Of a DNA stretch of 64,000 nucleotides, positions 1 through 64,000 are shown one piece after another. Location: assembly GCA_965204755.1 (NCBI GenBank), contig OZ242011.1:2240001-2304000 (forward strand), read 5' to 3'. The notes beneath the pieces are model-generated. The model had not been told where the DNA came from. It was given only the letters and a program-made list of their open reading frames with translations, and searched no databases. The DNA comes from Candidatus Marinacidobacterium sp. GTDB lineage: Bacteria > Acidobacteriota > Vicinamibacteria > Marinacidobacterales > Marinacidobacteraceae. The position numbers and the translations under genes were made by a program. Within the stretch, counting starts at the first letter, position 1, and every line of letters starts with the position of its first letter.

Positions 1-2214
1 GGCGGCGGGAACCTCCAGTTCGATCTGCTTCACCCCGCCCGGCCAGAGGAAGCGGACATAGTCGGCGGCCGCGGCCTCGCCGAGCCCGAAGTGGAGCGGC
101 AGGTCGTCCTGCGACAGGTACCCGGAAGTCGAACGGACCTCCCGGCGCTGGGAGACCGCGCCCACGCGGACCTCGACCTTGGCGCCGAGGCCGTCGAGAT
201 TGCTGCGGAGCCCGCGGGCCCGCACCGCCATCCAGTTGGCCTCCGGGGCGGTGTCGTTCCGGAACGCCAGCAGCCGTCCGAAGGTCGTCCCGGCGACCGC
301 GTCGAGGTCGCCGTCCCCGTCCACATCGGCGAGCGCCAGCGCCCGGGCCTCCTCTCCGTCCTCGAGTCCGGCGCCGACCGACGCCGCCCGGACGAAGCCG
401 CCCGGGGTGTTCTCGTAGAGCGCGAGCACGGCCTCGGGTTCGTTCACCACCAGCGCCAGGTCGAGATCCAGGTCCCGATCCGCATCCAGGAACGAGACGC
501 CGTAGCGGGCCCCCGGAACGCCGGCCTGCAGCAGGAGCGGGGAGGCGAGGTCCGGCGAGAAGCCTTCTCCCGCCGGGCCGCGGAGCAGCAGGTTCAGCGC
601 GCCGCCCTCCGCGGTCAGGGCGAGGTCGAAGGCGCCGTCGCGGTCGAAGTCCCCGGAGGCGGCGCCCCGCATCCGGGCCGCGGTCTCGACGCCCCAAGCC
701 TCCGCGGACTCGGTGAAAGTCCCGACCCGGTCGTTCGAGAACACCTGGACCGGACTGCCGTCGTTCACCACCAGGAAGTCCACATCGCGGTCGTCGTCCC
801 AGTCCGAGAACAGGGAGAACAGACTGCGGCGCGGGCCCCCGTCCGTCCGCGTCTCGCCGCCCACCTCGGTGAAACCGCCGTCGCCGTCGTTCCGGTAGAG
901 GCGGTTCGGCGCTCCCGGGATCCCCTCGGGAACCGGAATCTCACCGGCGAGGCCGACCAGGGCCCCCGGCGCGTAGTTCGCCGTGTAGAGATCGAGGTCG
1001 CCGTCGTGGTCGAAGTCGGCGAAGGTCGCGGAAACGGAGACCTCGCCGCCCTCCGCGCCGGAGCCCTCTGCCGCGTCGAAACCCGTTCCTCCCTCCGCGG
1101 CGCGGTTCAGGAGCAGCGCGTTCGGGCCGCTCGCCGCCACATAGAGATCCGGGTCGCCGTCCCGATCCACATCCCCGATGGTGACGCTCACCGCGCCGGG
1201 AACCGCGAGTTCGTCCCAAGGTTCGAAAATCCCGCCGAGGTTCCGGAACAGGACCACGCGCCCGCCGCGGACGAAGGCCAAGTCGGGCCGCCCGTCGCCG
1301 TCGAAGTCGCGGAAGGCGGCTCCGGAGCCGAGGTCGGGCAGCAGGTTCCGGGCGGCCCACTCCGGCGAGTAGTCGGAGGCCGACACCGACACCGGCGGGG
1401 CGGGCGGCGGAAGCGGCGTGAGGCCGAGCCCCCAAGCCTCCGTCCGTTCGCTGAAGGCGAAGGCGCCGGTCGGGGGCCGGGGGGCGGGCGCTTCCTGCAG
1501 CGGCGGCGGCGACTCCTCCATCGCTTCGGCGTAAGGGCCGAGTTCGGTGTACTGGAGCCCGGCGCTCACGCCGCCGCCGGCGAACACCTCCCGGAGGCGC
1601 TGGAATTCCTCCAGTTCCCGGCGGCCCTCCTCGCGGCGCCCGGCGCGGACGAGCACATTGCCGAGGCTGAACCGGGCCGACTCGTGCTCCGGCTGCAGTT
1701 CGAGCGCCGCGCGAAGCGCGGTTTCTGCTTCGTCCAGCCGGCCGACCGCGGCGTACGCGGCGCCCAGGTAGTACTGGGTCATCGCATCGTCCGGATCCAT
1801 TTCCGCCACCCGGCGGAACGCCTCGAGCGCGGCTTCGGTGTTCCCCTCGAGTTTCTCGATCAGGCCCAGGTTGTAGAGGGCGTGGGGCGCCTCGGCGTCG
1901 AGGGAGCGCGCCCGCTCGAAACTGCCCCGCGCCCGGTCGAAACGGCGCTCGTTGAACCAGGCGATCCCGAGGTTCACATGACCGGCCACGGAATCGGGAG
2001 CGAGTTCCACCACCCGCGCGAACTCGTCGGCGGCATCCCGGAAGCGGAACTGCTCGAGCAGCGCGACCCCGCGGCTCATGCGGTTCGCCGCCTCCTCGCC
2101 CGCCGGGAGGAGACCGGGCGGGGAGCCGACCGCGACGGCGGCCGAGAACGCGGCCGGGAGCACCGCGGCCGGAAGGCGCCGAACGAACCGCGAGGGGCCG
2201 GCGCCGCTGTCCAT
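1..2214 (-). CDS. TPR + FG-GAP repeat + ASPIC/UnbV (CRTAC1-like) exported protein; 3' end runs off the window
   Basis: Not in the ORF track because there is no stop in the window. Translated by hand from ATG 2214: signal-like N-terminus, TPRs ([45 protein letters not shown]), FG-GAP/EF-like motifs ([23 protein letters not shown]) and an ASPIC-type tail ([24 protein letters not shown]). Confidence 0.85.
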
Positions 2215-2355
2215 GGCGGCGCTGATTATGACGAACCCCCGGAGCGCTCCCGGCCTCCCGGAGAGCACGCCGAGCGCGCGGGCGCCGGCATCGGCCCGCC
2301 TCCGGAGGCGGGCCGGCGGGTCGTCGGCGGTTCCCGTCGACAATACCGCCCGCCC

Positions 2356-4359
2356 GTGATCCAACTCGTGGACGCCTCGAAGGCCTACGGCGAGCAGGTG
2401 CTGCTGCGCCGGGCGAACTGGAGGGTCGGCGCCGGAGAGCGGATCGGCTTGGTCGGGCCGAACGGATCCGGGAAGACCACCCTGCTCCGGATCCTGGCGG
2501 GGCGCGCTCCCCTCGACGACGGCGCGGTGGTCCGCGCGCGGGCCGCCCGGATCGGGTACCTGCCCCAGGAGGGGCTGCGACTCGCCGGGAGGTCGGTCGG
2601 CGAGGAAGTGAAGATGGCCTTCGCCGACCTCATCGAGAAACGGCGCGTCCAGGAAGTCCTGGCGGACCGGCTGGCGCGGCGCCCGGAGGAGCCGGGTCTG
2701 CTGGACCGCTACGGCGAGATCGAAGAGGAGTGGCAGCGGCGGGGCGGGTACGAACTGGATGCGCGGGTCGGGGAAGTGCTCTCCGGCCTCGGTTTCGGCG
2801 AAGGGGACGAGGCCCGCCCGGCGGAGGACTTCTCCCAGGGCTGGCAGATGCGGATCGCGCTCGCGCGGCTGCTGCTGGAGGCGAACGACCTCATCCTCCT
2901 CGACGAACCCACGAACTACCTCGACCTCGAAGCGCGAACCTGGCTGCTCGGCTTCCTCTCGCAGCATCGCGGCGGGCTGGTGCTGGTGGCGCACGACCGG
3001 TACTTCCTGGACCAGGTCGTCACCGGCATCACCGAGATCGGCGCCGGCCGGCTGGGCCGCTACCCGGGCGGCTACAGCGACTACGAGACCCGCCGCGCGG
3101 CGGAGATCGCCGAACTGCGGAAGCGGGCCGCCGAGCAGGAAGCGGAGATCGAACGCCACCGGCGGTTCATCAACCGCTTCCGCTACCAGGCGAGCCGCGC
3201 CCGGCAGGTCCAGAGCCGGGTCAAGGCGCTCGAACGCATGGAGCGCATCGAAGCGCCGCCCGAACGGCGGCGCGTACGGCTTTCGCTCCCCCGGCCGCCG
3301 CGGTCCGGCCGGGTGCTGGTGACGCTCGACGGCGTGGCCAAGCGGTTCGGCGCCCTACGGGTTTTCGAGGGCCTCGACCTCGTCGTCGAGCGCGGCGAGC
3401 GGCTGGCGCTCGTCGGGCCGAACGGCGCCGGCAAGTCCACGCTGATTCGGCTGCTCGCCGGCGCCGAACGGCCGGATGCCGGAACGCGCGAGCCGGGCCA
3501 CGAGGCGCAGATCGCCTGGTACGGCCCCGATCGGCACGACCTCGATCCGGAGCGGACCGTCCGGCAGACGATGAGCGACGCCGCGCCGCTTCCCCGGCTC
3601 CCGGAGATCCGGAACATCCTGGGGGCGTTCCTCTTCTCCGGCGACGCCGTGGACAAACGCACCGCCGTCCTCTCCGGAGGCGAACGTTGCCGGCTGGCGC
3701 TCGCGCGGCTGTTCCTGCGCCCGGCGAACCTGCTCCTCCTCGACGAGCCGACGAACCACCTCGATCTCGACGCGAAGGCCGCGTTGCTGTCGGCGCTACG
3801 CGACTACCGCGGGACCGTGGTCTTCGTCGCCCACGACCGCTACTTCATGGACGCCCTCGCCACCCGCGTCGCGGTCGTCGGCGAAGGGGGCGCCGCCGTG
3901 TATTGGGGCAACTACTCGGACTACCTGGCGCGGCAGGAGGGCGACCGGGACGCCGAGCGGAAGCCGAAGGCCGCCGCGGCGCGGCGAAACGAGGCCCCGG
4001 CCCGCGGCGATGCCGCCGGAGGGTCGAAAACCGGCCGGAAGCCGCCGCGCGCCGCGAAACCCAAGGGCGGGAAGAACCGGCAGCGCGAACGGAAACGGCG
4101 CTGGCGAGCCGCGTTCGAGGCGGTCGCGGACGCCGAGGCGGCGATCGAGAGTTTGGAAGCCCGGATGGCCGCGCCCGGATTCTGGGAGGACCGCGAAGGG
4201 GCGGGCCGCATCGCCGCGACCCACGCCGACCTTCAGCGGCGCCTGCCCGGCCTCTACGAAGAACTGACCCGCTTGGACGAAGAGGCGGCGGAGGCGGTCG
4301 CCGCCGGGGGCTCGAGCGCTACCCCGAAACCGCTCGCCGGCCGGTTCGCGGAGCCGTAG
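2356..4359 (+). CDS. ABC-F family ATP-binding protein (YheS/Uup-like)
   Basis: Two ABC cassettes ([21 protein letters not shown] and [22 protein letters not shown]), a linker, no TM segments and a coiled C-terminus. The true start is GTG 2356; the first ~755 aa of the track ORF are the shadow of the opposite-strand gene. Confidence 0.92.
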
Positions 4360-4469
4360 CCGGCCGCCGTCGCCGCGGGCCTCCGGATCCCCGACCGGCC
4401 GGAGGAGGTCTTCCGGGGCGGGGCCGCTGCCGGCCCCCGCGCGGCCGGGCCACTACGATACTCCGCCGA

Positions 4470-4985
4470 ATGTACCGGGTCGCTTGCGACGGTTCCTGCC
4501 TCGAGAACCCCGGGCCCGGCGGTTGGGCGGTCATCATCACGGACACCGCCGGCAACGAGACGACGCGGACCGGGGCCGAACCGCACACCACGAACAACCG
4601 GATGGAGTTGACCGCCGCGATCGAAGCGCTGGCGTCCATCCCGAAGAACTGCCACGGGATCGTGTTCTGCGACAGCGAGTATGTGGTCAACGGGCTCCGG
4701 GACTGGCTTCCGGGTTGGAAGCGGCGGGGCTGGAAGACCAGCGCCGGGAAACCGGTGAAGAACCAGGACCTGTGGCGCCGGCTCGCCGCCGCCTCGGCGG
4801 AGAAGCCCTTCGTCCGGTTCCAGTGGGTCCGGGCGCATGCCGGCCACGAAGCGAACGAACGGGCGGACCGGGCGGCGTTCCGGGAGGCGAGCGCCGCCGG
4901 CGGAGGGACGCGGCAAGCCCGACCGAGGCGCGCCAAGCGAGCCACCGCCGGCCTCTTGCGCCCCCCCGTCCCGTACGCCGACTGA
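4470..4985 (+). CDS. rnhA: Ribonuclease HI
   Basis: CDGSCLENPGPGGW, TTNNRMEL, CDSEY, KPVKNQDLW, WVRAHAGHEANERAD motifs; ATG 4470. Confidence 0.95.
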   Translation: MYRVACDGSCLENPGPGGWAVIITDTAGNETTRTGAEPHTTNNRMELTAAIEALASIPKNCHGIVFCDSEYVVNGLRDWLPGWKRRGWKTSAGKPVKNQDLWRRLAAASAEKPFVRFQWVRAHAGHEANERADRAAFREASAAGGGTRQARPRRAKRATAGLLRPPVPYAD

Positions 4986-5030
4986 CCGGTCGGGCCTTCG
5001 CTCTCGCCGCCGCCGGATAGACTGGATTTC

Positions 5031-5978
5031 GTGCGCCGCTACCGCTTCTACCAAGCGGATGTGTTCACCGACCGGGTGTTCACCGGGAACGCGCTGGCGA
5101 TCTTTCCGTACGCCGACGGGCTCTCCGGCGATGAGATGCAGCGGATCGCCGCGGAGATGAACCTGTCGGAGACGGCGTTCGTGCTGTCCCCCACCGAGGT
5201 CCAGGCCCTGCTCCGGCTGCGGATCTTCACCCCGGTCACCGAGTTGCCGCTGGCCGGCCATCCGGTCGTGGGGACGATCTTCGTCCTCGCCTCGCGCGGC
5301 GAGTACGGGCTGGACGAGGCGCTCTCCGGAGTCGGCGACGGAGTCCGTCGAATCCACCAGGAATGCGGGGCCGGCGTGCTGCCGGTGGACATCCGGGTCC
5401 GCGGCGGCGAGGTGGAACAGGTGGTGATGACCCAGGCGCCTCCCCGCTTCTTCGGGGAGTTCGCGGACCGGGCGGCGCTGGCCGCCTGCCTGGGGTTGGG
5501 AGAGGACGACCTGTTGCCCGACGGGACGCCCGCCCAGGTCGTCTCCACGGCGATGCCGCAACTCATGGTGCCCGTCCGCTCCCTGCGGAGCCTCGAGCGG
5601 ATCGAACTGGACGCCGGCGCCGCTCGCTCGCTGCTGAATCGGGAGGAGATCGGTTCCGACTGCCTGATGGTCTTCTCCACGGAATGCGTGCGCCGGGAGA
5701 GCGCCGCCCACGCGCGCATGTTCGCCCCGGGGCTCGGCGTGGTGGAGGACCCCGCCACCGGGAGCGCCGCGGGAGCGCTGGGCGCCTGGCTCGTCCGCCA
5801 CCGGCGGGCGGTGGCGAACGATTCGGGGCCGGTCCGGTTGATCATCGAACAGGGCTACGAAATGGGTCGTCCCAGCACCATCCATGTCGAGGTGGAACAC
5901 GACGACGGCGCGCCCTCGGAAGTGCGGGTCGGCGGACAGGCGGTCTTCGTCGCCGAAGGCTCGCTGAGCCTCCCGTAG
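5031..5978 (+). CDS. PhzF family isomerase/epimerase
   Basis: DVFTDRVFTGNALA, EMNLSETAFV, RIFTPVTELPLAGHP, EDPATGSAAG and EQGYEMGRPS motifs. Confidence 0.93.
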   Translation: MRRYRFYQADVFTDRVFTGNALAIFPYADGLSGDEMQRIAAEMNLSETAFVLSPTEVQALLRLRIFTPVTELPLAGHPVVGTIFVLASRGEYGLDEALSGVGDGVRRIHQECGAGVLPVDIRVRGGEVEQVVMTQAPPRFFGEFADRAALAACLGLGEDDLLPDGTPAQVVSTAMPQLMVPVRSLRSLERIELDAGAARSLLNREEIGSDCLMVFSTECVRRESAAHARMFAPGLGVVEDPATGSAAGALGAWLVRHRRAVANDSGPVRLIIEQGYEMGRPSTIHVEVEHDDGAPSEVRVGGQAVFVAEGSLSLP

Positions 5979-6024
5979 CCCGGAGCGGGGACCGCCGGGG
6001 GCGGGGCGCCCGCCCCGCGGGCCG

Positions 6025-7671
6025 TCAGCGGCCGGGCGGCGCCTCGATCCGCTCGCCGGGAAGCGGCGGCGTGTGCGCCGGAACCCGGTGGGCGCGGACG
6101 CGCTGCTCGAAGGCATACCCCAGGGCGAGAAGCCGCGGTTCGCTGAACGCCCGGCCCAGGAAGGAAATCCCCACCGGCAGGCCGGCGCCGGTGAACCCCG
6201 CCGGGACGATGAGATCGGGAAACCCGCTCATGTTGGCGAACCGGACCGGAGACCGGCTCCGCCCGCCGGCGCCGGGCTCGCGATGGAGCGGCGGCGGCCG
6301 CGTGGGCGAGGTCGGATAGACGAGGGCATCCAGGCGCTGCTCGTCCAGCAGTCCTTCGACGACCGCGCGCACGAGCGGCAGGCCGTGGGTGAGCACCGCC
6401 CGGTAGGCGTGGTCGGTGACTTCGCCGCTGGCGTTTTCGCGAAGGAAGAGACTCCATCGCCCGGGATTCGGAATCCGGTCTTCCTCCCGCGACGGAAGCC
6501 GCATGGACTGCTCCACGAGTTCGTCGAGACTGGCGGGATACTCGCCGCCGAGCGTGGCCAGGTACTCCGCGACCTGTTTCCGGAATTCCGGCCAGCGAAC
6601 GGCGGTGTAGAGGTCGCTCTCGATCTCCAGCAGCCACGAAGGCAATCGGACCTCCACGACTTCCGCGCCGGCGTCCCGCATCGCGTCGAGCGCGGCCTCG
6701 ATCACCCAGTCCACTTCGGAATCGAACCCCAGGAAGTCGCGGGCGACGCCGAGGCGGGCGCCGGAGAGCCCGTCTTCGTCCAGGAACGCCGCGTAGTCGC
6801 GGTGAGACTTCCCTTCGCTGCGGGCGGTGGCCGGGTCCGCCGGATCCACGCCGGCGAGCACCCCCAGGGCGGCGGCTACATCGGCGACGCTCCGCGCCAT
6901 CGGCCCGGCCGTGTCGAACGACAGCGCGAGCGGGACGATCCCGTCGCGGCTCAACAGGCCGAGTGTCGGCTTCAGGCCGACGATCCCGTTGGCGGTGGAC
7001 GGGCCCCGCACCGACCCGCCGGTGTCCGTGCCGAGTCCGAGGAAGCCGTAACCGGCCGCCACCGCGGCGCCCGTGCCGCCGGAGGAGCCGGAAGGCGACC
7101 TCGTCGGGTCATGCGGGTTTCGCGTGATCCCGCCGAGGGAAGACATCGCTCCGCCGGAGGCGAACTCGCTCAGGTTCACCTTCGCCAGCACGATCGCGCC
7201 CGCCTCCCGGAGCCGGCGGACCAGGAAGGCGTCGTCCGGGGGCAGCGAGTCCCGGAGCAGGAAGGAACCCGCGGTCGTGGGAAGGTCGGCCGTGTCCAGG
7301 TTGTCCTTGAGCACGACCGGAATCCCGTGGAGCGGCGACCGCGCTCCCGACTCCCGCCGCTCGGCGTCGAGCCGGCGCGCCCGCGCCCCGGCTTCGGGAT
7401 TCACCGTGATGACCGCGTTGACGCGCGGTCCGCGGTCGTCGTACGCCTCGATCCGGGCGAGGCAGAGTTCCACCAGGCGCTCGGCGGTCACCCGGCCGTC
7501 GTCCATCGCCGCGGCCATCTCGGAAATCGTCGCGGTCGTAAGGTCGAGCGGCGGCTGGGACCACGCCGCGCTCGCCGCGCCCAGCCCGGCGAGCGCCAGC
7601 GCGCCGACGCTTCCGGCGCGAACCGGGCGCCGGGCGGCTGGCGGTCGGCGCGCGGATGGGGGAGGACTCAT
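6025..7671 (-). CDS. Amidase signature family protein (exported)
   Basis: PLHGIPVVLKDN, SGSSGGTG, GTDTGGSVR (Ser-cisSer-Lys triad); signal-peptide-like N-terminus. Confidence 0.93.
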   Translation of the reverse strand: MSPPPSARRPPAARRPVRAGSVGALALAGLGAASAAWSQPPLDLTTATISEMAAAMDDGRVTAERLVELCLARIEAYDDRGPRVNAVITVNPEAGARARRLDAERRESGARSPLHGIPVVLKDNLDTADLPTTAGSFLLRDSLPPDDAFLVRRLREAGAIVLAKVNLSEFASGGAMSSLGGITRNPHDPTRSPSGSSGGTGAAVAAGYGFLGLGTDTGGSVRGPSTANGIVGLKPTLGLLSRDGIVPLALSFDTAGPMARSVADVAAALGVLAGVDPADPATARSEGKSHRDYAAFLDEDGLSGARLGVARDFLGFDSEVDWVIEAALDAMRDAGAEVVEVRLPSWLLEIESDLYTAVRWPEFRKQVAEYLATLGGEYPASLDELVEQSMRLPSREEDRIPNPGRWSLFLRENASGEVTDHAYRAVLTHGLPLVRAVVEGLLDEQRLDALVYPTSPTRPPPLHREPGAGGRSRSPVRFANMSGFPDLIVPAGFTGAGLPVGISFLGRAFSEPRLLALGYAFEQRVRAHRVPAHTPPLPGERIEAPPGR

Positions 7672-7851
7672 GAGCGCGATCGTACGCCCTCCGCCCCCGC
7701 TCCCGTCGTTGCCGTCGTCGGGGGCGCGCCGGTCCCCGCAGGAAACGAGAGGGTCAGCGAAGAAGGGCCGGGCCCGAATACCTGCTCCGGTTCGCGGCGC
7801 CGGGCTCGCGGGGGCGCCGGGGCCGAAGCGCCCCGAACGACCTTGGCGGAC

Positions 7852-8907
7852 TCAGTTCGCGGAGAGGCTCCGGCGGAACTCCTCGTTCAGGGTCGGGTTG
7901 TCCTGCAGCATCCGGAGCGCCTCGCTCTCCAGTTGCCGCACCCGTTCCCGAGTGAGGTGGAGTTCCCTCCCGATGTCCTCGAGATTCGCCTCGGTCTCGC
8001 CGCCGATCCCGAAGCGCCGGGTCACGACGCGCTGCAGCCGGTCGGGGAGCGCGGAGATCGCGTCCCGCACATGCCGGCGCTGCTCGGCGTCGGTGACATC
8101 CTCGATCGGGTTCATCTGCTTCGGGTCCGGCGTGAGGGCGATCCGCGGCGTTCCGTTCGGCACGAGCGGCGCGTCGAGCGAGTCGATCTGCGGCACGGAG
8201 CGCAGCGTGTCCCGGAGCACCTCCGGCTTGACCCCGATCTCCGCGGCGACATCCTCGGTCGTCGGCGACTGCCGGCGGCCGCGGCGGGTCGGGTCGTTGC
8301 GGAACCGCTGCTCCAACTCGGCGCGCACCTTGGCCGCCTTCCGGTGCAGGTCGAGTTTGTTGATCGGAACCTTGATCGTCCGCGACTTCTGCGAGAGGGC
8401 GCGCCAGATCGCCTGCCGGATCCACCAGGTGGCGTAGGTCGAGAACTTGAGGTTGCGCTCCGGCTCGAACTTCCGCACCGCCTGCATGAGGCCGATGTTC
8501 CCCTCCTGGATGAGGTCCCCGAGCGGCAGCCCCTTGCCGCGCGACTGCTTGGCGATGGAGATCACCAGGCGGAGGTTCCCCTCGATCATCTTGCGGCGGT
8601 TCTCGTAGAACTCGTCGAGCCGTTCGGCGACGGGCTCCTCCCCCGCGTCCTCGATCCCTTCGAGCGCCTTGCGCATGGCCCGGCTGTAGCGCTGCTCGTC
8701 GTCCTTGGTGAGCAGCCGGTGGCGGTGCGTGTCGCGGAGGTACAACCCCATCGAGTCGAGGTCGCCCGTCTGGTGCGTATCGGGCGCGAGGCCGAGTTCT
8801 TCGTTCCGGGATTCCGTTTCTTCCTCGGTGGACTCTTCCTCTTCCTCTTCCTCCTCGAAGGAGCCGTCGACGAATTCGATCGTCTCGTAGTCGGTGGTGG
8901 TGTCCAT
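7852..8907 (-). CDS. Alternative (group 2-like) sigma-70 family RNA polymerase sigma factor
   Basis: Region 1.2 (DSMGLYLRD), region 2 ([44 protein letters not shown]), regions 3 and 4 ([14 protein letters not shown]). No full region 1.1. GGAGG RBS before ATG 8907. Confidence 0.92.
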
Positions 8908-8977
8908 GTCAAAACCTCCCGGGGTATCGGCGCCATCGACAGCGCGTCTTCGGTTCGTCGTTCTCGGCAAGATTATA

Positions 8978-8994
8978 TGCAGAGAACATGCCAA
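8978..8994 (-). promoter_or_regulatory. Sigma-54 (-24/-12) promoter upstream of the sigma factor gene
   Basis: Minus strand TTGGCATGTTCTCTGCA matches YTGGCACGRNNNTTGCW with exact GG-N10-GC spacing, in an AT-rich patch ~70 nt upstream of the ATG. Confidence 0.65.
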
Positions 8995-9255
8995 AATTCG
9001 TCACCCCCGCCGCCGGCTCCACCTCGCGTGCGGTCACGCGCATCGCGCACGAAATCGGGGCGGGACAAACCGGGTTAACGCGCCACCCGGGCGCGAGGTT
9101 CCCTTGCGGGAGATTCGGCGCCCGGAACGACGAAGAGCCGGGGACCGGGCCGGCCGTCCGGGGTCGGCGGCCGTCTCCCGGCCTCCCGGGGCGAGTCCCG
9201 GCCGACGGATGCCGGCGGAGCGCACGGGTCGGCAGGCGTCGCGGCCGGAGAGCGG

Positions 9256-10032
9256 TCAGCGCGACTCCCCGGGAAGCGGCAGGCGTACGATCTCCGCCGC
9301 CCCCTTCAGTTCGTCCACCCAAGCGGAGATCCGCCGGTTCAGGTCGCGTTCCTCCAGGATCCTGCGAATGGAGTCCTCCACCCGTTCGAGGGGCGGGGGC
9401 GCGCCGGGAGGAAGATCCGGGAGCAGGACCTCGCGGTAGTACTCCTGCACCTGCTGCTGGCTGACTTGGACGAGCGGGCGGAAGCGGCGTTCCAGGTAGC
9501 GGTCCACGACCAGTTCCCGTTCGATGCGCCGCCGGAGGTAGTCCTCCCGGATGCCGAGCCGCAACAGCGTGTCGCGGTACCCGTCCACGGTCCCGAACCT
9601 CTCCATGAGAGCCCGGAAGGTCGCTTCCGCTTCGTCCGGGGTCGGAGGATCGGCCGGGTACCGGCGCGCTTCGCGCTCCATCAGCCGGGCCGCGATCAAG
9701 TTCTCGACCGCGCCGCGGAGGTCGGGAAGGGCCGCCCCCGCCGGGTCGAGGGCGACCGCCTCCTCGACTTCGGAGAGCGTGATCGGCGCCCCGTCCACCA
9801 CCGCGACGACCCGGTCGAGCAGGCCGGTCTGCTGCAGCGGCATCCGCGGAACCGCGTTCGCCGGCGCCGCGGCGGAAGTGAGGAGGCCTCCGCCCAGGAG
9901 AACCCCGGACAAACGGAGCCTCCGCCACCGTGGGAGGCGCCGGGCCCGCCGCCGAAACGCCCGATCCGCGGGCCGAGGCGCCGCCGCGGCGGAAACCGTC
10001 CGGCGGGGAGCCGCCGGGCGCGGGCGGGTCAA
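9256..10032 (-). CDS. SurA N-terminal-domain-like periplasmic chaperone
   Basis: LLDRVVAVVDGAPITLSEV, helical SurA_N-like body, C-terminal WVDELKGAAEIVR. The TTG start overlaps the upstream stop (TTGA); start uncertain. Confidence 0.75.
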   Translation of the reverse strand: MTRPRPAAPRRTVSAAAAPRPADRAFRRRARRLPRWRRLRLSGVLLGGGLLTSAAAPANAVPRMPLQQTGLLDRVVAVVDGAPITLSEVEEAVALDPAGAALPDLRGAVENLIAARLMEREARRYPADPPTPDEAEATFRALMERFGTVDGYRDTLLRLGIREDYLRRRIERELVVDRYLERRFRPLVQVSQQQVQEYYREVLLPDLPPGAPPPLERVEDSIRRILEERDLNRRISAWVDELKGAAEIVRLPLPGESR

Positions 10033-12887
10033 AAGGCGTGGCCGATGGTGAAGTGCCATTGCCGCCGCCGGAGGCCGCCGATGTCCCCGAGCCGAAACGC
10101 GTAGTCGAAACGCACCGGGCCGAGCGGGGTCGCCCACCGGAGTCCGAGCCCGGCGTTGTGGTTCCAGTCGATGTCCCCGAGCGGCGCCACCTCCGCGTAC
10201 ACCCCGCCATGATCGGAGAACAGGGCGCCTCCGAGGCTTCCGAAGATGGGGAAGCGCAACTCCAGGTTACCGACGGCGAGGAAGTTGCCGCCGAGCGGAT
10301 AGCCGCTGCGGTCGAGCGGGCCGGCGCGATCGAGCCGGAAGCCGCGGAGGGTGGTCGCGCCGCCGGCGAAGAACCGCTCGATGAGCGGCAACTGCGCCGG
10401 CTGTCCCTCGCCGAGCGTCCAACCGGCGCCGAGCCGGAGGGCGGCGGCCAACACCACCCGCCCGCCCACCGGGACATAGACGAACTGTTGTCCGAGGGCC
10501 TTCACGAACGGGGCCCGCGAGCCGAGCAGCGCCGACGACCACTTGAGGTCCACGATTCCGAACCGCCCCCGACCGGGATTCACCGGGTCGTCGCGCGTGT
10601 CTTCCACCACGGAGGCGGATACCGCCGAAAGCCACAGGCTCTCGGCGAAGTTGCGGTCGAGTTGGTTCGGATGGATCTTGAGGTCGGACAGTTCGTTCGC
10701 GGTGAAGTCGTAGCGGAGGAAGAGGCTCCGTCCGAACACCCGTCGGGACAGTTGCACCCCGACGCCGGTGCGGACGAAATCGAAGCCTTCCCGATCCTGC
10801 GCCTCGCGGTAGGCGCTCACGAAGAGCGGAACCGTGCCGGCCTCGTTCTCCGCGCCCCGGTAAGTGGCGATCATGCGGCTGCCGCGCACCGAGAGCCGGG
10901 CGAAGAGGCTCAGGGTGTGGCTCCTGCCGAAGAGGTTGCGGCGGGCCCACTCCACTTCGCCCCGCACCTGCTCCCGTTCGCTGTAGCCGGCGCCGTAACC
11001 CACGCTGGTGCGCGACGACTCCTCGACCCGGATGAGCACATTGCGCTCGTTGACCGATTCTTCCGGCTCGAGTAACACGACCTCCACCGTGCGGAAGATC
11101 CCCATGGACACCAGCCGATGCCTCACCTCGACCAGGTCGTCGTTCGAGAGCGGATCCCCTTCCCGGAACGGAAGCCGCGCCCGCAGGAAGGACTCGCGGG
11201 TCGCGGCCAGCCCGGCGACGATGACTTCCCCGACCGTGAGGTAGTCGCCGGGGCGGATGCGGAACACCACCTCCGCCCGGAGGGTCGCCGGGTCCACCGG
11301 CGCCTCCACTTCCACGACGGCGTCCAGGAAGCCGCGATTCCGGAGCCGGGCTTCCAGACTCTCCCGGGCGCCGACGACCCGTTCCGCCACGAACGGCATA
11401 CCGGCCGAGAGCATCGCGGCCTGCCGGAGTTCCTCGGGGGAGTCCGGCGCCTCTCCTTCGAAGCGGACGGAGCCGACGGTCGCCGCCGGACCGGGGCGGA
11501 CGCGCGCCGTCAGGGCGAGCGCGGTGGGATCGCCGCCGCCGGGGGTGACCGAAGCGGAGACCTCGGCCCGGTAGTGGCCCGCCTGCAGCAGGCTGCGCCG
11601 CAGTCCGCCGGTGGCGGCGGTCCACTCTTCCTCGCGGAAGACGCGTCCCTCGCGCAGCGGGCCGAGCGCCGCTTCCGCGAGCGGGGCGTCCTCCGCGGAG
11701 AGTCCCTCGACACGCACCGAACCGATGGTGTAGCGCGGCCCGGGTTCGGCCGTGAGCCGGACGGTCAGCCGCTCGTCCGAGTCGGAGGCGAACCGTTCCA
11801 CCGTCACCGCGGCGTCCCGGTAGCCGTCGGCGACGAGCAGCGCTTCTTGCTGTTGGCGCAGGCCCTCGAGGGCGTCGTCGGTGAGGCGGCGTTCGGTCAG
11901 CGACCACAGGGCGAGTTGCGCGCCCTCCCCGAGGCCGGGGAAGCCGAGAACCTCCAGGACGACCTCCGGCCCGGTTTCGACCAGCAGGACGACCTCCACC
12001 AGCGAGGGGTCCCCCCGGCGGAACGCGAAGTCGAGTTCCGCGAGCAGGTACCCGCGCTCCCGCAGGAGCCGCCGCGCGCGGGCCAGCCGCTCCACGAATT
12101 CGGGCTCCGACCAGACCTGGCCCGGAGTCATCTCCAGGTCGTCCGTGATGTCACGGGTCAGGTCATCGGGTGCGGTCTCCACGCGGAACGAGCCGACCCG
12201 CACCCTCAGACCCGGCTCGACCACGGCCTCGACCGCGGCATCGCTCCCCACCGGTTCCACCTCGACTCGCACCGAGGCGTCGAGGTAACCGAGGCTCCGG
12301 AGCCGCTCCTCCGCCGCCGTCCGCGCGACGGCGGCGTCGGGAACGGGCTCCCCCGTCTCGACGCCCAGCGCTTCCTCGATCTGCCGTTCGAGGCCGGGCG
12401 GCGCGCCGCGGACTTCGATCTCGCGGACGCGGGGCGCCGGGTCGAGCACGAACCGGAGCCCGGTGTTTCCGTCGGCGTCCAGCGCCGCCTGCACGCGCAC
12501 ATCGCGGAACCGACCGAGCGAGAAGATCTGCTTCACGGACTGGCGCACGGCCAACGCGCGGTAGGTGTCCCCCGGACGGAGGGACACCAGGCGGGAGGCC
12601 GCCTCCGGAACCGGGTCGGGACGGCCGTCGGCCCAGGCGACGGTGACGAACGCGATCCGCTGCCCGTCGAGGTCCGCCGACCGGGCGCGTCCCGATTGCC
12701 GGCCGACGCCGGCGGAGGTGGGGGCCGGTTCCGACGCCGCCCGGTTCGCGGCCGTCGCGGCGAGCACCGAGCAGAGCGCCGCGGCAGAGGCCCGGGCGCG
12801 GCCGGGCCCGCGCGCCCGCCGGCGACGGGGCCCCCGATCAGCCCGCGCCGGAAGCGTCCCGCCGGGAAACCGGGCGGGGCACTTCAT
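10029..12887 (-). CDS. Omp85 family outer-membrane protein with multiple POTRA domains (TamA/BamA-like)
   Basis: POTRA repeats, RFFAGGATTLRGF, GLGLRWATPLGPVRFDYA, terminal FTIGHAF. Directly downstream of tamB; ATG 12887. Confidence 0.9.
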   Translation of the reverse strand: MKCPARFPGGTLPARADRGPRRRRARGPGRARASAAALCSVLAATAANRAASEPAPTSAGVGRQSGRARSADLDGQRIAFVTVAWADGRPDPVPEAASRLVSLRPGDTYRALAVRQSVKQIFSLGRFRDVRVQAALDADGNTGLRFVLDPAPRVREIEVRGAPPGLERQIEEALGVETGEPVPDAAVARTAAEERLRSLGYLDASVRVEVEPVGSDAAVEAVVEPGLRVRVGSFRVETAPDDLTRDITDDLEMTPGQVWSEPEFVERLARARRLLRERGYLLAELDFAFRRGDPSLVEVVLLVETGPEVVLEVLGFPGLGEGAQLALWSLTERRLTDDALEGLRQQQEALLVADGYRDAAVTVERFASDSDERLTVRLTAEPGPRYTIGSVRVEGLSAEDAPLAEAALGPLREGRVFREEEWTAATGGLRRSLLQAGHYRAEVSASVTPGGGDPTALALTARVRPGPAATVGSVRFEGEAPDSPEELRQAAMLSAGMPFVAERVVGARESLEARLRNRGFLDAVVEVEAPVDPATLRAEVVFRIRPGDYLTVGEVIVAGLAATRESFLRARLPFREGDPLSNDDLVEVRHRLVSMGIFRTVEVVLLEPEESVNERNVLIRVEESSRTSVGYGAGYSEREQVRGEVEWARRNLFGRSHTLSLFARLSVRGSRMIATYRGAENEAGTVPLFVSAYREAQDREGFDFVRTGVGVQLSRRVFGRSLFLRYDFTANELSDLKIHPNQLDRNFAESLWLSAVSASVVEDTRDDPVNPGRGRFGIVDLKWSSALLGSRAPFVKALGQQFVYVPVGGRVVLAAALRLGAGWTLGEGQPAQLPLIERFFAGGATTLRGFRLDRAGPLDRSGYPLGGNFLAVGNLELRFPIFGSLGGALFSDHGGVYAEVAPLGDIDWNHNAGLGLRWATPLGPVRFDYAFRLGDIGGLRRRQWHFTIGHAF

Positions 12888-12934
12888 GCTCTTCGGTCGA
12901 GGAGGCGAGGGCAGGGCGCTTCTTCCACGGGCCG

Positions 12935-15900
12935 TCAGAAGGTGCGATGGAACCGGACATCCACTCCCAGCGAGCCGTCGCGATCCCGCGAGAAGATCCA
13001 GGACACCGGGCCGCGGGGCGTGTATTCGACGACGATGATGGCTTCCTCGGTCGCCGAGAGGCTCGAGGAGTAGCGGACGCTCAGATCCGGCGAGAGTTGC
13101 TTGCCGAGTGTCACTCGCGCCGTCGGGTTGCTGAAGCGCCCGATCAGGAACGGATCGATGCTGAACCGGTCGATCCCGAACACGCGCCCGGCGCGCCTTC
13201 CGATCATGTTGCTGAGTTGCTGGCTGAGGAGGGTGGCGGCCGAGGCGGCGGCGACTTCGTCTTCGCCTCCCGCGCGCAGCAGATCCTGTTCCGGGGCGCC
13301 GGACAGGAGGCGCAGGATGTCCGTCTCCCGGAGGGGCGGTTCGGAAGTCAGGTTCGCTTGGATCTGCTCCGTCGTCCCCGAAGCCCGGAGTTGCACCCGG
13401 TAACTGCGCACCGTCGTCTCCGCCTCGAGATCGAACACCGGCTCGATGCCTTCGGGATCGATGAAGTCCGCGCGGCCGGAGACGATCGAGAAACGATGCG
13501 CACCGAAGAAGGCATCCCCGCCGACCAGGTCCGCCCGCCCGAGGAGCGCCGGCGACCCTGCCGTTCCGCGCAGTTCGAAGTCGGCGGCCGCCTGCAATTC
13601 GAACAGGGAGTTGCTCACCCGGAAAGGTGAGCCGGTCTCCACCCGGACATCCATCCGAAGGTCGTCGAAGCCGCCATCTTCCGTTTCCGAAGTCCCGCTC
13701 ACCGCGTTCAAGTCCGCGAGGATGTTGGCGAACAGTTCGTACTCCCGGCTCCACACCGCCTCGTCGAGTCGAACCGCGCCGGTGACCAGCCTCAGGTCGC
13801 GGTTCCCCAGCACCTGGAGGTCGGCGTTCACGGTCGCCGAGAGGTCGGACGGATAGCGCAGCCGCGCGTCGGTGATCCGGAGCCGCAGGTCCGTCGCGTC
13901 CACGGCGGCTTCGGAGAACGACACCGAGCCGGACAGGACCGTCGCGCCGGACCCGAGGCGCCCGGCGACTTCCGCCGCCCGGACGGTATTCCGGTCGAAC
14001 GCGATCTCGCCGGAGACTTCCCGCAGCGCGTGGGGGAAGCCGGCGACCAGGAAATCCCCGTCCCGAATCCGCCCGCTGCCGACGACCCCCGGCGCCTCCC
14101 AGGGGCCGACGATCTCCACATCCAGCGCCAACTCGCCCTCCGCATCCAGCCCCTCGAGCAGCGGTTCGGCGGCAGCCAGGGACACCTCGCCGGACAGGAA
14201 GAGGTCGATCTCCTCCCGGTTCAATTCCGCTGCCCCGGCGATTCGGAGCCGGTCTTCGCCTCGCCGGACTTCGAGTTCTTCGAGTTCGACCCGCGCGTTT
14301 TCGAGCCTTACGCCGGCGGGCCGAACGATCGACGCCGTGAAGTCCGGCGCGGAGATCTCGAGCCCGGAGAGGGTCGCGCTCCCGGTCATCCATTCGTCGT
14401 AGGGGTTTTCGATGTGGAAATCCGCATCGCCGCTCACGACGACGGAGAGCCCCTGCGCGGCGGCAGATTCGGAGACCAGGGGGCCGATCTCCAGGCCCCG
14501 GACGGCGACCGTTCCCGCGCCCTCCGTTCCGAAGGGAACCGCCCCCTCCACCCGGAACGACGCCCTTCCCGAGTCCACGGCGCCGCGCCCGACGAAGGTC
14601 TCGCCGCGCACCTCCCCGCTGATGGTTCCCGGCCCGAGCGGAAGACCGACGACCGAAGCCTCGGTGACGCGGGCTTCCAAGTCGAGCGCCGGAACCAACA
14701 GGTCGCCGCCGATGTCCAGGGTGAAGTCCGACGGAATGGAGATCCACTCCGGCGCCAGTCCCGGGGTGAGGGGATAGCCGGCGCCGGTGATCCGTCCGTC
14801 CATCTCCCACTCGACCAGCCCGATGTCCAGGGCGCCGGCCGCCGTTCCGGCGCCGAAGGCTCCGGTGATCGGCGCGAGGCGGGCGGTCTCGCCGTCGAGA
14901 GTCCAGTCCACCCGGGCCTCGTCGAAGGGCTGTTCGAGGAACGCGCCGTTCCACCCGGTCACCGTCCCGCTCCCGGTGTAGCGCTCGCTTCGACGAACCG
15001 TCTCGCTCCTTCCGGTGGCCGTTCCCTCCGCCACCACATCCCACTCCAGGAAGTCCACGATCTGCCGGATGTCCCAGTCTTCCCACTCCGCGTCGAACTC
15101 CATGTCGGGCCAGGTCTCGGTCCCGCGCCGGAACACGCCGGAGACCGCCAGCCGGCTCTCGCCGGCGCGCGCGCCCATCCGGTCGAGCCAGATCGTGTCC
15201 CGGCCGATGCGGCCGGCGGCGAGCAGGGTTTCGGTTCGGATCGTCGAGAAGCGCATCCCGCGGCCTTCGATTTCGCCGGCGATCACCAGGCGCGGCCACC
15301 GCCCGGTGATCGCGCCCTCGAAACTGCCCTCTCCGGAGACATCCCAGAAGGTCGTCTCCGGCGCTTCCCCGAAAAGCACCCGGCGCAGTTCCTGTTGCGC
15401 CGCATCCACCTGGGCGGACTCGCCGGCCAGCGCTCGGGCGGTGAACTCGGCCGGGCCGACGCGCGGATAGCGGCCTTCGGCGGACGCCCGGTAGGCGGCC
15501 CCGTCGAAGGAGAGGCGATGGACGGTCACGCCGCCGTCGTCGAGCGTGAGGGCGGCTTCGAGCCCGAGCGGCAGTTCCCCTTCCGCGGCGCCCCCTGCCG
15601 GGAGGGTCCCGGTCGCCGTGATTTCGCCGGTCATGAGGCCGGGTTCGGAGAGGGGCAGCCGCAGGTCGGCGCGAAGGGCGAGGCGCGAGCGAAGCGAGGT
15701 CTCGCCGCCGAAGAGCCCCGCGAGAGCCTCCGAGAGCGCGCTGTCCCGCAGTTCGAGGAGGATGTCGGCCGGATTCTCCTCGCGCGGCTGCACCTGGCGG
15801 AAGCGGAGGCTGCCCTCGCCCCCGGCGGCGACCCCCTCGGAGGACAGGATCTCGACGCGGTCGGGGTCCCAATGCACCTCGCCCGTCCAGTCGTGGAACG

Positions 15901-16846
15901 GAACGCCGTAGAAGCGGCCGCGCGGCAGGGTGAAGTCCCCGTCCACCGCGAGACCGTTCTCCTGGAATCCGGCCGCGCCCTCGAACGCGAAGCGCGGCTC
16001 GCCTTCGGTGTCCAGCCCGTCGAACTCGAAGAGGAATCTTCCGAGCGCTCCGGCATCACCCCGGCCGCGCAGTCCCATCGCGCCGGCCAGGTCGTTCGCC
16101 AGGTCCAGACTGCCGTCCAGCGCCACGGTCAGCAGGTCGGAGCGCAGGTCCACCCGGTCGAGGTGGAGCACGCTGCCCTCGAGGCGCAACTCGGCCTCGA
16201 GCGCCATCGGCAGGTCCGCCTGCTGCCAGAGCCGGATGACGCCCTGCCCGTAGGAGATCCGGCCTTCCACCGCTCCTTCCGCCGACCGCATCGCGAGGTC
16301 GAAGTCGTCCGCGCGGATCTCCCAAGGGGTCGGCCGATTCCGGTAGCCGATCGTGGTCCCGGTGACGGTCAGCCGGTCGCTGGTGAAGGACAGCCAGGAG
16401 GTCACCCGCTCGACCCAGGGGGACACCGGCGGCCGGGGCGGGGGCGGCGTTCCGCCGTCGTCGAGACCGCGGACCGCGACGCCGCGGAGTTCCAGGGTCT
16501 CGAGGTGGAGGTGCGGCGGGAAGAGCGACCTCCAACTCAATTGCCCTCGGATTTCGTCGACGGAGACCGCGGGCGGCGCCGGCGCGGTCCCGCCGCCGAC
16601 GCGGCCGATCTGCAGTCCTCGCAGCCGCAGTTCACCGTCCGTTAGCGAGAACGCGAGGTCGGAGAGCGCGACGGGCCGGGCCAGGACCGCGGCCAGCCGG
16701 GTCGTGAGCGCCTCGCGGACCCGTTCGGGCGTGAGTACGAGGGACATCCAGCCGACGCCGACGCCGATGGTGATGGCGGTGGCCAGGGCCGCCGCGGCGA
16801 GGATCGCTGCGGTGCGATGGCGGCGCGGCGGCCGGAGGTCTGACAA
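12935..16846 (-). CDS. tamB: Translocation and assembly module protein TamB (AsmA-like N-terminus, DUF490 C-terminus)
   Basis: N-terminal TM anchor, long beta-taco repeats, C-terminal LTSEPPLRETDILRLL...VTLGKQLSPDLSVRY; adjacent to an Omp85 gene. Confidence 0.88.
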   Translation of the reverse strand: MSDLRPPRRHRTAAILAAAALATAITIGVGVGWMSLVLTPERVREALTTRLAAVLARPVALSDLAFSLTDGELRLRGLQIGRVGGGTAPAPPAVSVDEIRGQLSWRSLFPPHLHLETLELRGVAVRGLDDGGTPPPPRPPVSPWVERVTSWLSFTSDRLTVTGTTIGYRNRPTPWEIRADDFDLAMRSAEGAVEGRISYGQGVIRLWQQADLPMALEAELRLEGSVLHLDRVDLRSDLLTVALDGSLDLANDLAGAMGLRGRGDAGALGRFLFEFDGLDTEGEPRFAFEGAAGFQENGLAVDGDFTLPRGRFYGVPFHDWTGEVHWDPDRVEILSSEGVAAGGEGSLRFRQVQPREENPADILLELRDSALSEALAGLFGGETSLRSRLALRADLRLPLSEPGLMTGEITATGTLPAGGAAEGELPLGLEAALTLDDGGVTVHRLSFDGAAYRASAEGRYPRVGPAEFTARALAGESAQVDAAQQELRRVLFGEAPETTFWDVSGEGSFEGAITGRWPRLVIAGEIEGRGMRFSTIRTETLLAAGRIGRDTIWLDRMGARAGESRLAVSGVFRRGTETWPDMEFDAEWEDWDIRQIVDFLEWDVVAEGTATGRSETVRRSERYTGSGTVTGWNGAFLEQPFDEARVDWTLDGETARLAPITGAFGAGTAAGALDIGLVEWEMDGRITGAGYPLTPGLAPEWISIPSDFTLDIGGDLLVPALDLEARVTEASVVGLPLGPGTISGEVRGETFVGRGAVDSGRASFRVEGAVPFGTEGAGTVAVRGLEIGPLVSESAAAQGLSVVVSGDADFHIENPYDEWMTGSATLSGLEISAPDFTASIVRPAGVRLENARVELEELEVRRGEDRLRIAGAAELNREEIDLFLSGEVSLAAAEPLLEGLDAEGELALDVEIVGPWEAPGVVGSGRIRDGDFLVAGFPHALREVSGEIAFDRNTVRAAEVAGRLGSGATVLSGSVSFSEAAVDATDLRLRITDARLRYPSDLSATVNADLQVLGNRDLRLVTGAVRLDEAVWSREYELFANILADLNAVSGTSETEDGGFDDLRMDVRVETGSPFRVSNSLFELQAAADFELRGTAGSPALLGRADLVGGDAFFGAHRFSIVSGRADFIDPEGIEPVFDLEAETTVRSYRVQLRASGTTEQIQANLTSEPPLRETDILRLLSGAPEQDLLRAGGEDEVAAASAATLLSQQLSNMIGRRAGRVFGIDRFSIDPFLIGRFSNPTARVTLGKQLSPDLSVRYSSSLSATEEAIIVVEYTPRGPVSWIFSRDRDGSLGVDVRFHRTF

Positions 16847-16853
16847 GCGGGGT

Positions 16854-17441
16854 TCAGCCGGCCGGCGTATCGGCCGGCATATCGGTCGGCGAATCGGTCG
16901 GCGAGTCGGCGGGAAGGACGGCGAACAGCACCTCGCCTCCCCCGAGCGAGGCGTCCGGAGCGACCCTCATGTTAGCCACGACGCCGTCCACCGGAGCGCG
17001 GATCTCGTTCTGCATCTTCATCGCTTCGAGGACGAGCACGCCTTCGCCGGCCCTTACCGGATCGCCCTCCTCCCGCAGGAGGCGCACCACCCTTCCGGGC
17101 ATCGGCGCCCGCACTTCGGTACGCCCGCCGGAGGCGTCGGCGTTCGCCGACGAGCGAACCGCGGCGCTCGCGAATCGGAAAGTCTCGCCTTCGACGACGA
17201 CCGTGACCGCCCCGGCGGCGCTCCGGGTCACTCCCGTTTCCCGGGTCGTTCGTTCGCGGACGACCGAGTACCCGCCCGGCGCCGGCCGCACTCGCGCCTC
17301 GCCGGCAACCCCATCGACCCGGACGAGCGTCTCGCCTTCGACGCCGGCGCCCGGTTCTTCGGGCTGCGAGATCTCGACGGCCAAGTCGCGCCCGTCGTCG
17401 CGTCCGTCATCGCGCCCGTAGAGGCGGAGAATCCGGCGCAT
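16854..17441 (-). CDS. Biotin carboxyl carrier protein subunit of an acyl-CoA carboxylase
   Basis: APMPGRVV and EAMKMQNEIRAP biotinylation motif. Confidence 0.9.
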   Translation of the reverse strand: MRRILRLYGRDDGRDDGRDLAVEISQPEEPGAGVEGETLVRVDGVAGEARVRPAPGGYSVVRERTTRETGVTRSAAGAVTVVVEGETFRFASAAVRSSANADASGGRTEVRAPMPGRVVRLLREEGDPVRAGEGVLVLEAMKMQNEIRAPVDGVVANMRVAPDASLGGGEVLFAVLPADSPTDSPTDMPADTPAG

Positions 17442-17503
17442 CGCGGCTCAGCGGACTCCGGGATGCGGGCCCGACGGAGGCGTCCGCCGCCGTCGGAGAG
17501 GTC

Positions 17504-19006
17504 TCACCACGGCGGCGCTCCGCCGGGGCGGGCGGCGTCGCGCCAGCGGGAGCCCGGCGCCGGAGCGGCCGGCGGCCGTCTCCCGGCCAACTCGGCGGCG
17601 GCCGCCGCCGCCGCGAAAGGCAGCAGGGCTTCGCGCGCATCGCGCCTCCCGCCGGCCGGGCCCTCGGTCAAGCCCGGCCAGTGCTCGCCGATGAAGCCGG
17701 TGTCGATCGCGCCCTGCCGGAATGCTTCCGATTCCAGGACCCGCTCGAAGAAAGGGAGCGAGGTCGGGACGCCGACCAGCCGAGTCTCCCGGACCGCCCG
17801 CAGGGCGCGCCGGCGCGCCGTTTCGCGGTCCGGGCCCCAAGCGATGACCTTGGCGAGCAGGGAGTCGTAGTCGGCCGGTACCGAACTCCCGCTGACCACG
17901 CCCGAATCGCACCGGACACCGGGCCCGCCCGGGGCGCGGAACTCGCGAAGCCTCCCGGAGGCCGGCAGGAAGCCGGCGAACGGATCTTCGGCGGTGATGC
18001 GCAACTCGATCGCCGCGCCGCGGTGGGTCACCTCGGACTGGCGGAAGCCGAGCGGCTCCCCCGCGGCCACGCGCAGTTGGAGCGCCACGAGGTCGAGGCC
18101 GGTCCGAGCCTCGGTGACCGGATGTTCCACCTGGAGCCGCGCGTTCATCTCGAGGAAGTGGTAGCCGCCGGCGTCGAGCAGGAATTCCACCGTGCCGGCG
18201 CCGACATACCCGGCCCGTTCGGCGAGGCGCGCCGCAGCGGCGCCGAGTTCGTCCCGGAGAGAGGAGTCCACTGCCGGGGACGGACTCTCTTCGAGGAGTT
18301 TCTGGTTGCGCCGCTGGATCGAGCACTCGCGCTCGCCCAGATGCACCACCGTCCCGCCGGCGTCCGCGAACACCTGTACTTCCACATGGCGCGGCCGTTC
18401 GATCAGTCGTTCCAGGAACACGCGGCCGTCGGCGAACGCGGATTCGGCCTCGGACTGCGCCTCCGCGATCGCGCTCTCGAGGGCGGCCGGTTCGCGCACG
18501 ACGCGCATTCCCATTCCGCCGCCGCCGCCGACGGCCTTGATGAGCAGCGGGAACCCGATCTCGTCGGCCGCGCGCCGGCCCTCTTCTCCGCTTTCGAGCA
18601 CACCGGAGCCGGGCGCTGTCGGGACGCCGGAACGCTCGGCCGCGGCGCGGGCCCGCGCCTTGTCGCCCATGAGCCGCATGGCTTCGGGCGGGGGCCCGAC
18701 GAAGACGATTCCCGCGGCCGCACAGGCGGCGGCGAAGTCCGCGTTTTCCGCCAGGAAGCCGTAGCCGGGATGGAGCGCTTCGGCGCCGAGCGCCCGGGCG
18801 GCTTCGATCACCCGCTCTCCGGCGAGGTAACTCTCTGCGGCGGGCGGCGGCCCGAGACAGACGGACTCGTCCGCGAGCCGCACATGGAGGGCGTCGCGGT
18901 CCGCTTCGGAGTGGACGGCGACCGGCGAGATCCCCAAGTCGCGGCACGCGCGGATCACGCGCACCGCGATCTCTCCGCGGTTCGCGATCAGGACCCGGCG
19001 GAACAC
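17504..19006 (-). CDS. accC: Biotin carboxylase subunit (acetyl/propionyl-CoA carboxylase)
   Basis: LIANRGEIAVRV, HPGYGFLAEN, GGGGMGMR, ERECSIQRRNQK, FLEMNARLQVEHPVTE. Confidence 0.93.
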   Translation of the reverse strand: MFRRVLIANRGEIAVRVIRACRDLGISPVAVHSEADRDALHVRLADESVCLGPPPAAESYLAGERVIEAARALGAEALHPGYGFLAENADFAAACAAAGIVFVGPPPEAMRLMGDKARARAAAERSGVPTAPGSGVLESGEEGRRAADEIGFPLLIKAVGGGGGMGMRVVREPAALESAIAEAQSEAESAFADGRVFLERLIERPRHVEVQVFADAGGTVVHLGERECSIQRRNQKLLEESPSPAVDSSLRDELGAAAARLAERAGYVGAGTVEFLLDAGGYHFLEMNARLQVEHPVTEARTGLDLVALQLRVAAGEPLGFRQSEVTHRGAAIELRITAEDPFAGFLPASGRLREFRAPGGPGVRCDSGVVSGSSVPADYDSLLAKVIAWGPDRETARRRALRAVRETRLVGVPTSLPFFERVLESEAFRQGAIDTGFIGEHWPGLTEGPAGGRRDAREALLPFAAAAAAAELAGRRPPAAPAPGSRWRDAARPGGAPPW

Positions 19007-19040
19007 GCGGGGCGGAGGGGCGGCGGGAGGAGGTCCGCCG

Positions 19041-20615
19041 TCACAGCGGGATGTTGCCGTGTTTCTTGGGCGGGTTTCGATCGCGCTTCGTCCGCAGGGA
19101 ACGGAGCGCGGCGATCAATTTCCGTCGCGTGCGCCGGGGCGGGATGACTTCGTCCACATAGCCCCGCTCGGCGGCCACATACGGGTTGGCGAATTTCTCC
19201 CGGTACGCGGCGACTCGCTTCGCTCGTTCCGCATCCGGATCTTCGGCCGCGGCGAGTTCGCGGCGGTAGAGCACATTCACCGCCGCCTCGGGGCCCATCA
19301 CCGCGATCTCGGCGCCGGGCCAAGCGTAATTCAGGTCCGTGCGGAGGTGTTTGCTCGCCATCACGCAGTAGGCGCCGCCGTACGCCTTCCGCAGGATGAC
19401 CGTGACCTTGGGCACGGTGGCCTCGGCGAAGGCGTAGAGCAGTTTCGCCCCGTGCCGGATGATGCCGCCCCACTCCTGTTCGGTCCCGGGGAGGAAACCC
19501 GGGACATCCTCGAACACGACCAGCGGTAGGTTGAAGGCGTCGCAGAACCGCACGAAACGCGCGCCCTTGACGGAGGCTTCGATGTCGAGCACGCCGGCCA
19601 GCACGGCCGGCTGGTTCGCGACGACCCCCACCGGGCGCCCGTCGAGGCGGGCGAAGCCCACCACGAGGTTCCCGGCGTGGAGTTCCTGGACCTCGAAGAA
19701 CTCACCGTCGTCCACGACCTCCCGGAGGATGTCCTTCACATCGTAGGGCAGATCCGGCTCTTCCGGCACGATCCGGTCCAGCGCCGGGCTATCCCGATCG
19801 GGAGCGTCGTTCGCCGCTCCCGCCGGGGGATCCTCGAGGTTGTTCAGGGGCAGGAACGAGAGCAGATGCCGGACGATGGCCAGGCAGTCGGCGTCGTCTT
19901 CGCCGAGGAAGTGGGCGTTCCCGGAGACGCGGTTGTGGGTCTCCGCTCCTCCGAGGCGTTCCTTGGTCACCTCTTCGCGGGTCACCGCCCGGATCACTTC
20001 CGGCCCGGTGACGAACATGTAACTCGCTCCGCGGGACATGATCGTGAAGTCGGTGATCGCCGGGGAGTACACCGCGCCGCCGGCGCATGGCCCGAGGATC
20101 GCGGAGATCTGCGGCACGACGCCGGACGCCAGGGTGTTGCGCAGGAAGATGTCGGCGTAACCGGCGAGCGAGACCACTCCTTCCTGGATCCGGGCGCCGC
20201 CCGAGTCGTTGAGCCCGATGATCGGGGCGCCCTGGCGCAGCGCCAGGTCCATGATCCGGCAGATCTTCCCGGCGCAGGCTTCGCTGAGCGAGCCGCCGAG
20301 GACCGTGAAGTCCTGCGCGAAGAGGTAGGCGAGCCGGCCGTCGATGCGGGCGTAGCCGGTGATGACTCCGTCGCCGGGGTACCGCCGGTCGTCGAGGCCG
20401 AAGTCGGTGGCGCGATGCTCGACCAACCGCCCGGTCTCCTCGAAAGTACCCGCGTCCGCCAGCGCGGCGATCCGTTCCCGGGCGGTCAGTCGGCCCGACT
20501 TCCGCTGGCGTTCGATTCGGGCCGCGCCGCCGCCCTCTTCGGCGCGGCGGTTTCGTTCGGCGAGCGCCGAAAGCGCCGAGGAGGGATCCCGGGGTGCGGC
20601 CTCCTCGCCGGGCAT
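19041..20615 (-). CDS. pccB: Acyl-CoA carboxylase carboxyltransferase (PccB/methylmalonyl-CoA type)
   Basis: [47 protein letters not shown], terminal KKHGNIPL. Start taken at ATG 20615 (uncertain). Confidence 0.93.
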
Positions 20616-20647
20616 CGCCGAAACCGCCGAAGGAGGTCGTTCCGCGA

Positions 20648-21298
20648 CTAGCGGGAGGCCTTCGCCGCCGCCCAGTCCGCGAGGAACCGCTCCAGGCCGA
20701 TTTCGGTCAGGGGGTGCCGGATCAGCAGGTCGAGGACCGCCGCCGGCATGGTGGCGATGTCCGCGCCCAGTCGGGCCGCCTCGACGACATGGAGGGGGTT
20801 GCGGATGCTCGCCACCAGGATCCGGGTGTCGAAGGCGTAGTTCTCGAAGACTTCCCGGATGTCCGCGATCAGTTGCATCCCGGGCAGGGAGATGTCGTCG
20901 AGCCGCCCGACGAAGGGGCTCACGATGTAAGCGCCCGCCTTGGCCGCGAAGAGCGCCTGCGGCACGCTGAAACACAGCGTGACATTGACGCGGATGTCGT
21001 CTTCCTTCAGTCGCCGTACGGCGCGCAGCCCCGCCGGGGTCAGCGGGCACTTGACGACGATGTTGTCGGCGATCGCCGCGAAGTCGCGTCCTTCGGCCAC
21101 CATCCCGTCGGTGTCCGTGGCGACCACTTCCGCGGACACATCCCCCGGCACCAGTTCGCAGATGCGGGCGAGGATGTCCCGCGGATCCCCGGACTCCTTC
21201 GCCATCAACGAGGGATTCGTGGTGACGCCGTCCACGAGGCCCATCTCCGCTCCGCGGGCGATCGCCTCCAGGTTGGCGGTGTCGAGGAAGATCTGCAT
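20648..21298 (-). CDS. fsa: Transaldolase / fructose-6-phosphate aldolase family
   Basis: [20 protein letters not shown] Schiff-base Lys, [22 protein letters not shown]. Confidence 0.93.
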
Positions 21299-21387
21299 GC
21301 GGCGAAGCCCGGCGACCCGGGTTTCGCCGCGCGCCGCGGGATCCCCTTCCGGCTGGGGCGCGGAATTCTACTTCCGGCGCCGGTCGC

Positions 21388-35333: not shown

Positions 35334-38315
35334 TCAGAAGACGAATCGCAGGCCGAGTTGGGCTTCGCGTTGGGTGCCGACGAGCGCGCTCGCGAGGCCG
35401 AACTCCGGGTTCGGGGTGACGCCGTCCTCCAGGAACCTCTCCTGCTGGTTGGCGTCGTCCACCGCGAAGGTGTTCCGGTCGAAGACATCGAAGACCTCGA
35501 GCAGGGCTTCGACCTCCACGCCGCCGACGAGAAAACGCCGGGTCAGCCGGAGGTCGAGGTTCGCGCGGAACGCGTTTCGTTCTCCCCGCACCGGGACCAG
35601 GACACCGTTCACCACGGCGCGGGCCTGCGGGCCGTTCGGCCCGACGGAGAAGCCCGGGTGGTTGTGGAAGCCCACCCGGGGGTCGAGCACCGTCCACGGG
35701 GATCCGGACTGCGCGGTGAAGATGCCGCTCGCCCGGAAGTCGAAGGGGAGCGCGAAGACGCCGCTCGCCACGAAGCGGTGCGGGATGTCCCGGCTGGAAA
35801 CGCCCCAGTCGTAGTCCGGGTCGAAGGGGTCGGTCAGCGTGAGGCTGCCGCTGGATCGCTCGTTGTCGTCGTTCGACCGGTCGCGTGACCAGGTGTAGTG
35901 CGCCTGGAACTGCGCCCCGGCGCGGTAGCGCCGCCGGATCAGGACCGTCGCCGCGTCGTACGCCGACCGGGCGAGGGAATCGCGCACCAGGATCGGGCCG
36001 TACTCCGCGTGGATCCGCTCGCCGGAGTACGCCGGGCGGCCGTACGCGTCCCGGCTCGGGCGGGCGGCGTTGGCGTCCCGATTGGACGCCAGGTAGTCCC
36101 CGCGGGCGTGCACCAGGTCCACGGATACCGCGAAGTCGCCCCCGACTTCCCGCTCGTATCCCAGGTTGAAACGCGTCGTGCGCGGGTCTTCGAAACCCGG
36201 GGCCACATAACTGAGGGTGGGGGTCAGTCCGTCGGGCGGGTCGGTGTTGTCTATCGGATCGCCGAGCGGGACGAAACCGGTCTCGCCGGGGGCGACGATC
36301 GCGTTGCCGTATTGCGGATAGACGCCGGTATCGCTGAACGCGGAGTGGAAGAGCAGCGTCGGGGTGCGCGCGTAGAAGACGCCGGCCCCGCCGCGCAGGA
36401 CGCTCTTCTCGCCGAGGGAGCGGACGAAACCGACGCGCGGGGAGAAGTTGTCCAGGTCGTCCGGAGCGCTTCGTCCCTCGGGCAACACATGCTCGATCCC
36501 TCCGGGATTGAAGGTGCCGTCCCAGCGGACGCCGAAGTTCACCGTGAGGCGGGAGTTCGGACTCCAGGAATCCTGGAGATAGACGCCGAGCGTCTGTTGG
36601 GCCACCTCGAAGTTCGGGTTGCCCACATCGCCGAAGAAGATGCGGGCGCGGGCGGCCTCGCCGGCCTCGAAGTCGGCGGTCGTGTCGAAGTCGTACCGGC
36701 CATCGGCGTTCCCGGCGAAGTACTCGCTCAGGAAGTCGGCGCTCAGGTCGAAACCGAACCGGACTTCGTGGTTGCCGGCCAGCAGCGAGAAGCGGTCGGT
36801 GACTTCGACCTTGCGTTCGTTCACGAAGATCGGGAGCCACCACGGCTTTCCGAACGCGCCGCGGGACGGCGAGAAAATCCGGAAGTTGGCCTGGAGTTCG
36901 TTCGCCGGGAGGTTGGCGAGCCGGTCGAGATCGTCGAACGCCAACTGGACGCGGAACTCGTTCACCGCGCCGGCGCCGATCAGCGAGACCAGCGACCCGA
37001 CCGCGGCGTGCGTGCGCTCCAGTTTCCGCGACTCTTCCGCGACGAAGTCCGAAGTGCGGGCGTAGTCGGTGAAGTTGTAGCGGAGCGTGAGCGCGTGGGC
37101 GTCGCCGAGTTGATGGTTCAGTTTGGCGAACAGGATCAGGTTCGAGGTATCGCGCCGGAACCGGCCGGTGGCGGTGCGTCCGAGCGCGGGATCGGAGGAG
37201 GCGGCGCCGTCGGCGTTGGGCGCGAAGCCGGCGAGCAGGTTCGGATACCGGGCGAGGACCGCGTCGTATTGGCCGCGGCCGCGGATCTCTTCGAGGAACG
37301 GTTGGCGGCGGGCGGTCTGGTCGTAGGAGACGAAGAAGTGCGTGCGGTCCCGGCGAACCGGGCCGCCGAAGGAGGCGCCCCAGTTGTAGCGGCGGAACTC
37401 GTCCACTTCGTAGCGGTCGTCGTCGGCCGGAACGCCCCGGCGCGCGTCGAGCGGCGACTGCGGCAGGCGCGCCGCCAACCGGTCGTTCCGGAAGAAGAAG
37501 AATCCCGAGCCGGCGAAGTCGTTCGTCCCGCTCTTGGTCACCACATTCAGGTAACCCCCGCCGGAGCGGCCGGATTCCGCCGAGTAGCCGCTGGTGACCA
37601 CCTGGAACTCCCGCACGGATTCCTGGGCGACCACCAGCCCCCCGTTTTCGGTGGCTTCGCCGCCCCGGCCGTAGCCGAAGAACGCGCTCTTCGCGTCCGC
37701 GCCGTCGATCGTCAGCCCGGAGTTGATGCCGCGCTGGCCGCTCAGCGAGATGCCGCCGCGCTGCGGCTCCACCTTCACCGTCGGCTGGAGGAGGGCGAAC
37801 TGCACGAAGTCCCGGCCGGAGATGGGGAGCGCTGCGATCTCCTCTTCGCCGACATAGCCGGCGGCGCCGGCGCGCCCGGTTTCGAGGAGCGGCGCGGCGG
37901 TGACGACGACCGTTTCCGCGACCGAGGACAACGGGAGCGTCAGGTCGAGGTCGAGGACCTGCCCGACGAGCAGCCGGAGGTCCTCCCGCTCGGCGGAACG
38001 GAACCCGTCGAGCGAAGCGGTGAGCCGGTAAGCGCCGCTCGGAAGCGAGCCCAGGACGAAGAACCCGGCTTCGTTGGCGGTGGCGGAGCGCGACTGCCCG
38101 CGTTCGAGGTCGGCGAGGACGATCACGGCGCCGGGGAGCGCCGCCCCGGTCTGGTCGGTGACGAACCCCTGGACCCGGGCGAGCGACTGCCCGGCGGCGG
38201 GAGCGGCGCAGAAGGCGAGTCCGGCAGCCGCTCCCGCGGCGAGCGCTCGGCGGCGCGCCCACCCGGTGGCGGCGGAGAAACGACGAGGGGAGAAACGAAG
38301 GGAGGACGGGCGCAT
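35334..38315 (-). CDS. TonB-dependent receptor, Oar-like, with N-terminal carboxypeptidase-regulatory-like domain
   Basis: GFVTDQTGAALPGA, ESVREFQVVTSGYSAESGRSGGGYLNVVTKSGTNDF, NFSPRVGF, terminal QLGLRFVF; ATG 38315. Confidence 0.92.
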   Translation of the reverse strand: MRPSSLRFSPRRFSAATGWARRRALAAGAAAGLAFCAAPAAGQSLARVQGFVTDQTGAALPGAVIVLADLERGQSRSATANEAGFFVLGSLPSGAYRLTASLDGFRSAEREDLRLLVGQVLDLDLTLPLSSVAETVVVTAAPLLETGRAGAAGYVGEEEIAALPISGRDFVQFALLQPTVKVEPQRGGISLSGQRGINSGLTIDGADAKSAFFGYGRGGEATENGGLVVAQESVREFQVVTSGYSAESGRSGGGYLNVVTKSGTNDFAGSGFFFFRNDRLAARLPQSPLDARRGVPADDDRYEVDEFRRYNWGASFGGPVRRDRTHFFVSYDQTARRQPFLEEIRGRGQYDAVLARYPNLLAGFAPNADGAASSDPALGRTATGRFRRDTSNLILFAKLNHQLGDAHALTLRYNFTDYARTSDFVAEESRKLERTHAAVGSLVSLIGAGAVNEFRVQLAFDDLDRLANLPANELQANFRIFSPSRGAFGKPWWLPIFVNERKVEVTDRFSLLAGNHEVRFGFDLSADFLSEYFAGNADGRYDFDTTADFEAGEAARARIFFGDVGNPNFEVAQQTLGVYLQDSWSPNSRLTVNFGVRWDGTFNPGGIEHVLPEGRSAPDDLDNFSPRVGFVRSLGEKSVLRGGAGVFYARTPTLLFHSAFSDTGVYPQYGNAIVAPGETGFVPLGDPIDNTDPPDGLTPTLSYVAPGFEDPRTTRFNLGYEREVGGDFAVSVDLVHARGDYLASNRDANAARPSRDAYGRPAYSGERIHAEYGPILVRDSLARSAYDAATVLIRRRYRAGAQFQAHYTWSRDRSNDDNERSSGSLTLTDPFDPDYDWGVSSRDIPHRFVASGVFALPFDFRASGIFTAQSGSPWTVLDPRVGFHNHPGFSVGPNGPQARAVVNGVLVPVRGERNAFRANLDLRLTRRFLVGGVEVEALLEVFDVFDRNTFAVDDANQQERFLEDGVTPNPEFGLASALVGTQREAQLGLRFVF

Positions 38316-38546
38316 CGGGGGTTGGCGAAGGGACCTCTGCCGGCGTGGAGCCGGGTCGGCGGCGGTGTGGGGTGGCCCGAAAGACCGGGCGGTGGGCGCG
38401 GGGGCGGCGCCGGTGCGTGGCGGGTCGTCGCGCCCCGAACGGCGGGAATCTTGGATTCGAGACGGCGCGTTTCGCAACGACCGGCGGGAGAGCGTGGCGC
38501 GCGCGGGGGCGCTTCTTCCGCGGGCCGATAGGATGGCCGTTCCGCG

Positions 38547-38744
38547 ATGCAACTCCTCGGAGTCTTCCTCGTCACCTTGGCGGTGGCCGCGCTCTCCGTC
38601 TTCCTGCTCGGGCTGGGGTCGCTCCTCAAACGGCGTTGTTCCCTCCGGCCCTGCGGGGCTTCCGGTGACGGGGACGGCCCGGCCGCCTCGGACGCCTGCT
38701 CGGACTGCCCGCTGGCGAAGGCGGAGCGGACCGAGCCCGCCTGA
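38547..38744 (+). CDS. Small membrane protein with a Cys-rich tail (NqrM/DUF539-like or FeoB-associated Cys-rich type)
   Basis: One N-terminal TM helix, then KRRCSLRPCG...ACSDCP (4 Cys); an apbE gene lies ~1.2 kb away. Confidence 0.55.
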   Translation: MQLLGVFLVTLAVAALSVFLLGLGSLLKRRCSLRPCGASGDGDGPAASDACSDCPLAKAERTEPA

Positions 38745-38775
38745 GCGCCGCGGGGCGGGAACCTGACCGGGGAGG

Positions 38776-39546
38776 GTGGCGGTGAAGCGGCTGGGCGACC
38801 GGGTGGCGGTGGTCACCGGGGCGGCGGCGGGGATCGGGGCGGCGACGGCGGAAGTGTTCGCCGAGGAGGGCGCGAGCGTGGTGCTGGCGGACATCGCCGG
38901 CGCGGAGGCGGAGGAAGTCGCCTCCGGGATCCGGCAGCGGGGAGGATCGGCGCTCTCGGTGACCGCGGATGTCTCGATCGAGGAAGGCGTGGAGGCGGTC
39001 GTCCTCGCCGCCGAACGGGGGCCGGGCCCGGTGGACATCCTGGTGAACAACGCCGGGGTGGAACTCAAGCGGCCGGTGGAGGACACCAGCCTCGCGGACT
39101 GGGAGCGCGTCCTGCGGGTGAACCTGACCTCGGCGTTCCTGATGTCCCGCCGGGTGTTCCCGGGGATGAAGGAGCGGCGCCGGGGCGCCATCGTCATGAA
39201 TTCCTCGGTCGGCAACGCCATCGCCGCGGTGAACAGTTCCGCCTACGGGGCCTCGAAGGCGGGGATGATGGCGCTGGCGCGGGGGCTGGCGCTCGAAGGG
39301 GCGCCGTTCGGCGTGCGGGCGAACGCGGTGTGCCCGGGCGTCATCGCCACCCCGATGAACGAGCGCAACCTGGCTCGGGCGGACGATCCGGAGGCCATGC
39401 GCCGCTCCTGGTACGAAGTGACGCCGCTCGGGCGACTGGGAACGCCCCGCGAAGTGGCGCAGGCCATCCTGTTCCTCGCCTCCGACGAGTCGGCCTTCGT
39501 GACCGGCCTGCCGCTGGTGATCGACGGAGGCAGAGTGATACAGTAA
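38776..39546 (+). CDS. Short-chain dehydrogenase/reductase
   Basis: TGAAAGIG, NNAG, YGASK, NAVCPG; GGAGG RBS. Confidence 0.93.
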   Translation: MAVKRLGDRVAVVTGAAAGIGAATAEVFAEEGASVVLADIAGAEAEEVASGIRQRGGSALSVTADVSIEEGVEAVVLAAERGPGPVDILVNNAGVELKRPVEDTSLADWERVLRVNLTSAFLMSRRVFPGMKERRRGAIVMNSSVGNAIAAVNSSAYGASKAGMMALARGLALEGAPFGVRANAVCPGVIATPMNERNLARADDPEAMRRSWYEVTPLGRLGTPREVAQAILFLASDESAFVTGLPLVIDGGRVIQ

Positions 39547-39596
39547 CCTATTCGTTACCATTGGAATAAAGCAGTGTGGTAACAAATAAGTTACCA
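39543..39596. promoter_or_regulatory. Two palindromic operators GTAAC-N6-GTTAC in an AT-rich promoter
   Basis: GTAAC-CTATTC-GTTAC (39543-58) and TGGTAAC-AAATAA-GTTACCA (39577-96), directly upstream of the HTH gene. Confidence 0.7.
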
Positions 39597-39604
39597 TTCG
39601 GGAG

Positions 39605-39925
39605 ATGCTGCGGCGCACCTTCCGCAAGGGCGTTCGGTCGAGGGCCGGGCGGGATCCCGGGTTCCGGACCGCGCTGCTCCGGGACGCCCTGGACGCGCTC
39701 CTCGGCGCGGACCTGGCCGGGTTCCGGTCCGGTCTGCGGGACTATGTGAACGCCACCCTCGGCTTCGCCCGGCTGACCGAGCGCACCGGCATCCCGGAGA
39801 AGAGCCTGATGCGGATGCTCGGCCCCCGCGGGAACCCCCGGGCGGAACATCTCGCCGCCCTGCTCCGCGCCGTAGCCGAACACGAGGGCGTCGCTCTCAC
39901 CTCCCGAATCACCGAGCCCGAGTAA
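39605..39925 (+). CDS. Addiction-module antidote / HigA-like HTH regulator, no adjacent toxin
   Basis: RDPGFRTALLRDAL...LRDYVNATLGFARLTERTGIPEKSLMRMLGPRGNPRAEHL is typical of this antitoxin-like family; GGGAG RBS. Confidence 0.8.
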   Translation: MLRRTFRKGVRSRAGRDPGFRTALLRDALDALLGADLAGFRSGLRDYVNATLGFARLTERTGIPEKSLMRMLGPRGNPRAEHLAALLRAVAEHEGVALTSRITEPE

Positions 39926-39953
39926 GCCGGGCCGGGGGGCCGCGCCCCGCGAA

Positions 39954-41165
39954 TCAGTCCGGAGCGCGTTCGGCGGCGACCGGGAATCCGGGAGTGGCGC
40001 GTTCCACCACCGTCCCGTCGGAGGCCGCCGTGAGGAACAGCGCGGCCAGCCCGCGCTCCCGAGCCAGGTCGTAGCCGGCCTCCGGACCCAGGACGAAGAG
40101 CGCCGTGGCCCAGGCGTCCGCGAACAGGCAGGACTCGGCGAGGACGGTCACCGAGCCGCTGCGGCGCTCCACCGGCCGGCCGGAGCGGGGGTCGAAGATG
40201 TGCGTCCAGTAGCGGTCTTCGCCGCCCGGAATCTCGGCGGCCGCCGCCGGCGGGGAGGGAGCGGAGGCTTCCCGGTAGTCGCGGTAGCCGCCCGAAGTCG
40301 CGACGCCCCGGTCCGCCGCCGGGAACGACCGGTGCACCCGCGGGAGCCCGCCTCCGAAGGGCGTCTCGATGCCCACCGTCCAACTCCCCTGCGTCCGGAT
40401 CTCGCCGCCGACCTCCACCAGGTGTTCCGGGAACCCGGCGGCGGCGAGGGCCGCCGAGATCCGGTCCACCGCGTATCCCTTGGCGATGCCGGAGAGGTCG
40501 AGTTCGATCCCCTCGGCGCTTCGGCGGAGGAGGCCGCCGCCATCCGCCGCGCGCTCGAGGGAGAGCCGCCCGCTGCCCACTCGGGCGCGGGCCTCGGCGA
40601 GGCTCGCGGGATCGGGGGCCGACCCGGAGGGCGCCCCCTCCGGGCCGAACCCGTAGAGCCGGAGCAGGGGCGCCACGGTGATGTCGAAGGCGCCCCCGGA
40701 GTCCCGGTGGACTTCGAGCGCCGCGGCGAGCACCTCCGCGAGCGGGGCCGACACCGCCGCCGCCCCGCGCCCGCCGTCGGCGTTCAGGCGGGAGATTTCC
40801 GAGTCCTCCCGCCAATTCGACATCGCCCGGTCCACTGCGTCCAGTTCCCGTTCGACCAGCGCCGTGAGCGTTCGGCTCCCTGCCTCCACGGCCCCGACGC
40901 CGCGCGCCCGCACCATCCAGCGGGTGCCGAACGCCTCCCCTTCGAGCCGCAGCCCGGCGGCGCCGGGGTCGTTCCCGGAACCGGCCCCGCACGCCGCGGC
41001 GAGGAGCAGGGCCGGCGCGCCGCGCCACCACCGCGCCCGCCGGGAGGGGCCGCGCCCCGCTCTACCCGGCCCGCCGCCCGCACCGGCGGCGAGGAGCGAA
41101 CACCCGGCCCGCCTCCGGGGCGCCGCCGCCGGGGAGGGCGAAGCGCTCTCCCCGCGGGGCGTCAC
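39954..41165 (-). CDS. apbE: FAD:protein FMN transferase (ApbE lipoprotein)
   Basis: Lipobox LAAAC, SNWREDSEISRLN, GAFDITV, DLSGIAKGYAVD, ATSGGYR, HIFDPRSG, ADAWATALFVLG. The GTG overlaps the upstream stop (GTGA). Confidence 0.92.
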   Translation of the reverse strand: MTPRGESASPSPAAAPRRRAGCSLLAAGAGGGPGRAGRGPSRRARWWRGAPALLLAAACGAGSGNDPGAAGLRLEGEAFGTRWMVRARGVGAVEAGSRTLTALVERELDAVDRAMSNWREDSEISRLNADGGRGAAAVSAPLAEVLAAALEVHRDSGGAFDITVAPLLRLYGFGPEGAPSGSAPDPASLAEARARVGSGRLSLERAADGGGLLRRSAEGIELDLSGIAKGYAVDRISAALAAAGFPEHLVEVGGEIRTQGSWTVGIETPFGGGLPRVHRSFPAADRGVATSGGYRDYREASAPSPPAAAAEIPGGEDRYWTHIFDPRSGRPVERRSGSVTVLAESCLFADAWATALFVLGPEAGYDLARERGLAALFLTAASDGTVVERATPGFPVAAERAPD

Positions 41166-44029
41166 CTCCCGTCCGTCGGGGCGGGGGAGCCGCCGAGGCT
41201 CAGGAGGTTGGCGAGCAGGCGGTAAGCGCCGGGCGTGCCCGCCGGGAGTTGCCGCCAGAGGCCGAGCCCCAGGTAGAGCCATCGGCCGCGTCCGTGGCGG
41301 GCTTCCACCAGGATGCCCCGTTTCTCGCCGGCGTTGTATTCCCACGGATCCTCCGAGGCGAGCAGGTCGGTGTACGCCGGGTCGCCCCCCGGCGCCAGGA
41401 AGTAGAGCCCGCGCTCCTGCACCCACCCGGCCCAGTCGGCCTCCCCGATGCGGTTCGGCGCGTGGAAGACCGGGTGCTCCGGGACCAGCGCCCGCATCGG
41501 GGCGTCCTCCACCGTGACCCGCCCGCGCCCGACGGAGATCGGGTAGGGGCCCCACTGCGCGGCGTTGAACTCGAACTTGTTGTACTGGACGAGCAGCGTG
41601 CCGCCGCGCTCCACGAACTCGATCAGCCGGTGGTTGTGCGTGCGCAGGTCCGGTCGCGCGAGGTAGGCGCGCACGCCGAGCACGATGGTGTCGAAGGCGG
41701 ACAGGTCGCCCTCGGCGAGGTCGGCTTCGTCCAGGTCGGTGAGCGAGACCCCGAGTTGGGCGATCGCTTCCGCGACTTCGTCCCCGACTCCTTCCACATA
41801 GCCGACGCGGACCGGCGCGACCGCCGCGTCCACGACCAGCGCGTTCGCCGCCGCCGGCCGGAACAGGTGGCGCGTCTCGATGTGGTGGTAGGCGACGGTC
41901 TCCACGGTCTCGGCGAAGACGGCCTGCCGGCCGGGGTTCTCCCCGCCGACGAGCCGCGCCTCGGCGCTCAGCGCGTGGGCGCCCTCGGCGACTCCCGACG
42001 GCGCCGACACGGTGAACGCCACCCGGGTCTCGCCGGGCCCGGCGAACGCCGCGGCGCCGGCCTCGGGCGCCACCGTCCAACCCGGCGGCGCGGACAGCCG
42101 GACCTCGTACTCCGCCGCCGCGCTCCCCCGATGGGTCACCGCCACCGAGAGTTCGCGCTCCCGGCCGCCGCGCGGGAACACCACGATCTCCGGCGCGACC
42201 AGGACGGAGGCGAGCGGCAGCACGGACACCTCCTTCTGCTTCTCGGCCCCGACCCAGGGCCCCTCGTAGCGGTACTCCACCGGGCGGCGGATGGTGGCCG
42301 AGACGCCGCCGGCCATGAACCGGACGCGCGCCTCGACCGGCGGCGGGGGAACCGCGGCGCCGAAGGGCGCGCCCTCGGCCATCAGGAAGCGGTCTTCGTC
42401 GGGCCCCGCGCGGAACGCCGGGCGGCTGAACTCCGCGTCCGGGGCGGCGGTCACCGCGAATCGCGTACGCACCGCTCCCCTCGGAGCGACCGGCCTCGGC
42501 AGGTCGTCCGCGGAGGTCAGCGGCGGTCCCGCCGGGCCGCGCCGCCGGCCGGGGCCGCGCGGCGCTGCGCCGTCCTCGGAGGCGGGCTCCACCCGCCAAC
42601 CCTCCGGGGTTTCGAGACCCACATCCACCATGAGGGCTTCCGGGCCCCCCACGCGCACCGCCACCTCGGCGTGGAACCGCCCGCCGGGCGTCACCTCGGA
42701 GGCGCTCGCCACCGGGTGCACCTCGAGCCCGTGCGCGAGCGCCAGCGCCTCCTGGATCAGGTCTTCCTTGGGGGCGAGCCGGTGTTCGAGTTCGTAGGCG
42801 TCCGCCTCCGGGAGTCGGCGGGCCTCCCGGCGGAGGTCCCGAGCCGCGTGGAGCGCCTGCCCGAGCGCGCCGATGCTCCGTTCCGGTTCGCCGGCGGAGA
42901 ACGCCGCCTCGGCGGCGGCGACCGCGCCGCGCAAGGCGCCCAGGCCCGCCCGCTGCGGCGCCGCCCCGTCCCCGGTCAGGAACGCTTCGTAGCGGGCCAG
43001 GCCGGTCGGGATCCCGGCGAAGAGGCCGTCCTCCGCCCCCGCCGGACCGTCGGCCGGAAGCGCGTTCCGCGTTTCGAGCAGCACCGAGGGCCGCCCGAAG
43101 GCGCTCGCCCGCACTTGCCCCATCCCCTGGCAGCGGTGCGCGGCGCGCGCTTCCTGGCCCAGGTCGGCGTAGGTGCGGCCCAGAAGGGGATCCCAGACCT
43201 CGGTCTCCCGGCGGACGACTCTCGCTTCGGTATCCGGGCCGGACACCCGGCCGCCGCCGACGCCGGTCACGAACAGTTTCAGCGGCTGCCAGGGAGGAAG
43301 CCCTTCCGCCAGGTGCTCGGGAAAGCGAGCCGGATCCCCGGCGGCGTCGAATGCCTCGCGCGCCAGCCGCCCGGTCGCCTGGTGGTGCTGTCCGCCACCG
43401 GCGCCGGTCGGGGACAGGGTGAGGATCACCTCGGGGCGGAGGATCCGGATCATCTTCACGACTTCGCCGAGCGTCCGCTCCCGCCCCCACTTCTCCAGCG
43501 TCTCCTCGGCGCTGAACGAGTAGCCGAAGTCGGAGACGAGTCCGAAGTACTGCTCGACGCCGTCCAGCCGGTGCGAGGTCCGCAGTTCCTCCGTGCGGAG
43601 GACGCGCAGGCCGTCGAAGAGTTCCGGCCCGATCTCGTTCTGGCCGCCGCCCCCGCGGGTGAGGGAGAGCAGCGAGACCCGGACGCCGTCGCCGCGGCTC
43701 AGGGCCGCGTGGAGCGCGCTGTCTTCGTCGTCGGGGTGCGCGGTGATCGAGAGGACGGAGACGCCGCTCGCGATCTTCCGGAGCGCGAGCCCCAGCCCGA
43801 CCGCCCCCCGGTCGGGCGCTTCCGGCCGGAGTTGCGCCGCCGCGGTCGCGACCGGCGGCGGGGCGAGCAGCCCGAGCGCCGTCAGCGCGGCGAGCCCGGC
43901 CCCGACCGCGCCGCCCGCGCCCCGAAGGCGCCGCCGGCCGCGTCCGCGGTCGGTGTTTCCTGCCGCTTCCGACCGGACTTTCCGTCGGGTGGCGCGCCGG
44001 GTGACCGGCGCCGGTATCGTTCCGCGCAC
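41162..44029 (-). CDS. Exported PIG-L/LmbE family deacetylase with NEW3-like and class I glutamine-amidotransferase-like C-terminal domains
   Basis: AHPDDED, LTRGGGGQNEIG, RTEEL, DFGYS, HHQ, AHRCQGMG, WVQERGLYF, RQLPAGTPGAYRLLANL. Confidence 0.88.
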   Translation of the reverse strand: MRGTIPAPVTRRATRRKVRSEAAGNTDRGRGRRRLRGAGGAVGAGLAALTALGLLAPPPVATAAAQLRPEAPDRGAVGLGLALRKIASGVSVLSITAHPDDEDSALHAALSRGDGVRVSLLSLTRGGGGQNEIGPELFDGLRVLRTEELRTSHRLDGVEQYFGLVSDFGYSFSAEETLEKWGRERTLGEVVKMIRILRPEVILTLSPTGAGGGQHHQATGRLAREAFDAAGDPARFPEHLAEGLPPWQPLKLFVTGVGGGRVSGPDTEARVVRRETEVWDPLLGRTYADLGQEARAAHRCQGMGQVRASAFGRPSVLLETRNALPADGPAGAEDGLFAGIPTGLARYEAFLTGDGAAPQRAGLGALRGAVAAAEAAFSAGEPERSIGALGQALHAARDLRREARRLPEADAYELEHRLAPKEDLIQEALALAHGLEVHPVASASEVTPGGRFHAEVAVRVGGPEALMVDVGLETPEGWRVEPASEDGAAPRGPGRRRGPAGPPLTSADDLPRPVAPRGAVRTRFAVTAAPDAEFSRPAFRAGPDEDRFLMAEGAPFGAAVPPPPVEARVRFMAGGVSATIRRPVEYRYEGPWVGAEKQKEVSVLPLASVLVAPEIVVFPRGGRERELSVAVTHRGSAAAEYEVRLSAPPGWTVAPEAGAAAFAGPGETRVAFTVSAPSGVAEGAHALSAEARLVGGENPGRQAVFAETVETVAYHHIETRHLFRPAAANALVVDAAVAPVRVGYVEGVGDEVAEAIAQLGVSLTDLDEADLAEGDLSAFDTIVLGVRAYLARPDLRTHNHRLIEFVERGGTLLVQYNKFEFNAAQWGPYPISVGRGRVTVEDAPMRALVPEHPVFHAPNRIGEADWAGWVQERGLYFLAPGGDPAYTDLLASEDPWEYNAGEKRGILVEARHGRGRWLYLGLGLWRQLPAGTPGAYRLLANLLSLGGSPAPTDGR

Positions 44030-44154
44030 TTCCGCGCCTCCTGGAATTCTTCCGATCCCCCTGCCCGACCGCCCTGCCCGACCGCCCTGCCGAACCGGCC
44101 CCGCCGAAGTCTAGCGACGCCCCGCCGCCGCCCGCCGCGCCGGAGGCGCCCCCG

Positions 44155-44346
44155 GTGACCGGGCCGCCGGGCGCGGCGCCGCCGCCGGGCGCGGCGCCGC
44201 CGCCGGCTGCGACGGACGCCTCCGACCGCCCGCCCTCCGAGACGGGCTTCTTCCGCACCTGGCGGCGCCTGTATGCGGCGGTCCTGGTGACCGAACTGGC
44301 GCTGGTGGTCCTCTTCCTCTGGTTTTCCCGAGCCTTCTCGGGCTGA
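44155..44346 (+). CDS. Small single-TM protein preceding the sodium:solute symporter
   Basis: FFRTWRRLYAAVLVTELALVVLFLWFSRAFS TM helix, placed directly before the SSS gene. Confidence 0.65.
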   Translation: MTGPPGAAPPPGAAPPPAATDASDRPPSETGFFRTWRRLYAAVLVTELALVVLFLWFSRAFSG

Positions 44347-44391
44347 CCCCGGACCGCTCGGGCGCCGCTCCGCGACTCCCCGGCGGCCTCC

Positions 44392-46143
44392 ATGCAACTC
44401 CTCGACTGGGTCGTCGTCGCCGCCTACTTCGGGCTGATCGCCCTCGTCGGCTACCGCACCGGCCGCGGCAACCGGGGCATCGAGGACTACTTCCTCGCCC
44501 GGAGGTCCATGCCCTGGTACGCCATGGGCCTCTCGGTGATGGCCACCCAAGCCAGCGCGATCACGCTGGTCGGGGCCACCGGGCAGGCGTACGCCGACGG
44601 GATGCGGTTCCTCCAGATCTACCTGGGCCTGCCCATCGCCATGGTCCTCCTCTCGGTGACCTTCGTGCCGCTCTTCTACCGGGCGCGGGTGTTCACCGCC
44701 TACCAGTACCTGGAGGAACGCTGCGGCCCCGGCGCCCGCACGCTGACCAGCCTCCTCTTCCTCTTCGGCCGCGCCCTCTCCGGGGCGGTGGTGATCTACG
44801 CGCCGTCGGTGGTGCTCTCGGTGGTCTTCTCGCTCGACGAGACGCTCACGATCCTGCTCATCGGCGGCTTCGCCACGCTCTACACCGCGCTCGGCGGGAT
44901 GCGCGCCGTCATGTGGGTGGAGACCTGGCAGATGCTCATCATCCTGCTCGGGATCCTGTTCTGCTTCGGGTCGGTGGTCTCCGGGCTGCCGGAGGGCGTG
45001 GGCTTCGGCGAGGCGCTCCGGCTGGCCGGCGCCGCCGGCCGGCTGGAGACCCTCTCCTTCGACCCTGACCCCCGGCAGACCTACACCGTCTGGACCGGGC
45101 TGCTCGGCGGCCTCTTCCTCATGCTGTCCTACTTCGGCTGCGACCAGAGCCAGGTGCAGCGCTACCTGACCGGCCGGTCGCTCCGGGAGAGCCGCATCTC
45201 CCTGCTGTTCAACGGCTTCGCCAAACTGCCGGTGCAGTTCGTCATCCTCCTCACCGGGGCGCTCCTCTTCGTCTTCTACCAGTTCGAGAAGCCGCCGCTC
45301 CTGTTCGACCCGGCCACCCTCGCCGAAGTCCGCGCCGCATCGCCGGCGGAACTGGCGCGGACCGAGGCGGACTACGACCGCGCCTTCGCCGAGCGGCGGG
45401 AGGCGGCGTTCGCGCTGGCCGCCGCCGACGGGGAGGCCGACGGGGAGGACGGCCCGGAAGGCGCCGCCCGGGAGCGGTTCCTCACCGCCGACCGGAGGTT
45501 CCGGGAGACCCGGGAGGAGGCCCGGCAGGCCGCGGAAGCGGTGCGCGGCGAGGCCTGGTCGGACACGAACCATGTGTTCCCGACCTTCGTGTTCACCCAA
45601 CTGCCGGCCGGCCTGGTGGGCCTCATCCTGATCGCCGTGCTGGCCGCCGCCATGTCCACCGTGGAGTCCGAACTCTCCGCCCTCTCCACCGCTTCGGTGG
45701 TGGACTTCTACCGCCGGTTCGGGGACCGCCTGCCGCTGTTCCGCCCCGGTTCCGGGCCCGGCGCCGGGCGCCGGCTGCTGGCCGCCGGGCGGGCGGGGAT
45801 CGTGTTCTGGGGCGCGCTGGCCACCGGCGCCGCGCTCTACATGGGCCGGCTGGGGTCGGCGGTGGAGGCGGTGAACCGGGTCGGCTCCTTCTTCTACGGC
45901 CCGATCCTCGGCGCCTTCGTCCTCGCCGCCCTCCTGCCGAACCGGGGCGCCCGGCGGGCGGTTCCGGCGATCGCCGCCGGCGTCGCCGCGGTCTGGGCGG
46001 TGGAACTCGTTCCCCGCGCGCTGGGCGTCCCGGGGATCTCCTACCTCTACTACAACCTGGTCGGGGCGGGAGTGACGGTGGCGGTCGGCCGGATCCTCTC
46101 CGGCGCAAGGCCTTCCGCCGCAGAGGAGGCCCCCCGCCCGTGA
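44392..46143 (+). CDS. Sodium:solute symporter (SLC5/SSS family)
   Basis: DYFLARRSMPW, SVMATQASAIT, YTALGGMRAV, GCDQSQVQRYL, AAAMST. Confidence 0.93.
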   Translation: MQLLDWVVVAAYFGLIALVGYRTGRGNRGIEDYFLARRSMPWYAMGLSVMATQASAITLVGATGQAYADGMRFLQIYLGLPIAMVLLSVTFVPLFYRARVFTAYQYLEERCGPGARTLTSLLFLFGRALSGAVVIYAPSVVLSVVFSLDETLTILLIGGFATLYTALGGMRAVMWVETWQMLIILLGILFCFGSVVSGLPEGVGFGEALRLAGAAGRLETLSFDPDPRQTYTVWTGLLGGLFLMLSYFGCDQSQVQRYLTGRSLRESRISLLFNGFAKLPVQFVILLTGALLFVFYQFEKPPLLFDPATLAEVRAASPAELARTEADYDRAFAERREAAFALAAADGEADGEDGPEGAARERFLTADRRFRETREEARQAAEAVRGEAWSDTNHVFPTFVFTQLPAGLVGLILIAVLAAAMSTVESELSALSTASVVDFYRRFGDRLPLFRPGSGPGAGRRLLAAGRAGIVFWGALATGAALYMGRLGSAVEAVNRVGSFFYGPILGAFVLAALLPNRGARRAVPAIAAGVAAVWAVELVPRALGVPGISYLYYNLVGAGVTVAVGRILSGARPSAAEEAPRP

Positions 46144-47885
46144 GGGAGTACCGCCGGCAGGCCGCGGAGTGGCTCGACCGCTTCGTCGCCCGCCGGGAAT
46201 CGTTGAGCCGGCGCGGGTTCTCCACCGGGGTGGACCTCGGCATCGGCGCGCTCGTGGGGGCGGTGATCGCCGGGTTCGTGGTCGCCACGCAGCGGCTCGC
46301 GGAGTTCGTGGTGGACGGCGCGGCGCTCGGGTCCTTCCGCTACGCAGTCCCGATCCTCGGGTCGCTGGTCGCCGGGATCCTCATGCATCGCTGGTTCCGC
46401 GAGGCCCGGGGCAGCGGGGTGCCGCAGACCAAGGCCGCGCTGGTCGCCGACGGCGGCCGCATCCCGTTCCGGGCGCCGGTGGGGAAACTGCTGGTCGGCA
46501 CCCTGACCCTCGGCAGCGGCATCCCCCTCGGGCGCGAAGGGCCGTCGGCGCAAATCGGGGCCGGCCTCGCTTCGTCGGTCGGCAGCGCGCTGCGGGTGGA
46601 CGCCGTCCGGCGGCAGCAGTTGGTCCCGGTAGGCGCCGCGGCCGCGATCGCCGCGGCGTTCAACACCCCGATCGCCGGCATCCTGTTCGCGCTCGAGGAG
46701 ATCGTCGGCAACCTCCACGCCCGGCTCATCGGCTCCGTCGTCCTGGGGTCGGTGGCGAGTTGGCTGGTGCTCCGGCTCTCGCTCGGCGACGAGCCGCTGT
46801 TCTCGGTACCGCCCTACGAGGTCGGACACCCCGCGGAACTGCTCATCTACGCGGTGCTCGGGGTGCTCGGCGGGCTGATGTCGGTGCTCTTCGTCCGCCT
46901 GCTGCTCCGGCTGCGCCAAGCCTTCCGCCGGTTGCCGGCGGCCACCCGCTGGTTCCAGCCGGCGGTCGGCGGACTGGCGGTCGCCGCGGCCTGGGCGCTG
47001 TTGCCCGGCTTCTTCCATGTCGGCTACGGCCCGGTGGGGGAGGCCCTCGCCGGCGAACTGGACATGGGCACGATGGCGGTGCTGCTCGCGCTCCACTTCG
47101 GGCTGGCGGTGATCGCCTACGCCTCCGGGAACGCCGGCGGGATCTTCGGCCCCAGCATCTTCCTCGGCGCCATGCTCGGAGGGGTGGTGGGCAGCCTCGC
47201 CGGCGCGTGGTTCGACTTCGCCGCGTCGCCCGGCGCGTACGCGCTGGTCGGCATGGGGGCGGCGTTCGCCGGGATCCTGCGGGTGCCGATGACCTCGGTG
47301 TTCATGATCTTCGAGATCACCCAGTCCTACACGGTCATCGTCCCGCTCATGATCGCCAACCTGGTGTCCTTCCTGGTCTCCCGCCGCCTCCAGCCGGTCC
47401 CGGCCTACCAGGCGCTCGCGCTCCAGGACGGGATCCACCTGCCGGAGAGCGAGGACCTCGAGTCCCACCTCTCCGTCCGCGCCGGGATGCGCCAGCCCCG
47501 GGAACTGCTGCCGCCGGACCTGACCGTCGAGGACGCGATCGAGCGGGTCGCGCTCAGCGGCAAACGCGCCTGGCCGGTGGCCCGCGACAACCGCATCGCC
47601 GGTTTCATCACCCTGGTGGAACTCGAGCGGCTCCACAACTGGGGGCAGGACCGGGAACGGCTGGGCGATGTGGTCCGGGGGAGGTCGTTCCCCCACCTCC
47701 ACTCCGACCAGCCGATCGACATGGCCCTGCGCTACATGGGCCGCATCGCGCTGGACACCCTGCCGGTGGTGAGCCGGGTGGATGTCCACCGGCTCGAAGG
47801 CACGGTGACGGTCGCCGACCTGCTGCGCGCCTACGGGGTCGCGCCCCGCTTCGGCGACGGCCCCCCCCGGGGAATCCCCGGGTAG
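46140..47885 (+). CDS. ClC chloride channel / H+:Cl- antiporter with a CBS pair
   Basis: GSGVP, GREGP, AFNTPIAGILFALEE, GGIFGP motifs and C-terminal CBS domains; GTGA overlap. Confidence 0.93.
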   Translation: MREYRRQAAEWLDRFVARRESLSRRGFSTGVDLGIGALVGAVIAGFVVATQRLAEFVVDGAALGSFRYAVPILGSLVAGILMHRWFREARGSGVPQTKAALVADGGRIPFRAPVGKLLVGTLTLGSGIPLGREGPSAQIGAGLASSVGSALRVDAVRRQQLVPVGAAAAIAAAFNTPIAGILFALEEIVGNLHARLIGSVVLGSVASWLVLRLSLGDEPLFSVPPYEVGHPAELLIYAVLGVLGGLMSVLFVRLLLRLRQAFRRLPAATRWFQPAVGGLAVAAAWALLPGFFHVGYGPVGEALAGELDMGTMAVLLALHFGLAVIAYASGNAGGIFGPSIFLGAMLGGVVGSLAGAWFDFAASPGAYALVGMGAAFAGILRVPMTSVFMIFEITQSYTVIVPLMIANLVSFLVSRRLQPVPAYQALALQDGIHLPESEDLESHLSVRAGMRQPRELLPPDLTVEDAIERVALSGKRAWPVARDNRIAGFITLVELERLHNWGQDRERLGDVVRGRSFPHLHSDQPIDMALRYMGRIALDTLPVVSRVDVHRLEGTVTVADLLRAYGVAPRFGDGPPRGIPG

Positions 47886-47910
47886 CCGCCCGGAGGCGAT
47901 CCCGGGAGTC

Positions 47911-48390
47911 GTGGTCGCGGTCGTCCAGCGCGTCCGTTCCGCTTCGGTCTCCGTCTCCGGGGAGACCGTCGCCGAAATCGGGCCCGGCCTGCTGGTCCTC
48001 GTGGGGGTGGCCGCCGCCGACTCCCCGGAAGACGCGGCCTGGCTGGCCCGTCGGATCGCCGGACTCCGGGTGTTCCCCCCCTCCGGCGGCGGCGGCGCGG
48101 AACGGAGCGTCGTCGAGAGCGGGGGCGAGGCGCTCGCGGTGTCGCAGTTCACCCTGCTGGCCAACTGCCGGAAGGGGCGGCGTCCCTCGTTCTCCGCCGC
48201 CGCGCCCGGGCCCGCCGCCGGCCGGCTGTACCGGGACTTCTGCTCCCGGCTCGGGGAGTGCGGCGTCCCGGTGCGCACCGGCGTGTTCGGGGCGGCCATG
48301 GAGGTCGCGCTGGTGAACGACGGCCCCTACACGCTGGTGGTCGAAAGCCCCGGCGCGGCGCGAAGTATCCTTACCGTTTCCGCCGGCTGA
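47911..48390 (+). CDS. dtd: D-aminoacyl-tRNA deacylase
   Basis: VVQRV, SQFTL, KGRRPSF, GVFGAAMEVALVNDGPYT. Confidence 0.93.
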   Translation: MVAVVQRVRSASVSVSGETVAEIGPGLLVLVGVAAADSPEDAAWLARRIAGLRVFPPSGGGGAERSVVESGGEALAVSQFTLLANCRKGRRPSFSAAAPGPAAGRLYRDFCSRLGECGVPVRTGVFGAAMEVALVNDGPYTLVVESPGAARSILTVSAG

Positions 48391-48444
48391 GCCCCGTTGC
48401 GCTCCGCCCACCCTGTCCGATTCGCGGAATTCGAGGTGTTTTCC

Positions 48445-49530
48445 ATGCGCATCCTCCGCTCGCCCCGCGCGGTCCTCCTCGCCGGCGCCCTCGCCGGTTC
48501 GGCGGTGTTCGCCGCCGGCTGCGGCGGCTCGGCGGCCGGTTCCTCGCCCGCCGGGGAAGGGCCGATGGCTTCCGTCCTTCCCCCGACCGTCGAATCCTCG
48601 GTGCTCGGCGTGCTCGACGGCGAGGAGATCACTCTCGAGAGCGTCCCCGACCAGGATCGGTTCCAGTTGGCCAAACTGCGGACCGAGTACCTGACCGAAG
48701 CGCACGCCACGCTGGAGCGGATCGCGCTGCGCGCGGCGCGCGACCGGGTGCTCACCCGCGCCGCGGAGGCGAAGGGGATGACCCTGAACGACTATCTCGG
48801 CGCGGAAGTGGGGCCGCCGGAGGTGAGCGACGCCGAAGTCGAGCAGGTGTACCAGCGCAACATCAACCAGATGGGCGGGCGGCCGCTCGACCAGATCCGC
48901 GACCAACTGCGCGGCCAGATCGCCGAGCAGAAGTTCAACTGGTCGGTGGAGCGGGTCGCGGACGGCCTGCTCGGCGACGCCGAGTGGGACATGACCGTTC
49001 CCGCCTTCCGGGTCGAGATCGAAACCGACGGCCACGCCGCGGTGGGGCCGGCGGGCGCGCCGGTGGAACTCGTGGTGTTCTCGGATTTCGAGTGCCCCTA
49101 CTGCCGCCGCTTCAACACCAGCCTCGACCGGCTCCGCGAAGAGTTCCTCTCCGAGGTCCGGGTGGTCTTCCGGCACCACCCGCTGCGCAACATCCACCCG
49201 CGCGCCCAGAAGGCGGCGGAGGCCTCGCTCTGCGCCGGAGACCAGGGCAAGTTCTGGGAGTTCCACGACGCGCTCTGGACGGACGAGGACCTGTCGGCGG
49301 ACGCGCTGGACCGCCACGCTTCGGGGATCGGTCTCGACTCGGACACCTTCGGGGACTGCCTGAATTCCGGCCGCTACTACGAGCAGGTGGAAGCGGATGT
49401 GCAGGCCGCGCTCGGGCTCGGGCAGGGAGGGACCCCGGCGGTCTTCGTGAACGGCCGCTATGTGGGCGGCGCGATCTCGTTCGAGGACCTGAAGTCGCAG
49501 ATCGAACGCGAACTCGCCGAGGGCGACTAG
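48445..49530 (+). CDS. DsbA/thioredoxin-fold lipoprotein with an N-terminal helical extension
   Basis: Lipobox FAAGC, FSDFECPYC, FRHHPL, cis-Pro GTP; GAGG RBS before ATG 48445. Confidence 0.9.
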   Translation: MRILRSPRAVLLAGALAGSAVFAAGCGGSAAGSSPAGEGPMASVLPPTVESSVLGVLDGEEITLESVPDQDRFQLAKLRTEYLTEAHATLERIALRAARDRVLTRAAEAKGMTLNDYLGAEVGPPEVSDAEVEQVYQRNINQMGGRPLDQIRDQLRGQIAEQKFNWSVERVADGLLGDAEWDMTVPAFRVEIETDGHAAVGPAGAPVELVVFSDFECPYCRRFNTSLDRLREEFLSEVRVVFRHHPLRNIHPRAQKAAEASLCAGDQGKFWEFHDALWTDEDLSADALDRHASGIGLDSDTFGDCLNSGRYYEQVEADVQAALGLGQGGTPAVFVNGRYVGGAISFEDLKSQIERELAEGD

Positions 49531-49583
49531 CGAGCCCCGACCGGCGAGCCCCGACCAGCGAGCCCGATTGGCGAGCCCGACCC
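49530..49583 (+). repeat. Four degenerate 13-14-bp tandem repeats (GCGAGCCC(C)GA...)
   Basis: GCGAGCCCCGACCG, GCGAGCCCCGACCA, GCGAGCCCGATTG, GCGAGCCCGACCC. Confidence 0.75.
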
Positions 49584-49623
49584 GGCCCGCGTTCGCACCT
49601 CCGAAGGACACTCACTCAAGAAG

Positions 49624-50028
49624 ATGCCTGCCGCGACCACGCTCTCTCCCGAAGTCCGGGAATTCCTCGAAGCCCGGACTTTCGTCCACCTGGCCACCGT
49701 CCTGCCCGACGGGCGCCCGCAGGTCTCCCCGGTCTGGGTCGAACTCGACGGCGAGTCCATCGTCGTGAACTCGGCGGTGGGCCGGGTCAAGGACCGGAAC
49801 ATCCGCGCCGACGCCCGGGTGGCGCTCTCCGCCTGCCATCCGGACGACCCCTACCGCGCGGTGATGATCCGGGGCCGGGTGGTGGAAGTCACCGAGGAGG
49901 CCGCCGAGGAGGGCATAGACCGCCTCGCCCGGAAGTACCTGGGCTCCGACCGGTACGAATGGCGCCGCCCGGGAGAGGTGCGCGTGATCTACCGCATCCA
50001 ACCGGAAACCGTCGCCACGATCCCGTAG
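49624..50028 (+). CDS. PPOX-class (pyridoxamine 5'-phosphate oxidase-like) putative F420-dependent oxidoreductase
   Basis: LATVLPDGRPQVSPVW, KDRNIRADARVAL, LARKYLG, EVRVIYRI. Confidence 0.88.
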   Translation: MPAATTLSPEVREFLEARTFVHLATVLPDGRPQVSPVWVELDGESIVVNSAVGRVKDRNIRADARVALSACHPDDPYRAVMIRGRVVEVTEEAAEEGIDRLARKYLGSDRYEWRRPGEVRVIYRIQPETVATIP

Positions 50029-50068
50029 GGCCCCGGCACGGGGACCCCGAAGCCGTCGGCGGGTCGTC

Positions 50069-50449
50069 GTGCGCTATCGAGAGCCGCTCCCGAAGGGCTG
50101 CCCGCCGGCCGAGGCCGCGGAGATTCGGGAGCCGCGCTCCGTCTTTCGGTTGGTGCGAAGCGACCCGGCGACATCGGAGGACTTCCGTTCTCACAGGGAA
50201 GAGAAGGGGCCGGGAGTCGTCTTCCGCGGAGTGGACGAGTGCCGGGCCCGCGGCCTGTCCGTCTATGAGTCCCGCGAGAGCGCAGCGGGGGCGAGAAGAT
50301 TTCCTCATCTTCGCGGCCGCCGCGTCTGTCGGGTAGAACTCGCCGCCGGCGCGGGCAGCATCCGCCAGACCGGAGCCCCGCCCCACTACACTTGGTGGCC
50401 GCTCGCGGACTTCGACATTCTCGCCGCGAGCACCGTGGAGCCCCGATGA
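50069..50449 (+). CDS. Hypothetical protein, possible ADP-ribosyltransferase-like fold
   Basis: LPKGCPP...VFRLV...DFRS...CRARGLSVY...HYTWW pattern; the stop overlaps the next ATG (ATGA). The fold call is inference. Confidence 0.65.
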   Translation: MRYREPLPKGCPPAEAAEIREPRSVFRLVRSDPATSEDFRSHREEKGPGVVFRGVDECRARGLSVYESRESAAGARRFPHLRGRRVCRVELAAGAGSIRQTGAPPHYTWWPLADFDILAASTVEPR

Positions 50450-51609
50450 CCGCGACGAGGCGAATCCGCCATACGGCGACGCTCGCCTATTACGACGGTC
50501 CGTTGGTGTTCGAGGCCCGCGACGGCATCGGCGGCCACTACCTCGCCTCCGCGGCGGCGCGGGAGCCCGGCGAACCGGATGAATTCCTGCTGAGGGGCGT
50601 TTCGCCCTCGGCGCTTGCGGCGTTTCGTTTCGGTGCGGTGGACCTTCGCTCGGCGCTGCTCGACTCGCCGGACGCCGAGTGGTTCCTCGCGCGATTCGCG
50701 GACTCGGGAGAGGAGGACACACTGCTGCTGGAGCCCCAGGCGGGGCCGCTCGAAGGCAGTTCGCCGCTCCTCCCCGATTCCGGATTCTTCCTCCACGACG
50801 GTCCGGCCGAGAACGCGGTGGTGGAAGAGGCGAGAAGGCGGAACGCGCTCGTCGTGGAACTCGCCGCCAGTCCGCCGGAGGCTGCGAACGGCCACTGCAT
50901 GCGCGCGGCTGCCTTGGGCGGCCTGCTGACCGACTTCCAGACTCTGGTCACCGGGGCGCATCGCGCGGCGGCGAAGGGTGGGCGGCCGCCTCCGGGGAGC
51001 GAAGAGATGGATGTCGTCGTGCCCGCCGCACCCGGTTCGTTCCGGGTGGTTCTCGCCTCCGCCCATCCACCGGATGTCTTCGGCGGGAACTGGCTGACGC
51101 CCGCCTTCCGACAACTCGACGAAGTGTTCCGGCGGATCGAGGACCCCTCGGAGACCGTCGCCTTCCTGCGGGAGAGTCCGGGGCGGTTCGCGGGCGCCGC
51201 CGTGAAGTTCCTGAAGTCGGTCGCGGACAGTACGGACTTCCGGTACTCGTGGGCGGACTTCGACTCGAAGGAAGCCACGCGGCACTCGGTGCCGCGGCAC
51301 GCGGCCGCCCGCATCGTCGAGGCCGCCGCCGACTCCCCGGTCATCGACGCCGAGGAGACGGAAGAAGTGGAAGTGACCGGGGAGTTCCAGAAGTTCCACC
51401 GGGGGAACGGCGCCTGGGCGCTGCTGACCGGGGACGGGGCCGTCGTTGCGGGAACGCTCCGCCCCGAAGGGCCCGGTCTCGACGGGCTGGTCGTCGGCGG
51501 CCGGTACCGGTTCGTCTGCGAAGAGCGGGTCGAGGCGGTCAGCGTCAGCAGGCGACGACCTCCGAGGCGCTACCTCGTTCGCCACGAGCCGGCCGCCGAC
51601 GAGTCCTGA
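50446..51609 (+). CDS. Hypothetical multidomain protein with an N-terminal YYDGP-motif (DUF6575-like) domain
   Basis: ATG 50446 coupled to the upstream gene; LAYYDGPLVFEARD...HYL...GAVDLRSAL N-terminus, a helical middle with GSFRVVL and a beta-rich C-terminus. Protein-like composition, unlike the shadow ORFs. Confidence 0.75.
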   Translation: MTATRRIRHTATLAYYDGPLVFEARDGIGGHYLASAAAREPGEPDEFLLRGVSPSALAAFRFGAVDLRSALLDSPDAEWFLARFADSGEEDTLLLEPQAGPLEGSSPLLPDSGFFLHDGPAENAVVEEARRRNALVVELAASPPEAANGHCMRAAALGGLLTDFQTLVTGAHRAAAKGGRPPPGSEEMDVVVPAAPGSFRVVLASAHPPDVFGGNWLTPAFRQLDEVFRRIEDPSETVAFLRESPGRFAGAAVKFLKSVADSTDFRYSWADFDSKEATRHSVPRHAAARIVEAAADSPVIDAEETEEVEVTGEFQKFHRGNGAWALLTGDGAVVAGTLRPEGPGLDGLVVGGRYRFVCEERVEAVSVSRRRPPRRYLVRHEPAADES

Positions 51610-51684
51610 GGCGGGTCTCGCCGGCGCGGCGACGGGCCGCGGGGCCTCTCCGGCGACTGATCGCCGCGTTCCCTTCGCCCGCAG

Positions 51685-51838
51685 GAAAGACACAGGCTCG
51701 CGGGTCGAAAGACACAGGCTCGCGGGCGGAAAGACACAGGCTCGCCGGTCGAAAGACACAGGCTCGCGGGCGGAAAGACACAGGCTCGCCGGTCGAAAGA
51801 CACAGGCTCGCCCGTGGAAAGACACAGGCTCGCGAGAG
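51685..51838 (+). repeat. Seven tandem 22-bp direct repeats: invariant GAAAGACACAGGCTCGC plus 5 variable nt
   Basis: Units start at 51685, 51707, 51729, 51751, 51773, 51795 and 51817. Variable parts: GGGTC, GGGCG, CGGTC, GGGCG, CGGTC, CCGTG, GAGAG. Confidence 0.95.
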
Positions 51839-52063
51839 TCGCGGGTCGTTCGGCAGCCCGCGCCGGGCTTCCGGGCGAAGCGCTTGGGCCTCCGGACTCT
51901 CCCGGGGGTGTTCCTTCGACCCGCCGAGGCTCCTTCCTCGCGGTCCGGGACGGAATTCAGCCCCGTCGGACTCCCGGACAGCGCCTTGGAGCCGCTCCCC
52001 GGAGCGCCCGCCCCACGGCCGTTCTTACCATGTAAATCGAATAAAATAAAGGAGTTATGGCAT

Positions 52064-52208
52064 AAAGACACAGGTTGAGACACAGGCTCACGGTCCAAAG
52101 ACACAGGCTAAAGACACAGGCTAAAGACACAGGCTCGGCAGGAAAGACACAGGCTAAAGACACAGGCTCGGCAGGAAAGACACAGGCTCGCCTCGAAAGA
52201 CACAGGCT
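52064..52208 (+). repeat. Second array: nine copies of AAAGACACAGGCT at 13- and 20-bp periods
   Basis: Copies at about 52064, 52077, 52097, 52110, 52123, 52143, 52156, 52176 and 52196 (first two slightly variant). Linkers are none, CACGGTCC, CGGCAGG or CGCCTCG. Confidence 0.93.
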
Positions 52209-52292
52209 CCGCCACCCCGGGAACGGGCCGCGCGACCGACTCCCGCCGCCGCGCCGCAGAACCCCTCCCCATCCGATCTCGACCGGCGAGTC

Positions 52293-52973
52293 TCAGCCCG
52301 GGATGTCGAGCACGGAACCCGTCATCGCGACAGGGGCTTCCGCGCCCAACCACGCGATGGCGGCGGCGACGGTCTCCGCCGAGGCGCGCGGCTTCGCCGC
52401 GGGGAGCGCGGCCCGGTAAGTCGCCGTGTCCACCGAACCGGGGCGGACGGCGAAGACCGCGATCCCCGAGGGACGGGTCTCCGCCGCCAGCGCCTTGGTG
52501 AACCCGACCAGCCCCTCCTTCGCCGCTCCGTAGGCGGAGAGTCCGGCGGCGCCGAGCCGGGCGGTGAGCGAGGCCACATTCACGATCCGCCCGCTGCCCC
52601 GCCGCCGCATCCCCGGCAGGGCGGCCCGGGTCGTCAGGAACGCCGCCTTGAGGTTCACCGCGATCATCCGGTCGAAGTCCTCGTCCGTCGTGTCCGTGAC
52701 CGGAGCGCGAAACGCGGCGCCGGCGGCGTTCACCACCAACTGCAACGGGCCCAGCCGCCGTTCGGTCTGTTCCACCAACTCGGCGGCCTGGCCGGGGGCG
52801 GCGACATCCGCGGGCGCCGTGAAGGCGTAGCCGCCGGACTCGCGGATGCGGTTCCCGACGCTCACCAGTCCCATCGGCCGCCGCGCCGCCAGTCCGAGAG
52901 CGAACCCGCGCCGGGCGAGCGCGAGCGCGGCCGCTTCGCCGATCCCCCGGCTCGCCCCGGTGACGAGCGCCAC
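52293..52973 (-). CDS. Short-chain dehydrogenase/reductase
   Basis: TGASRGIG, VNAAG, YGAAK, RPGSVDT. Start uncertain and may extend to ~53048. Confidence 0.88.
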   Translation of the reverse strand: MALVTGASRGIGEAAALALARRGFALGLAARRPMGLVSVGNRIRESGGYAFTAPADVAAPGQAAELVEQTERRLGPLQLVVNAAGAAFRAPVTDTTDEDFDRMIAVNLKAAFLTTRAALPGMRRRGSGRIVNVASLTARLGAAGLSAYGAAKEGLVGFTKALAAETRPSGIAVFAVRPGSVDTATYRAALPAAKPRASAETVAAAIAWLGAEAPVAMTGSVLDIPG

Positions 52974-53044
52974 CGGCGGCCCGGCGTAACCGGCCCCGCG
53001 CGCCGCGGAACCCGCGCCCGGTTCCCCCGGCCCGGGAGGGCCGC

Positions 53045-53473
53045 TCAGATCCCGATGTAGTGGGCGGTCACGGTCCGCTCGCGCGGGCCGTCCAACTCGG
53101 CGAACAGGATGCTCTGCCACTGCCCCAGCGAGATCTCGCCCTCGTGGATCGGGACGGTCACATTGTGGCCGAGCACCGTCGCCCGGAGGTGGGCGTCGGC
53201 GTTCTTCCGCTCGCAGTCGGAACTGTCCTCGCAGTTGTGGAGGCACCCGGCGTCCTTGTCCACCAGCCGCTCCAGGAACTCCGCGAGGTCGGCCATCAGC
53301 GCCGCCTGGAACTCGTTCAGGAACAGCGCGGTCGTGGTGTGGAGGGTCGAGAGGATCAGGAACCCGGCCCGGATGCCCGAAGTCCGCGCCTGCTCCCGCA
53401 CCCGGTCGGAGATGTTGTGCAGTTCCACCCGCGAGTCCGTCACCAGTTTCAGCGTCCGGGACATGACCTTCAT
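53045..53473 (-). CDS. yjbQ: YjbQ/UPF0047 family protein
   Basis: HTTTALFLNE, NADAHL, LGQWQSILFAELDGPRER. ATG 53473 gives the usual ~140 aa; ATG 53599 is an alternative. Confidence 0.9.
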   Translation of the reverse strand: MKVMSRTLKLVTDSRVELHNISDRVREQARTSGIRAGFLILSTLHTTTALFLNEFQAALMADLAEFLERLVDKDAGCLHNCEDSSDCERKNADAHLRATVLGHNVTVPIHEGEISLGQWQSILFAELDGPRERTVTAHYIGI

Positions 53474-53704
53474 CTCGCCGCGGATCACTTTCGCGGAGGC
53501 GGGCTCGGTCTCGGCGGCCCGGATCGGCGGCGGGGAGGCGTTCTCGACCGCCTCCACAGCCGCGGCGGCGCTCGTCGCGCGGCGAAGTCCTCTCGGCATT
53601 CGACCTTTCAGTATATCCGAGCGGAGGCGCCCTGCGCCCGCGGCCGGACCTCCCCGGCGGGCGCCCCGGATCGCGGTCGCGGGCTGGGATACTCCGCCCC
53701 GAAG

Positions 53705-55174
53705 ATGACCGACGACCGGGCGATGGAGGCGCTGGCCGGGGAACTCCGCCCGCTCCTCGGCGAGGACGGTTTCCTCCTGCGCCCGGAACAGGTCCTCCCC
53801 TACGAGTGCGACGGCTCCACCGCCTTCCGGAGCGCGCCGCAGGCGGTCGCGCTGCCCCGCTCAACCGAGGAGACCGCCGCGGTCGTCCGCGCGGCGGCCG
53901 CCGCCGGGATCCCGTTCACCGCCCGCGGCGCCGGCACCGGCCTCTCCGGCGGGGCGACGCCCCTCGCCGGGGGCCTCGTCATCGCCCTCACCCGGATGAA
54001 CCGGATCCTGGCCCTCGATCCGGTCGAGCGGACCGCCCGGTGCCAGACCGGGGTGGTGAACCTGGAGATCTCCCGCGCCGCCGCCCCCCACGGACTCTTC
54101 TTCGCGCCCGACCCGTCCAGCCAGTCCGCCTGCACCCTGGGCGGGAACATCGCCGAGAACTCCGGCGGCGCCCACTGCTTCAAGTTGGGTTCCGCCACTT
54201 CGCACCTCACGGCCATGACGGTGGTGCTCGACGACGGCGAAGCGGTGGAACTCTCCGAGACCGACGCCGGCTACGACCTCGCCGGGCTCTTCACCGGCTC
54301 GGAGGGCACCTTCGGCATCGCCACCGAGGCGACCGTCCGGCTGCTCGCCCTGCCGGAGCGGGTCGAGACGCTGCTCGCGCCCTTCGCCGGGATGGCGCCC
54401 GCCTGCGAGGCGGTCTCCCGGATCGTGGCCGCGGGGATCGTCCCGGTGGCGATGGAGATGCTCGACCGGGCCGCGGTCCGCGTCGTCGAGGAGGGAATGG
54501 GCGCCGGCTACCCCGGAGACGCCGAAGCGGTGCTCCTGCTCGAACTCGACGGGACGGCCCCGGTGGTGGACCGGCAGCGCGCCGAAGTGGAGGCCGTCCT
54601 CCGGGAGTGCGGTTCGCTCGAAGTCCGCGTGGCGCGGGACGCCGAGGAACGGGAGCGCCTGTGGCGGGGGCGGAAGGGCGCTTTCGGGGCGATGGGGCGC
54701 ATCTCGACCGACCTCTATGTCCAGGACGGCGTCGTCCCCCGCTCCGCCCTCCCGGAAGTCCTCGCCGAAGTCGAACGCATCGGGAAGCGCCACCGCCTGC
54801 GCGTCGCCAATGTCTTCCATGCCGGTGACGGCAACCTCCACCCCTGCATCTCCTACGACGGGCGGGACGCCGGGGAGAAGGCGCGGGTGATGGCCGCGAG
54901 CGAGGAACTCCTCGAACTCGCCGTGCGGGTCGGCGGCGTCCTGTCCGGCGAACACGGCATCGGGATCGAGAAGCGGGACCACCTGCATCTCCTGTTCGGG
55001 GAGGCCGACCTCGAAGCCATGCGCCGGGTCCGCGGCGCCTGGGACCCGCGGGGCCTGCTGAACCCGGGGAAGGTGCTTCCGCTCGGCGCCGGATGTTCCG
55101 AAGGCGCGCGCGGCCTCGACGGAGGACTGCCCGGGCCCGGGCGCGTCGCGGCGATTCCCGGGGCTTGGATCTGA
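53705..55174 (+). CDS. glcD: FAD-linked oxidase, glycolate oxidase subunit GlcD-like
   Basis: RGAGTGLSGG, PDPSSQSACTLGGN, GSEGTFG, HAGDGNLHP, SGEHGIG, LNPGK. Confidence 0.9.
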   Translation: MTDDRAMEALAGELRPLLGEDGFLLRPEQVLPYECDGSTAFRSAPQAVALPRSTEETAAVVRAAAAAGIPFTARGAGTGLSGGATPLAGGLVIALTRMNRILALDPVERTARCQTGVVNLEISRAAAPHGLFFAPDPSSQSACTLGGNIAENSGGAHCFKLGSATSHLTAMTVVLDDGEAVELSETDAGYDLAGLFTGSEGTFGIATEATVRLLALPERVETLLAPFAGMAPACEAVSRIVAAGIVPVAMEMLDRAAVRVVEEGMGAGYPGDAEAVLLLELDGTAPVVDRQRAEVEAVLRECGSLEVRVARDAEERERLWRGRKGAFGAMGRISTDLYVQDGVVPRSALPEVLAEVERIGKRHRLRVANVFHAGDGNLHPCISYDGRDAGEKARVMAASEELLELAVRVGGVLSGEHGIGIEKRDHLHLLFGEADLEAMRRVRGAWDPRGLLNPGKVLPLGAGCSEGARGLDGGLPGPGRVAAIPGAWI

Positions 55175-56523
55175 TGCCGGCGCCGCTGTCGCCGGGGAAC
55201 CCGGGCGTCCGCCCGGAGACGGAGTCGGGAGTGGCCGAGGCGCTCGCGGAATCCGCGGCGGCGGGCCGGGCGGTGCTCGTTCGCGGCGGCGGCTCGCGGC
55301 TCGAGGACCTCCCCTCCGCCGCGCCGGAATCGGCCGCCGCCGTGCTCGAGACTCGCGGCCTCGCCGGCGTGATCGAACACCACTGCGAAGACCTGACCGT
55401 CGAGGCCTGGGCCGGGACCACGCTGGCGGAGATCCGGGAGGAGATCGCGCCGCGCGGCCAGTGCCTCCCGCTCGATCCGCCGTTCCCCGACCGCGCCACC
55501 CTCGGAGGCGTCATCGCCGCCGCGGAACCGGGGATCCGGAGATTCCCCGGCGCGCGGCCCCGCGACCTCCTGCTCGGGCTCACCGCGGTGCTCGAAGACG
55601 GCGCCCGCATCCGTTCCGGCGGGCGCGTCGTCAAGAATGTGACCGGGTACGAACTCACCAAGTTGTTCACCGGCTCCTACGGCACCCTCGGGGTGGTCAC
55701 CCGCGTGGCGCTGCGGCTCCGGGCGCTCCCCGAAGCCGCCCGGACCTGGCTGTTCCCGCTGCCCGTCGGGGACTCCCCGGACGAGTTCACCGATCGGGTC
55801 CTCGGCGGGCTGGCCGTCGCCGGCGAGCCGGAGGTCGCTGCTGTCGTTCCTCCGGGGTTGGGCCTGCCCGGACTCCCGGAGACCGGCGGTTTCCGCCTGG
55901 CGCTCCGCTACGAGGGGCTCGCCGAGGAAGCCGACTACCCGGTAGCGCGGGCCGCGGCCGCGCTCGGGAGCGAGGCGGAGGAAGTCACCGGGCCGGCGGC
56001 CGCCGCGCTTCGGGACAGGGTGCGCGACTTCCTCCCCGCCGTCCCCCGGCGCCGGAGGTCGCAACCGGAAGGCGGCGGCAGCGACTTCGGGCTCTCCGCC
56101 CGGGGCGGCCGGGCGGCGGCGCTCCGGACCGCCTGGCGTTGGGCGGAATTCGGGCCGGCGATGGCGCTCCCCGACCAGAACCGCGCGCTGGCCGCCGTCC
56201 CCGGAGAGTCGCTCGGCCCGGCTCTCGCCGCCGCCGCGAAGGAGCCGGGCGTCGTGGCGGCGCTCGAATCGGTCCCGCCGGACTGGCAACGGTTCTTGGG
56301 CGCGATCCCGGCGCAGATGCCGTCCGCAGGGGACGGCGGCGGATCCGCAGTCTTCTTCCCGGAGCCTCCGCTCGCCGCCCGGCGGATCATGCGCCGCCTC
56401 CGGGAGGCCCTGGCCCCGGCCGGCCGCTTCCACCCCGGCCCCTTCCGCTGGCTCCGGGAAACCGGCGCGGCGGTTCCCGCCGCCGCCGCGGCCGGCGCCG
56501 CCCCGGCGCGGCGGACCGCATGA
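55174..56523 (+). CDS. glcE: Glycolate oxidase FAD-binding subunit GlcE-like
   Basis: LPLDPP, ATLGG, GGRVVKNVTGYEL, GSYGTLGV; TGATG overlap with glcD. Confidence 0.87.
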   Translation: MPAPLSPGNPGVRPETESGVAEALAESAAAGRAVLVRGGGSRLEDLPSAAPESAAAVLETRGLAGVIEHHCEDLTVEAWAGTTLAEIREEIAPRGQCLPLDPPFPDRATLGGVIAAAEPGIRRFPGARPRDLLLGLTAVLEDGARIRSGGRVVKNVTGYELTKLFTGSYGTLGVVTRVALRLRALPEAARTWLFPLPVGDSPDEFTDRVLGGLAVAGEPEVAAVVPPGLGLPGLPETGGFRLALRYEGLAEEADYPVARAAAALGSEAEEVTGPAAAALRDRVRDFLPAVPRRRRSQPEGGGSDFGLSARGGRAAALRTAWRWAEFGPAMALPDQNRALAAVPGESLGPALAAAAKEPGVVAALESVPPDWQRFLGAIPAQMPSAGDGGGSAVFFPEPPLAARRIMRRLREALAPAGRFHPGPFRWLRETGAAVPAAAAAGAAPARRTA

Positions 56524-57875
56524 CCGCGCCCGTTCCGCTGCCGGTGGCGCCCGGCGACTCGCCGGAGGCGCGGCGGCTCTACGAGCAGACGCTCGCCTGC
56601 GTCCACTGCGGGTTGTGCCTGCCGGCCTGTCCGGCCTACGAGAACGCCCCCCGCGAGTCGCTCGCGCCCCGGGGCCAGGTGTTCATCGCCCGGGCGCTCC
56701 TCGAAGGCCGGCTGGAGCCGACCGCCGGAGTCGCAGACGACCTCTACGAGTGCCTCGCCTGCCGAGGCTGCGAGACGGTCTGTCCGGCCGGCGTCCGCGT
56801 GGGCGCGATCGTCGAGGGAACGCGGGCGCTGCTCACCGAGGAGCAGGTCGAACCGGCGGCCCTCCGCGCGGCGCGCCGGCTCCTGCTGGAACAGGTCGTG
56901 GCCCGCCCCCGGGTGCTGGCCTTCGCGGTAGCGCTGCTGCGGGTGGTCGAGCGCGCGGGACTCCGCCGGCTCGCGCGGCGGCTGATCGCCGCCTTCGCCC
57001 CCGGACTCGCCGCCCGCGAGCGCCTGCTGCCCCGGATCCCCCCGCGCCGGCCGCTGCCCCGGTCGGCGGCCCCGCGCGCCGGCGCCGCCCGGAAGGGTCG
57101 GGCGGCGCTCTTCGCCGGCTGCATCGCCCCGCACTTCCGCCCGGAGACGAGCCTCGCGGCGGTCGAGGCGCTCACCCGGAACGGCTGGGAAGTCGTCGTC
57201 CCGGAGGGGCAGGGGTGCTGCGGCGCCCTCCACCTCCACGCCGGCCTCCCCGACGCCGCCCGCCGGCTGGCCCGGCGGAACCTCGCCGCCTTCCCGGCGG
57301 ACGCCCCCATCGTCACCACCGCCGCCGGCTGCGGCGCGGCGCTCTCCGAGGTCGGCGAACTCCTCGGCGGCGACGACGGCGACGAAGCCGCCGCCTCCTT
57401 CGCCGGCCGGGTCGCCGACATCTCCGCCTTCCTCGCGGAACACGGTTTCGAGCCCCCGGCGGCCGGCTTGGCGGACGCGGCGGAGGCCGCCCCGCTCCGG
57501 GTGGCGTACGACGCCCCCTGCCACCTGTTCCACGCGCAGCGGGTGCGGGAACAGCCGCTCCGCCTGCTCGAATCCATCCCCGGCCTGGTTCTCGCCCAAG
57601 TCCGCGACCCGGAGCGCTGCTGCGGCAGCGCCGGCATCTACAACCTGACCCGCCACCGGACCTCGATGGCCGTCCTCGACCGCAAGATGGCGAACCTCGC
57701 CCCGGCCGACCCGGCCATCATCGCCACCGGCAACATCGGCTGCCACCTGCAACTCGAAGAGGGCGTCCGCCGCGCCGGCCTCCGGGCGGCCGTCGCCCAC
57801 CCGGTGGAACTCCTCGCCCGCGCCTACCGCCGCGCCGACGCCGCGGCCGCCGTCAACCCGCCCCCGGCGGACTGA
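56520..57875 (+). CDS. glcF: Glycolate oxidase Fe-S subunit GlcF-like
   Basis: CVHCGLCLPACP, CLACRGCETVCP, CCGAL and CCGSAGIYN (CCG domains); ATGA overlap. Confidence 0.9.
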   Translation: MTAPVPLPVAPGDSPEARRLYEQTLACVHCGLCLPACPAYENAPRESLAPRGQVFIARALLEGRLEPTAGVADDLYECLACRGCETVCPAGVRVGAIVEGTRALLTEEQVEPAALRAARRLLLEQVVARPRVLAFAVALLRVVERAGLRRLARRLIAAFAPGLAARERLLPRIPPRRPLPRSAAPRAGAARKGRAALFAGCIAPHFRPETSLAAVEALTRNGWEVVVPEGQGCCGALHLHAGLPDAARRLARRNLAAFPADAPIVTTAAGCGAALSEVGELLGGDDGDEAAASFAGRVADISAFLAEHGFEPPAAGLADAAEAAPLRVAYDAPCHLFHAQRVREQPLRLLESIPGLVLAQVRDPERCCGSAGIYNLTRHRTSMAVLDRKMANLAPADPAIIATGNIGCHLQLEEGVRRAGLRAAVAHPVELLARAYRRADAAAAVNPPPAD

Positions 57876-58254
57876 CATCGAGCACCCGCACCGCCACCCG
57901 CCGCCGCTCCTCTTCGCTGAGCCCCTCCCGCAGCGACCGCTCCAGCGCCGCCGCGTCCGCGAACCGCCGCCCCGTCTCCGAATCGCGCCGCGCGTACTCG
58001 GCGCCGTGCCACGGCACGATGAATATCCCGAAGCCCCCGGTCGCGGGATCGTTCGCGTACCGGGCCGGCGGTCGTTCGCCTGCGGCGGTCCACCAGAACC
58101 GGCGGTCGGCTTTCCTCAGTTCGACCGGGACACCGATGGCGCCGGCAGAGACGCGAAGGTCCGCGCGCGGATCCTGCGGGCGCCGGTGTTCGGGCCGGGC
58201 CTCGCCGGCGCCGGGCAGGAGCCGGCCCGGCGCCGAGAGCGGCGCGTCGCGCAG
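57853..58254 (-). pseudogene. Detached, degenerate C-terminal PD-(D/E)xK-like domain of the STAND NTPase
   Basis: The same frame continues for 133 codons after the TGA at 58255-57: LRDAPLS...RADLRVS...VPVELRK...YANDPATGGFGIFIVPWHG...VRVLDVSPP, ending at TGA 57853-55. Confidence 0.75.
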
Positions 58255-61200
58255 TCAGCCCTCGCCTTCGGGTCGAGCGGGGCTTTCGGTCCGGAACATC
58301 TCGCGGGGACGGTCGTTCGTCGTTCGCATCCCGGCCGCGGTCCGGTCGAGCCGTTCGGCGACGAGTTCCCGGAGGTCGGCAGGACTCGCCGGTGCGCCTA
58401 TTCGCAGCATTTCGACCACTTCCCGCGCAGTCGGCGCCGATGCGCCGGCATCCCGAGTCAGGACCAGATGCCGTTCGCGCGCCCGGTGCAGGGCGCTCGA
58501 CCACGGAGCGAGGTCCGGATCACCGGCCAGGCGCGTCAGCGCGGCGCCGGCTTCGGGCGTGGCCACTTTGCCGAGATGGCGGATCAGCCGCGCCACCAAC
58601 CCAGCCCCCTCGTCCGGGAGATGGGCTTCGTGGAAGGCGGTCCTCGGTACGGCCTGCGGCCCGAAGGTGCGGACGAGGAACGAAAGAGCGCCGGTCGGCA
58701 GCGGACGCATCAGGAAGTCGGGGTCTTCGGGTGGCGAGAAGAAGTTCAGAAGCGCTCGGCGACGGGCATCGCCGCCTCGGATCTCCCGCTCCAACAGCGG
58801 CAGGAACCGCCCGGACGCCAGCGCGAGACCGGCGGCGAGCCAGCAAACCCGCTGCACCCGAAGGGCGCTTCGGTTCGCGGTCTTGCCGGCGATCACTTCT
58901 TCCAGCATCCCGGCGGGGGCGTGTCGCAGCGCGCTCCACAACAGTTCGTTCAGCACCGGGAGTCCGGAAGTCCGGGCGCGCGGGGGAAACGAGCGCAGGA
59001 GCGGGATCGAGGCGAGCGCGGCGACCCGGGAGTACGCCTCGTCGAAGGCGAGCGAGAACCCGGCGAGCCGGGGCGCGCCTTCGGCGAGCCGCGGCCGAGC
59101 CGCGCGCGTCAACTCCTCGGCCACCAGCCGCGGACGCGCCTCCAGGAGGCGCTCGAACCACGGTTCCGAGTGGTTCGTCCGAAGGACGAAGGAGAACGCC
59201 ACCGCAGAGCGCAACCGGTCTTCGTCCTCCGGCGCGTTTCCTTCCGAGAGCGCAGCGGAGAGCCCCGCCAACACGGCGAGCCCGAGCGGATGGCTCCCGC
59301 CCCCCCCGTCTCCGTTTGCGCCGCCGCGCGCGATGGACGCCGCGTCCGGAAGGTCCGCGCGGTGTGGAGCGCCGCGAAGACCGGCCAGCGCCGCCTCGAA
59401 GAGCGTCCGGTCTCCGGCCATCGCGTCCGAGAGCCGATGCCGCTCCGGGCGCGCCGCGCCGGGGCCGCGGTCGAAGCAGGCCCTCGCCAAACGGTTCAGC
59501 AGGTCCGGGCTGCCCCGGTTCTCGCGGAGCGCCGCCCGTTCCCGCCATACGGCCTCCCGGAGGCGCGTATTGCCGGCGGGGCGAGGGTTCTCGTAAGGCC
59601 GGAGGCGCCGCCGCTCCTCCAGATAGCCGTCCGGCAGATCGCTCCGGTCGAAGGCCGCCAGCCGGCCCGACAGCGAGGGGCGGTCTCCGAGCGCGGCTCG
59701 GGCCTGTTCGAGCGCCCCCCGGTCCGCGTAGGGACGGCGGAACAATTCGCTCCGGTAAGCGATGACATGCCGTTCCGAGACCCGGAGGTCATCGGCGGCG
59801 GCGGCTTCGCGAAAGTGCCAGTCCCCGAGATCGTCAGGCGGGGCCGCCCGATAGACGAGTTCGTGGACATCGCGGGCGATGGCCGGCCGTCCCCGCAAGT
59901 CCTCGGTCCGCATCGCGTGCCGAATGACCGCCTTCTGGATCTCCGGACGGTCCTCCAGCCAGCGGCGCACTCCTTCCGCTTCCTGAACGGGCAGCGGTTC
60001 CGTGGAGTACGGGCCGCGCCAATCGGTAAGCCCCAGCCGCAGCCAGCGGTACAGCCGCGTTGTTTCCACCTCCTCCCCGAACGCGGACAGGCCGCGGGCC
60101 AGCAGCCGAAGCGGGATTTCGGGGAGTTCCCAGGTCCGGAACCGGTGACGAAACTCGTGGCGCGAGACCGCCAGCGTGTCGAGGTGGGCGGGAAGGTCCG
60201 ACTCCGGGCAGTCGCTTCCGACGGATTCCCAGAAGCGGCGGCCCCGGCCCGATACGAGGAGTCGAGGCGCCTCGAAGTACTTCCAGAGATCGTTCGGCTC
60301 GATCCTCCCGGGATAGAGGGCGTGAAGGAGAGTCCCCCGGAGTTCTTGGTCGGGGTCGGGGACCTCTCCGGCAGCCGTTGCCTCGAGCAGGCGGCAGAGC
60401 CGGCCGGCGCCCGTTTCTCCCGTCCGCTCGGCGGCGATGAGGTAGTCGAGCGCGGCGCGGCGCGCGCGGATTCCCAGCGGTTCGATCGGCGCCGCCTCCT
60501 CCGCCGCGTCGAGCGCCGCCTCGGAGAAGAGTCCCGCCTTCGCCATGCCCCGCAGTACGAATTCGAGATCCGGCGTAGGCGGCGCCGTACGGTCGGGCGC
60601 TCCGAGACGGGCGACCAGGGAGCGCTCTGCCTCCGGCGCGATCGGCGCGCGCGCCGCCCCGGTGGGCGGGGGCCGGATGCCGCGCTCGTCGGTCCGGCCC
60701 ACGAGGGCGAGCAGGCGCATGAGTTCTTCGGTCGAGAGGGCGTCGGCGTCCCCGTACCGCAGTACCGCTTCGGGGTCCATCCGCATCAACCTGCACCGCG
60801 CCGTGGGGCATAGAGCGGCGAGCCACGCCGCGAGGCCGCGGATCGGTGAGGGAGGCGCTCCCCCGTCGCGCGCCAGCAGCGCGAGAGCGCGCTCTACCGA
60901 CAGCGCCTCCTCGGTGCGCTCGATCCGCTTCGTCAGGTGACGGCCAGCGAGGAAGGCGGCGATCTGCGGATGGGCGGGGGAGACCGAGCCGTTCTCGTTC
61001 GCCGAGAACAGTCGCGATCTGAGCGCGGCGGTCGCGGCGGAGGCTTCCCGATCCCCGACGAGATCGGCTACGGAAGCGCCCGGCGCTCCTCCCGGCAACC
61101 GGGTTCCCGGTTCGTCCGCGAGCAGCAGGACGGCCGACAGGAAGCCGGCGGCATCGAGTATCGCGGGAATCGACACCCGACGGCCCTTCGCGAGCCGGCG

Positions 61201-61842
61201 CCCTTCGTCCTGCTCGGCGGCCAGCGACACGCAGGCGCCTTCGAACAGGGCGGCGCGGTTCCGGGGCCATTCGCCGGCGCGTCGAATGGCTCGAAGCAGC
61301 AGGTTCAGGTTCAACGGGTTTCCGAGCAACCCCGGGAGGCCGTCGGGGTCGGGCCGGCCCGATATCTCGGGCGCGGCGGCCAGTCGGGCTTCGATCTGCT
61401 CCGGAGTCAGGGGTTCGAGCCGGAGCACCGTGACTTCCCCGACAGCGACGCGCGCCAGGCGCTCCCGGTCGCGGTCACCCGACCAGTCGGCTTCGCGGCA
61501 GGAGATGCGGAACGCCGGCGGCTGCAGGGTGTCGAGCCGCTCGCAAACCCGATCGAACGGACGCTGCGAATCGCCCCTCCCGGCCCGGACTTCGTCCAGC
61601 GCGTCCACGAACAGCGGAGCGCGACCCCATTCGGGATGGCGGTCGAGTTCGAGGCTCACGAAGTCTCGCGCCGGCAGGAACCAGCCGCCTGCGGCCCTTG
61701 CCTCCTCTTGGAACGAGGTCGTTTTCCCCGCGCCGGGGTCGCCGAGCAGCACATAGGCCGCATCGCTGCGGAAGGCGGAGAGCGGCTGCGGCGCCTCGCC
61801 CGCGTCCGGGACCAACCGTCGCGCCAGGCGCTTGAAGGTCAA
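58255..61842 (-). CDS. STAND/NACHT-type NTPase with a long helical sensor region, truncated by a premature stop
   Basis: Walker A GDPGAGKTT, Walker B LFVDALDEVR, ISCREADW, GNPLNL, long helical repeats. The TTG start overlaps the upstream stop (TTGA). Confidence 0.85.
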   Translation of the reverse strand: MTFKRLARRLVPDAGEAPQPLSAFRSDAAYVLLGDPGAGKTTSFQEEARAAGGWFLPARDFVSLELDRHPEWGRAPLFVDALDEVRAGRGDSQRPFDRVCERLDTLQPPAFRISCREADWSGDRDRERLARVAVGEVTVLRLEPLTPEQIEARLAAAPEISGRPDPDGLPGLLGNPLNLNLLLRAIRRAGEWPRNRAALFEGACVSLAAEQDEGRRLAKGRRVSIPAILDAAGFLSAVLLLADEPGTRLPGGAPGASVADLVGDREASAATAALRSRLFSANENGSVSPAHPQIAAFLAGRHLTKRIERTEEALSVERALALLARDGGAPPSPIRGLAAWLAALCPTARCRLMRMDPEAVLRYGDADALSTEELMRLLALVGRTDERGIRPPPTGAARAPIAPEAERSLVARLGAPDRTAPPTPDLEFVLRGMAKAGLFSEAALDAAEEAAPIEPLGIRARRAALDYLIAAERTGETGAGRLCRLLEATAAGEVPDPDQELRGTLLHALYPGRIEPNDLWKYFEAPRLLVSGRGRRFWESVGSDCPESDLPAHLDTLAVSRHEFRHRFRTWELPEIPLRLLARGLSAFGEEVETTRLYRWLRLGLTDWRGPYSTEPLPVQEAEGVRRWLEDRPEIQKAVIRHAMRTEDLRGRPAIARDVHELVYRAAPPDDLGDWHFREAAAADDLRVSERHVIAYRSELFRRPYADRGALEQARAALGDRPSLSGRLAAFDRSDLPDGYLEERRRLRPYENPRPAGNTRLREAVWRERAALRENRGSPDLLNRLARACFDRGPGAARPERHRLSDAMAGDRTLFEAALAGLRGAPHRADLPDAASIARGGANGDGGGGSHPLGLAVLAGLSAALSEGNAPEDEDRLRSAVAFSFVLRTNHSEPWFERLLEARPRLVAEELTRAARPRLAEGAPRLAGFSLAFDEAYSRVAALASIPLLRSFPPRARTSGLPVLNELLWSALRHAPAGMLEEVIAGKTANRSALRVQRVCWLAAGLALASGRFLPLLEREIRGGDARRRALLNFFSPPEDPDFLMRPLPTGALSFLVRTFGPQAVPRTAFHEAHLPDEGAGLVARLIRHLGKVATPEAGAALTRLAGDPDLAPWSSALHRARERHLVLTRDAGASAPTAREVVEMLRIGAPASPADLRELVAERLDRTAAGMRTTNDRPREMFRTESPARPEGEG

Positions 61843-63071
61843 GACCCGCCTTTCTCGACCCAGTACTCCCCAGATCGGGAAAGGAACTCCGGGAGGGGCA
61901 CTCCACCTTCGCCGACGAGGAGGGTGCGGGCGCGGGGAAAGTGGCGGCGGAACACGGGGAAGCCCTTGATCGGCCGCGGCCGCGATCCCGATTTCACCTC
62001 GATCGCCAGGAGATGCGGCCCCCGCTCCAGGACGAAGTCCGCCTCGAACCGGCCGTGACGCCAGTAGTGCAGTTCATACCTGGTGCGCCCCAGCCGAAAG
62101 AGGTGGGCGCCGACGGCAGACTCGACCAGGCGTCCCCAATAGGGCCGGTCGTTTTGCGCCTCCGCGAAGGTCCTGGTGCTCCGGACCGTCATGAGCGCCG
62201 TGTTCTGAACGACCAACTTGGGGCTCGACCGCCGCCGCCGCAGGGGGCGGTAGGGATACTTCGACAGGGCGGCGACAGCGCCGACTGCTTGAAGAAGGTC
62301 GAGTTGCGCGGCCACGGTCGTCGTGTTTCCGGCGTCGGCGATGAGTTCCGCCAACTCCGCGTAGGTGACGATCTGGCCGGAAAGCCGCGAACCGACCGAG
62401 AGGATTTCCGCGAGGACGGTCTGCTTGTGGATGCGGGCCATCGCGATCAGGTCGCGGGTGAGCGTCGGTTCGATGTAGCCCAGTTGGATTGCCTCCCGCC
62501 ACCGCTCTTCGTCACCGATGAGGTTCGCGGGCCCGGGAAAGCCGCCGAAGAACAGGAACTGCGGCAAGTCGAATCCGAAGGCATCCTCCATCTCCGGAAA
62601 CGACCAGTGCGGGACGGAAATCACTTCGAACCGGCCGGTCATCCCCTCGGTGAGGCCGCGCTGCACCGCGAACGGGGCGGAACCGAGGATCACGACCCGG
62701 AGCGGAATGTCGAGCCGGCGGTCCTCGTCCCAGAGCCCCTTGACCGTGGTGGACCACTGCGGGATCCGGTGGATTTCGTCGAAGATGGCGACGGCCCCCC
62801 GCCCTCCGCCGGCCTGTCTCGCGATCTCGCGGGCTTCGAGCCAGCGGTGGCCGAGCCAGAGCCGGTCGATCGGCTCGTCCGACGGGTTTCCCCGGAAGTC
62901 CTCGGCGCTCCAATACAGCGCCGGCTGCGGCAGGGACGCCATCGCCTGCCGGGCGATGGTGGTCTTTCCGCTCTGCCGCGGCCCGAAGAGGATCTGGATG
63001 GGGCCGGGGGGCTCCTCCATCCGCTCGACCAAGACGCGGACCTGCGCTCGACGATAGGCGGGAACGGCCAT
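61839..63071 (-). CDS. AAA_14 ATPase with winged-helix and DUF4143 (restriction-endonuclease-like) domain
   Basis: GPRQSGKTT, FDEIH, ILGSA, GGFP, GRLVESAVG, YWR..EADFV..AIEVKSG. Confidence 0.9.
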   Translation of the reverse strand: MAVPAYRRAQVRVLVERMEEPPGPIQILFGPRQSGKTTIARQAMASLPQPALYWSAEDFRGNPSDEPIDRLWLGHRWLEAREIARQAGGGRGAVAIFDEIHRIPQWSTTVKGLWDEDRRLDIPLRVVILGSAPFAVQRGLTEGMTGRFEVISVPHWSFPEMEDAFGFDLPQFLFFGGFPGPANLIGDEERWREAIQLGYIEPTLTRDLIAMARIHKQTVLAEILSVGSRLSGQIVTYAELAELIADAGNTTTVAAQLDLLQAVGAVAALSKYPYRPLRRRRSSPKLVVQNTALMTVRSTRTFAEAQNDRPYWGRLVESAVGAHLFRLGRTRYELHYWRHGRFEADFVLERGPHLLAIEVKSGSRPRPIKGFPVFRRHFPRARTLLVGEGGVPLPEFLSRSGEYWVEKGGS

Positions 63072-63206
63072 TGGGAACAGCGGGTTTATCGGACTGAGTA
63101 ATTTATCTCACCATGATAAACCCATTCTCCCACAAGGGCCTGGGCCACGAAGGGAGTAGTCGCGCCGGTTCGCGCGCGAGGGGCGTCGGCGGCGCCCGGC
63201 GCCCGC

Positions 63207-64000
63207 TCAGCCGCCCGGGTGGAGGACGAGTTTGCCCGTGGTGGCGCGGGATTCCAGCAGGCGCTGGGCCTCGGCGGCCCCGGACAGCGGCATCTCCCGG
63301 TCGATGGTGAGGCGGAGTTTCCCGCTCGCCACGGAGGAGAACACCTCCCCCGACCGCCGGAGCAACTCCTCGCGGGTCGCCGCGTAGTCGGCCAGGGTCG
63401 GGCGGGTCACATAGAGCGAGCCGCCGCGCATCAGCCGCGCCGGGTCGATCGGCGGGACCGGGCCGGCGGACTGGCCGTAGAGCACGAGCATCCCCCGCGG
63501 CCGCAGGAGGTCGAGGCTCCGCTCCCAGGTGGTGGCGCCCACCGAGTCATAGACCACCGCCAGCCCCTCGTCCCTCATCTCCTCGCGGACGGCCTCCGCG
63601 AAGTCCACCTCGGTGTAGCGGATCACCCGGTCGCAGCCGGCGGCCCGCGCCGCCTCCGCCTTGGCCTCGGTGGAGACGGTCCCGAACACCCGGGCGCCCA
63701 GGTCGCGGCACATCTGGCACAGCAGCAGCCCCACGCCCCCGGCGGCGGCGTGGACGAGCACCGGGGTCCCCGCTTCCACCGGGAAGGTGGAGCGAACCAG
63801 GTAGTGCGCGGTCGCGCCCTGCAGCAGCGAGGCCGCCGCCCGGGTGGAAGTCAGGCTGTCGGGAACCGGCGCGAGTTTCTCCGCCGGGAGCACCGCCTCC
63901 TCCGCGTACCCGCCGAGGCTCATGACCCAGGCCGCCCGGTCGCCCGGCTTCACGGTCGTCACTCCCTCCCCGACGGCCTCCACCACCCCGGCGCCCTCGA
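63207..64000 (-). CDS. qor: NADPH:quinone oxidoreductase (zeta-crystallin/MDR family); 5' end outside the window
   Basis: VHAAAGGVG, VVYDSVG, YGQSAG, GSLYVTRPTL, TTGKLVL; the frame is open to the window edge. Confidence 0.92.
   Translation of the reverse strand, partial: EGAGVVEAVGEGVTTVKPGDRAAWVMSLGGYAEEAVLPAEKLAPVPDSLTSTRAAASLLQGATAHYLVRSTFPVEAGTPVLVHAAAGGVGLLLCQMCRDLGARVFGTVSTEAKAEAARAAGCDRVIRYTEVDFAEAVREEMRDEGLAVVYDSVGATTWERSLDLLRPRGMLVLYGQSAGPVPPIDPARLMRGGSLYVTRPTLADYAATREELLRRSGEVFSSVASGKLRLTIDREMPLSGAAEAQRLLESRATTGKLVLHPGG

Follow-up and report, generated by a model that had tools for sequence, protein, structure and literature searches.

Between a PNPOx-family gene (PF01243, E 2.7e-19) and an SDR gene (PF00106, E 6.4e-51; both by Pfam scan), the genome of Candidatus Marinacidobacterium sp. 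(3.98 Mb, 71.7% G+C, 89% complete by marker genes) carries a block that most likely comprises two independent things, a gene pair and a repeat element. Our main reading, given a probability of roughly 0.6, is that the pair represents a PD-T4-10-type module and that the adjoining arrays form an orphan element whose units are the sites of a winged-helix protein. Membership of the arrays in the gene-pair system is not supported: homologous pairs lack them, and their motif recurs at four other loci with unrelated neighbors, two of the three outcomes that the original prediction named as refuting it; the striking array beside a toxin-like pair does not constitute a new three-part defense system here. 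The original prediction, made on the whole 64-kb stretch of DNA analyzed (the window), described two ATGA-coupled genes followed by repeats between PPOX and SDR genes, an arrangement borne out by the open reading frames and Pfam matches, and it reported no Rep, integrase, partition or Cas gene nearby; none occurs among the neighbors examined.

Table 1. Features of the block, in window positions.
Feature	Position	Strand	Basis
Gene 1, small protein of predicted ART/RES-like fold, PD-T4-10_A relative	50069..50449	+	126 aa, ORF
Gene 2, DUF6575-like N-terminal domain (YYDGP), helical middle, predicted C-terminal OB-fold	50446..51609	+	387 aa, ORF
Left flank of element, imperfect direct repeat of 52210-52270	51618..51679	+	local alignment
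Array 1, 7 units GAAAGACACAGGCTCGC + 5 variable nt, 22-bp period	51684..51834	+	TRF, motif count
G+C-rich spacer, CCGGAGCGC box common to other elements	51835..52018	+	sequence
AT-rich box ending AAGGAGTTA, possible promoter or bending site	52019..52062	+	A+T content, conservation
Array 2, 9 units AAAGACACAGGCT, 12-21 bp spacing	52063..52209	+	TRF, motif count
Right flank, CCCGGGAACGGG hairpin-capable end, imperfect direct repeat of 51618-51679	52210..52270	+	

The gene pair and its relatives

A homolog of gene 1 is present at 61 of 66 gene 2 loci, which span many phyla, and 60 of the 61 homologs lie directly upstream of gene 2; in the window the two genes overlap by ATGA (50446-50449). When sequence downstream of gene 2 was scanned with TRF at the 66 loci, no comparable array was found at any of them. 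At two of the homologous loci, L097 and L098, TRF did report repeats of long period (262 bp x 3.5; 120 bp x 8.8), which lie 1.2 kb or more beyond gene 2, and an apparent multi-array among the homologous loci was rejected as a pentapeptide-repeat gene. In a sister species of the same genus (G001), gene 1 and gene 2 lie between the PNPOx and SDR orthologs, and this orthologous locus has no array, with just 33 nt after gene 2. Repeat arrays beside homologs, the check proposed with the original prediction, were not encountered in comparable form at either the 66 loci or the sister locus, and its fallback of a chance juxtaposition is the better reading. The claim of a defense or addiction module remains plausible for the gene pair, from its PD-T4-10 profile matches, and is not upheld for the arrays as part of it.

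The gene 1 product matches the PADLOC profile PD-T4-10_A (PDLC04023) at E 2.1e-7 (28.8 bits) over nearly its full length, with residues 10-123 on profile positions 24-143 of 148, and at E 6.9e-6 in a genome-wide profile scan; the profile is not very specific, since it also has matches in 6 of 14 control genomes. Gene 1 has no Pfam RES or ART match, and an NCBIfam search gave nothing meaningful. Its predicted fold is ART-like, as the original prediction had it, with middling match scores: the leading Foldseek and VIA rows for the AF2 model (pLDDT 94.1) are almost exclusively ART-fold proteins, the best Foldseek row being a RES toxin (E 0.17, TM 0.45; none at E <= 0.001) and the best VIA match KptA (Z 6.8, rmsd 3.0, 88 aligned residues). 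ADP-ribosyltransferase/RES proteins have a catalytic triad (R-S-E, H-Y-E or R-E-S) in the NAD cleft. Across 38 sequences of gene 1 and its relatives R27, E57, S64, C58, C87 and H106 are invariant, and C11 is found in at least 90%.

Gene 2 falls short of the cut-off for PF20215 (E 0.031), a family that is precomputed on many of 75 gene 2 homologs. Against the PD-T4-10_B profile the window's gene 2 has no match at E <= 1, nor at E <= 10; of 34 relatives, 12 match this profile weakly (best E 1.9e-4) and 19 match PDC-M63B (best E 1.9e-6). An NCBIfam search with gene 2 gave nothing meaningful, and its profile returned only chance or low-complexity rows from PDB sequences. Structural matches of the OB-fold predicted in the AF2 model (pLDDT 83.5) are RPA, IF1 and CspA (prob 1.0, E 0.008-0.05).

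A model of the two proteins in complex reached an ipSAE of 0.84, a level seen in 58 of 80 solved complexes and in 2 of 110 mismatched pairs, while the best of three controls gave 0.00; at least 74% of contacts are common to runs, and partner pLDDT is at least 86. The model supports binding of the two proteins to each other and brings gene 2's invariant YYDGP loop up against the conserved R27/S64 face of its partner, gene 1. Collectively, from its sequence relationships, the pair looks like a conserved two-gene module of the PD-T4-10 toxin-antitoxin/abortive-infection type, plausibly as a distant relative, and by analogy we infer that gene 2 would encode the toxic effector and gene 1 its neutralizer. 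The pair extends the barely characterized PD-T4-10 to many phyla and provides structural leads, namely a predicted ART/RES-like A, a predicted C-terminal OB-fold in B and a YYDGP loop predicted on the conserved face of A, which raise the question of whether A neutralizes B through binding alone or through modification.

The repeat element in the window, the genome and a sister species

The 64-kb window contains 16 copies of the motif AGACACAGG, always on the + strand, seven at 51688-51828 and nine at 52066-52206, against a chance expectation of 0.17 (sd 0.38; 0 of 100 shuffles got to 16). Motif counts therefore agree with the original description of 16 same-orientation copies in two arrays, absent from the rest of the window, and the AT-rich tract noted between them is real, with at least 70% A+T across 52019-52073, among just 21 such 40-bp regions genome-wide. 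The first full repeat unit begins 75 nt after the gene 2 stop, and the copies follow at spacings of 22 (six times), 246, 12, 21, 13, 13, 20, 13, 20 and 20; TRF resolves array 1 as a 22-bp period x 6.8 copies (89% matches) and array 2 as mixed periods of 13/20/33/46 bp. The spacer begins with the hairpin-capable CTCGCGAGAGTCGCGGG (MFE fold of 51670-51900), and the AT-rich box fits the IHF consensus WATCAANNNNTTR with one mismatch at 52045-52057. A CRISPR array would come with cas genes and with repeats that are identical, about 24-48 nt long and interspersed with unique spacers of comparable length; this identity was ruled out by the 13-nt unit, the 0-9 nt between units and the lack of cas among the neighbors examined.

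Imperfect direct repeats surround the insert, their local alignment scoring 41 vs 25.9 +/- 4.4 in 1000 shuffles (4 of 1000 reach 41), and the empty site of the sister species has a single flank copy, CCGGAACGGGCC. Near-identical strains from two studies retain the element at the window locus, as seen in DNA contigs of four runs. The short-read contigs of those runs break inside the arrays.

A search of the whole genome, which the original prediction had suggested for the motif, returned AAAGACACAGGCT 42 times at five loci (control pattern 0), four of them beside unrelated genes: a DUF1156-methyltransferase; Era and a metalloprotease-like ORF; DUF5916 and a winged-helix gene; and a PDDEXK_4 gene. 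All five loci share a layout of array, spacer of about 200 bp, AT-rich box and array, with the box 5-6 nt before array 2 in 5/5 elements, and copy number and spacing differ at every one of them. Each element lies within about 2.2 kb of restriction, defense or toxin-antitoxin-like genes, and the elements may be linked to defense islands. Most element sites fall between convergent genes, and array 2 runs toward the 3' end of a convergent gene in elements A, B, D and E, four of the five. The bipartite layout also recurs with other motif families at nine more loci in the genome; neighbor orientation at the 14 array loci was called by a crude GC3-based procedure that is too noisy to use.

Comparison of the source genome with the sister species demonstrated that elements are present or absent at otherwise collinear sites, so that orphan array copies come and go between sister species, and the sister genome contains blocks of the local motif variants CACATG, CACCTG and CACAGG. 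Locus C is the sole element of the five kept at the orthologous sister site (L106), where the motif and AT box are conserved and the spacer has diverged except for short boxes. Metagenomic orthologs keep the motif core, and ORFs called there run into the arrays (KDTG/KTQG translations). Scans for the motif pair found 11 loci in a viral collection and at least 120 in a metagenome collection; the best multi-copy matches from the former were unrelated sequences, as were the best multi-copy matches listed from the latter, and across both listings these best matches have 21-60% G+C.

A winged-helix protein as candidate partner of the arrays

The element at locus C ends about 110 nt ahead of the start of a gene (genome positions 1047266-1048327) for a protein of 354 aa in which a long Pro-rich linker joins a helical N-terminal domain to what is, from sub-threshold matches (Pfam Fic-like_C, E 0.0016-0.06; Protein Atlas Fic-like_C, 0.82, weak), a probable C-terminal winged helix. 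The source genome encodes two paralogs: the gene for one begins about 100 nt after an array of GAATTGTGTATAG (the fam2 locus 2045k), so that arrays lie some 100-110 nt upstream of winged-helix genes at both this locus and locus C, and 80 nt separate the end of the other gene from a 2-kb GGATCGA-type array. Similarly, in the sister species the winged-helix ortholog is beside its array, and 1.2 kb lie between a second paralog and a 19-bp array of at least 108 copies. Elsewhere in the family, arrays (TRF score >= 100) occur at 21 of 27 winged-helix gene loci from other genera vs 0 of 20 control windows taken at a distance of 50-100 kb; the Fisher value of 2.4e-8 overstates the evidence, because the 27 loci are related by descent. 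The array motif in these genera changes from paralog to paralog, with up to seven paralogs per genome and an own motif for each. In genus g2 the order is arrays, AT-rich box, start codon, which favors a DNA-level over an RNA-level role, and one g2 genome has an orphan array of a gene-linked motif.

Other searches returned little. NCBIfam gave nothing meaningful for the winged-helix protein, its profile drew only chance or low-complexity rows from PDB sequences, and a word-index homolog search recovered 17 close relatives only. A Pfam scan of the neighbors of locus C identified DUF5916, a DNA methylase and EcoRII only, with no NTPase or other partner, and the window element has no winged-helix gene beside it.

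The window arrays are most likely an orphan predicted binding locus of a winged-helix protein encoded elsewhere, the link being positional and comparative, and the suggestion that they are protein-binding sites is in this sense probably right. The founding copy would be that at locus C, directly upstream of the winged-helix gene, and since paralogs are accompanied by arrays of different motif, the AAAGACACAGGCT units are its putative binding sites. The stretch of about 600 bp at 51618-52270 would then represent one orphan copy of a bipartite repeat element specific to the genus, either gained in the source lineage or lost in the sister species within a short gap between convergent genes. The winged-helix protein may coat the arrays cooperatively, control its own promoter at the founding copy, and be recruited or titrated by the orphan copies, a logic like that of plasmid centromere/operator arrays (parC-ParR, tubC-TubR) but dispersed over the chromosome.

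A more tentative proposal, which we consider possible but doubtful, is that the up to seven paralogs per genome constitute an expanding and so far undescribed set of address systems in this bacterial family, in which own-motif arrays at promoter and orphan sites silence, insulate or tether foreign genes. Here the protein, with its helical N-domain, a long Pro-rich linker taken to be disordered and a winged helix, would form coats nucleated by the arrays on neighboring foreign genes, as a sequence-addressed counterpart of H-NS/Lsr2-type xenogeneic silencing or ParB-parS nucleation. Orphan arrays would move or arise fast and, in this genome, adjoin horizontally acquired defense genes, and the window array would be a functional control element acquired after the PD-T4-10-like pair.

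That the two genes and the arrays make up one defense or addiction system, with the arrays as decoy or binding sites or as a toxin-regulating RNA, is very improbable. The arrays do begin close behind gene 2 on the same strand and are kept there in the near-identical strains, the predicted OB-fold could bind nucleic acid, and all five elements are near defense-like genes; against this, the sister species has the pair at the same site without arrays, the 66 homologous loci lack a comparable one, the element sits beside unrelated genes elsewhere, the arrays have their own candidate partner in the winged-helix protein, and they are downstream of the genes with units of 13-22 nt, as opposed to about 36 nt for ToxI. 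We also regard as unlikely a small-RNA gene in which the AT-rich box serves as promoter for array 2, whose transcript would be an unstructured repetitive RNA that sponges an RNA-binding protein or is antisense to the convergent gene downstream. The invariable position of the box immediately before array 2, the hairpin-capable sequences after both arrays, the orientation of array 2 in elements A, B, D and E, and the folding of array 2 as RNA, worse than in 200 of 200 shuffles (z +2.74) and fitting a selected single-stranded RNA, would all suit such a gene; however, lack of structure follows by construction for a direct repeat without self-complementarity, no AT box accompanies array 1, and the g2 arrays would not be transcribed from the box because they lie upstream of it. 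Moreover, a scan of 49900-52500 for sigma-70 promoters and intrinsic terminators found 0 sites, Rfam at permissive thresholds gave nothing in the window block and only tRNA and chance rows at the other four loci, with no family match to their arrays, and CsrA (PF02599) was not found in the genome, which is 89% complete.

Selfish or neutral minisatellite-like DNA that spreads into permissive gaps between genes, expands by slippage and has no function at the window locus, and for which the winged-helix link would be a matter of origin, as copies of that promoter region, and not of use, seems to us just as unlikely as a small RNA. Presence and absence between the sister species, copy number and spacing that vary everywhere, the variant blocks in the sister genome, the direct repeats flanking the insert and the preference for sites between convergent genes all fit such DNA, whereas conservation of the motif core in two species and in metagenomic orthologs, of the AT box and layout while the spacer diverges, and of the element in strains from two studies speaks against it; this account is compatible with our best explanation and not opposed to it. 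Least probable of all is that the element serves as an iteron-type replication origin, with iterons on either side of an AT-rich unwinding region, or survives from such an origin in an integrated plasmid or phage satellite. The 22-bp x 7 array, the AT-rich box and the IHF-like site resemble iteron origins, but no Rep, primase, integrase or partition gene was seen next to any of the five loci, dnaA at 1.82 Mb is far from all five copies on this one chromosome, and the layout recurs with other motifs. The cumulative GC skew of the genome is irregular and uninformative on this point.

For the favored interpretation of the units as sites of the winged-helix protein, the accessible portions of the literature on iteron-like or intergenic chromosomal arrays with a winged-helix protein describe no such arrays, and genome-wide families of bipartite short-motif arrays tied to paralogous winged-helix proteins appear undescribed. 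If the proteins bind the arrays, this would be a tractable natural system for the origin of new protein-DNA specificities and a model for the spread of sequence-specific nucleation sites over a bacterial chromosome.

Comparison with known systems

PD-T4-10 consists of two overlapping ORFs, a toxic B and a neutralizing A, and provides abortive-infection defense against T-even phages (PMC9519451), in a study that names DUF6575 among new defense domains (PMC9519451, Vassallo et al., 2022). In the accessible text of that study neither A nor B has a predicted function (PMC9519451), so the present analysis adds a predicted ART-like fold for A and a predicted OB-fold for B. The pair resembles PD-T4-10 in its overlapping small A followed by a B of about 350-390 aa, in the match of gene 1 to the A profile and in the matches of gene 2 relatives to B and PDC-M63B. 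It differs as a distant relative from a 72% G+C bacterium and not E. coli, with a gene 2 that misses the B profile.

RES toxins, which are RES-domain proteins of ART fold, are the second point of reference, although the small protein of PD-T4-10 is the neutralizer and not the toxin (PMC9519451). The gene 1 model resembles the RES-Xre/ParST/MbcTA systems in its matches to 6gw6/9r35 (E 0.17-0.29) and to VPA0770 (Z 5.7), ParT (Z 4.7) and MbcT (Z 3.8), and has invariant R, E and S residues in that order. In contrast to these systems, gene 1 has no Pfam RES match, its partner is neither Xre/HTH nor a small antitoxin, and the ART-like gene comes before its partner, the reverse of their gene order.

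Type III toxin-antitoxin systems (ToxIN) have their array upstream of the toxin gene, ToxI units are about 36 nt, and the repeat RNA is processed and bound by the toxin. The window shares with them a tandem array of short direct repeats by a putative toxin gene on the same strand; the likeness drawn in the original prediction fails on array position (downstream), unit length (13-22 nt) and co-conservation, since the array does not accompany the genes and is found at four other loci without them.

R1 parC-ParR and pBtoxis tubC-TubR are plasmid centromere/operator arrays with small DNA-binding proteins, of which TubR is a winged-helix protein. Like these, the repeat clusters of locus C flank a promoter-like AT-rich box upstream of a putative binder gene, and the arrays here are phased at 22 or 32 bp. 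Unlike them, the arrays are scattered over a chromosome and include orphan copies, the winged-helix protein is far larger and has a long Pro-rich linker, up to seven paralogs per genome each have their own motif, and no ParM, TubZ or ParA gene adjoins locus C; the centromere analogy is thus incomplete, for want of an NTPase or partner gene by the founding copy. Finally, pneumococcal BOX elements and mycobacterial MIRUs are modular intergenic repeats, and the elements described here are likewise intergenic, modular, variable in copy number and present or absent between close relatives, but their units are far shorter, they have a bipartite layout around an AT-rich box, and their arrays are consistently linked to one protein family.

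Array elements in the window and across the genome

Between a PNPOx-family gene and an SDR gene on the opposite strand, the ART-like gene 1 and the YYDGP/DUF6575-like gene 2 are accompanied by 16 copies of AGACACAGG, all on the plus strand and grouped in two arrays (7 + 9). With a chance expectation in the window of 0.17 and a count of 16 reached by none of 100 shuffles, the motif count bears out the original observation of two same-strand arrays beside ATGA-coupled genes. Units repeat strictly every 22 bp in array 1 (TRF: 6.8 copies at 89% matches), and those of array 2 are spaced 12–21 bp apart. The spacer ends in an AT-rich box; the whole genome (G000; 3.98 Mb, 71.7% G+C) has only 21 regions that reach 70% A+T per 40 bp, this box among them. 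Another of the 21, at 3407516–3407591, ends in TTATCCACA, a DnaA-box-like 9-mer; dnaA itself, however, is at 1.82 Mb, and the curve of cumulative GC skew is irregular. Elsewhere in the window, a 14-nt tandem repeat (GCGAGCCCCGACCG, 3.9 copies, 49524–49582) straddles the stop of a DsbA-like gene (48397–49530).

A whole-genome motif count placed 42 copies of AAAGACACAGGCT at five loci (A–E; control pattern, 0), and 52 of the 72 genome matches to GACACAGG fall inside these clusters. All five share one layout, consisting of an array, a G+C-rich spacer of ~200 bp, an AT-rich box, 5–6 nt and a second array, with uniform unit orientation within each element and a box ending in AAGGA(G/C)TTA or a close variant. 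Read by eye, the boxes differ from the IHF consensus, WATCAANNNNTTR, by 0–2 mismatches. The motif recurs at four loci besides the window, with differing, unrelated neighbors, which argues against the arrays being part of the gene pair. Element A lies next to a DUF1156-methyltransferase gene, of which the sister species of the same genus (G001) carries at least 15 paralogous copies, full or partial, at 70–84% nucleotide identity (for example, 508957–511774, 692523–695428 and 1146649–1149461). At another locus the neighbors are Era and an ORF resembling a metalloprotease, and 2 kb away lies a YgjP/HsdR-like pair. Locus C has a DUF5916 gene beside it, as well as a 354-aa gene after which come Dcm and EcoRII, and element E is next to a PDDEXK_4 gene accompanied by an HTH gene and a tRNA. 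Defence-like genes are found within about 2.2 kb of all five elements, a closeness that could reflect only shared accumulation in variable regions.

Coordinates of the gene pair, array elements and associated repeats
Feature	Sequence	Position	Strand	Remarks
Gene 1	Window	50069–50449	+	126 aa; ATGA overlap with gene 2
Gene 2	Window	50446–51609	+	387 aa; ATGA overlap with gene 1
AT-rich box	Window	52019–52073		Spacer end; at least 70% A+T per 40 bp
Gene-2 homologue (L020/L022)	G001:C1	561593–562731		Frameshift after about residue 253; gene 1 intact
354-aa gene	G000	1047266–1048327		Starts about 110 nt after the end of locus C
GAATTGTGTATAG(C/G)T loci	G000	357896–358244, 756033–756432, 1207952–1208351, 1659925–1660362, 2045501–2045919, 2895437–2895814, 2970762–2971135, 3119120–3119628, 3494177–3494709
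GGATCGA(G/C)CCCC arrays	G000	339974–341756, 2780725–2782397, 2587848–2589887, 755749–756000
CCCCGCTTTCGTGGAC copies	G000	245998, 358270, 755738, 1207914, 2895836, 2970755
GCGYAARRGTYGGTGTCYC doublets	G000	585888/585913, 2970663/2970688, 3119684/3119709		Reverse-complement variant near 358300
Element E insertion	G000	3355348–3357240		Empty counterpart G001:C1:2926597–2927014

The gene pair and its homologues

In G001, homologues of the two genes likewise lie between the PNPOx and SDR orthologues. These orthologues have 78–86% nucleotide identity, whereas the pair itself (63% G+C) is only ~66% identical to that of the window; at this site the gene-2 and SDR stops are just 33 nt apart. We identified 75 homologues of gene 2 of about 380 aa, every one unnamed or annotated as hypothetical. 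A gene-1 homologue is present at 61 of 66 gene-2 loci from named MAGs of many phyla, directly upstream in 60; of the five loci with no gene-1 match, one has just 211 nt of upstream sequence. The original prediction joined gene 1, gene 2 and the arrays in one three-part defence or addiction system, and arrays were looked for beside homologous pairs: no multi-copy short-motif array lies 3' of gene 2 at any of the 66 loci (TRF), nor is there an array at the orthologous G001 site. Two of the 66 loci have long-period repeats at least 1.2 kb from gene 2 (TRF). Several small arrays, present at a single one of the 66 loci, correspond to a pentapeptide-repeat gene on the opposite strand. The lack of arrays beside homologous pairs and the recurrence of the motif next to unrelated genes are two of the three outcomes named with the original prediction as refuting it. 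The arrays are independent of the gene pair, and we find no support for the proposed three-part system.

Gene 1 matches the PADLOC profile PD-T4-10_A over nearly its full length (E 2.1e-7). Gene 2 of the window does not reach the PD-T4-10_B profile; among its 34 aligned relatives, 12 match PD-T4-10_B (best 1.9e-4) and 19 the candidate family PDC-M63B (best 1.9e-6). In the study that describes it (Vassallo et al., 2022; PMC9519451), PD-T4-10 consists of two overlapping ORFs without predicted function, of which B is toxic and A, which could not be deleted, neutralizes B, and it confers abortive-infection protection against T-even phages; the same study lists DUF6575 among new defence domains.

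The predicted fold of gene 1 (pLDDT 94.1) has RES toxins, tankyrase, Tpt1/KptA and a pertussis-like A subunit as its top Foldseek rows, none at E ≤ 0.001 (best E 0.17, TM 0.45). A structure search independent of Foldseek returned almost exclusively ART-fold proteins (Z scores: KptA 6.8, Scabin 5.8, a RES toxin 5.7, diphtheria toxin 5.4, ParT 4.7), so that the fold is fairly called "ART-like", as in the original observation, although the scores are middling. R27, E57, S64, C58, C87 and H106 do not vary across 38 sequences, at least 90% of which also have C11. Gene 2 (pLDDT 83.5) is predicted to end in a C-terminal OB-fold matching RPA, IF1 and CspA (probability 1.0, E 0.008–0.05, about 80–90 columns). 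A model of the gene 1–gene 2 complex scored 0.84, against 0.00 for the best of three controls, a mark that 58 of 80 solved complexes attained, as did 2 of 110 mismatched pairs; its runs have at least 74% of contacts in common, with partner pLDDT of at least 86. The modeled interface places gene-2 residues 9–117, including Y16 and D17 of YYDGP, against gene-1 residues 28, 41–64, 74–82 and 101–106. The model supports binding between the two proteins, and the predicted complex fits a toxin-antitoxin pair, in which the toxic partner would be assigned solely by analogy with published PD-T4-10. The pair appears to be a new and distant representative of a known kind of defence toxin-antitoxin system and yields new structural leads.

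A putative winged-helix protein family linked to the arrays

Downstream of locus C, the 354-aa gene encodes a protein whose conserved, helical N-terminal region is joined by a long Pro-rich linker to a putative winged helix at the C-terminus, an assignment that is sub-threshold (Pfam Fic-like_C, E 0.0016–0.06; Atlas leads, 0.82). Of two further paralogues in G000, one starts about 100 nt 3' of a GAATTGTGTATAG array, and a 2-kb GGATCGA-type array lies 80 nt from the end of the other. In G001, the orthologue adjoins its array and 1.2 kb separate a second paralogue from a 19-bp array (at least 108 copies), so that three of three genes in G000 and two of two in G001 adjoin arrays, one per motif family. 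The family occurs in 20 of 55 genomes of the order, with up to seven copies per genome; it is present in 19 of 27 other genomes of the same taxonomic family and in 0 of 27 from the two other families. Outside the genus, 21 of 27 loci of this gene carry a tandem array (TRF score ≥100, period 12–70, at least 2.5 copies), compared with 0 of 20 control windows 50–100 kb away in the same genomes (Fisher 2.4e-8, which overstates the evidence because the 27 loci are related by descent). Array motifs differ among paralogues of one genome and recur between genomes. In another genus of the family, arrays (32-bp period, at least 12 copies) lie upstream of an AT-rich box preceding the start codon, and one of its genomes has an additional orphan array of the gene-linked motif. 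Called ORFs of some metagenomic orthologues extend into arrays, read as KDTG/KTQG, indicating that arrays precede the gene there too. The arrays are tightly linked to this one protein family.

A whole-genome TRF scan of G000 placed the AAAGACACAGGCT element as one family among several. Nine GAATTGTGTATAG(C/G)T loci, which hold 102 of 102 core matches, have the same bipartite layout (4–6 units, a spacer of roughly 100–290 bp, then 4–9 units), and one of the nine, at 2045k, precedes a paralogue of the winged-helix gene. GGATCGA(G/C)CCCC is repeated in very long arrays of non-coding DNA. One reaches the maximum of 116 copies, at a 15-bp period; others show 121-bp higher-order periods that include a perfect palindrome, ATCGAGCCCC-TTTT-GGGGCTCGAT. 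Three AAAGACACAGGCT elements have the motif in their spacers as well. Each of the six genome copies of the 16-nt CCCCGCTTTCGTGGAC sits at an array-element edge, outward-facing on the downstream side and inward-reversed upstream, as for terminal inverted repeats, but none of the elements carries the two together. A ~20-nt repeat, GCGYAARRGTYGGTGTCYC, occurs as doublets beside three or four array loci in G000; these doublets could be mobile-element ends. Separately, G001:C1:133536–135321 (L013/L105) holds about 50 units of ~34-bp period, each comprising AAAGACACAGGG and a GC hairpin with compensatory changes, followed by a promoter-like AT-rich stretch (TTGACA); its flanks are non-syntenic with G000.

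Turnover of the elements and a proposed role

Tandem ACACAGG arrays were detected in two of the 55 genomes of the order, G000 and G001, many of the 55 being fragmented assemblies from which repeats may be missing. Locus C is the sole element common to both species, with the motif and the AATCAAnGAnTTA box kept and the spacer diverged. At its sites corresponding by orthology to loci A, B and E, G001 has no arrays, and it has elements at two sites that are empty in G000. Blocks of CACATG and CACCTG variants are also present in the G001 arrays. Element E and its PDDEXK_4 gene form a ~2-kb insertion, absent from G001, beside a tRNA gene. Imperfect direct repeats flank the inserts: one G001 pair is 13 bp long and includes the upstream gene's stop codon, and the window element lies between repeats at 51618–51679 and 52210–52270 (score 41 vs. 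25.9 ± 4.4 in shuffles, reached by 4 of 1000). Sequencing runs from two studies show the element retained at the window locus in near-identical strains. Orphan copies, which lack the adjacent winged-helix gene, turn over, and the founding copy at locus C is conserved.

The window arrays represent one orphan copy within an array-plus-protein family that is apparently undescribed; searches of the literature on PD-T4-10, DUF6575 and iteron-like or winged-helix topics yielded no description of such arrays. We infer that the array units are DNA sites for the winged-helix protein, which would coat the arrays and control its own expression at the founding copy, while the orphan arrays would recruit or titrate it. 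Less probably, the arrays act at the RNA level: array 2, taken as RNA, folds worse than 200 of 200 shuffles (z +2.74); however, no promoter, terminator or Rfam family was found for them, and no CsrA gene was found in G000. As for the proposed DNA sites, although no motor gene adjoins locus C, unlike in parC-ParR and tubC-TubR, the layout of an element beside a winged-helix gene likens it to both of these systems.
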